DNA from: a virus
Taxonomy: Duplodnaviria; Caudoviricetes
Reading direction: 5' to 3' (one strand)
IMG/VR virus record: IMGVR_UViG_3300033067_000803
Span: 1 to 38,830 of that record
Length of the DNA stretch: 38,830 nucleotides
Shown: in pieces, positions 1 to 38,830 of the stretch
Position numbering within the stretch: the stretch's first letter is position 1
Layout of the letters: each line of letters starts with the position of its first letter
Translations under genes and position numbers: made by a program
Notes under the pieces: model-generated
Databases searched by the model: none
What the model saw: only the letters and a program-made list of their open reading frames with translations
Told to the model about the DNA's origin: nothing

Positions 1-110
1 GGACGATCTACGCGAACGAGTTGCCGCATTGCATGGCGAAGAGCCGCACGGCGCAAGGGGATTTCCCTCTTGCTGACGCGCAGGAGTTTTGGGCGAACAT
101 CATCAAGTAA
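1..110 (+). CDS. 3' end of the AAA ATPase whose 5' part is at 38115..38830 (partial)
   Basis: Frame from nt 3 reads TIYANELPHCMAKSRTAQGDFPLADAQEFWANIIK, stop TAA 108-110. The 'xAKxR' tail is typical of AAA_24/Sak4-like proteins. Confidence 0.75.
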   Translation, partial: TIYANELPHCMAKSRTAQGDFPLADAQEFWANIIK

Positions 111-156
111 ACAACGAAGGCCCCTTTATCGGGGCCGACACAACACAAGGTAAAAC

Positions 157-888
157 ATGAGTAATTGGGAAGAAGGAAACTACGGGGCCGTGACAAAGGC
201 GGCAACTGTTTATGAGAAGGAAGGCAAACTTCTGCTGGCCGTGGCGTTTGATGTGAGCGGTAACGAGCTCAAATCATATCATGTGCTTGTCCAGGCTGAC
301 GGGACGGTCAATACCGTTACGGTGGCGAAGCTCAAAGAGTGGTCCGGCTGGGACGGTGTGGACCCCTACTGGTTCGTTGACAACGCGCCTAACGGTATCG
401 TCTGCGAGGTCGCTATCGGCATGGAGCCTGGATTCAAGGATGCATCGAAGCTTTTCCCCAAAATCAAATGGGTGAACAAGGCTGGTGGAAGCGGCGGCAT
501 GCCTGAAATGGCTGACCGCAGGGCGGTGCTTTCAAAGTACGGCGCGAAGTTCCGTGCAATCGCCGGACCGCAACCGATGGGGATGCAGACGAAGCCGCAG
601 GCCGGAACGCCTCCGCAGCGTCCGCAGACGCAGGGCAATCCCCCTGCCCGTCCTCAAGCTACTGCTGCGCATGCAACGCTCGAGGAGTGCTGGCGGCTGA
701 TGCAGCAGCACAACCAGAAGCTTACACCTGAACAGGTGACGGAGAAATGGTATGGCTTTATCGATGCCACTGGCATGGATCAAGCGGACATGACTCCGGA
801 AGGATGGGACCAAGTAAAGGCTGCAATCCTTGCTTCAACTTCAGGTGCTCAACCTGAAACAGATGACGGCGAGCCGATGCCGTTTTAA
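157..888 (+). CDS. Single-stranded DNA-binding-like protein
   Basis: Follows the Cas4-like nuclease and AAA ATPase. Pro/Gln-rich linker and acidic aromatic C-terminus DDGEPMPF like the SSB tip. Confidence 0.6.
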   Translation: MSNWEEGNYGAVTKAATVYEKEGKLLLAVAFDVSGNELKSYHVLVQADGTVNTVTVAKLKEWSGWDGVDPYWFVDNAPNGIVCEVAIGMEPGFKDASKLFPKIKWVNKAGGSGGMPEMADRRAVLSKYGAKFRAIAGPQPMGMQTKPQAGTPPQRPQTQGNPPARPQATAAHATLEECWRLMQQHNQKLTPEQVTEKWYGFIDATGMDQADMTPEGWDQVKAAILASTSGAQPETDDGEPMPF

Positions 889-897
889 AGGAGGATT

Positions 898-1107
898 ATG
901 CCAATCACAATTGATTTGAATATCAAGCCTGAAAAGGTGCGTTTAGCTCGTGAGGCGGCTGATTCTGCCTATTTTAAGGCAAATCAACGTCTCAAGCAGG
1001 ACATGGATTCCGGACGAACACCTACACAGGTGGAGCAGGATCATGTTGAATCCCTCAGCATCGCTTCGGCGGTGCTGGGGATGGTATGGAGGGCAATGCC
1101 AGTATGA
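898..1107 (+). CDS. Hypothetical protein
   Basis: Strong SD (AAGGAGG); stop overlaps the next ATG (ATGA). Confidence 0.7.
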   Translation: MPITIDLNIKPEKVRLAREAADSAYFKANQRLKQDMDSGRTPTQVEQDHVESLSIASAVLGMVWRAMPV

Positions 1108-2141
1108 GCGTATCCTACTTGAAAATTGACGAAGTGAAGACCGCTGGCATGCAGGTACGTGCCGCCATGTCAGAGGATACGATTGCCGAATACATGGAAG
1201 CCATGGCAGACGGGGCAGTGTTCCCTCCTGCCGTTTGCTACCATGACGGCAAGGATTACTGGCTTGCTGACGGATTCCACCGCCTGGAGGCATGGCGGCG
1301 TAGTGGATGCAAGAAAGTAAAATCGGAGATCAAGAGCGGTCAACGTCTTGACGCATTGCGCCACGCTTTAAAGGCCAATCTTGACCACGGTTTACGCCGG
1401 ACGAACGCTGACAAGAAACGGGCCGTCGCCGTGGCCTATGAAAACCGTCATGAATTGGGGCTCGGTGAGGTTCCAAGTGCAAGATCGATAGCCGATTTGA
1501 TCGGTGTCAGTCACACATTCGCCACCAATCAACTGGCAACGGTTGCCAGTTGGAAGGGTGCAAGCGAGCGCACCGGAAAGGACGGAAATACACGTGCCTT
1601 GCCTCCTCCGAGACCATCTAAACAAGCCAATCCACTGGCAACGGTTGCCAGTGGCGAGGGGTCTAAAAATGGTGAACAACAGCCGGAACTTGGCATGCCT
1701 GATATCCCTCCGGCGCGTCCTCTGCCGCCTCCTCAACGTCCACAAGCGTCCACGGAGCGTCCACAAGCGTCCACGCCTCCGGCACGGCCTAAAGGGTCTG
1801 AACTGGGCCTCGGACCGCGTGACAGCCTTGGAAACCCGATTCCTCCGAACCTGACTGACCACTGGGGGCGGCGTGTCGAGGTACAGGCTGTTTCTGCTGG
1901 GCTTCGCAGTGCACGTCTGGCGATCCGTAAGGCGCAGGATGGGCACGATCCGGCATGGGCAGGGCTGAATTTCAGTTCCACGCTGATGCATCTGGACAAC
2001 GCAATTGCGCAAGTCGAGGGGGCTGTCCCTCATTGCGTGTGCCTGTACTGCAAGGGGATCGGCTGCCGTGCTTGCGGCGGGTCGGGAATCATGACGGAAT
2101 TCCAGCATTCAAACGCGCCGCGTGATATGAAGGGGGCTTGA
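1104..2141 (+). CDS. ParB/Srx-like N-terminal domain + HTH + C-terminal CxxCxGxG zinc finger protein
   Basis: YWLADGFHRLEA box, ANLDHGLRRTNADK, HTH SARSIADLIGVSHTF, terminal CLYCKGIGCRACGGSG. Start placed at ATG 1104 (ATGA overlap). Confidence 0.8.
   Translation: MSVSYLKIDEVKTAGMQVRAAMSEDTIAEYMEAMADGAVFPPAVCYHDGKDYWLADGFHRLEAWRRSGCKKVKSEIKSGQRLDALRHALKANLDHGLRRTNADKKRAVAVAYENRHELGLGEVPSARSIADLIGVSHTFATNQLATVASWKGASERTGKDGNTRALPPPRPSKQANPLATVASGEGSKNGEQQPELGMPDIPPARPLPPPQRPQASTERPQASTPPARPKGSELGLGPRDSLGNPIPPNLTDHWGRRVEVQAVSAGLRSARLAIRKAQDGHDPAWAGLNFSSTLMHLDNAIAQVEGAVPHCVCLYCKGIGCRACGGSGIMTEFQHSNAPRDMKGA
1530..1552. promoter_or_regulatory. Palindromic parS/operator-like site, copy 1
   Basis: CAACTGGCAAC-G-GTTGCCAGTTG perfect inverted repeat; its 19-bp core recurs at 1634, 11435 and 17154. 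Confidence 0.65.
1632..1654. promoter_or_regulatory. Palindromic parS/operator-like site, copy 2
   Basis: CCACTGGCAAC-G-GTTGCCAGTGG perfect inverted repeat. Confidence 0.65.
1737..1775 (+). repeat. 21-bp-period tandem duplication (RPQAST x2) in the ParB linker
   Basis: CGTCCACAAGCGTCCACG at 1737 and 1758. Confidence 0.85.
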
Positions 2142-2146
2142 ACCTT

Positions 2147-3787
2147 ATGAAGATGCGACCCTATCAGCAGGAGGCCGTGGACGGCGTTTTCGCCGCATGG
2201 AGAGAAGCGCGGTCAGCCCTTGTCGTACTCCCCACGGGGTGCGGCAAGACGGTTGTCTTCGCGGAGATCGCACGGAGGGTTTGTAAGGATATGAAAAAGC
2301 GCGTCATGGTGCTTGCCCATCGCGAGGAGCTTATCTTTCAGGCGAAAGAGAAAATCCACGCGGTGACAGGGCTTGACGCGCATGTCGAAATGGGCGAGTA
2401 CAAAGCGGATGCCGGATTGTTCGGGGCATCCCCCGTCGTTGTCAGCACGGTGCAGACGCACACTGCTGGCGGCGACGGCGGCGGGCGCATGACCAAATTC
2501 AATCCGGAAGACTTCGGGCTCCTGATTATAGACGAGGCACACCATGCAACGGCTGGGAGCTATCGCAAGTGCATTGAATGGTACATGCGCAACCCTGAAA
2601 TGAAGATGCTCGGGGTTACTGCCACTCCTGACAGGGCTGACGAGGAAGCACTTGGACAGGTGTTTGACGCGGTGGCCTACGATTACGAAGTTATGGACGC
2701 GATCCGTAACGGGTGGCTTGTTCCGGTGTCACAGCAGATGGTTAGCGTCGGACACCTTGACCTTTCGCAGGTACGAACGACTGCTGGGGACCTGAACCAG
2801 GGCGACCTTGCCAAGGTGCTAAATGACGAGCAGACACTTCACGAGATAGCATACCCAACAATTGATATCTGCGGTGACAGGCGGGCTCTTGTGTTTGCGG
2901 CGACCGTGGACCAGGCGGAACGCCTCTGCGAAATTTTTAACCGTCACCGTCCTGGTTGCGCTGGTTGGCTTTGCGGAAAGACGGATAAAGACGAGCGCAA
3001 GAAGACGCTGGCGGCTTTCAAGGAAGGCAACCTACGGTTCGTTTGCAATGTCGGGGTGCTAACCGAGGGCTTTGATGACGATGGCGTTGAGGTGGTCGTT
3101 ATGGCACGTCCGACAAAGAGCCGTGCGCTTTACGCCCAGATGGCAGGACGTGGAACACGCCCGCATTCAACAGTCGCCAGACAGCTCGGGACGATGGCAA
3201 GCGATGAAGAGAGGCGTTTGGCGATCCAGACGAGCCCGAAGCCTGGTTGCTTGATTATCGACTTCTGCGGAAACGCTGGCCGTCACAAACTGTGCTGCAC
3301 GGCTGACATTCTCGGTGGCAACTACACAGAAGAAGAAGTTGCCATGGCATCACTAAAGGCGCGTGAAGGCGGCAAGCCTGTGGACATGGCAGACGCGCTG
3401 GACGATGCACGGAAAGAACTGCATGAGAAGCGTCTGCGAGAGGCCGCTAAACGTGCCGCCATCGTCTGCCGTGCTAAATACACGGCAAAGAACGTGAACC
3501 CGTTTGACGTGTTCGACCTCACGCCTACGATTGAGCGCGGATGGGACAAGGGACGTAGCCTGACCGAGAAGCAGGTTCAACTCCTGGAGCGCAACGGTAT
3601 TTCAACGGACGTCCTGTCCTATACGCAGGGCCGCCAGCTACTCTCTGAACTGTTCAGGCGTTGGGATATGAAGCTCCCGACATTCAAGCAGCAGCGTGTG
3701 CTCAATCACGCTGGTTTTGTCGCGCCGATGCGCCCGAGCGAGACAAAGAAGGTCATGGATAAACTGGCGCAGAAATGGAGTTCGTAA
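2147..3787 (+). CDS. Superfamily II DEAD/DEAH-box helicase
   Basis: MRPYQ Q-motif, Walker A LPTGCGKT, DEAHH, TATPDR, VLTEGFD, QMAGRGTR. Alternative start TTG 2138. Confidence 0.93.
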   Translation: MKMRPYQQEAVDGVFAAWREARSALVVLPTGCGKTVVFAEIARRVCKDMKKRVMVLAHREELIFQAKEKIHAVTGLDAHVEMGEYKADAGLFGASPVVVSTVQTHTAGGDGGGRMTKFNPEDFGLLIIDEAHHATAGSYRKCIEWYMRNPEMKMLGVTATPDRADEEALGQVFDAVAYDYEVMDAIRNGWLVPVSQQMVSVGHLDLSQVRTTAGDLNQGDLAKVLNDEQTLHEIAYPTIDICGDRRALVFAATVDQAERLCEIFNRHRPGCAGWLCGKTDKDERKKTLAAFKEGNLRFVCNVGVLTEGFDDDGVEVVVMARPTKSRALYAQMAGRGTRPHSTVARQLGTMASDEERRLAIQTSPKPGCLIIDFCGNAGRHKLCCTADILGGNYTEEEVAMASLKAREGGKPVDMADALDDARKELHEKRLREAAKRAAIVCRAKYTAKNVNPFDVFDLTPTIERGWDKGRSLTEKQVQLLERNGISTDVLSYTQGRQLLSELFRRWDMKLPTFKQQRVLNHAGFVAPMRPSETKKVMDKLAQKWSS

Positions 3788-3788
3788 G

Positions 3789-3890
3789 ATGGATAGCGTT
3801 GAAAGATTTATGTGTCAACTCATTCTGCCAATCGTCTGTGTTGGCGTGGGTGTTCTTATAGCTGTTGTTTTTATGGGAGATGACGAATGA
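3789..3890 (+). CDS. Small membrane protein
   Basis: 33 aa with one hydrophobic stretch, coupled to the next gene by ATGA. Confidence 0.5.
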   Translation: MDSVERFMCQLILPIVCVGVGVLIAVVFMGDDE

Positions 3891-4318
3891 AAATCAGACT
3901 GGACAGGAAGATGTACGCGCAAGCACAACGGTGTGCGGACGCTCAATATATGACATTCAGCCGCTGGGTGAAAAGGGCAATCATTCACAATTATGAGAAC
4001 ACATCCAAGATTGGCGAGATTGTTTTCTCTGTCAACCGTGATGACAGCATAAGCGCGTTCATTCTGCTTCCAAACATGGATGAAACTTGCTTTGAGGCCA
4101 ACAAGATTCGCGAGTGCATTGCTATCCAGATTGAGAGGGAGACTCCTAAAGATTGGCCATGGCGTTATGACCGATCCTCTCTTGAAGCTGTTATCCAGCT
4201 TGAGACCATCCTTGGGCGTACATGCGACTACCATAGAGCGCAAGACTACATCGATAACAGGATTGCCCAACGCCGTGAGGAAATCCGTGTGTCAGAAATG
4301 AAAGAACGCAAAAAATGA
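3887..4318 (+). CDS. Hypothetical protein with RHH-like N-terminus
   Basis: MKIRLDRKMY...MTFSRWVKRAI pattern; ATGA coupling at both ends. Confidence 0.6.
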   Translation: MKIRLDRKMYAQAQRCADAQYMTFSRWVKRAIIHNYENTSKIGEIVFSVNRDDSISAFILLPNMDETCFEANKIRECIAIQIERETPKDWPWRYDRSSLEAVIQLETILGRTCDYHRAQDYIDNRIAQRREEIRVSEMKERKK

Positions 4319-4509
4319 CACACGCAGACATAAAGAAGTGTTTGGACAAATGCGGTGAGTGCGGTGCTTATTCAGGATATGAGGTTGAAGGAGATCGGAT
4401 AAGAGCCCGTTGCACCGAATGCAACAACACTGGCGATTGGAAACAAACGAAGTGGGAAACGGTTATCCCTTGGAATCTTGAACAACGGAAGATGAGGAAA
4501 GCACAATGA
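4315..4509 (+). CDS. Small zinc-ribbon protein (Lar-like architecture)
   Basis: CGECG...CTEC...WN arrangement. Confidence 0.55.
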   Translation: MTHADIKKCLDKCGECGAYSGYEVEGDRIRARCTECNNTGDWKQTKWETVIPWNLEQRKMRKAQ

Positions 4510-4685
4510 TTATAGAATTCCGATACGCAATAAAACAGAAGGTTACTGTCAAGGCCATCGGAATGCCTGGACGCATCGAAGCACTGCTTCATGAGCCTGA
4601 AAACAACATGTACCGAGTCGCCTATTGGAATAACGGAGACCGCTTCCAGCAGTGGTTACACGAATACGAAATCGAGGCAGAATAA
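4506..4685 (+). CDS. Hypothetical protein (59 aa, not in ORF track)
   Basis: MIIEFRYAIKQKVTVKAIGMPGRIE...WLHEYEIEAE; overlaps both neighbours (ATGA, TAATG). Confidence 0.7.
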   Translation: MIIEFRYAIKQKVTVKAIGMPGRIEALLHEPENNMYRVAYWNNGDRFQQWLHEYEIEAE

Positions 4686-4864
4686 TGAGCAACGAACTTA
4701 ACCTATCCCCCTCAATGACCTGCGAGCAGGTTGCAGAGGAACTGGAACGCAGGATCGCGGCGAAGGGCTGCACGGATGACTGCGACAATTGCAAGCTTGA
4801 CGAGTGCGCCCGTGAAGGCGGCGGGGCGTTTATCGGCGAGGACGGAACAATCACGTTTCTATGA
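4685..4864 (+). CDS. Cys-rich hypothetical protein
   Basis: MSNELNLSPSMTCEQ..., CTDDCDNCKLDEC; TAATG coupling. Confidence 0.6.
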   Translation: MSNELNLSPSMTCEQVAEELERRIAAKGCTDDCDNCKLDECAREGGGAFIGEDGTITFL

Positions 4865-6141
4865 GGATAACTACACCTATGACACAACCAACCTTATTCG
4901 ACGGATACAGGCAGACCATGACAGCCGGAATTGAAAAGACGATTGAGTCTTTGAATACATACGCGACCCTGTTTGATAGCTGGGTCATCTGCTACAGCGG
5001 CGGCAAGGATTCAAGCGCGGTGGCTACTCTCATACCACAACTGATTGAGACAGGAAAGGTGCCACGGCCTAAAGAGCTTAGACTGCTCTATGCCGATACG
5101 CGGATGGAGTTGCCGCCTCTTCGCAATGCAGCCATGGGCGTTATGGACGTGCTTCGCTCAAAGGGATACCAGTGCGACGTTGTTTTGCCTGAAATGAAAG
5201 ATCGCTTCTTTGTCTACATGTTTGGCCGAGGTGTCCCCCCTCCGTCAAACACCTTCAGGTGGTGCACGTCACAAATCAAGATTGAACCGATGATGAACGC
5301 CTTGAAAGAACTGCGGGAAAAGAACGGAAAGAAGTTTCTCATGCTGACAGGTGTGAGAGTCGGGGAAAGCGCGGCGCGTGACGCACGTATTGCTTTGAGT
5401 TGCGGACGTGATGGAGCGGAATGCGGTCAGGGATGGTTTCAGGTGTCAACGCCTGAATCTGTAGCCGATACGCTTGCACCGATCCTGCATTGGCGCGTGT
5501 GCCATGTTTGGAACTGGTTAAGGAACTGGGCTCCCATTGGTGGCTATCCCACCGAGCGCGTAGCCGAGTCATACGGAGGGGATGAAGCCGAAGAGGTAAA
5601 CGCAAGGACAGGGTGCGTCGGGTGCAATCTGGCAAGCCGTGACACGGCTCTTGAGACTCTGCTACAGAATGACCGCTGGGAGTATCTGCGGCCTCTCACG
5701 GGATTGAGGAAGCTTTACGCTGAATTGAAGCTTCCGGCCAACCGACTGCGCAAGACTGGCAAAGAACTTCGCAAGGATGGAACGATGTGCACCAATCCAA
5801 ACCGCATGGGGCCGCTGACCATGGAAGCAAGACGAATGGGTCTGGCCCGCGTCATAGCGATCCAAGACGAGATCAACGCGAACAAGCCGGATGAAGACCT
5901 TGAATATCTGCTTATCGATGCCGAGGAACGGAAGGTCATAGAGCAGATGATTGAGGCTAACACATGGCCAAACGGCTGGGATGGCAAAGAACAGAGGGCA
6001 GACCTTCCATTTGATGAAATACGGAAAGACGGTGCGATTCAAAAGAGCCTGTTCTTTGATGATGAATGTTCAACAGAGATCGGAAACGCGGTTCCGGTCA
6101 ACACTGCACGTGAGCTGGTAAAGGCCGCGCTAACAGCATAA
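4861..6141 (+). CDS. PAPS-reductase-family (DndC-like) PP-loop protein
   Basis: YSGGKDSS PP-loop, DTRMELP, GRGVPPP..FRWCT..IKIEP, GVRVGESAAR, RTGCVGC. Confidence 0.85.
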   Translation: MRITTPMTQPTLFDGYRQTMTAGIEKTIESLNTYATLFDSWVICYSGGKDSSAVATLIPQLIETGKVPRPKELRLLYADTRMELPPLRNAAMGVMDVLRSKGYQCDVVLPEMKDRFFVYMFGRGVPPPSNTFRWCTSQIKIEPMMNALKELREKNGKKFLMLTGVRVGESAARDARIALSCGRDGAECGQGWFQVSTPESVADTLAPILHWRVCHVWNWLRNWAPIGGYPTERVAESYGGDEAEEVNARTGCVGCNLASRDTALETLLQNDRWEYLRPLTGLRKLYAELKLPANRLRKTGKELRKDGTMCTNPNRMGPLTMEARRMGLARVIAIQDEINANKPDEDLEYLLIDAEERKVIEQMIEANTWPNGWDGKEQRADLPFDEIRKDGAIQKSLFFDDECSTEIGNAVPVNTARELVKAALTA

Positions 6142-6153
6142 AGGAGTACACGA

Positions 6154-6561
6154 ATGAGTAACTATAGGTCTTGGGTAAAGACATTTAAGGCACAGTTCGC
6201 GCCAAAAGTTTTGGACGGCAGCAAGACAACTACAATCAGGCCATTCCCAAAGGACGGAAAGTGCCCACGCATGCGTGACATTATCGACTGCCGTATGTGG
6301 AGCGCAAAGCCATACGGATCGACACAGGTCAAACTTGCTCGGTTCGAGATTGTTTCTGTATTCCAAGTCTTGATTGACGATGGAGATATTTACCTAATTC
6401 ATGGCGACCTAAAAAAGCAAGTGCCGGAGCACGTAGCTGACGGATGGGCACAGCAAGACGGGTTCAAATCCTATGAAGAAATGTACGCATGGTTTGAAGG
6501 CAATTATAAGCTCCCGTTTAAGGGTATTCGGATTAAGTGGGACTTTAACCTGAAGCGATAG
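6154..6561 (+). CDS. ASCH (PUA-like) domain protein
   Basis: F...VLDGSKTTTIRP (GxKxxTxR) and AQQDGF..EEM..WF. Confidence 0.8.
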   Translation: MSNYRSWVKTFKAQFAPKVLDGSKTTTIRPFPKDGKCPRMRDIIDCRMWSAKPYGSTQVKLARFEIVSVFQVLIDDGDIYLIHGDLKKQVPEHVADGWAQQDGFKSYEEMYAWFEGNYKLPFKGIRIKWDFNLKR

Positions 6562-6575
6562 AAAGCAGGTGCGAA

Positions 6576-6734
6576 ATGAGTAGATCAACAACAGCACTGA
6601 TAATTTTCCTCCCACGGAAAACAAACGCTAAAGAAGCGACACCTAAAGAGCAGCAGGTGTTTTGGGCCTTCGCAATTCTTTTGGTAGCCGTTACGGCTTT
6701 TATCGTGTGGAAAATGCTAAAGAAAGTGTGGTGA
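6576..6734 (+). CDS. Small membrane protein (52 aa, not in ORF track)
   Basis: SD AGGTG; hydrophobic FWAFAILLVAVTAFIVW followed by basic residues. Confidence 0.55.
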   Translation: MSRSTTALIIFLPRKTNAKEATPKEQQVFWAFAILLVAVTAFIVWKMLKKVW

Positions 6735-6743
6735 AAAGTGACC

Positions 6744-7004
6744 ATGACCAATCAACAAATATTTGATTTGATCGTAGAACGATCTAGAGAAGCTTGTAAA
6801 AAAGGAGTGGACAACGAACAACATGCGGCAATAGTCTGGGCCGCTGACCTAATAAAGGAGCTTGAGAAAGCGCACGTCCGTTATGAGGCCGTCCGCAAAC
6901 TGAACCCTGTACAGTTCGCAAAGCTGTGCCAGTTGAATATCAGCAGTGGCATAGCTTTCGACAGGCTGGTTGATGGGCTTGCGAAAGGGGAGTTTGTGCT
7001 GTGA
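6744..7004 (+). CDS. Hypothetical protein
   Basis: Fits the operon; GTGA overlap with the next ORF. Confidence 0.65.
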   Translation: MTNQQIFDLIVERSREACKKGVDNEQHAAIVWAADLIKELEKAHVRYEAVRKLNPVQFAKLCQLNISSGIAFDRLVDGLAKGEFVL

Positions 7005-7333
7005 AATATAACTTCAACGGCTTCAAGAACTGGCCTCCTGCAAGCGGCGATCTTGACATGCTTCAAGGCTTTGACGTGTTCAGGGCTTCGGAAAGCCAAC
7101 ACATCCCGCGCGACGTGTGCGAGGGCTGCGTATGCTGGCGCGTCTGGGGAACTTGCGTTCAGGTGCAGGTAGAGGATTGGCAGGCTGACGCTGAAACAGA
7201 GCGCGGGGAAGGATACGAAGGCATTCCCAAGTCGCATTGCCTGACATGGCGCAACTGCTGCCCTATCCTGTTCTTTGACTTCATCGGCAAGAAACTGCCG
7301 GAACTTGAAACAGCAGAAAGCGAGGAAGCATGA
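7001..7333 (+). CDS. Cys-rich hypothetical protein
   Basis: Overlap-coupled at both ends. Confidence 0.6.
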   Translation: MKYNFNGFKNWPPASGDLDMLQGFDVFRASESQHIPRDVCEGCVCWRVWGTCVQVQVEDWQADAETERGEGYEGIPKSHCLTWRNCCPILFFDFIGKKLPELETAESEEA

Positions 7334-7590
7334 GCGGTACAAATGAAATTGATAAACCTACCACTGTGGCAGATTTAGAACGTGTGTTAGGTCATAAGAT
7401 GCCATCGGTTAGTGTTCTAAAGAGGCTATTTGCACACCCCACCTCCCAGCCGACCGAGGCCGAGACGTGCAAGTGGAAGAATGATGGAATCGGTTGGGCA
7501 AATAATCCTCATGTAAAAGGTGAAATAAGGTTTATGGAAGGAACAAAATACTGCCCGACCTGTGGCAAGCGAATCGAGGTGGAAGCATGA
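7330..7590 (+). CDS. Hypothetical protein with C-terminal zinc ribbon
   Basis: KYCPTCGKRI motif; SD GAGG. Confidence 0.65.
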   Translation: MSGTNEIDKPTTVADLERVLGHKMPSVSVLKRLFAHPTSQPTEAETCKWKNDGIGWANNPHVKGEIRFMEGTKYCPTCGKRIEVEA

Positions 7591-8417
7591 AGCGAGTAAC
7601 ACGTTCCAACCCCTGCCCAGTCTGCGGCAAGCCTGATTGGTGCGGCATTTCAGAGGACGGCTGCATGGCGGTCTGCATGCGCCTCCCCTCTTCAAGTCCG
7701 GCCAAGAACGGCGGCTGGGCTCACGTCGTAAAGGCACGATCCTCTGTTGAGCCTTTCCAGCCCCCGCCACCTACCCGCCTGAAACGCCTCTTTGACGCTG
7801 CCAAGTATCATGCAGCCATCCGTGCGGACTGGGATCATGTCTGGGGCGACGGAACTGCCCTTTCCCTTGACGTGGATGAGGCAGCACTCGACAGGCTTCA
7901 ACCAGGCTATGACGGCTTCAACAAGGCGGTCGGGTTCCCCATGCGTGACGCTGACGGCAAGGTGATCGGGATTCGCCTCCGCAACTTCACGGCCCAGAAG
8001 TGGGCGGTATCCGGTTCAATGGACGGCCTGTTCTTTGACCCGTCTATGGTGCTCGGGCCTGAAAAGGAACTGGTTGTCTGTGAGGGGCCTACCGATACGG
8101 CAGCAGCCTACACGCTGGGCCTTTGCGCCGTAGGGCGGTCAGCCTGCAAGACGGGTACTGACCTACTGAAAGCCCTTTGCAAGCGTCTGGGGGCCAGATT
8201 GGTGACGATTATCAGCGATAACGACGGCTGGAAGGAATGTGCCGGAAAGCGCATCCGTCCGGGGCTTGACGGTGCCGTGTCCCTCGGCAAGGACTTGGGC
8301 AGGTATTACAGGATCGTGGTCCCTCCTAAAAAGGATTTGCGGGCTTGGCTGGCAGACGGTCTGTCCACCAAGGATTTTTACAACTATGCAGATGTGGCAT
8401 TGAAAAGGGTTGGGTGA
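7587..8417 (+). CDS. DNA primase (zinc-binding + TOPRIM domain)
   Basis: CPVCGKPDWC...VCMR, FPMRD..G..IGIRLR, VVCEGPTD, ISDND, KDLRAW. Confidence 0.85.
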   Translation: MKRVTRSNPCPVCGKPDWCGISEDGCMAVCMRLPSSSPAKNGGWAHVVKARSSVEPFQPPPPTRLKRLFDAAKYHAAIRADWDHVWGDGTALSLDVDEAALDRLQPGYDGFNKAVGFPMRDADGKVIGIRLRNFTAQKWAVSGSMDGLFFDPSMVLGPEKELVVCEGPTDTAAAYTLGLCAVGRSACKTGTDLLKALCKRLGARLVTIISDNDGWKECAGKRIRPGLDGAVSLGKDLGRYYRIVVPPKKDLRAWLADGLSTKDFYNYADVALKRVG

Positions 8418-8419
8418 TT

Positions 8420-8776
8420 ATGAGCACTGAACATTGGATCAAAGTACGCAAGGGGCTGAACGATAGCCCGAAGATGGTAGCGGTAAGCCGGATATGCGGT
8501 TGCTCACGCGAGCGAGCGTTTGACGCATGGTTCCGGCTGTACTGCTATTTTGACGGTCATACCGAGGACGGGCGTATCCCATTTTTGGATGAGCACGAGA
8601 TTGACAGGATATCAGGACTCCAGGGATGTGGCCATGCCATGCAGACTGTCGGTTGGATTACCTTCGACGGATGCGGGTGCACGGTCAACGACTGGGAGAA
8701 GCATAACGGCAACAGCGCGAAAAAGCGGCTTTTGACTAACGAACGGGTCATTAGACACCGGAAAAAGGGCTTGTAA
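8420..8776 (+). CDS. Replication initiator-like N-terminal (winged-helix) protein
   Basis: WIKV...DSPK...FRLY..FD.HTEDG...VGW...DWEKHNG..AKKR...RV.RHR pattern of phage replisome-organiser N-domains; followed by iteron-like repeats. Confidence 0.65.
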   Translation: MSTEHWIKVRKGLNDSPKMVAVSRICGCSRERAFDAWFRLYCYFDGHTEDGRIPFLDEHEIDRISGLQGCGHAMQTVGWITFDGCGCTVNDWEKHNGNSAKKRLLTNERVIRHRKKGL

Positions 8777-8926
8777 CGCTTCTGTAACACTTTTTGCGTT
8801 ACATCTGTAACAAAATTTTGTTTCAAAAGCGTTAATTAGAGTAAGAGTAAGAGTATTACTCATATATTAGATTAACAAGAGAGACTACACGCACGTGCGT
8901 ACGCACACGTACGTAGCGCACACGCG
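8772..8926. other. Putative replication origin
   Basis: TGTAAC at 8772, 8783, 8806 and inverted GTTACA at 8798; AGAGTA x3 (8838-8855); AT-rich stretch; alternating purine/pyrimidine tract 8886-8915. Confidence 0.55.
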
Positions 8927-8937
8927 AGGGAGGTAAC

Positions 8938-9420
8938 ATGGGACGGAAGAAGATCATGCTGGATGACTTGAGCGGCTGGGCTCGTGAACAGGTAGAACGG
9001 AAGCTTGGCATAAATCGCGCAGGAACGCAGGGGGCTGGCAAGAACGGCTCATCATGTGCACCGATACCTGCCGATGGCAGGAAGGCGGCAATACGCTCGA
9101 CTGTGAGCGGTCCGAACAAGACGGAGGCAGACTACAACCGCCGCCATCTTTCAGGGGCCGGACTTTATGAGGCCGTGACGCTCCGGCTTCCTGGAGGATC
9201 GCGCTATACGCCTGACTTCATGACTATTGATCAATCAGGCCGTGTGACCTTTCACGAGGTCAAGGGCTCCTACCGTCTGCACTCCCATGGGCGGGCAAGG
9301 ACTGCTTTCAGGGAATGCGCTGCGGCATTCGCCATGTTCGGGTGGGTATGGGCCGTCAGACAGAAAGACGGGACCTATCAGATTGACATTATCAAAACGG
9401 CTAATGGCATGGAGGTTTAA
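8938..9420 (+). CDS. PD-(D/E)XK endonuclease (DUF1064/resolvase-like)
   Basis: YEAVTLRL...RYTPDF...FHEVKG; SD GGAGGT. Confidence 0.75.
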   Translation: MGRKKIMLDDLSGWAREQVERKLGINRAGTQGAGKNGSSCAPIPADGRKAAIRSTVSGPNKTEADYNRRHLSGAGLYEAVTLRLPGGSRYTPDFMTIDQSGRVTFHEVKGSYRLHSHGRARTAFRECAAAFAMFGWVWAVRQKDGTYQIDIIKTANGMEV

Positions 9421-9421
9421 G

Positions 9422-9832
9422 ATGCTTTGTCACGCTTGCGAACACAACGGAAAAGGGAGTAAGGCTTGCCTGACTTGCAAGGATACCTGCAAACTGCAAT
9501 ACAACAAGGGTCGCACCCATGTCTCGCTTGACGCTGAATCCGGCAATATGTCGGAGGCGGCCAGGGCAGCAAGGAACGCCGCTCTAAGTCGGTCGAAGTT
9601 CGACCTGCGCAGATACCTTCCTGACTGCTGCGCCTCCACAGCCGAAATGCTGATTTACCTGTTTACGGAGCTGGACGAGCATCAGCTTTGCCTAGTCATG
9701 TCCGTTTTACGTGGTGAAACACTGACGGATTACGCGAAGCGCAAGCGCGTTTCAGTCCCTTCGGTGTCACAGATGCTGAAACGGATCGTTGCCGGACACC
9801 CTAATCTTGAATTTTTGAGGGAAATGATATGA
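9422..9832 (+). CDS. Cys-rich protein with C-terminal sigma-region-4-like HTH; candidate late transcription regulator
   Basis: CHAC..CLTC..C N-terminus, GETLTDYAKRKRVSVPSVSQMLKRI HTH; last gene before the terminase genes. Confidence 0.6.
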   Translation: MLCHACEHNGKGSKACLTCKDTCKLQYNKGRTHVSLDAESGNMSEAARAARNAALSRSKFDLRRYLPDCCASTAEMLIYLFTELDEHQLCLVMSVLRGETLTDYAKRKRVSVPSVSQMLKRIVAGHPNLEFLREMI

Positions 9833-10185
9833 GAAGGAAGCAACTGAAGGTTACTGATAAGCAGATCGCCCTTGCGCTTGAGAAGACAGGCGGAGTGGTG
9901 CTCTATGCTGCCGAGGCCCTTGGGGTCCACCGCAATACGATCCACCTGCGCATGAACATGAACGAGAGTCTGCGCAGGATCGCATCAGATTGCGTTGAGG
10001 ACAATCTTGACAAGTGCGAACACTGGGTTGCAAAGTATATCGCAGAAGGCGACAAGGATATGATCCGATACTACCTGAACAACAAGGGGAGGTCACGCGG
10101 GTACAGTCCAAGAGTCGACCTCGGTGTACCTCCGAACATCGATCCACCGTCAATCATCGATGACATACCGCCATGCCAGACATAA
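9829..10185 (+). CDS. terS: Terminase small subunit (Fis-like HTH)
   Basis: ALEKTGG...AAEALGVHRNT HTH, GD..MIRYYL..KGRSRGY; overlaps terL. Confidence 0.75.
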   Translation: MRRKQLKVTDKQIALALEKTGGVVLYAAEALGVHRNTIHLRMNMNESLRRIASDCVEDNLDKCEHWVAKYIAEGDKDMIRYYLNNKGRSRGYSPRVDLGVPPNIDPPSIIDDIPPCQT

Positions 10186-11411
10186 ATCTAAGCGACGTTA
10201 TTGCGCCCTCTTTCTTTTCTGTCCACCAGGCCGTTAAAAGGAACGCCCATCAGCATTTCATGCTTGCTGGCGGTCGCGGTTCTACCAAGTCCTCGTTCGT
10301 GTCGATTGAAATTATCATGCTTATATGCCGGAATCCCGGCATGCATGCTGTCTGCTTCAGGAAGGTTGGCAATTCAGTCCGTGAATCCGTGTTCAATCAG
10401 ATGAAGTGGGCTATTTCAGCCCTCGGCATGGAAGCGTACTGGAAAGAGAAGGCCTCCCCTCTTCAACTGACATACATCCCGACAGGCCAGAAGATATTTT
10501 TCAGGGGCCTTGACGATGCTCACAAAGCCAAGTCCCTGAAGATGCCATTCGGGTATGTTGGTGTCACATGGTTTGAGGAACTTGACCAATTCGACGGCAT
10601 GAACGAAATACGCACGGTTTTGCAGACAACCATGCGCGGTGGCGAGAAGTTCTGGAACTTCATGAGCTTCAACCCGCCGAACACGGCAAGCAACTGGGTC
10701 AACTCTGAATTCAGGCAGCCTGTAAACAACAGGCTCACGCACACTTCAACATATCTTGACGTTCCACGGCATTGGCTCGGAGAGCAGTTTATCATTGAGG
10801 CCGAACTACTAAAGGCCACGAACGAGCTTGCCTATCGGCATGAGTACCTTGGTGAGGTCACAGGTACAGGCGGGACGATATTCACTAACCTGACATCCAG
10901 GAAGATAACCGATGCCGAAATAAAGGCATTCTGCAACCAGCGCGAGGGGCTTGACTGGGGCTATGCGACCGATCCTTTCTGCTGGATTCGCATCAACTAC
11001 GACAAGACAAGGCGCACGGTCTACATTTATGACGAGGTTTACGGAATGGGGCTGCTGAATGACGCGGCTGCGACTCGGATCAAGGCCAAAGGTCGCGGGG
11101 CTCCTGTCATCATCGCGGACAGCGCGGAGCCAAAGAGCATAGCCGATCTCCGGCGCGAAGGATTGAACGTGCGCGGGGCCGTCAAGGGCAAGGGCTCTGT
11201 TGAGCACGGTATCAAGAATCTACAATCCATGCATGCAATCGTGATTGATCCTGAAAAGACACCCAACGCATGGCGAGAGTTCAGCCTCTATGAGTTTGCC
11301 AAAGGGAAAGACGGAAATTTCAGGGCTGAATATCCTGATGCCAACAATCACACAATCGACGCTGCACGTTACGCCATGGAGTCAAGCGCGGGGTCCGGAT
11401 TGCTGATGTAA
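10173..11411 (+). CDS. terL: Terminase large subunit, PBSX family
   Basis: GGRGSTKS Walker A, WFEELDQF, SFNPP, YRHEYLG, GLDWG..DP, ADSAEPKSI, NHTIDAARY. Confidence 0.96.
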   Translation: MPDINLSDVIAPSFFSVHQAVKRNAHQHFMLAGGRGSTKSSFVSIEIIMLICRNPGMHAVCFRKVGNSVRESVFNQMKWAISALGMEAYWKEKASPLQLTYIPTGQKIFFRGLDDAHKAKSLKMPFGYVGVTWFEELDQFDGMNEIRTVLQTTMRGGEKFWNFMSFNPPNTASNWVNSEFRQPVNNRLTHTSTYLDVPRHWLGEQFIIEAELLKATNELAYRHEYLGEVTGTGGTIFTNLTSRKITDAEIKAFCNQREGLDWGYATDPFCWIRINYDKTRRTVYIYDEVYGMGLLNDAAATRIKAKGRGAPVIIADSAEPKSIADLRREGLNVRGAVKGKGSVEHGIKNLQSMHAIVIDPEKTPNAWREFSLYEFAKGKDGNFRAEYPDANNHTIDAARYAMESSAGSGLLM

Positions 11412-11434
11412 TTTGCCTGTTCTAACACATCGGC

Positions 11435-11453
11435 ACTGGCAACGGTTGCCAGT
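11435..11453. promoter_or_regulatory. Palindromic parS/operator-like site, copy 3 (intergenic)
   Basis: ACTGGCAACGGTTGCCAGT, identical to the cores at 1532 and 1634. Confidence 0.7.
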
Positions 11454-11522
11454 CGTTTTGTCGCAAGTAGTTGAAAATCAAGGCAACCTTAAAAAACAGA
11501 CCTCATTTTTTGAGCGGTGCGT

Positions 11523-11541
11523 GTTTAACTTTTGGCTATTG
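11523..11541 (+). promoter_or_regulatory. Putative late promoter GTTWA-N5-YGGCTATTG (portal)
   Basis: GTTTA ACTTT TGGCTATTG, with ATG 2 nt later; one of five copies. Confidence 0.65.
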
Positions 11542-11543
11542 AC

Positions 11544-13058
11544 ATGAAAGATTTGATCTTGTCAAGAAGTCACGCCGTTTACTCCTCACGCAAACCGCAG
11601 ATCGCGTTAAACGCAATCGCCTTCAGGGGTGGCCGTAAATACGTTGATTCTCGCCTGTGGAGGCAGCCGAACGAGACAGACCTGTCATGGACTGGAAAGA
11701 CATCCACGGAAATAACGGTAGTCGGAACGGTCGGGCGTAAGGAGCGGGCCTGCTGCGTGAACGATGCCGGACGGGTGGCAAACAAGATTTCGCAGTACCT
11801 GTTTAAGAACAAGGCCAAGCGCGAGGGAATAAACGAGGCGTTTGAGCAGGATTGCACAGGGACAGGCACGAGCATCACCTCTTTCTGGATGGACGTATGC
11901 GACCAAATCACCACGTGCCAATGGTGCTGGGTCCAGGTTGATTATCTCGGGCAGGCGACCACGCTTGCCGAGAAGATGAAAAGCAAGGGCATCGTCTGGC
12001 GGCTATGGAACGCCCTTTCGGTTCCTGACTGGCGTTTCGGATCGGACGGCAAGCTTGACTGGATAATCCTTGAGTCATACGTCTACGGGAATGAAAACCC
12101 GACCGTTGCCGCAGAGTCACACAGGATACGCACACTATTCCGGCGCATGGAAGGAAAGGTTTACTGCTGGGAATTCTCCGAAAACGCTTCTTACAAGGGC
12201 GAGCTACGCAACGGCGAGCAGGTTGTAGGCTATACTGAAATCCCGTTCATTCTCATTGGCAAGATTTCCGATGATGGCTGGTGGTTTGACGATATTGAGA
12301 ACATGCAGGCGCAGTGCATGAACCTGGACAGCCTGAACAACGAGAATTTGAGCAAGGGGAGTTATCCCCAGCTTGTTATCCCTCCTTCAATGGTCGAAGC
12401 TCTTGAAATGAAGATCGTGAACATGAGTGGCACGACCAACGGTAAGGTTGACTATGGCGTGATACGCGAGCTTGTGCGCGGTCTAGAGTTCCCGTTCATT
12501 GAAGCAGCCGAGGAAAAGGGCGTATGCCGCTATATCTATCCAGGCAGTGACCTTACCAAGAGCATCCCAGAGGAACTGACGCGCAAACGCTCACTGCTTT
12601 TCGACACTGCCGGACTGGCCTTGTTCAACAAGGAGTCGCGCCAGATGCAGACCGCAGAAAGCAAGCAGTTCGACCACCTTGACACGGCTTCTACGCTGTC
12701 CAACCGCGCCTTGCTGATGCAGGAGGCAGAGGTAAGGCTTGTCGCCATGTCCAAGGCTATAGACCGCGATTTCAAAGAGTACTCGCCCGTATGGCCCCAG
12801 GACTTCTCAATTGTCGACGTGACACAGATGACTGCGGCGATCATGCAGGTTGGAAATCAGCCTGACCTTACGCCGTCAATGCGCAAGATGGTTCTTGTTG
12901 CCGGGGTCCGCATGCTCGAGGAGACCTGCAAGTTTGACAGCGACCTTGTAAACGAGGCAATGAAGGAAATTGCAGAGATGACCGTTGATGTTAATGACAC
13001 GGCTATTGATACGAGTACTGTTACAGACACGAAACCGAAAGAGGACGTTAAAGTATGA
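11544..13058 (+). CDS. Portal protein
   Basis: About 500 aa between terL and scaffold; IPFILI and QTAESKQFD segments typical of portals. Confidence 0.8.
   Translation: MKDLILSRSHAVYSSRKPQIALNAIAFRGGRKYVDSRLWRQPNETDLSWTGKTSTEITVVGTVGRKERACCVNDAGRVANKISQYLFKNKAKREGINEAFEQDCTGTGTSITSFWMDVCDQITTCQWCWVQVDYLGQATTLAEKMKSKGIVWRLWNALSVPDWRFGSDGKLDWIILESYVYGNENPTVAAESHRIRTLFRRMEGKVYCWEFSENASYKGELRNGEQVVGYTEIPFILIGKISDDGWWFDDIENMQAQCMNLDSLNNENLSKGSYPQLVIPPSMVEALEMKIVNMSGTTNGKVDYGVIRELVRGLEFPFIEAAEEKGVCRYIYPGSDLTKSIPEELTRKRSLLFDTAGLALFNKESRQMQTAESKQFDHLDTASTLSNRALLMQEAEVRLVAMSKAIDRDFKEYSPVWPQDFSIVDVTQMTAAIMQVGNQPDLTPSMRKMVLVAGVRMLEETCKFDSDLVNEAMKEIAEMTVDVNDTAIDTSTVTDTKPKEDVKV
12990..13008 (+). promoter_or_regulatory. 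Putative late promoter (scaffold/capsid)
   Basis: GTTAA TGACA CGGCTATTG inside the portal 3' end. Confidence 0.55.
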
Positions 13059-13687
13059 AGATCAAAGACATTTTAAGCAAGGTCATCAAGGGCGAGGCGT
13101 TGACGGATGCCGAAAAGCAGTTCCTGACTGAATACGACGCTGACAAGGCCGTCAACGATGCTCGCACGGAGCTTGAGAAGAAGCTTAAAGCCGCAGAGGA
13201 CAAGGCCAAGGAGCTTGAGGCAGAGGCTGGCAAGGCGAAAGGTGCTGACGCGACTGTTGCGGCCTTGCAGAAGAAGGTTGACGAGCTCATGAAGAAGAAC
13301 GCTGACGTTGAAGCCAAGGAGAAATCCCGCGCACGTATGGACGCGATCAAGGCGAAGGCAGCGGAAAAAGGCGTATCACCTCTTGACGGTTTCAGCGAGA
13401 AGACTTTCGAGGCTCTTCTTGACCGCGCAATTGGCGAGGTTGACGTGTCCAACGCGACCGCGCTTGACGCTGCTCTCGAGGCGTTCAAGACTGACAACGC
13501 CGTGATTATCAAGGCGCAGTCCGGGACCACGACCGCAGTCAAGGGCAACCCAAATCCCGCTCCGTCAGCCGGACCGAATCCTTTCAAGAAGGAAACTTTC
13601 AACCTGACCAAGCAGATTGAATTGCAGTCGGCCAATCCTACCGAGGCCAAACGTCTGGCGACTGAAGCAGGCGTGACAATCGAATAA
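13055..13687 (+). CDS. Capsid scaffolding protein
   Basis: Lys/Glu/Ala coiled coil with C-terminal NPFKKETFNLTKQ..L...NP..A..LA motif; directly precedes the capsid gene. Confidence 0.85.
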   Translation: MKIKDILSKVIKGEALTDAEKQFLTEYDADKAVNDARTELEKKLKAAEDKAKELEAEAGKAKGADATVAALQKKVDELMKKNADVEAKEKSRARMDAIKAKAAEKGVSPLDGFSEKTFEALLDRAIGEVDVSNATALDAALEAFKTDNAVIIKAQSGTTTAVKGNPNPAPSAGPNPFKKETFNLTKQIELQSANPTEAKRLATEAGVTIE

Positions 13688-13724
13688 TGATGTTGTTGGT
13701 TAAAACACAAAAAGGAGAACACAC

Positions 13725-14711
13725 ATGGCAGCAGCTATGAAAATCGCGGATGTCGTAACGAATACGGCTTTCGCAAAATATTTCCGTCAGAAATTGGCGG
13801 AAAAGTCCGCGCTTATCCGCAGTGGCGTCGTTTCGTCCGATCCGGCCCTTGCTGCTCTTATCGCGGCTAACGGCGGCGTGGGAGGTACCACGATCAACCT
13901 TCCTTTCTGGAACGATATCACGGGTACTGACGAGGTTTTGAGCGAAACAGTCGCTTTGACTCCTGCGAAGATTACTGCTGGACAGGACGTTGCAGTGTGC
14001 CTCCGTCGTGGCAAGGCATGGTCCGTTTCCGACCTGGCCGCAGATTTCGCATGTGACGATCCTGTTGCGGCAATCGCAGACCGGATCGCAGAGTACTGGG
14101 CTCGCCGCCGCCAGGCTTCCGTGTTCAGCGTCCTCAAGGGCGTGTTCGCGGACAACGTGGCGAATGACGCTGCTGACCTGGTTCTCGACATCTCCGGCGA
14201 GGTTGGGGATGACGCTGTTCTGAACAAGAACACGCTGAACATGGGCGCACAGAAGCTTGGTGATGCCAAGGAACTGCTCGTCGCGGTCGCCATGCACTCC
14301 ATGGCCGAAGCCCGCCTGAATGAGGTCGGTGGATCGTCCTATGTCGCACGTGCGGCTGACAATCCCGCGTCACTCTCGCGCTACAACGGTCGCGCAATCA
14401 TCATGGATGATTCGGTTCCGTATGACGCTGCAACGGGTATTGCCACGATCTACCTGTTCGGCGCAGGGGCTATCGCACTGAACGATGTGCCCAGCAAGGT
14501 TCCGTTCGAGGCAGGCCGTGACATCCTGTCGAGCATGGACGTGCTGGCATCGCGCAATGCGTGGATCGCCCACGTTCGCGGCATCAAGTGGAAGGGAACC
14601 GCCGCTGGCGCAACCCCGACCAATGCGGAGCTCGAAGCCGCCGCAAGCTGGGATCGCGTGTACGAGCAGAAGGCCGTCCGCGCTGTCGCGATCAAGTGCA
14701 AGATCGCTTAA
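13725..14711 (+). CDS. Major capsid protein
   Basis: GGTTINLPFWND, RGKAWS..DLA, DP..AIA.RIAEYW, TPTNAEL..AASW.RVYE.K; strong SD AAGGAG. Confidence 0.9.
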   Translation: MAAAMKIADVVTNTAFAKYFRQKLAEKSALIRSGVVSSDPALAALIAANGGVGGTTINLPFWNDITGTDEVLSETVALTPAKITAGQDVAVCLRRGKAWSVSDLAADFACDDPVAAIADRIAEYWARRRQASVFSVLKGVFADNVANDAADLVLDISGEVGDDAVLNKNTLNMGAQKLGDAKELLVAVAMHSMAEARLNEVGGSSYVARAADNPASLSRYNGRAIIMDDSVPYDAATGIATIYLFGAGAIALNDVPSKVPFEAGRDILSSMDVLASRNAWIAHVRGIKWKGTAAGATPTNAELEAAASWDRVYEQKAVRAVAIKCKIA

Positions 14712-14748
14712 TCTGGCATGGCTTAGCCCGGATAACCACGTATCATAG

Positions 14749-14778
14749 GGGCGTGGTTGTCTGGGCGGCCATCCTTTT
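14749..14778 (+). terminator. Weak intrinsic terminator/attenuator after the capsid gene
   Basis: GTGGTTGT-CTGG-GCGGCCAT stem (several G-U pairs) followed by CCTTTT. Confidence 0.4.
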
Positions 14779-14803
14779 AGAAAAAGAAAAACGGAGAAAC
14801 GAC

Positions 14804-15247
14804 ATGAAGAAGGTTTTAGCTTTATTCTGCGCAGTTTGCGCAATTGCAGCCATTACGACGCTCGCCGTCGACCTGGTTGGTTCTGATGTTTCCACCAAGA
14901 CTGCTACCTTGACGGGTACCAGTGCCGTGAGCGAGACGTTTATTGGCGGGCGCACTGTCAACTCGTCCCCGTACATGATTCGCGTCTGGAACGCGAGCAA
15001 GTCAGGTGACGGTACGGCAGACGCTGGAACGGTAAAGGTCGAGGGGCTTCTTACCAATCCAGATGCCACGGTACGAACTAACCTGTTCTGCACCTACACG
15101 GTCAGCTCGGGCGTTCTTACCAATTCGCTTATCCCAATCGACCTTTCAAAAATCGTCATGAAGGGCGAAACCGTAAAGGTAACATTCTCGACTGCTACGA
15201 ATGCGACCTATACAATCGGGTTCATGACGTACGGCAGGAAGGAGTAA
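14804..15247 (+). CDS. Signal-peptide-bearing beta-rich protein at the capsid-decoration position
   Basis: SD GGAG; MKKVLALFCAVCAIAAITTLA signal-like N-terminus. Confidence 0.7.
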   Translation: MKKVLALFCAVCAIAAITTLAVDLVGSDVSTKTATLTGTSAVSETFIGGRTVNSSPYMIRVWNASKSGDGTADAGTVKVEGLLTNPDATVRTNLFCTYTVSSGVLTNSLIPIDLSKIVMKGETVKVTFSTATNATYTIGFMTYGRKE

Positions 15248-15250
15248 GCC

Positions 15251-15655
15251 ATGTCCGATCCCGTCAAAGATAAGGCTGCACAGCCTGAAGGCGTTCCGGT
15301 GCGCGATCCGATCAAGGATGCTATCCGGAAGAGCAACGAGGCTAACCGCGCACGGCAGCGTAAAGCAGCCGAACTTGCGGCGGGGCCGATTGTTGCCGAA
15401 CTCAACGCCCGCATTGCGGAGCTTGAGTCCGAAAAGGCTACTCTTGCAGAAACCTGCAAGGCTGTCCAGGACAGTAATGAAGCCTTACGGTCCGCAAACG
15501 TTGGTCTCACCGAGAGAGTCAACGAGCTCGGCAAGGAAAATACGGCGTTGAGCGTCCGCATTGCGGAGCTTGAGTCCGAAAAGGATGAAAATCCAGATGG
15601 CGATTTGCCACCTTCGGAGCCGGAAAAAGCGAAGGGCCGTAAAAAGGTCCAATAG
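15251..15655 (+). CDS. Coiled-coil hypothetical protein
   Basis: SD AAGGAG; RIAELESEK occurs twice. Confidence 0.75.
   Translation: MSDPVKDKAAQPEGVPVRDPIKDAIRKSNEANRARQRKAAELAAGPIVAELNARIAELESEKATLAETCKAVQDSNEALRSANVGLTERVNELGKENTALSVRIAELESEKDENPDGDLPPSEPEKAKGRKKVQ
15409..15584 (+). repeat. 29-bp exact direct repeat (15409-15437, 15556-15584)
   Basis: CCGCATTGCGGAGCTTGAGTCCGAAAAGG, 147 bp apart, in frame. Confidence 0.9.
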
Positions 15656-15678
15656 CGGTATGCTTCTTTGAGAACAAC

Positions 15679-15720
15679 AACGGCGGGTTTCGGGTCTTTC
15701 CCGTCTCCCGCCGTTTTTAT
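15679..15720 (+). terminator. Intrinsic terminator
   Basis: AACGGCGGG...CCCGCCGTT stem followed by a T run. Confidence 0.7.
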
Positions 15721-15732
15721 TGGAGTAAAGAT

Positions 15733-16110
15733 ATGGCTATCGACATCAATGGTGCAGGGACGTATTTCCTTGGTCACTCCAAGGCTACAATCTGGGCGCA
15801 GTATTCACAGGCGCAGAAGATAGGAGCAATCGCACAGGCCAAACGTGAGCTTTCCCGCGAGCTCGGGCGTGTGATGGTTGAAACAGAGGCTGCCTATCAG
15901 CAGGGCGACACGACACGGGACGAGTATGCGGTATATGAACAGGCAATCCACCTCCTTGGTAAGACGGGGAAGGCAATGACAGGTATTGGCGCGATTCCGT
16001 CTTTGAAGGGCAAGGCTGAAACGCCAGTAAAGCAAAACAACTCCAAGTTTTCTGATGACTGTCTGCGGTGGCTCGGTGTCCGCATGGGCGTTCTAATGGT
16101 CAGGGGGTAA
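15733..16110 (+). CDS. Head-tail adaptor/connector
   Basis: A.TYF...W...QK..A.AQA, AVYEQAIHL, ends VRG; size and position fit. Confidence 0.7.
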   Translation: MAIDINGAGTYFLGHSKATIWAQYSQAQKIGAIAQAKRELSRELGRVMVETEAAYQQGDTTRDEYAVYEQAIHLLGKTGKAMTGIGAIPSLKGKAETPVKQNNSKFSDDCLRWLGVRMGVLMVRG

Positions 16111-16113
16111 AAC

Positions 16114-19100
16114 ATGACTCCTCGTCAAAAGCGTCTGGCCATGGAACTTCGCAAGTATGAGGCCGGAACAAACACGGCATTGATGAAGGTCTTGAAAAAG
16201 GCAATCATCAATGTGCGTTCGTCAATATCCGGTAAGCTTGCTGAACTTGGAAATGCGGCAACAAACTCGAAGGCCCGAGAACAGGCCATACAGGCCGCTG
16301 TAGACGCTCTTGAGAAAATGCAGGAGTCTATGTCATCCCACCTGAAAAGCCTCACAGACGTGGCAGCACGCAACGCTCATGACGATGCCACGGAGGAGCT
16401 TAAAGAGTCAGGCAAGAAAGACCTTGTCCAGTATGATCCTGCGAGGTCTGAACGTTACATATCCTATCTTGCCCCGCGTAATGCGGAAAGGCTGGCGGCT
16501 GTATTCACGGACAAGATGCAGGAGAACCTTGTCCGCACACTGCGTTTCGCATACATCGATGTTGCCAGGAAGGCGGCTGTTGAGGGGTTGACACATGCCG
16601 AGGTCAATAAGGAGCTACAGGACCGCTGGCAGAAGGATAGCGGCAACGAAAGCCTTTACAGGTTCGTCGACAAGTCTGGACGTGCATGGGAGAACGCCCG
16701 TTACTTCCAGATGCTCGTGAGAACGAACGCCCAGCGAGTATGGACTGACAGCTATTGCGACTCCCTTGCATCGAATGGCTTCAAATTGGCTCGTATCAGC
16801 GACGATGGGGACCCGGACTGCCCGATTTGCTCGGCATGGGAAGGCCGCATTGTCTGTGTCGCAGGAAAACAGAAGGGATTCCCGACCTATGCTGACGCAC
16901 AGGAGGCTGGCGTATTCCATCCGAATTGCACCCATAGGCTTAGATACATCGATGAGACAATAGACGCTGACGAGATCGCCTTGCAAGCAAAACACCCTCC
17001 GTCAGACATGTCCAAGGAAGCCATGCAGGAGCAGAAAGACAAGATCGATGTGCAGAGGTATGTCAGTCAGGGGCAAAATGCGAATGAAGCCAAGGTGTCT
17101 GTTGCAGCAGACCGTCTTAGCCGCAATATCAGGTCAGGTCTTTTCAGTGATGAACTGGCAACCGTTGCCAGTCAACTGCCTAAGGATGTGCTAAGGAAGA
17201 TGTTTGATAACGGGATGATACCGCGCTTTTCTGTAGCCAAGAAGGAAGACGAGCCATGGAGCAAGATGCGCGGTGTTTTGTTGATCCCGAAGGATGCAAC
17301 GCCGGAGGAGCTTTACTTTAAGCTTGGAGGCGGTTCAGAATTCACCAAGCAGGTGGCCGTTAAACCCGTAGAACCTCAAAAGAAGCGTGATTTATTCCCA
17401 GAAAGCGTGAACGGACTCAAAACTGTGCGCGATCTTGGAGGGTCTACTGGCGCGAAGCTTGTTGAGGACGATCTTGGTAACAGGTTTGTCATGAAGCGTG
17501 GCGCATCGCCGGAGCATCTGCGCAGCGAGTGTGACGCTGATGCCGCCTATATCGCCGCAGGAGTAGCCGTGCCGGAATTCAGGCTTTATGAAGATTCTGG
17601 CACACCTGTGAAGCTTTCACGCTTCATTGATGAGGCAAAAACGTTGTCAGCATTGAGCAAGGATGAACGCGAGACTGTCTACAATCAGCTTCGAAAAGAC
17701 TTCCATGTTGACGTGCTTCTCGGGAACTGGGACGTTCTTGGACTTGGCATGGATAACGTGCTGGTTGACAAAAACGGTAAGGCGTGGAGAATTGACAACG
17801 GCGGGGCTCTCGGATTCCGTGCCCAGGGCGAGAAAAAAGACAAGGAAGACTGGGAAGCCGGATGGATTGACGATGTGTGGTCCATGCGCAACCTTCACCC
17901 GGACAGCAAAAAGGCCAACGCGAACCTTGGTTCTGCGTTTGGATCGGTTCCGACTGTTAAACTCGTGAAGGCAATACGTGATGGCAAGTTTGAAGGCCTT
18001 CTCGAGAAGCTTCCTGAAAAGGATAAGGCTATTATCCGTGAACGCATCAAGGAAGCTACCCAGCTCGCAGACAGAGGTGAGCAGTTCGAGGCAAGCGGAT
18101 ATGAGGGAGGCTATACTGACAAGGTTCTATGGCACTCGTATGCGTTGAGCAAGGAAGGTTTCCGCGAGGAAGCTAAACTAAACGTTGGCGAGGACAATTA
18201 CGGGTTCTATCGGTCCGGAGGTTCAACGCGGCCCATTTCACAGACGCATGCCAATGTGACGGCTGATATCCTCGGGGCTGTCAAGACTATCAATTTCCAC
18301 CTTTCAAAGGGCGACAAGGATTTCAACCAGTCGAAGATAGATGCAGCGTTGAGCCATGGCAAGCTGATTGAAAAGGCTGTCGCGGAAGGATGGAAGAATG
18401 CAGCAGAGGCCGCAGCAGCTATCAAGATGATTCAGGACACGGTAGCCAGAAAGAACAAGGCCGAAATTGGCAAGTTCACGGCAACGTCACTTGAACCTCA
18501 ATCGGTAGAAACCGTCAAGATCGGTGAAAAAGGCAAGGCCCCGAGAACATATACAAGCCTGACAGACCATATTCATGACTACATGCGTAGAAACGGAGCC
18601 GATCCAAGCATTATCGTGAAATGGCAGCAGGCGCAGGGCGGTAATTCATGGAATGACGCGGCAGTCAAGTTTAAGATAGCCCAGGAGAGCACACGCCTGG
18701 TTGATGAAAAATTCACATGGCATGGTGAAGGTGTCAGCAAGCCTGAAACCAATTACAAGGCTGCAAAGAAAACATCTGAAGCGGTTATGAACAAGATTAT
18801 TGAGGCAAAGGCCGCCTACCAGAGCGCAATTGTTCTATGCCTCGAAAATTCAACCTTCAGTCATAACGACAGGTCTAAAAGGACGGTTTACCTATCAAGA
18901 ACTGAAAAGGATACGGTTATACGCAAGTATGGAATCAAGGTAGGTGAATCAAGCGACTACCAGCGTGGAGCTTCAGAAAGCCACGGCGTGTTTAAAACCG
19001 TTGTCGTTGAGGGTGACTGCCTTACTGTTGGTGAGGTCCCATACTCTAATATCCTCGGTTTCTACATGCTTGAGCGTGAGCCTGGAAACATGGTCCCGTC

Positions 19101-19212
19101 TTTCCTTGGAGACCATGAAAACGAGATTGTTTGCGACACACGGGGCATTAAGTTCAAATATGTCGGATCAACCAGGGCTGGGCAGTCATTTGACAAGTTC
19201 AAGGATAGTTGA
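16114..19212 (+). CDS. MuF-like minor capsid protein fused to kinase-like and putative ADP-ribosyltransferase domains
   Basis: FVDKSGRAW..Y..M.VRT, CPICSAWEGR, FHPNCTH (MuF/minor capsid); GGSTGA, VMK, DVLLGNWD, RIDNGG (PI3/4-kinase/HipA-like); LSR..ASES..ENE (R-S-E ART-like). Confidence 0.8.
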   Translation: MTPRQKRLAMELRKYEAGTNTALMKVLKKAIINVRSSISGKLAELGNAATNSKAREQAIQAAVDALEKMQESMSSHLKSLTDVAARNAHDDATEELKESGKKDLVQYDPARSERYISYLAPRNAERLAAVFTDKMQENLVRTLRFAYIDVARKAAVEGLTHAEVNKELQDRWQKDSGNESLYRFVDKSGRAWENARYFQMLVRTNAQRVWTDSYCDSLASNGFKLARISDDGDPDCPICSAWEGRIVCVAGKQKGFPTYADAQEAGVFHPNCTHRLRYIDETIDADEIALQAKHPPSDMSKEAMQEQKDKIDVQRYVSQGQNANEAKVSVAADRLSRNIRSGLFSDELATVASQLPKDVLRKMFDNGMIPRFSVAKKEDEPWSKMRGVLLIPKDATPEELYFKLGGGSEFTKQVAVKPVEPQKKRDLFPESVNGLKTVRDLGGSTGAKLVEDDLGNRFVMKRGASPEHLRSECDADAAYIAAGVAVPEFRLYEDSGTPVKLSRFIDEAKTLSALSKDERETVYNQLRKDFHVDVLLGNWDVLGLGMDNVLVDKNGKAWRIDNGGALGFRAQGEKKDKEDWEAGWIDDVWSMRNLHPDSKKANANLGSAFGSVPTVKLVKAIRDGKFEGLLEKLPEKDKAIIRERIKEATQLADRGEQFEASGYEGGYTDKVLWHSYALSKEGFREEAKLNVGEDNYGFYRSGGSTRPISQTHANVTADILGAVKTINFHLSKGDKDFNQSKIDAALSHGKLIEKAVAEGWKNAAEAAAAIKMIQDTVARKNKAEIGKFTATSLEPQSVETVKIGEKGKAPRTYTSLTDHIHDYMRRNGADPSIIVKWQQAQGGNSWNDAAVKFKIAQESTRLVDEKFTWHGEGVSKPETNYKAAKKTSEAVMNKIIEAKAAYQSAIVLCLENSTFSHNDRSKRTVYLSRTEKDTVIRKYGIKVGESSDYQRGASESHGVFKTVVVEGDCLTVGEVPYSNILGFYMLEREPGNMVPSFLGDHENEIVCDTRGIKFKYVGSTRAGQSFDKFKDS
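17154..17172. promoter_or_regulatory. Palindromic parS/operator-like site, copy 4
   Basis: ACTGGCAACCGTTGCCAGT (opposite orientation of the central base). Confidence 0.6.
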
Positions 19213-19223
19213 TACAATCAAAC
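19206..19223. promoter_or_regulatory. Operator-like site shared with the switch region
   Basis: GTTGATACAATCAAAC at 19208 is identical to 35856-35871. Confidence 0.5.
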
Positions 19224-19238
19224 CCAATCGGAGTAATA

Positions 19239-19652
19239 ATGCTTATTTTTGAAGAAACACTTTTGGACGTTGGAAAGATCAAGTCTATGCGAGTTCGCAC
19301 GGATTTTGACCCGAAAGGTACTATTTTCGGTTGCGACCTTGAATCTGACCTTTACAGCGGGATACTTGATTGCAAGGTTTCCTATGTCGAAAAGATAGGT
19401 GCTGCCAACTGCTGCCCAGAAAGCGAGGCATTCAACAGCATCGGGGACCCGCGCATTGTAGCCATGTTCCTGAAGGCTTATTACGAGAACCACGCCGGAG
19501 AGCTTGAGGTAATGGAGGAAAAGGAGGCCATTGCCTACCTGAAAAGGCACGTTGTCAGCCCGGATATTTATTGGATGGCAACAGATAAGGAACCTCCTGC
19601 GGATGGAAAGCCAATCTTCAACTCAACCCCAGTCATCAAGCTTGAGGCATAA
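19239..19652 (+). CDS. Hypothetical protein, candidate MuF-toxin immunity protein
   Basis: SD GGAG; directly downstream of the toxin fusion. Function inferred from position only. Confidence 0.6.
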   Translation: MLIFEETLLDVGKIKSMRVRTDFDPKGTIFGCDLESDLYSGILDCKVSYVEKIGAANCCPESEAFNSIGDPRIVAMFLKAYYENHAGELEVMEEKEAIAYLKRHVVSPDIYWMATDKEPPADGKPIFNSTPVIKLEA

Positions 19653-19654
19653 AC

Positions 19655-19972
19655 ATGTGGGTTTTCTGTAAATCTGGTTTCTTTTCGGCTGTTGAGCATC
19701 GAGCAGACGCTTCGCTTGTAATGGTCCGCGCCCGTTTCCGTGGCGACCTAGAGCGTTTATTGAAAACTCACAAGATCAAAGGCAAGGTTGTCTGCACTCC
19801 TGGAGCTGATTACAAGTATCGTATGACGATCCAAAAGGATGCGTGGTCGAAAGCCGTATCTTCAGAGGCAGAACAGATTGACTATGACAACTTCAAGAGC
19901 TCTGTACATGACGGCTCTGGGCGTGACTCGGCTTATCTTCGATGTTGGTCGGCTTTGAGATCGGCTCAATAA
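19655..19972 (+). CDS. Hypothetical protein
   Basis: MWVF...GFFSAV...VRAR..GDLE...DY.YR...IDYDNFK; followed by a terminator. Confidence 0.75.
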   Translation: MWVFCKSGFFSAVEHRADASLVMVRARFRGDLERLLKTHKIKGKVVCTPGADYKYRMTIQKDAWSKAVSSEAEQIDYDNFKSSVHDGSGRDSAYLRCWSALRSAQ

Positions 19973-19990
19973 TTTAGATTTGTCTACTTT

Positions 19991-20024
19991 AGCCTGTGGC
20001 AATTCGCCACGGGCTTTTTTGTTT
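19991..20024 (+). terminator. Intrinsic terminator
   Basis: AGCCTGTGGC-AATTC-GCCACGGGCT followed by TTTTTGTTT. Confidence 0.85.
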
Positions 20025-20039
20025 ATTGCATGGCTATTG
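20021..20039 (+). promoter_or_regulatory. Putative late promoter (neck/tail genes)
   Basis: GTTTA TTGCA TGGCTATTG directly after the terminator; ATG 2 nt later. Confidence 0.65.
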
Positions 20040-20041
20040 GC

Positions 20042-20521
20042 ATGAGTCAAGTCACAGGTGCCAGCGAAGTAGCCGCCGCAATCAAAGCCTTAGCGCAGAA
20101 ATCACACGAGGCCTCACAAAGGGCACTTAACAGGGCCGTCAATCGCGTCCAGACCGTGGCCATAGATAATGCCCCACGCAGCCCTACTCAATCACAGAGG
20201 CAGGCCCAGAACAAGACTAGGAAGCGCGGAAAGCGCAAGCCAAACGCAAGCACAAGGGCAATGCCAGGCGGTCTCGAGAAATCCATAGAAAAGCGGGTTG
20301 AGGGCCTTCAAGGTTTTGTCTATGTTGCTGCAAACGCGCCTGCCGGAAAGTATGCCGCACGGATGCATGACGAAAAAGGACGGTCATGGAGCAGGAGAGG
20401 CCCCGGCACGGTAGCCAAGGGAACCAAGGCAGATGCTAAATTTATTGAGAGGGCCGTTAATGACGAGCAGTCTAACATTGTCAAGATCATCGAGGATGAA
20501 CACAGAAAGGTAACACTATGA
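20042..20521 (+). CDS. HK97 gp10-like tail completion protein
   Basis: VTGA.EV, AIDNAP, GGLEKSI, YAARMH, KFIERAV. Confidence 0.75.
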   Translation: MSQVTGASEVAAAIKALAQKSHEASQRALNRAVNRVQTVAIDNAPRSPTQSQRQAQNKTRKRGKRKPNASTRAMPGGLEKSIEKRVEGLQGFVYVAANAPAGKYAARMHDEKGRSWSRRGPGTVAKGTKADAKFIERAVNDEQSNIVKIIEDEHRKVTL

Positions 20522-20994
20522 GAACACCAGCGTTATATGAAGAGGCACTTGGAGAAGCGGAGGAGGCCTGCGCGGTCATCCTTGCGCAGAAACTCAAGCT
20601 GACGGTAGGGGAAGATTTGTTCATCGGATTCAATCCAGGCGTTCCAGACGCTGCGGTATTCACTATCGTAGGAATCCGTAACCCTGATTGCGTCCATAAC
20701 AATCAGGCCCATGTTTTTCACTTCGGAGGCACGTTGCAACTCTTCAACCGCGAACGTAAGCTTCTTCAAGGATTCATCATGCGTGTGATTGGTGCGAGCC
20801 CGTTTGCGGAGGATGGTTTTGAAAACACGAATATCTACCAATTGCGTGTGAGCGGTAACGAGGGCTGCGTTTCTGGCAGTTCAGTGACAGAGATTACGCC
20901 GGATGGAGAACAGCAGGCGGTTGAGGTGTGGACGGCCACTTTAGACCTTGATGTTGTCTTTGACTGTGGCGAGCGTTTAACAGATGGCTATTGA
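20518..20994 (+). CDS. Putative tail terminator protein
   Basis: 158 aa between the gp10-like gene and the tail tube; GEDLFIG motif. Confidence 0.6.
   Translation: MRTPALYEEALGEAEEACAVILAQKLKLTVGEDLFIGFNPGVPDAAVFTIVGIRNPDCVHNNQAHVFHFGGTLQLFNRERKLLQGFIMRVIGASPFAEDGFENTNIYQLRVSGNEGCVSGSSVTEITPDGEQQAVEVWTATLDLDVVFDCGERLTDGY
20975..20993 (+). promoter_or_regulatory. Putative late promoter (tail tube)
   Basis: GTTTA ACAGA TGGCTATTG. Confidence 0.65.
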
Positions 20995-21026
20995 TAATCA
21001 GTTCAATACTCAAGGAGATACTAAAA

Positions 21027-21743
21027 ATGGCACATAAGTTTTTCAGTCCTGTGGACGTTTTCGGAGGTTTCTCCGGCTGGGTCATCCAGACTGGCGGCAA
21101 TCCTTCGACTCAAACAGGTCGCGCCTCGGAGCTTGGCGATGACGGCGACGAGATCGCATCTGAAGGCTTCGACCCGAAAACATCAGTTTCGTGCGTCTAT
21201 GGCCCGACCGCCTACACTGGCAATCTGACAGTCCCCAAAATCGGACAGATCAAGAACGACTATCATGTCGACAGCGTAGTCATTGCCTACAACCAGCAGG
21301 GTTTCCCGACCATGACGGTGACAGGCCACAAGCATGATGCCGGATCGCCTGACGCAGGATGCCGTCAATATACGGCAACCGTAGTGCTTCCTGCTCGGAA
21401 GATCGGTATTCCGTCAGCTCTTGTCGACACCACTCCAGTGACTCCAGGCGAGGTATTCACGCTCGAGGCAGAGGCAGAGGTAGGAATGAAGGGAATGACT
21501 TACACGCTTTCCTGCACACACGTGGACGAGCCTGACGGAGATGGCGGCCACCTCGCGGGTGACAACCATGACGGCGTTGAAAAGATCGATGTGGAAATGA
21601 GCGGCGAGGCCGATCCTGACGAGTACACGGTGGGAACCGGATGGTTTGTCGAAAGCAACGCCTCCGGCAACCAGGGCAACACCTCCAAGACCACGCGCTC
21701 CCTGTCATTCGTCAAGCACATCGCCCATGATGTAGCTGCATAA
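21027..21743 (+). CDS. Putative major tail (tube) protein
   Basis: Strong SD AAGGAG; acidic Gly/Thr-rich; precedes chaperone and tape measure. Confidence 0.65.
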   Translation: MAHKFFSPVDVFGGFSGWVIQTGGNPSTQTGRASELGDDGDEIASEGFDPKTSVSCVYGPTAYTGNLTVPKIGQIKNDYHVDSVVIAYNQQGFPTMTVTGHKHDAGSPDAGCRQYTATVVLPARKIGIPSALVDTTPVTPGEVFTLEAEAEVGMKGMTYTLSCTHVDEPDGDGGHLAGDNHDGVEKIDVEMSGEADPDEYTVGTGWFVESNASGNQGNTSKTTRSLSFVKHIAHDVAA

Positions 21744-21752
21744 GGAGCTGCA

Positions 21753-22439
21753 ATGACAGTTCCAAAGCTCACAGACAGGCTTGAGACGGAACTAAATGAC
21801 TTCGCAGAGGGAGGGATAATCCTGACCCCTGCGGAGATCATTTTTCTAGCCGATGCATGTAACCGTCTGGATAATCCGTTCGCAGATGTTGACGCACGGC
21901 TTCTTGAAACGCCTATCCTTGTTGGATGTTCATACCTGTGGCCTCTGACTGTTGGTGCCTCCGTTTGGCTTGATACCTACGCAATCAAATGGTGGAAGGA
22001 TTCAGAGGAGTTGTATTTCTGGGCTCTAGTCTATGCTCTCCTGAACGCCCGCAATCCTGAAGCGTTCATGACAAGCGAAGATGCAGCCTTTAACGAGGTC
22101 AAGAAGATCGGAATACGGTTCGCATGTAGCCGTAAGGAGCTTGAGGCGGCAGTCGACAAAGCTCTAGGAATCGATAGGAACCAGCCAACAAAGAAGAGCG
22201 AGAAAGCAACTGTGGCATGGTCTACGGTCGTTTCGGAGCTTGAGGCGCACAGCGGAATATTGCGTCATGAATGGCTTTGGGGGCGTTCCGTGCTGGCGAC
22301 CGCTGACAGCTATGCCGCGCTATTCGCCATCGCCTCCGCGCTTGCTGGCAATGACAAATCGCGCATGCACGACGCGATTGACGATGCAATCACAAATCTG
22401 GCGCAGACAAAGAAGGCAATAAGGGCAAACCATGCGTAA
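21753..22439 (+). CDS. Putative tail assembly chaperone
   Basis: Position between tail tube and tape measure; SD AAGGAG. Confidence 0.55.
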   Translation: MTVPKLTDRLETELNDFAEGGIILTPAEIIFLADACNRLDNPFADVDARLLETPILVGCSYLWPLTVGASVWLDTYAIKWWKDSEELYFWALVYALLNARNPEAFMTSEDAAFNEVKKIGIRFACSRKELEAAVDKALGIDRNQPTKKSEKATVAWSTVVSELEAHSGILRHEWLWGRSVLATADSYAALFAIASALAGNDKSRMHDAIDDAITNLAQTKKAIRANHA

Positions 22440-24336
22440 CGTAGTCGAATACATCATTGCGGCAAAGGATACTACATCAGCCGCGATTACCACGGCAACC
22501 GGAAGGCTTCAAGATTTCGGAAAGGCTATATTCTCGAACCTTGCCAACATAAAAGCAGGGTTCGACATGGCCAGAGGTGCCATTTCGACAGCGGCGAACG
22601 CTATTTCTGAAACTGTCCGAGAGGCTTTCAAGTTCGAGACAACCACTGTCCAATTCTCTGTTCTAATGGGATCGATGACAAAGGCCCGCGAACGGATGAA
22701 AGAGCTTGCCAAGTTCGCAACTGAAACGCCTTTTGAGCTTGCAGGGATAACCAAGGCGTCCAGGACTCTCCACGTGTTCACAGAGGGCGCCATGGGGGAC
22801 GCTGAATCCTTGCGGATGGTTGGAGACGCGGCTGCGGCTGTCGGGCAGCCCCTTGAAGACCTTTCATTCTGGATCGGTCGCGCCTACAGCATGATTAAAG
22901 GTGGCCAGCCTTTCGGCGAGGCCGCTATGAGGCTCCAGGAGATGGGTATAATGACCCCTGCGGCCCGCCAGCAGATGGAGTCATTACAGGCCGCAGGCGC
23001 GTCAACATCAGAGGTGTGGGGTGTCCTCGTCAAGCGCATGTCTGAATTCAACGGCGGCATGATGACCCTTTCAAAGACTGGCGAGGGCCTGACCTCTACC
23101 TTGAATGACACCATAACCGAAGCCAAGCGGACATTCGGGCAGGAGTTCCTTGACTCTGCAAAGGTAGCCATAGACGGTATCACCAAGTATCTTCAAGGCC
23201 TGATTGATGACGGTTCCATCAAGCAGTGGGCGCAAAAGTCTCTTGAATACATCTATATGGTGGCCGGGGCCGTCAAGGCGATATGGCAGGGAGGAGACGA
23301 ACGCCAGCAGGCTCTTGGGGCATTAAAGGACGTTGTTGTTGGAGCGTTCGAGATCGCAGCGCAGAAGGCCTTAAATCTGCTCATAGAGCACGGCCCCAAG
23401 GTCGGGCTTGCAATCGGGCGGGCTATTTTCGATGTCATTAAAAAGCCTCTGAAGGGCAATGTAGACCATGCGCAATATGTGCAGGCTGCAATGGAGACTG
23501 GCGTTTTAGATGCGTCCAAGAATGGAGACATTGCCAAGTCGATGCTGCACCAGGACTGGTGGACAGTTCCGGAAGAAAAGAAGGCTGCCTTCAAGAATAG
23601 AGCCCAGGAGCTTATTGACGAGAAATACCTGAAGGAGAACAAACAGAAAGAGGTTGACCTGCCGTTTGCAAGACTTGAAAAAGGTTTGAGCACTCTTAGC
23701 AGCCTTTCGTCAAAAATTAAGAATAGCGTCGGAACGAACGCGAAGGAGATACAGGAGCTTTTGGAAGGGACCGCAGCCAAGACCACCACCAAAGAAATTA
23801 AAATGCCAAAGAAGGTTCAAGAGGACCTTGCCAAGGCAGATATTGAGCTGAAAAAGAAGCGTTTCGAGGAAGAAGAGAAGAAGCGCATGGAGATGGAAAA
23901 GAAGCTGTCCGATGAACGCGAGAAGCTAATGACCAAGGAGCTTGGAGACCGTATTGCAGCCAACAAGACTGAACTTTCACAGCTTGAAAAAGACCGCACA
24001 CAGATGCAAAACCGTCTTTCAGCAGCGCAAGCGCAGGTTCAGAAGGCTTGGGGCTGGTATCGTGACAAGGGTTCCATGAAGAAGCAGATGGACGAGGAGA
24101 AGGAGCAAGCCAAGGCAGAGGTTCAGTTCGAGAAAGACTTAGACAGGCTGTCACGCCGGAAAGGCGACTGGCGTACGGCTAAGGGCCTCTCCGTTGATGA
24201 TGAGGCAACCAGGCGGCTCGGGCTTGCCAAGGAGGAGGAGCGCAACGCGCAGAAGGCCTTGACGCAGATCGAAGAAAACACGCGAGACCTCTCTGAAAAG
24301 CTGGACGAGCTCCTAAGCATGAAAGGGGGCGGCTAA
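22432..24336 (+). CDS. Tape measure protein
   Basis: I.AKD.TS N-terminus, FE...F.VLMGS..KA.E.M.EL..FA.ETPFEL, STL.D motif; helical. Confidence 0.9.
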   Translation: MRNVVEYIIAAKDTTSAAITTATGRLQDFGKAIFSNLANIKAGFDMARGAISTAANAISETVREAFKFETTTVQFSVLMGSMTKARERMKELAKFATETPFELAGITKASRTLHVFTEGAMGDAESLRMVGDAAAAVGQPLEDLSFWIGRAYSMIKGGQPFGEAAMRLQEMGIMTPAARQQMESLQAAGASTSEVWGVLVKRMSEFNGGMMTLSKTGEGLTSTLNDTITEAKRTFGQEFLDSAKVAIDGITKYLQGLIDDGSIKQWAQKSLEYIYMVAGAVKAIWQGGDERQQALGALKDVVVGAFEIAAQKALNLLIEHGPKVGLAIGRAIFDVIKKPLKGNVDHAQYVQAAMETGVLDASKNGDIAKSMLHQDWWTVPEEKKAAFKNRAQELIDEKYLKENKQKEVDLPFARLEKGLSTLSSLSSKIKNSVGTNAKEIQELLEGTAAKTTTKEIKMPKKVQEDLAKADIELKKKRFEEEEKKRMEMEKKLSDEREKLMTKELGDRIAANKTELSQLEKDRTQMQNRLSAAQAQVQKAWGWYRDKGSMKKQMDEEKEQAKAEVQFEKDLDRLSRRKGDWRTAKGLSVDDEATRRLGLAKEEERNAQKALTQIEENTRDLSEKLDELLSMKGGG

Positions 24337-24692
24337 TGGCCTGGAAAAGCGCGATTGATTCAGCCTGCACGGTTGAACTGTCAAAAGACACAGACAAGGT
24401 GCTGAAACTAAAGGTCACGTCCGGCGCGACCACGAAGTATCTTTATGAAATCACGACCACGACAGTGACTGAATACCGTGCGTTGACGAAGGCTTGCGCA
24501 CAGGCTGCGGCAGTATCAGCAACCTACAATTCTGACACGAGGGCTTATTCAGACTGGCAACCGTTTACAGTCAATTTCGTTGGAATCCGCATTTCCGGCA
24601 CGAAAAAGACTGCCAAGGCGGCGCGATCCAACGAGGCTGCCGGATGGAGGATGACTGTTACCGAGGTAACTGTGTCTTCGGAGGTTGTGTAA
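24336..24692 (+). CDS. Putative tail protein
   Basis: TAATG-coupled to the tape measure gene. Confidence 0.6.
   Translation: MAWKSAIDSACTVELSKDTDKVLKLKVTSGATTKYLYEITTTTVTEYRALTKACAQAAAVSATYNSDTRAYSDWQPFTVNFVGIRISGTKKTAKAARSNEAAGWRMTVTEVTVSSEVV
24553..24571. promoter_or_regulatory. Degenerate parS/operator-like site, copy 5
   Basis: ACTGGCAACCGTTTACAGT, 17/19 match. Confidence 0.4.
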
Positions 24693-25360
24693 TGGCAAAG
24701 ATAAAGGCTGACTTCAAACAGGGCGACAAGATAACGGAGATTCCGGCGAGCTGGTTCAACTCCGTTGCCTCGTTTATTAACAACCTTGTCGGGGTCAACA
24801 ATATCGCCGTCAAGCGTCCGCATGGCCCAGTAACCGAGTCATCACCTGTCGAGATTGAGTTTATAGGTGAAGCTGGCACAACGTTGAACCTTTCAGATGC
24901 TACACCTCAAAAAGATGCTTCTCCAGGCGCAGCAGGTACAGCTACGACAGCTTCACGGGCAGATCATAAGCACCCTTTGAATGTTCCAGCAAGCGGTACT
25001 CCTGAAGCAATAGGAGATGCAGGTGCGCAAGGCGACGATACAACTTATTCACGATTTGACCACGTTCACTCTGATAAGCGGGCGCGAACAAGCGGGTACA
25101 CTATTACAGACATATCCCTTGGCGCATCGCCAACGCCTGGACCTCTTGCACCTGGTTCAAACGGATGGAATGTTTCGAGCAACACAACTGGTGTAAAGGT
25201 AAGCGTTTTGACACGCATTCGTTATTCAGAGTCTGACGCAACACCGTCAATCCATTTTTATTATCGGACAATGACCTATGATCCTTGTGGCCGTCTGCTT
25301 GACGTTTCTACAGAGGGTCGCGTGACGGTCCACGTTCCTGTTGCAGTAACAATAGGTTAG
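24692..25360 (+). CDS. Tail fibre/tip protein with SRxDHxH repeats
   Basis: ASRADHKHP and YSRFDHVH repeats as in phage fibre shafts. Confidence 0.65.
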   Translation: MAKIKADFKQGDKITEIPASWFNSVASFINNLVGVNNIAVKRPHGPVTESSPVEIEFIGEAGTTLNLSDATPQKDASPGAAGTATTASRADHKHPLNVPASGTPEAIGDAGAQGDDTTYSRFDHVHSDKRARTSGYTITDISLGASPTPGPLAPGSNGWNVSSNTTGVKVSVLTRIRYSESDATPSIHFYYRTMTYDPCGRLLDVSTEGRVTVHVPVAVTIG

Positions 25361-25362
25361 TT

Positions 25363-26211
25363 ATGCCACTAATTCGTAAAGCTGGGTATGGGATGTGCAT
25401 GCAATCAACCTCAAAAAGGCTGATTCGACTGCAAAATGGGTGGTTTGATTTGTCTTTTGTGTCTGGAGCATATTGCGCGAGGACCACTGCTAACCAGTAT
25501 CAAAATAACTATTCACAATGGCAGGCTATGCATGATGCAAATTGGTCATGGCTTAATAGTCAGGGAACTGGAGCGTGGGTTTCTTCCGGCGCCTCTTTGG
25601 CCGTTCCTATTGTTGCCTGGTGTCAAAGCGGAACAAACCAAGGGACAATAAATCTAGGCTATCCGTGGCTTAATGAGTTGACGCAGGTTCATACTGTTAA
25701 TCGCTTTCAATTCCCTTCAACTTTAACAGGCTTTAATATAACAGGGGCCAGGCTATGGCTTGAAAGCCCGCAGGAGGTAGGCCACGACTTTTGGTTTGAC
25801 TCGGGGTGGAACTTTCAGTACGACGAACTTTATGTCCCGAATGTTATGGAGTCTGGAGGCTTTAATGTAAGATTTTCAACAACTCTTCAGGCCCCAAACT
25901 TTGCAACAAATGGACAGGACGTTTCCATGACAATGCAACTTTTGGGGGATAATACCTGGGCAGTCGCGCCGTCTTATGAAAGCTGGAAGCCCTTTGCTGG
26001 GTGGGCGATAGGAAGGGCTCCGGCTGGCGCATGGTCTTACTATGACCTTTCACCAGCTACGGTTACATTTTTAAACGCAAACCGCGACTTCTATATGCAC
26101 ACAAATTTTAGCCAGACTTACGGACCGCATTATAATATCGGAAACGATACATACACTTACACCAGGAACTTGCGCGGAATGGTCCTCGAGGTGTATTGCG
26201 ACTTCACGTGA
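25363..26211 (+). CDS. Aromatic/Asn-rich putative tail or receptor-binding protein
   Basis: Position in the tail module; Trp/Tyr/Asn-rich beta-type composition. Confidence 0.55.
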   Translation: MPLIRKAGYGMCMQSTSKRLIRLQNGWFDLSFVSGAYCARTTANQYQNNYSQWQAMHDANWSWLNSQGTGAWVSSGASLAVPIVAWCQSGTNQGTINLGYPWLNELTQVHTVNRFQFPSTLTGFNITGARLWLESPQEVGHDFWFDSGWNFQYDELYVPNVMESGGFNVRFSTTLQAPNFATNGQDVSMTMQLLGDNTWAVAPSYESWKPFAGWAIGRAPAGAWSYYDLSPATVTFLNANRDFYMHTNFSQTYGPHYNIGNDTYTYTRNLRGMVLEVYCDFT

Positions 26212-26218
26212 TTAACTT

Positions 26219-26404
26219 ATGGCCGAGGAAGATACTTTTGAGGGTTCGGATATAACACTCCCGGAATTCGTCGACGGGAGCGGCGATTACTTTTTCAGGG
26301 GTAGCGGTTTGGAAGATCCACCTCCTCCCGAAGGCAATCCAGCGCCCCCCGAGACCCCGCCCGACGTATGGGCAGAGGAGTATTACGAGTTGGAAGTTGA
26401 GTGA
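26219..26404 (+). CDS. Small acidic Pro-rich hypothetical protein
   Basis: 61 aa ORF continuing the tail operon. Confidence 0.55.
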   Translation: MAEEDTFEGSDITLPEFVDGSGDYFFRGSGLEDPPPPEGNPAPPETPPDVWAEEYYELEVE

Positions 26405-26408
26405 TTTA

Positions 26409-26519
26409 GCCGTCTCGGAGTAGAGACGGCGCCGTCCATCCGGGTGCAACCGGATGGCTAACCCATGGGAACCGCGGTCCCGAACGAGTTACGAGCCAGG
26501 TCAGCGCCGTCATGGCTGA
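26409..26519 (+). promoter_or_regulatory. Structured RNA leader upstream of the methyltransferase
   Basis: Perfect 8-bp hairpins at 26409-26430 and 26436-26457; alternative pairing of 26425-26432 with 26504-26511. Confidence 0.5.
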
Positions 26520-26553
26520 GGGATGGCAAGTAGCGTATCAAAGGAACACGCCC

Positions 26554-27258
26554 ATGAAAAGCCGATTAGGTGCGGTTATAAAATCGCTTGAAATTATACC
26601 CGCCTACCAAGACGACCACGTCGCATTGATCCACGGTGATTGCCGGGATCTGCTACCACGAATAAAAGATACTCAGGGGGTTGTAATAGTCTCGGACCCC
26701 CCTTATGGAATCAAATGGGTCCACTCGAGTAATCCTCGCCCTATCATGGGTGACGATAAGCCGTTCGATCCATCTCACTTGCTTAGGTTCAAGTGCATTC
26801 TGTTCGGCGGCCAACACTACCACACCAGCCTGCCTCAGAAGGGGTCCTGGATCATATGGGACAAGCGTTGCCCGCACTGCGGAGGAAAGAAGGCCTGCAA
26901 GGTAGGACCGTGCCGGACAAACGATATTGGCGACTTCGAGGATATCTGGTGTTCATTCCACACGCATAGGACGATTTACCGCCATTATTGGAACGGAGGC
27001 GGCAAGGCTACTGAACGGGGAAACAAGAGAATCCACCCGACACAAAAACCTGTCGTGCTCATGCGTTGGCTGATTGAATCCTACACGACTCCTGAAGACC
27101 TCATTATTGACCCGTACGCGGGCTCGTGCGCGACTCTGCTGGCGGCAAGGTCTTTTGGCAGGTATGCAATCGGGATCGAATTGGACGCGCAATACATAGC
27201 CCCATCGGTCGAACGGCTTTCAACACCTCTTTCATGTCCGATCTTGAGAAATCTCTAA
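26554..27258 (+). CDS. N6-adenine/N4-cytosine DNA methyltransferase (beta class)
   Basis: IHGDC, SDPPYG, HPTQKP, DPYAGS..T, GIELD. SD AAGGA before ATG 26554; in-frame ATG also at 26512. Confidence 0.9.
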   Translation: MKSRLGAVIKSLEIIPAYQDDHVALIHGDCRDLLPRIKDTQGVVIVSDPPYGIKWVHSSNPRPIMGDDKPFDPSHLLRFKCILFGGQHYHTSLPQKGSWIIWDKRCPHCGGKKACKVGPCRTNDIGDFEDIWCSFHTHRTIYRHYWNGGGKATERGNKRIHPTQKPVVLMRWLIESYTTPEDLIIDPYAGSCATLLAARSFGRYAIGIELDAQYIAPSVERLSTPLSCPILRNL

Positions 27259-27277
27259 GTTTAGAACGTGGCTATTG
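27259..27277 (+). promoter_or_regulatory. Putative late promoter (secreted-protein cluster)
   Basis: GTTTA GAACG TGGCTATTG; ATG 2 nt later. Confidence 0.65.
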
Positions 27278-27279
27278 TC

Positions 27280-29211
27280 ATGAAATCAATAGCCCTATTC
27301 CTTTTCTGTTTCTGTTCGGTCTTGGTGAGAGCGCAGGGCCGGACAGAAACGTTAAATATTGAAATCGGAAGATCGTCAACCGTGTCGATAACCGCCACGG
27401 AGGAAACGGATACAACAGTCAATGTTGTAGTCAAAAGCGGTGGAATGGATTACGACCTATCTGCATGGCGCGGAGTCCTTTGGTACGGAATCCAAGGTAG
27501 CGGAATGGCTGTAACGAACACTTCCACAAGCTATAACGTCTTCACGTTCGACCTGCCCACTTCAAAAATCCCGACAAACGGGCTTTATGAGCTTCAAGTC
27601 TTCGGTGTCACGACAAACAGAACGGAAGAATGGGCGCGTGGCCGTATGTCTGTAAGGCTGAACCCGTCAAAAGGATCGCTTCCAGCGGAATGGACATCTT
27701 ATCCGTCATTTTACGGACCGCTGACAAATAGGCTTGCAGGGCTCGAGGCCTGTACAAACGGCTGGAACGCTGCACAGGAAAACGCTATACAGTTCGCCAC
27801 GACAAACCGTTCGGTTAGGATATTCAACCCGTCTAATTTGAGCGAGTATTTAGACGGGGCTGGTAATATGTACGTTGTCAGTAACTTCTGGAACATGTCG
27901 TTCTCGCCTGATTTCGATGACAATTATAATCCGGCTCAAACCAACTACCTGTTTACCGCAGTAGATCAACGCTATTTTGAGGGTGAAATTGCATACTATT
28001 TTTTGGGCAATCCAGTTTATTTATCATATTGGGATCTTCGCCCGACTGTAATTTATCATAAAACAAGCAGTCTGGTTGCAACCCGCACCTACCTTGCGAC
28101 CACAAATGCTTATGTACTTGATGCCGTCGTTAATACAGGAGCATCAGGTCATGCTTATATCAGTCACTGGGCGACGACCAACCTAATCGGAACTCTTGCT
28201 TTAGAGTCTGGCGTAACGGCAGGGCTTGCCAGCAAGGTTTCAACAAACGATCAAACCTACTTGAATACTGTTTCTAAAGCCAATACTGCCTTGCAGGTTC
28301 AGACACAACAGGTTTGGGTTGCAACGTCAGGTACAGCCGGAACCGTTACAGGATCGCAGTCGCAACTTGTTTCTCGCGCATGGCAGAATCTGGCAAGCTC
28401 TACAAACTGGACGTGGACGAATGACGGCAGGGAAATAACGTTGACTGGGTATAATGGTCCAAGCAATGTGATTATCCCGGACATGCTTGACGGGCTTCCA
28501 GTAGCCATTCTAAACCAGACTTTCAGCGTTTATGACGCACAACAAGACGAGTACATTGGGAAAGGCATAACATCAGTTAGAGGCGGTTCTAACCTCAAGG
28601 CTGTCATGGCTTCAAGTTTCCGTAACTGCTCGGAATTGATGGATGTTGATCTAAATTCAGTGACCAATATTGAAATTGCAGCATTTTTCTCATGCAAAAA
28701 ACTGCGGTCAATCAACATAAAATCAATTGTTGAAATAGGTGAATCCGCTTTTGACAACTGCACCAATCTGACGCAAATCACGTTGCCGAGCTCATTGACA
28801 ACAATAGGCCCGTATGCATTTGCAGTCAGGGAAACGCTTCAGTCACCCTTTAATTTGTATTTCACAGGGTCAGCTCCTTCTATTGTTGGCGATCCTGCTA
28901 TATTTGATTTGCGTCTATCCGTAACGAACTACGTCACCAGCCCGACCGCCACAGGCTGGGGTTCGACCTTCGGAGGTATGCCAGTCGTGCGCATGCCAAT
29001 GACAGGAACGATTTCCACCACATCAATAACGCTTGGTGGCGTTTCCCGCACAAACTGGCCTACCGGAATGACAGGCGGCGAGGTGACGAACATTGTCAGA
29101 TCAATTGTCTATACCAATCAAACATGGGGCGCAGCCGGAACGAACATCATTATCCGGACGTATTGGGATGCGACAAACAGGACCTTTGCGGTCGAGGAGA
29201 TTACACCATGA
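27280..29211 (+). CDS. Signal-peptide-bearing fibre/receptor-binding-like protein with BspA-type leucine-rich repeats (LRR_5)
   Basis: MKSIALFLFCFCSVLVRA signal; ITLTGYNG..NVIIPD.LDGLPV cap; IGESAFDNCTNLTQITLPSSLTTIGPYAF repeats; BppU-like N-domain suspected. Confidence 0.75.
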   Translation: MKSIALFLFCFCSVLVRAQGRTETLNIEIGRSSTVSITATEETDTTVNVVVKSGGMDYDLSAWRGVLWYGIQGSGMAVTNTSTSYNVFTFDLPTSKIPTNGLYELQVFGVTTNRTEEWARGRMSVRLNPSKGSLPAEWTSYPSFYGPLTNRLAGLEACTNGWNAAQENAIQFATTNRSVRIFNPSNLSEYLDGAGNMYVVSNFWNMSFSPDFDDNYNPAQTNYLFTAVDQRYFEGEIAYYFLGNPVYLSYWDLRPTVIYHKTSSLVATRTYLATTNAYVLDAVVNTGASGHAYISHWATTNLIGTLALESGVTAGLASKVSTNDQTYLNTVSKANTALQVQTQQVWVATSGTAGTVTGSQSQLVSRAWQNLASSTNWTWTNDGREITLTGYNGPSNVIIPDMLDGLPVAILNQTFSVYDAQQDEYIGKGITSVRGGSNLKAVMASSFRNCSELMDVDLNSVTNIEIAAFFSCKKLRSINIKSIVEIGESAFDNCTNLTQITLPSSLTTIGPYAFAVRETLQSPFNLYFTGSAPSIVGDPAIFDLRLSVTNYVTSPTATGWGSTFGGMPVVRMPMTGTISTTSITLGGVSRTNWPTGMTGGEVTNIVRSIVYTNQTWGAAGTNIIIRTYWDATNRTFAVEEITP

Positions 29212-29936
29212 ACCGCCTAATCATTTTGTTTTTATGTTTTGCCGGAACGTTGCAAGCCGCCACAACAAACAAGTTCCTGCAGGTTCTTATTAACGATGCC
29301 GGACAGACCCGTCCTGCTCAATCGATTGCCACGCCGCAGCAGGTCAACTTGGCAATTGATCAAGCAACGGCCACATTATCAGACTCACAGGTGCTGCAGG
29401 CTATTGCGAGCAACGCCCAAGCAAGGGCCCAGGCCGCGTATAATAGAACCTCGCTTTACTCCACCAACTTTACTGTCACGTCAACGGTTTACGTTCAATC
29501 AATCGGAGGGGTCCCGTACGATGCCAGCAATCAGACTATCCGGTGTCACAGTGTCCAAATCGTGTCGACCAATGTAGAAATCATTGCATCAGTTAAACAA
29601 ATCCCCCTTGTTACTCCTGTCCTTGATTGGAGGCAAAAGCTAAACATGGGGGCGTGGACCAATATCACGGCGACTGTTGTAGAGACTTCCATTCCGGCAG
29701 GTGTCACGGATGCGGCGCGGGCCTATAAGTTCACTCTTCCGAAGCCAAGCAATACTTCGGCCTTTTTTCGCGTCATAGACAACTCGACAGGGGCAAGCGG
29801 TTCTGGGCTTTACTGGCTCGTTTTTGGTGGAATCTATGTTGATGGCCGTGCGGGCATGACAGGATCAATCACCAACAACGTGGGTGCAGTCTATTCGATT
29901 CGCGGCGGCATCGTGGTAAACCCGACACCTCTCTAA
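29208..29936 (+). CDS. Signal-peptide-bearing fibre-like protein
   Basis: SD GAGGAG; MNRLIILFLCFAGTLQA signal; C-terminal GMTG...YSIRGGIV. Confidence 0.7.
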   Translation: MNRLIILFLCFAGTLQAATTNKFLQVLINDAGQTRPAQSIATPQQVNLAIDQATATLSDSQVLQAIASNAQARAQAAYNRTSLYSTNFTVTSTVYVQSIGGVPYDASNQTIRCHSVQIVSTNVEIIASVKQIPLVTPVLDWRQKLNMGAWTNITATVVETSIPAGVTDAARAYKFTLPKPSNTSAFFRVIDNSTGASGSGLYWLVFGGIYVDGRAGMTGSITNNVGAVYSIRGGIVVNPTPL

Positions 29937-29943
29937 GGACTCA

Positions 29944-30270
29944 ATGGAAATCCTAGATAATATCTTTCTCTTTATCATGAAGGGGCTTTTTCTTGAAGTA
30001 GGCAGCACGTGCAGCGGAGCACGTACATGCATTGAATGCCTCGTTGTGGCGGTTTGCTGCTGTCTGGTTGACATGGCTTTCAGCATCAAGATATTTCTCG
30101 TGGCGTTACTCGCGGCAATCGTTTGCAATGCGTTCCGGTGCTGGATGCTTATTGAGTGGATTCAGAACGGTTGGCCACACTATCAGGTAATGCATGATTA
30201 CGGCGGGATGGCCATGGTTGCCTGTACCTTTTTCATTATAGCCTCTTTTCATCCAAGAAAGAAAAAATGA
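29944..30270 (+). CDS. Minimal exosortase/archaeosortase-family membrane protease
   Basis: LEVGSTCSG (Cys), IVCNAFR (Arg) and MHDYGG (His) in the family order, separated by hydrophobic helices. Confidence 0.75.
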   Translation: MEILDNIFLFIMKGLFLEVGSTCSGARTCIECLVVAVCCCLVDMAFSIKIFLVALLAAIVCNAFRCWMLIEWIQNGWPHYQVMHDYGGMAMVACTFFIIASFHPRKKK

Positions 30271-31016
30271 AAAAAAACATAATTTTATGCATGTTTCTTT
30301 TTTCTTTGTCTGCCTCGGCTAGCGAACACACGCCAATAGCTTCACTGTTCAGGATGCTGTTCTGGAGGGGCGGGGACTGGGCGTTAATGGCAGCCTACGA
30401 TAAGAATAACGCCAGTCAACAGGCGGTTACAACCTCGTCAAATGCTGTAATTACGGCCACCAATACAGCAGCAGAAGTCGAAAGTTATGTCGACACGAAT
30501 AATGTTGTCACCTTCTCGTTCGATTGGCACAGCCCAAACCGTTTGCCCTATCACGAAAGACAGAACGTCCTTGGGCGCACGGTATGGGTTCAACCGACAA
30601 ACATTTTAGGGGTGGTTCACGAGGACCACTACGTTGCGTTCAACGAGTCAGCTACCACGAACCCAGCGGTTATTATGATTGAATACGCCAGGACGCTGGA
30701 CAACGGAACAGTAGAGCGCATCAGCTCACCCACCGTCACAAACAGTTATCCGAATATGTATCCGGTCACACTGCAAAGCGGTGTCCACACCTGTTATTGG
30801 TTCAGATGCGCGGTCCCTGTTGCTTACACAAACAGCCTTAGAGACTGGAACGGAGAGGCCCTGTTCGGATCGCCGGAAGGGTCAGGAAAAGGATTCGACC
30901 TCCTGGGGACCTTGCTGATTGATGACGGTGACAATATCTGGGAGGGCGCGACCACCAACATGGTGTTCGGCGCGGTTACAAATCAGGTAAAGAACGGGAT
31001 CGTACTGGAGAGATAA
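30267..31016 (+). CDS. Signal-peptide-bearing fibre-like protein
   Basis: MKKNIILCMFLFSLSASA (AxA) signal; C-terminal EGATT...QVKNGIV; ATGA-coupled to the exosortase-like gene. Confidence 0.7.
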   Translation: MKKNIILCMFLFSLSASASEHTPIASLFRMLFWRGGDWALMAAYDKNNASQQAVTTSSNAVITATNTAAEVESYVDTNNVVTFSFDWHSPNRLPYHERQNVLGRTVWVQPTNILGVVHEDHYVAFNESATTNPAVIMIEYARTLDNGTVERISSPTVTNSYPNMYPVTLQSGVHTCYWFRCAVPVAYTNSLRDWNGEALFGSPEGSGKGFDLLGTLLIDDGDNIWEGATTNMVFGAVTNQVKNGIVLER

Positions 31017-31017
31017 A

Positions 31018-31332
31018 ATGAGGGCTATTATCATTATCATGTTTTTGGCTATCGTGCTTTTCATTTGTAGTTTGTTTGTGTCCAACTCTAAGAAAGAAGC
31101 GGAGATACAGCCGCGCACAGATGAATGGCAGCAAGGCGAGTTTATCACCCTCCGGCGTATCTATCCACATCAACGTTGTGGCGGTCAGCTCGTCTTTAAC
31201 GGGCAATCAGAACGTGCGCCTTACTCTGAAAAGGATACGTTCTACACTCATGTGTGTGACCACTGTAGCGCAACAAATCAAATCCTCAATCAGACATGGC
31301 CACAATACAAGCGTGAATGGAGGTCGAAATGA
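31018..31332 (+). CDS. Membrane-anchored zinc-ribbon protein
   Basis: N-terminal TM segment; HQRCGG...HVCDHC. Confidence 0.6.
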   Translation: MRAIIIIMFLAIVLFICSLFVSNSKKEAEIQPRTDEWQQGEFITLRRIYPHQRCGGQLVFNGQSERAPYSEKDTFYTHVCDHCSATNQILNQTWPQYKREWRSK

Positions 31333-31553
31333 GGATTATTCTTGCAATATTCCTGCTTTCCAGCGTATGCCGAGCTGAAAATACAAACAAGGTTTCCAAG
31401 GCTGAAAAGGAACGGAAAACAGAGCATTCAGCCAATAAGATCGTCCTAAAGTCCAGGCCAAAAGGAAGCACGAAGGAGAGTGACTGGAAGGTTGAACGCG
31501 AATACCCGCTGATGTTTGCCAACAACAAGAAGGATAAAAAAAAGGCTAAATGA
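31329..31553 (+). CDS. Small basic protein with signal peptide
   Basis: MRIILAIFLLSSVCRA; SD GGAGGT. Confidence 0.6.
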   Translation: MRIILAIFLLSSVCRAENTNKVSKAEKERKTEHSANKIVLKSRPKGSTKESDWKVEREYPLMFANNKKDKKKAK

Positions 31554-31642
31554 TTTGGGAAGTTCCCAAACGCCACGAGATGAAAAAATACCCATCTTTT
31601 CTTCTTAATTCCGTGGCGTAACTTTTAGGAGGATTGGAAACG

Positions 31643-31972
31643 ATGAGCAATGAAGAGATGATTTTGGATGTTATTACACGGGCGCGAGTTGCTTTGCAGG
31701 AGGCACAGGAAAAGGCTGATGACACGCCACGGCCTCAAAACGCCTGTCCAGCGCATGACTCCCAATTCGCGCTGACAAAGGCGCAGTCACAGGCCATGGA
31801 CACGCTTTTGCTGATGGCGCAACAGGCAATGAAGGGAGGAAATAAGTTTGGTAAGACGTGTTCTATTTTGGAGTATCTGACGCGTCCGTGGCCTTGCGTG
31901 TTCCTGGCCTTCGCGGTCTTCTCGCCAAACTTTCCGATGATATGTGATACGGTAAAAACTTTTTTCAAATAA
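31643..31972 (+). CDS. Membrane protein, possible holin/antiholin
   Basis: SD AGGAGG; CPAH motif and C-terminal hydrophobic segment; lysis-cassette position. Confidence 0.5.
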   Translation: MSNEEMILDVITRARVALQEAQEKADDTPRPQNACPAHDSQFALTKAQSQAMDTLLLMAQQAMKGGNKFGKTCSILEYLTRPWPCVFLAFAVFSPNFPMICDTVKTFFK

Positions 31973-31991
31973 ACAAAAAACAGGAGGTATA

Positions 31992-32186
31992 ATGGATAAG
32001 ATCAAGATGGCTATTCAGAGCCCGGTGTTTTTCGGGTTCGTGAGGGCTTTCGTGGCGGCTGGCTGCGGTGCGGCAGTTAAGCATGGCGTTGATATCGGAA
32101 GCTATGTTGAGCCTGTCACGGCTGGTGTTGTGATGGTGCTGGTTATGCTTTGGAGCAAGAGCAGCAAAACAGTAAAAAGGAAATAG
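31992..32186 (+). CDS. Putative holin
   Basis: 64 aa with two hydrophobic segments and basic C-terminus WSKSSKTVKRK; SD AGGAGG. Confidence 0.6.
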   Translation: MDKIKMAIQSPVFFGFVRAFVAAGCGAAVKHGVDIGSYVEPVTAGVVMVLVMLWSKSSKTVKRK

Positions 32187-32199
32187 GAGTGGTATCTTT

Positions 32200-32715
32200 A
32201 TGGGTAACAAGAAGTCTAAACCTGCCAAGATGCAGGAGAAGGAGGAGAAGATGAAGGAGAAGAAGGATAAACTGCACACGAAGCTGAAAGGCGGAGCTGC
32301 TGTTTGTACAATTGCGATGCTGATGATGACTGGATGCCAGACGGCAGACCCGGCCAGCAGGTCCAACCGTGCCGAGTACGGCGATATCTGCCCGCGCATC
32401 GAGATCAACGGATGCAGCAACGTTGTCAGTGTTACCAACATCGTCGGGGATGGCGTGTATGCGTCCGCGGACGGAGGAGGCGACACCCAGAGCAATACGC
32501 CCACCCAGACAACCGACACCAAGCCGGAGGTCGCCGTGGGCGTTGGAGGTGGCTCCGCAGGTACTGGCGGCGGCTCCAATCAGGAGACTGGGCTGACCGG
32601 GACGGTACTCAAAGCCCTGAAGGGCCTTGAAGGAGTGATAACGCCCAGCAATGAGAAAGCAGTCACGGAAGCGGTATCCGCAGCCTGCAAAGATGGGACC
32701 TGCGCACCGAAATAA
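32200..32715 (+). CDS. Putative lipoprotein (spanin candidate)
   Basis: Highly charged N-region, then AAVCTIAMLMMTGC lipobox. Confidence 0.55.
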   Translation: MGNKKSKPAKMQEKEEKMKEKKDKLHTKLKGGAAVCTIAMLMMTGCQTADPASRSNRAEYGDICPRIEINGCSNVVSVTNIVGDGVYASADGGGDTQSNTPTQTTDTKPEVAVGVGGGSAGTGGGSNQETGLTGTVLKALKGLEGVITPSNEKAVTEAVSAACKDGTCAPK

Positions 32716-32735
32716 CAACACTCTTTGTTATTCCG

Positions 32736-32773
32736 AACCCCTGCTGCGGTTGACCTGCGGCAGGGGTTTTGTT
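32736..32773 (+). terminator. Intrinsic terminator between the convergent late and integrase units
   Basis: AACCCCTGCTGCGG-TTGAC-CTGCGGCAGGGGTT followed by TTGTT. Confidence 0.85.
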
Positions 32774-32774
32774 A

Positions 32775-34277
32775 TTATGCTGCTCCTTTTAATGTTTCAG
32801 AAATCGCCTCTAAGTGTGACATAAGTCTCGCCAGGGGCGCCATTTGAACATTTGATGGCGAGAAAGCGTTTTTATCAACGCCAGCTTGGTCAAAGTCGAG
32901 TTCGACTTTTTTGGAGTCAGGATTATAGCGAGGTGGAACAGGAAGGGCCAAAAGGAGCCGTTTCTGACTCGCGGAATCCATCTTGCGCCACACGTCACGG
33001 ATGTTTTTGAACGTGTTGAAAATTAAAACAGCACGGTCAAAGTAGCTTTGAGGATCGACAATTTCAACGGCATTTTGCTCTAATTCCGCTATTTTTCCAT
33101 TATATTTAGCCTGTAATGCCTTATAGGTTGGTTGATCAAAGTCACCATCGATGTACTTTTCAGCGAGCTTTGAAAGCTTGTCTTTGTAGCTCTCAATATC
33201 CTTGATTCTCTGGTGTTCGACTCTCTTTAGGTCGTTTCCTTTTTTTAGCATGAAATCTAGAGCAATTTCAATTGATTTCGCCAGCTTTTCGGAAATAACG
33301 GCAAGCGTGGCTATCGCGTCTTCAGTAGCATTTACAAGGTCGGCTGCACGGATATTGGCATGCCCTTGTGGACAGCGGTAATATGGATACAGTCTGCCGT
33401 TCTTTGACCTTGAGTTGGAACCTTTGAGCCTTGATCCGCAAACGGAGCAGGTGCAAAGTGAAAGGTGGAAGCCGACATGTGATGGTTTATCCCGCCTCGG
33501 TTTCCTCTTGTCCTCGGCATAACGGGCTTCAAGCTTATACCATGTTTGAGGAGTGACATATCCGGGGAACGCGGCAAGGATATCCGAATTTGAAAGGCGC
33601 GTCCTGATGATGCCGCCATAGATAGGCTCGTGAAATATCCGGTTAGCCTTCCCACGGTCAAGACCCAAGGCCTTAAATCCAGCTATAGTGGCCGTCAGGG
33701 AGCTTGCGCCGCTGGCGTATGTCTTTAGCAGGGTGGTAAGCCTTGAAGCGTCTGGGCTCGAAATTTCGAGCACTGGGAGGCCGTCTGCTCTCCTTGCGAT
33801 CTTGAAGCCGTAAGGCGCGTGGTAATTCCATCCACCTTTGGCCGTCGTGGCTGTCATGCCGGATCGGGATCGGGCTGAACGGATATCATTATCGAATTGA
33901 GCGGAAGCAAACATTATCGCACTCATGAACTGTCCGGCAGGATCGTCGGAGATAGGTTCAGAAACGCTTAGGAGCTGGGTCTGGTGGGAGGCAAGCTTGG
34001 CCCTTATGGCAAGTCCGTCTGTCGCATTGCGTGAAAGCCTGTCAAGCCTGTGAACGATTAGAAAGGATGCTTTCTTTTTCCTGCAATCGTCCAAAGCCTT
34101 GATTAGTCCAGGTCTGTCAGCAGTCTTTGCAGACTCGCCAGCGTCCTCATAATGGGACAGGATTGTAATGTCGTGCCGTTCGCAATACGTCTTAATTTCG
34201 GCAAGCTGTGTCCCCAGCGATGTGCCTTTGATTTGGTCATCACTTGAAACACGTGTATATGCGACGGCTGTTTTCAT
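32775..34277 (-). CDS. int: Large serine recombinase (integrase)
   Basis: AYTRVSSDDQ catalytic Ser, DRLSRN, APYGF recombinase domain, CSVCG...YYRC zinc ribbon, coiled coil. Confidence 0.93.
   Translation of the reverse strand: MKTAVAYTRVSSDDQIKGTSLGTQLAEIKTYCERHDITILSHYEDAGESAKTADRPGLIKALDDCRKKKASFLIVHRLDRLSRNATDGLAIRAKLASHQTQLLSVSEPISDDPAGQFMSAIMFASAQFDNDIRSARSRSGMTATTAKGGWNYHAPYGFKIARRADGLPVLEISSPDASRLTTLLKTYASGASSLTATIAGFKALGLDRGKANRIFHEPIYGGIIRTRLSNSDILAAFPGYVTPQTWYKLEARYAEDKRKPRRDKPSHVGFHLSLCTCSVCGSRLKGSNSRSKNGRLYPYYRCPQGHANIRAADLVNATEDAIATLAVISEKLAKSIEIALDFMLKKGNDLKRVEHQRIKDIESYKDKLSKLAEKYIDGDFDQPTYKALQAKYNGKIAELEQNAVEIVDPQSYFDRAVLIFNTFKNIRDVWRKMDSASQKRLLLALPVPPRYNPDSKKVELDFDQAGVDKNAFSPSNVQMAPLARLMSHLEAISETLKGAA
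32823..32842 (+). other. Putative attP core: tRNA 3'-end fragment
   Basis: AAGT-CTCGC-CAGGGGC-G-CCA = 3' T-loop, T-stem, acceptor strand, discriminator and CCA; lies within the int 3' end. Confidence 0.65.
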
Positions 34278-34280
34278 GGT

Positions 34281-34484
34281 TTACTTGCTTCGTGCTGCTG
34301 CGAGGATGTTTGCAAGGAGCTGTGTCTGCTTTTCAAGCTCCTTCTTTGCGGATTCGTTATCCTTCTGCATCTTCCTCAAATCAGTCTGGATGCTGACAAG
34401 CCGGAAGTATGACAGGATCGGTGCTAAAATGATCGCGAATCCCAATATTATTAAACCAAGGTTTAAGGGTCCGATGTTTTCCAT
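34281..34484 (-). CDS. Small membrane protein (superinfection-exclusion candidate)
   Basis: One TM helix plus short coiled coil in the lysogeny operon. Confidence 0.6.
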   Translation of the reverse strand: MENIGPLNLGLIILGFAIILAPILSYFRLVSIQTDLRKMQKDNESAKKELEKQTQLLANILAAARSK

Positions 34485-34487
34485 AGG

Positions 34488-35330
34488 TTATTCCTTTGTC
34501 TGCTCCAGCAATTGCTCGGTTATTGACTTCTCTGGCGGCTCTGACTCGGGCTGTGTGCATTTTGCTTCAGCAGGTTTTGATTCCTTCTTGACTGATGGAG
34601 TGCTTTTTGTGGCCTTTGTCACTTTGTTCCTTGCAGTCAACGCCTCGTCTCCTTCAACGAGATCGCGCCTCAATACCGAATCACGGATCATATCCGCAAT
34701 CTCTGAATCTTCAACTTTAACACCTTCTGCTATTTTCCGCAATTCCCTTTTGACTGACTGTATAACTGGTTCAGACATGATGATTGCGCCTACAACAAAA
34801 CGGTTCACACACTGAATCTTCTCGTAAACATCATCCCGGACGTTCTTTTCGACTCCTTCTTTTGAGACGAGGAATAGTGTTTCCAGTGCTCGTTCATCAC
34901 GTACAGACACCTGAAAAAGATCGAACCTCGCAACCATATCCCACGCGATTGGCTGTTCAAAACGGAGCCGGTATACTTGCCAGTCCGCGCCATTGGTCAA
35001 TATGATCCACTGTATTCCCTTATTCGCGCCATATCCAACGGCCTGGCGCAGGTGGGCCTCTTTAAGCTCTGTACCGATTGCCTTGCATTCGATAAGAAAT
35101 TGAATCTTATCCCCGATCTTCACGGCGATATCACAATAGGTCCCTCGAATTGCAAGCTCGCTAGTCACCTCAAGGTATTTTTCATAGCCGAACACATCTG
35201 CCAGTATGTCAGTAATTACGGAAACAGTGTCCGACTCGTTCAAGTCTCGCGACTTTGCGATATTCAATACTTTCTGAAACTTCGGGACAACTGAACAAAA
35301 ACGCTCTTCAACTTTTTTAGGAATCTTCAT
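34488..35330 (-). CDS. Stand-alone HsdR N-terminal-like PD-(D/E)XK nuclease
   Basis: NESDT, VFGY, YCDIAV, IECK, QAVGY, ILTNG motifs. Confidence 0.8.
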   Translation of the reverse strand: MKIPKKVEERFCSVVPKFQKVLNIAKSRDLNESDTVSVITDILADVFGYEKYLEVTSELAIRGTYCDIAVKIGDKIQFLIECKAIGTELKEAHLRQAVGYGANKGIQWIILTNGADWQVYRLRFEQPIAWDMVARFDLFQVSVRDERALETLFLVSKEGVEKNVRDDVYEKIQCVNRFVVGAIIMSEPVIQSVKRELRKIAEGVKVEDSEIADMIRDSVLRRDLVEGDEALTARNKVTKATKSTPSVKKESKPAEAKCTQPESEPPEKSITEQLLEQTKE

Positions 35331-35412
35331 AAGATATGCCTTTCATTTTTTAAGGATACCAGCACTATTAAACATGGTCAAAATAAAAAGTGCATTTTGT
35401 TACATTTTGCGC

Positions 35413-35441
35413 TTGCATTGGTTGATACAATCATATAATAT
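35413..35441 (+). promoter_or_regulatory. Rightward sigma70-like promoter with operator in the spacer
   Basis: TTGCAT-N17-TAATAT (overlapping TATAAT at 35434); TGGTTGATACAATCA at 35419-35433. Confidence 0.6.
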
Positions 35442-35473
35442 AGGCCACATCAAGAGAAAACGAGGTGATCAAA

Positions 35474-35740
35474 ATGGCAAGACCTAGAAGAAACAAACAT
35501 GAGTCAAGGCACAATAAAGACGCCATTAACAAGATCCGCGTTGGATGCGCCATTGACTTGGACACTTACGAAAGTATGTTGCAGGCATCACGCAACGCCC
35601 ACGACACGCAGACGGAGTGGTTACGGAAAACAATTTACTCGGCATGCTGGGACGTTGTTCCGGATTCCGACATTGTTGAACAAGTAAACAAAATCAGAAA
35701 GGAAAGAGGGATTGATGAAAAAGGTAGCGACTCAAATTGA
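35474..35740 (+). CDS. Putative ribbon-helix-helix regulator
   Basis: IRVGCAIDLDTYESM...TQTEWLRKTI; SD GAGGTG. Confidence 0.6.
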   Translation: MARPRRNKHESRHNKDAINKIRVGCAIDLDTYESMLQASRNAHDTQTEWLRKTIYSACWDVVPDSDIVEQVNKIRKERGIDEKGSDSN

Positions 35741-35837
35741 CATCAACACATATAAGAAATTAGCCACGAAGGCAAAGCGAATGAACATGAGCATTCAAGA
35801 GCTCATTGTAGAGATCATCAAAAAGAAGGCTGGCTGA
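35715..35837 (+). CDS. CopG/Arc-like ribbon-helix-helix protein (40 aa, not in ORF track)
   Basis: MKKVATQIDINTYKKLATKAKRMNMSIQELIVEIIKKKAG. Confidence 0.7.
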   Translation: MKKVATQIDINTYKKLATKAKRMNMSIQELIVEIIKKKAG

Positions 35838-35848
35838 TTTTTTTTGGA

Positions 35849-35873
35849 TAGTTTGGTTGATACAATCAAACTA
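35849..35873. promoter_or_regulatory. Operator-like inverted repeat
   Basis: TAGTTTGGTTG-ATA-CAATCAAACTA (1 mismatch); 15-bp core identical to 35419-35433. Confidence 0.6.
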
Positions 35874-35935
35874 AGTTGAGGTGAGAGAACAACACGAACG
35901 GGGGCCGCGCATCCGTAAACACGCGAAGGAGATTT

Positions 35936-36109
35936 ATGAGCAAACAAGAGGCACAGAGCAAATACAACGACTTGAACGCCCAGGCGATTCAGGCACTTAA
36001 AAGAATGTCTGCCGCTGTTGATCGTAAAGACCATGCGGCTGTCGAATCCGAGGATATTGAGATTCAACGCCTGCTCGGTGAAATGCTGTCCACGTTGAGG
36101 GCGATGTAA
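35936..36109 (+). CDS. Hypothetical protein (57 aa, not in ORF track)
   Basis: SD AAGGAG; MSKQEAQSKYNDLNAQAIQALKRM...LSTLRAM. Confidence 0.7.
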   Translation: MSKQEAQSKYNDLNAQAIQALKRMSAAVDRKDHAAVESEDIEIQRLLGEMLSTLRAM

Positions 36110-36220
36110 TGGCGACCGTGATTGTACATGACGATCCTGTTGTTGCGATGCTGGCCGGATGGCTGGTTGATCATGTTGAGTCATGCCTCAAGTTCGATTT
36201 CAAAAAAGGAGTGAGAAAAA

Positions 36221-36370
36221 ATGAAAAGACACAGACAGAAACGGGCGCAGCGTCCAATGAAGGCGGCGCGAGATTGGTGGTTCCGGTACACGTATCAAGT
36301 GCGCTTGTATCAGTTTGAAATGATGCAGTACATGGCTCGCCTGACGCACTACGGCCAAGGCCGAATCTAA
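36221..36370 (+). CDS. Small basic hypothetical protein (49 aa, not in ORF track)
   Basis: SD AAGGAG; MKRHRQKRAQRPMKAARDWWFRY...; overlaps the listed 36109..36318 ORF. Confidence 0.45.
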   Translation: MKRHRQKRAQRPMKAARDWWFRYTYQVRLYQFEMMQYMARLTHYGQGRI

Positions 36371-36380
36371 GGAGGTGAAA

Positions 36381-36593
36381 ATGGATAAGACAATCACGCT
36401 GAATGAAACACAAGTCAAGCTGATTCAAGAGTTCCAGGCTGCAAACGAAGAGTTGAAAAAAACACGAGAGACAGGGCCGGAGAATAGCGATGAAGGATAT
36501 CTCGCATGGTCTAACAAGATGTGCGACTTGCATAACGCACGTGAACGTGCGGCCTGTGTCTTCGCGGAAAGCGTAGCGGAGGTTTTGAAATGA
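36381..36593 (+). CDS. Hypothetical protein
   Basis: Perfect SD TAAGGAGGTG. Confidence 0.75.
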   Translation: MDKTITLNETQVKLIQEFQAANEELKKTRETGPENSDEGYLAWSNKMCDLHNARERAACVFAESVAEVLK

Positions 36594-36744
36594 GACGCTG
36601 CTATGCGATATGGAGGCAAGGATTGATGACGGGATTTCTTGCAGGTGCAATCTTCGGAATGGCCCTCGTGTATCTGATGTGCAACGGAGGAAGTTGGTAA
36701 ACAGGCGTTCCACGGGTGTGGGATGCGAACAAGGGAGAAGGAAC

Positions 36745-36891
36745 ATGGCAAAGACAGACAAGCTAAAAGAGCGCGTCCACCTTTCGATGACGGAGACGGA
36801 TTATAACGAGGTCTTGCGCACCGCTGAAAAGAACGGTCGCAACATCCAGCAGGAAATCCGTTACCGCATCCGCAGAGGCCGCGACAAGTAG
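36745..36891 (+). CDS. Arc-like ribbon-helix-helix protein
   Basis: RVHLSMTETDYNEVLRTAEKNGRNIQQEIRYRI matches the Arc pattern (A..NGRS...EI). Confidence 0.75.
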   Translation: MAKTDKLKERVHLSMTETDYNEVLRTAEKNGRNIQQEIRYRIRRGRDK

Positions 36892-36928
36892 TTTTGCGTC
36901 TTCGCAGAAGTCAAAGGAGAAAAGACGG

Positions 36929-37072
36929 ATGAAGACTATGACCAATGGGATAGAGGTACGGCGCGTCAGTAATGAAGATGCTCCTGCCCTCTCACAAAAA
37001 GGGTGGAGCTACTGCCCTAAAAAAGTGTGGAAGCGCAAAGTTCGCGACCATAAGGAGGTAAAGCATGGCTAG
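36929..37072 (+). CDS. Hypothetical protein (47 aa, not in ORF track)
   Basis: SD AAGGAG; MKTMTNGIEVRRVSNEDA...GWSYCPKKVWK. Confidence 0.6.
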   Translation: MKTMTNGIEVRRVSNEDAPALSQKGWSYCPKKVWKRKVRDHKEVKHG

Positions 37073-38111
37073 GGAACTGTTGACAGCCAGCCGCATGACA
37101 ACCTTGCTGACGTGTCCGCGTAAACATTACTACCGCTATGAACTCGGACTGGTCCCCGTGAAGCACGCGCTTGCGCTGCGTTTCGGGAGCGCCTTCCACA
37201 AGGCCATGGAGCAGCGCTGGAAGGGTGCTACATTCGAGGAGGCCCTGAAAGCCGCGTTGGAGACCGCCGAAGCCTTCGAGGAACTTGACGCGGCGATACT
37301 GGCCGGACTTCTGGCCGGCTATTATGCGCGCTATGCCGTAGAAGCGGAATGCGTAGCGTCCCTCCAGCCCGAGACGTCATTCCGTTATGCGCTGAAGGGG
37401 AGTCTGACCTTCAACGTGTGCGGAATGATTGACGGACTCGGCGTGCTGAAAACCGGATGGCTCTGCCTGCTGGAACATAAGACCACAGGCGAGGATATTT
37501 CCCCCGCGAGCGATTACTGGCTGCGCCTGCGGTTCAATCCCCAGATTTACCAGTATGTCCATGCGGCGCGTCACCTCGGCCATAACGTGGTAAAGATCAT
37601 CTATGACGTGACCCGTAAGCCGGCGATCCGTCCGCGCGAAACGCTTCCGGCCCTGGACGCCGACGGCCTGAAGCAGGTCATTGACGCTTCCGGCAACCGC
37701 GTCTTCAAGAAGGACGGCGCACCCAAGCAGAGCGCGGACAGCGCCAAGGGGGAAACACTCCTGACAGCCAGCGAGACGCCCGAGCAGTTCGCGGACCGCC
37801 TCGCGGCTGACACGCTGGCGCGTCCCGAGTTCTACTTCGGCCGTCGCGAGGTGGCCGTGCTGGATGAGGATCTCAACCAGTTCGCCGAACAGCGTCTGAA
37901 CCTCGGCAAGCTGATCCTTCATTTCAGAGCTACCGCACGTCTGCTGAAAGCGCCCGAGTGGGCGTGGCCTCGCGCCTGCAGCGGCATGACTTGCCAGTCG
38001 TGCGAATATTCTGGATTCTGCCTTGCTAACGTGAGCGTTGATGTGAATCAGCCTCCAGCAGGTTTCAAGGCCGGAGTCTTCAACCCTGAACTTCAATCAG
38101 CAACGGAGTAA
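37065..38111 (+). CDS. Cas4/RecB-like PD-(D/E)XK exonuclease
   Basis: TASR...CPRK, FGSAFH, GMID, EHKT, Q..QY and a C-terminal Cys cluster. Confidence 0.88.
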   Translation: MARELLTASRMTTLLTCPRKHYYRYELGLVPVKHALALRFGSAFHKAMEQRWKGATFEEALKAALETAEAFEELDAAILAGLLAGYYARYAVEAECVASLQPETSFRYALKGSLTFNVCGMIDGLGVLKTGWLCLLEHKTTGEDISPASDYWLRLRFNPQIYQYVHAARHLGHNVVKIIYDVTRKPAIRPRETLPALDADGLKQVIDASGNRVFKKDGAPKQSADSAKGETLLTASETPEQFADRLAADTLARPEFYFGRREVAVLDEDLNQFAEQRLNLGKLILHFRATARLLKAPEWAWPRACSGMTCQSCEYSGFCLANVSVDVNQPPAGFKAGVFNPELQSATE

Positions 38112-38114
38112 ACC

Positions 38115-38830
38115 ATGACACAAACACCACCTATGAGAAAGCTTCCGGCGGCTGTAAAATTGCCGGATCAACCGCAGACACAGACTAAGCCGAACGGTGT
38201 AACCTTCGGAAAGATTCAGAAATGCACAGCAGGACACCGTATCGTTGTCTACGGCCCAGGCGGCATCGGCAAGACTACGCTCTGCTGCGCTATGCCTGGT
38301 CCTGTGGCCTTCTTCGACTTGGACGAAAGCTTGGACAAGCTTCTCCCGAGTCTCGAGGAACGCGGTATCGCGGATAACGTTGTTCCTGTTCAGGGAATCA
38401 AGGATTGGCAGGGACTGCGCGACGCGCTTCACGGAAGCGGATGGGACGGGATCAAGACCATCATCATTGATACCGCAACCAAGGCCGAAGAAATGGCACT
38501 GGCGTGGATGTATGCCAATATCAAATCCAACGGTGCACCTTGCACTCGCCTTGAGGATTACGGGTACAAGTCCGGATACCGTCACCTGTTCGACACGTAC
38601 AGCCTCCTGCTGGCAGACCTGGACGTACACGCCCGCGCAGGCCGTAATGTGGTGCTGATTTGCCACGACTGCTCGGCAAAGGTTCCGAATCCGCAGGGAC
38701 AGGACTGGATTCGTTACGAGCCTCGCCTCGCGCAGGATGACAAGTATTGCCAGCTCCGTTTCCGCGCAAAGGAATGGGCAGACCACGTGCTCGCCATGAT
38801 TTATGACGTGAACGTGGACAAGACTGGGAA
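38115..38830 (+). CDS. AAA_24/Sak4-like ATPase (runs off the window; not in ORF track)
   Basis: RIVVYGPGGIGKTT Walker A, TIIIDT Walker B, DYGY..GY, VVLICH, RYEPRL, EWADHV. Confidence 0.88.
   Translation, partial: MTQTPPMRKLPAAVKLPDQPQTQTKPNGVTFGKIQKCTAGHRIVVYGPGGIGKTTLCCAMPGPVAFFDLDESLDKLLPSLEERGIADNVVPVQGIKDWQGLRDALHGSGWDGIKTIIIDTATKAEEMALAWMYANIKSNGAPCTRLEDYGYKSGYRHLFDTYSLLLADLDVHARAGRNVVLICHDCSAKVPNPQGQDWIRYEPRLAQDDKYCQLRFRAKEWADHVLAMIYDVNVDKTG

Follow-up and report, generated by a model that had tools for sequence, protein, structure and literature searches.

The window, i.e. the whole stretch of DNA analysed here, is a complete virus record of 38,830 bases, and its terminase, portal, major capsid, tape measure and serine integrase genes identify it as a temperate tailed phage. 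A single public contig that spans the locus discussed below, and may share the window's source, differs from it at 0 letters. Elsewhere in the window, a PAPS-reductase-domain protein (PF01507; 4861-6141) is encoded among the replication genes, and a DNA methyltransferase gene (26512-27258) lies within the tail region. The 1032-aa minor head protein (16114-19212) has a head-morphogenesis match that ends near residue 310, with no PHROG match to its remaining 700 residues. Beside the integrase, a restriction-endonuclease-like gene (34488-35330, minus strand; phrog_17239, E 1e-82, and a weak endonuclease match) is possibly a lysogen defence gene. Positions 27268-32715 hold a run of late genes whose products carry signal peptides or membrane anchors; this run occupies the usual tail-fibre position and is conserved across related phages. 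The features of this region are as follows:

27268..29211, plus strand: fibre/adhesin-like mosaic protein with a signal peptide and BspA-type leucine-rich repeats
29208..29936, plus strand: 'up', exported protein with a signal peptide and a weak tail-fibre match (PHROG 295, E 0.0016)
29935..29939, plus strand: AAGGA resembling a Shine-Dalgarno site, 4 nt from the mini-exosortase ATG and overlapping the stop codon of the preceding gene
29944..30270, plus strand: mini-exosortase (type 1), 108 aa, from profiles, AlphaFold2 and an alignment of relatives; three predicted TM helices between a short acidic N-tail and a basic C-tail
30010-30012, 30136-30138 and 30193-30195, plus strand: codons of the triad Cys23, Arg65 and His84
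30267..31016, plus strand: 'dn', exported protein with a short classic signal peptide, a conserved hydrophobic helix, a long helix and a beta domain
31018-31332 and 31329-31553, plus strand: two small exported or membrane proteins, found after dn in several relatives
31634..32715, plus strand: likely lysis genes, comprising the next three
31634-31972, plus strand: membrane protein
31992-32186, plus strand: holin-like protein (PF23987, 21.3 bits, below the cut-off of 27)
32200-32715, plus strand: lipoprotein-like, as read from the sequence
32735..32769, plus strand: strong terminator-like hairpin closing the late operon, before the convergent integrase
32775-34277, minus strand: serine integrase, convergent with the late operon

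The original prediction described a 108-aa ORF with ordered motifs, its own ribosome site and an ATGA overlap with the next gene, and each of these is found in the sequence. The motifs are, in order, V19-G-S-T-C23-S-G, N62-x-x-R65 and H84-D-Y-G87, and the TGA stop overlaps the ATG of dn. The opposite frame is interrupted by stops. No notable terminator separates the gene from the hairpin at 32735, and no promoter specific to it is conspicuous (12 sites found, 9.0 expected). The neighbouring proteins end in AVEEITP, VVNPTPL and GIVLER, as had been stated, and none of these ends is of the motif-TM-basic type. A scan of all window ORFs of at least 60 aa for a C-terminal TM helix with a basic tail flagged two, both antisense to real genes, and detected no motif-TM-basic sorting signal. 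The dn protein has no family match above cut-off among the NCBIfam, Pfam and PHROG profiles, its structure model is of low confidence (pLDDT 49.8), and a structure search with VIA-align gave nothing clear (best Z 5.4). The C-terminus of up weakly resembles that of dn.

The mini-exosortase scores above the curated cut-offs of both superfamily profiles to which the original prediction had pointed, namely TIGR04178 (29.4 bits, cut-off 23) and Pfam Exosortase_EpsH (PF09721; 34.2 bits, cut-off 25.7, E 2e-8), and all six type-1 relatives scanned also pass TIGR04178. The Pfam match covers model positions 150-248 of 254, i.e. the C-terminal catalytic core alone. The Cys/Arg/His triad of the exosortase superfamily is described in the parts seen of a preprint by Haft. 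With the EpsH/XrtA/XrtB/ArtA proteins the phage protein shares the CSG, NxxR and HD.G motifs in the same order, a clean alignment with the host cores of Kiritimatiellia and a predicted structure that matches exosortase models. It differs from these proteins, which have about 300 aa and eight TM helices, in being phage-encoded and in having 108 aa with four predicted helices, three of them TM. It is 11-22% identical to host exosortase cores (27 aligned rows drawn from 54), and a PEP-CTERM-type substrate, such as accompanies the canonical enzymes, was not found near it (0 window ORFs of at least 60 aa). It also fails the canonical subfamily models TIGR02602 (15.6 bits against 105.55) and TIGR03109 (20.2 against 208). 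The subfamilies XrtK, XrtM, XrtP, XrtR, XrtS, XrtX, ArtB and ArtE, whose models of 150-168 positions are the shortest curated exosortase subfamily models seen, resemble it in being small and in giving weak core matches. None of them is listed for the query at E <= 1, and the type-1 relatives score 13-21 bits against their cut-offs of 55-200, with matches that start near model positions 55-67, so that about 45-55 N-terminal residues are missing. Judged by its sequence, the mini-exosortase is thus a member of the exosortase superfamily that lies outside every named subfamily.

Single-sequence searches are nearly blind to this protein. A search of 1.84 billion representative proteins recovered two genuine relatives, 109 and 110 aa long; four of its seven matches and one long repeat protein were dropped as compositional noise. 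A profile built from the two relatives retrieved 13 proteins, the query included, among 703 candidates; 11 of them are full-length (one called 17 residues longer), and two of 77 aa begin after Cys23. Together with one cluster member and two genes read from contigs, the 11 profile matches make up a set of 14 full-length type-1 proteins of 106-110 aa, with pairwise identities of 33-94% (median 49%). Conservation of the triad in homologues had been named beforehand as a test, and Cys23, Arg65 and His84 are kept in 14 of 14, in register with the host cores. They are among 21 invariant columns, which include C23, S24, G25, N62, R65, H84, D85 and G88. Pattern scans of viral, metagenome and genome contigs with alignments A1 and A3 yielded no confirmed locus; two of four DNA-pattern matches (L008 and L010) were dropped as chance matches in unrelated chromosomal DNA. 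No exosortase match was obtained in 50,697 GenBank phage records with three query sequences or in the PHROGs, and a scan of viral contigs for the core pattern likewise found none.

The restriction of the match to the last 100 of the 254 Pfam positions, and the two shorter database relatives that lack Cys23, might suggest a decaying, captured 3' fragment of a host exosortase gene. This explanation is largely refuted and we regard it as very remote, because the 14 relatives share a common start and length, and the gene has no internal stops, its own ribosome site, fixed synteny and a substitution pattern of purifying selection (pN 0.28 and pS 0.85 against the relative L011, with saturated synonymous sites; dN/dS about 0.19 against L009). 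The flanking genes at like distance have pN of 0.19-0.28. Against the same explanation, the 27 aligned host cores share only 11-22% identity with the query, and the 56 matches of the type-1 profile in 401 Kiritimatiellia-class genomes are all weak (best E 2e-9) and lie in frames of at least 291 aa. A close full-length parent was absent from the 7,994 longer proteins scored, itself a weak negative; ragged ends and relaxed selection were likewise not seen. These sequence comparisons show the phage's mini-exosortase gene to be intact and subject to purifying selection, and family membership and maintained function are jointly very probable. The identity originally proposed, a phage-encoded exosortase-family protein that is little more than the catalytic core with a conserved triad, is upheld by profiles and alignment, and none of the three contrary outcomes named beforehand (no profile match, loss of the triad, a decaying host-gene fragment) was observed.

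The AlphaFold2 model of the protein (pLDDT 70.8, pTM 0.57) has helices at residues 2-14, 25-43, 48-75 and 80-101. Acidic residues mark the N-tail and basic residues the C-tail throughout the family, and most of the type-1 proteins also have a basic first loop. The helix order and the charge of the tails together predict an N-out/C-in insertion with three TM helices, and Cys23, Arg65 and His84 would then all lie on the periplasmic side. In the ESM Atlas the model matches an exosortase A model (TM 0.77 over 107 residues) and a putative exosortase H (TM 0.72), both below the naming bar. The same resource offers as leads three clusters (70-119 members) of EpsH-domain proteins of 106-116 aa from bacteria and archaea, at TM 0.87-0.88. 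Foldseek found no match in the PDB or BFVD at E 0.001, VIA-align returned only generic helical bundles (best Z 9.5), and no solved structure of any relative was found.

An alternative is that the protein is one of several interchangeable parts with which the lysis module attacks the envelope, acting as a membrane hydrolase or as a holin-like protein with three helices. Class I holins are of similar size and have the same N-out/C-in three-helix layout. Profile and PHROG searches recognised no endolysin among the window proteins that they covered, and relatives carry GDSL hydrolases (L012 and L020) or DUF1353 proteins (L004 and L020) in the same region. However, a holin needs no invariant Cys, Arg and His across three lineages (see below), other holin candidates are present in the window, and the type-1 gene lies inside the up/dn pair, before the lysis genes. 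A role in lysis therefore appears improbable. The GDSL hydrolases and DUF1353 proteins occur in varying sets in the lysis regions of these relatives (L012:11849-12406, L020:10180-10752 and L004:11498-12028). In L012, a gene that by eye reads like elongation factor P (13432-14001) adjoins the end of the prophage in genome G001, and is likely to be the integration site.

Two further types of mini-exosortase were recovered, both in prophages of Kiritimatiellia-class genomes. Type 2 proteins have 146-150 aa (L031:1429-1869, minus strand; L070:1501-1953; L074, about 1500-1914), and their genes lie directly 3' of a distant dn homologue (hhalign 74%, E 3e-5), which ends in a conserved LKLAMPPLD tail. 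The single type 3 protein has 116 aa (L076:2125-2475, minus strand, on G098:C114; TIGR04178 58.8 bits). It is encoded two genes downstream of a dn homologue without the first TM helix, between a lipoprotein gene and a gene that by eye resembles those for DUF1353 proteins. Both further types retain the triad, and the identity among the three types is 15-23%. Type 3 resembles the host cores (22-29% identity for most) more closely than it does type 1. A single origin of the three types is not rejected (p-AU 0.71, long branches). The lipoprotein gene that directly follows the type 3-associated dn (L076:2697-3554, minus strand) has no Pfam or NCBIfam match; its His-Gly and Asp-x-Cys motifs recall those of caspase-like peptidases. 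Related genes occur in genomes titled Kiritimatiellia bacterium, Verrucomicrobia bacterium and Armatimonadota bacterium (the last on a 1.4-kb contig), in a further bin, and in two other genomes from the Kiritimatiellia-class set. These occurrences point to Kiritimatiellia as the probable host class.

The gene context is available for three of the 14 type-1 genes (the window, L011 and L009). All three loci have the order up, mini-exosortase, dn, with a stop/start overlap between the last two, and one of them is just 34% identical in its flanks. The gene before up is a fibre-like or exported one, and the L011 contig begins inside up. In eight related phages without a mini-exosortase (L001-L004, L012, L014, L018 and L020) up and dn are directly adjacent. 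The dn proteins of these eight phages begin with a header, consisting of a TM helix, a basic amphipathic linker, a second helix and a G/A-x-K motif, whereas at each of the three type-1 loci dn carries a short classic signal peptide, with predicted mature starts S-E-H-T-P, S-E-S-T-P and G-E-P-T-P (cleavage sites placed by eye). As the type-1 profile is blind to types 2 and 3 (the locus L069 is negative with it and positive with wider profiles), absence of the enzyme was judged with TIGR04178 on whole records and with a pooled mini-exosortase profile. The eight loci come from six viral records and two prophage contigs; TIGR04178 had no match in any of these, and the best pooled-profile match had E 0.4; the record of L003 stops 772 bases past dn.

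Across the 15 loci with both up and dn, the header TM helix is absent from four, all of which have a mini-exosortase, and present in 11, eight without the enzyme and three with it (Fisher p 0.026, for loci that are not independent). For type 1, the pairing of enzyme with short signal peptide may reflect nothing more than linkage, because the two genes overlap. The fourth header-less dn, however, is accompanied by the unrelated 116-aa mini-exosortase two genes away, and there linkage is no explanation. On the tree of up a single clade of type-1 phages is rejected (p-AU 0.009), which indicates that the two states have been exchanged or repeatedly lost; on the dn tree such a clade is not rejected (p-AU 0.13). 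Descent of the header from an exosortase was rejected (hhalign E 0.25), and three genomes gave no sign of the header as a common host signal.

The best explanation that we can offer, a tentative one, is that the mini-exosortase tethers or matures the phage's own exported dn protein, acting on it as a minimal membrane cysteine protease/acyl-transferase. The gene lies in the late operon, where overlaps couple it to up and dn, and its product would insert in the predicted orientation with the triad facing the periplasm. By homology with ArtA and the exosortases, an acyl-enzyme would form at Cys23. In the last and weakest step, signal peptidase would free dn and the enzyme would re-tether it to the membrane, by transfer of an acyl or peptidyl group to the new N-terminus of dn ([SG]-E-x-T-P in the three type-1 loci). 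The mini-exosortase would thus replace the additional N-terminal membrane header of the enzyme-free relatives. For ArtA, cleavage, lipid attachment and a need for the conserved residues are reported in the portions seen of PMC6098224 and of the Haft preprint. The literature found, as far as its text was available, does not include N-terminal acylation among the exosortase reactions described.

Real but indirect support for a link to the flanking exported proteins comes from the fixed synteny, from the three mini-exosortase lineages beside dn homologues and from the alternative N-terminus of dn. Against dn as the target, the motif-TM-basic signal was not found in the window, and the orientation of the dn signal peptide is opposite to that of a canonical exosortase substrate. 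In each of the three type-2 loci a header and a mini-exosortase occur together, and a frameshift splits dn in L074, where the enzyme gene is intact. Moreover, the second helix of the header looks cleavable in several relatives, and the header may therefore not be an anchor; E-T-P also follows the header of L002, which has no mini-exosortase. The original prediction that the enzyme matures or anchors the flanking exported proteins is accordingly favoured by synteny and by the alternation with the header, but it is weakened by the eight relatives in which the flanking genes do without it. This suggests that the mini-exosortase is one of two solutions or an accessory, rather than a core maturation step.

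The alternation with the header and the missing sorting signal would also fit a non-catalytic membrane chaperone or scaffold, which holds dn or the up/dn pair during export in place of the header helices, and half of the usual exosortase fold is indeed absent. Such a protein would hardly need its catalytic positions, which belong to the 21 columns that stay invariant at a median pairwise identity of 49% and which types 2 and 3 also retain, making this alternative a rather poor prospect. N-glycosylation of the exported proteins was considered and rejected, as there is no sequon excess and STT3 was not found in five incomplete genomes.

Another explanation, about as likely as that of dn as the target though still on the unlikely side, directs the enzyme at the host: late in infection it might clip PEP-CTERM or other anchored host surface proteins, or jam the host exosortase, in order to shed matrix or receptor proteins and so ease release or block superinfection. 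Long exosortases are present in 282 of the 401 Kiritimatiellia-class genomes (with 150 of the 321 matches listed) and PEP-CTERM proteins in four of the five genomes with these prophage genes, so that substrates of the right topology exist in these hosts. The predicted side of the triad is the canonical one, the gene is patchily distributed in the manner of accessory genes, and the type-3 gene is not adjacent to dn. However, action on the host leaves unexplained why three distant lineages lie within two genes of a dn homologue, and why header-less dn is found only where a mini-exosortase is present. The lack of a standout promoter counts against an exclusion gene expressed in the lysogen, and the N-terminal helices that may confer specificity appear to have been lost.

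Certain known systems offer parallels. The XrtF protein of Flavobacterium johnsoniae, as described in the sections seen of PMC10936215 and PMC12188702, likewise belongs to the exosortase family and is paired with a dedicated neighbour, with no tripartite substrate known, but it is chromosomal and required for biofilm formation. Profile searches with the mini-exosortase and its relatives gave no XrtF match. A sortase B of huge gut phages, which has its substrate upstream (bioRxiv 10.64898/2026.10.24.761521, consulted in part), is similarly a phage-borne Cys/His/Arg sorting enzyme that adjoins an exported phage protein; it differs in its unrelated soluble sortase fold, its Gram-positive hosts and its canonical C-terminal sorting signal. 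The word 'exosortase' has 0 occurrences in the main text of that preprint. In the literature searched, mostly non-subscription and in part as excerpts, no report of a phage, prophage or viral exosortase or of a virus-encoded archaeosortase was found; one passage met there concerns TIGR03118 proteins. A phage-borne sorting enzyme of Gram-negative bacteria was thus not found in print.

A broader proposal is one that we consider distinctly speculative: phages of Kiritimatiellia might run a sorting pathway of their own, in which fibre-like late proteins are exported across the host membrane, tethered by a three-helix mini-exosortase that was recruited or re-shaped three times, and collected onto virions or the cell surface at lysis. 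If this were true, a protein of 106-110 residues would be the smallest self-sufficient intramembrane cysteine transpeptidase, and would act on an N-terminal rather than a C-terminal signal. According to the available part of the Haft preprint, it is open whether exosortases are one-step transpeptidases, and what the minimal catalytic unit is. A natural, selected core of 108 residues with a candidate partner in the adjacent gene offers assays and structural work an unusually small starting point. The mini-exosortase further draws attention to exported late proteins as an unstudied module in the phages of a barely cultured class.
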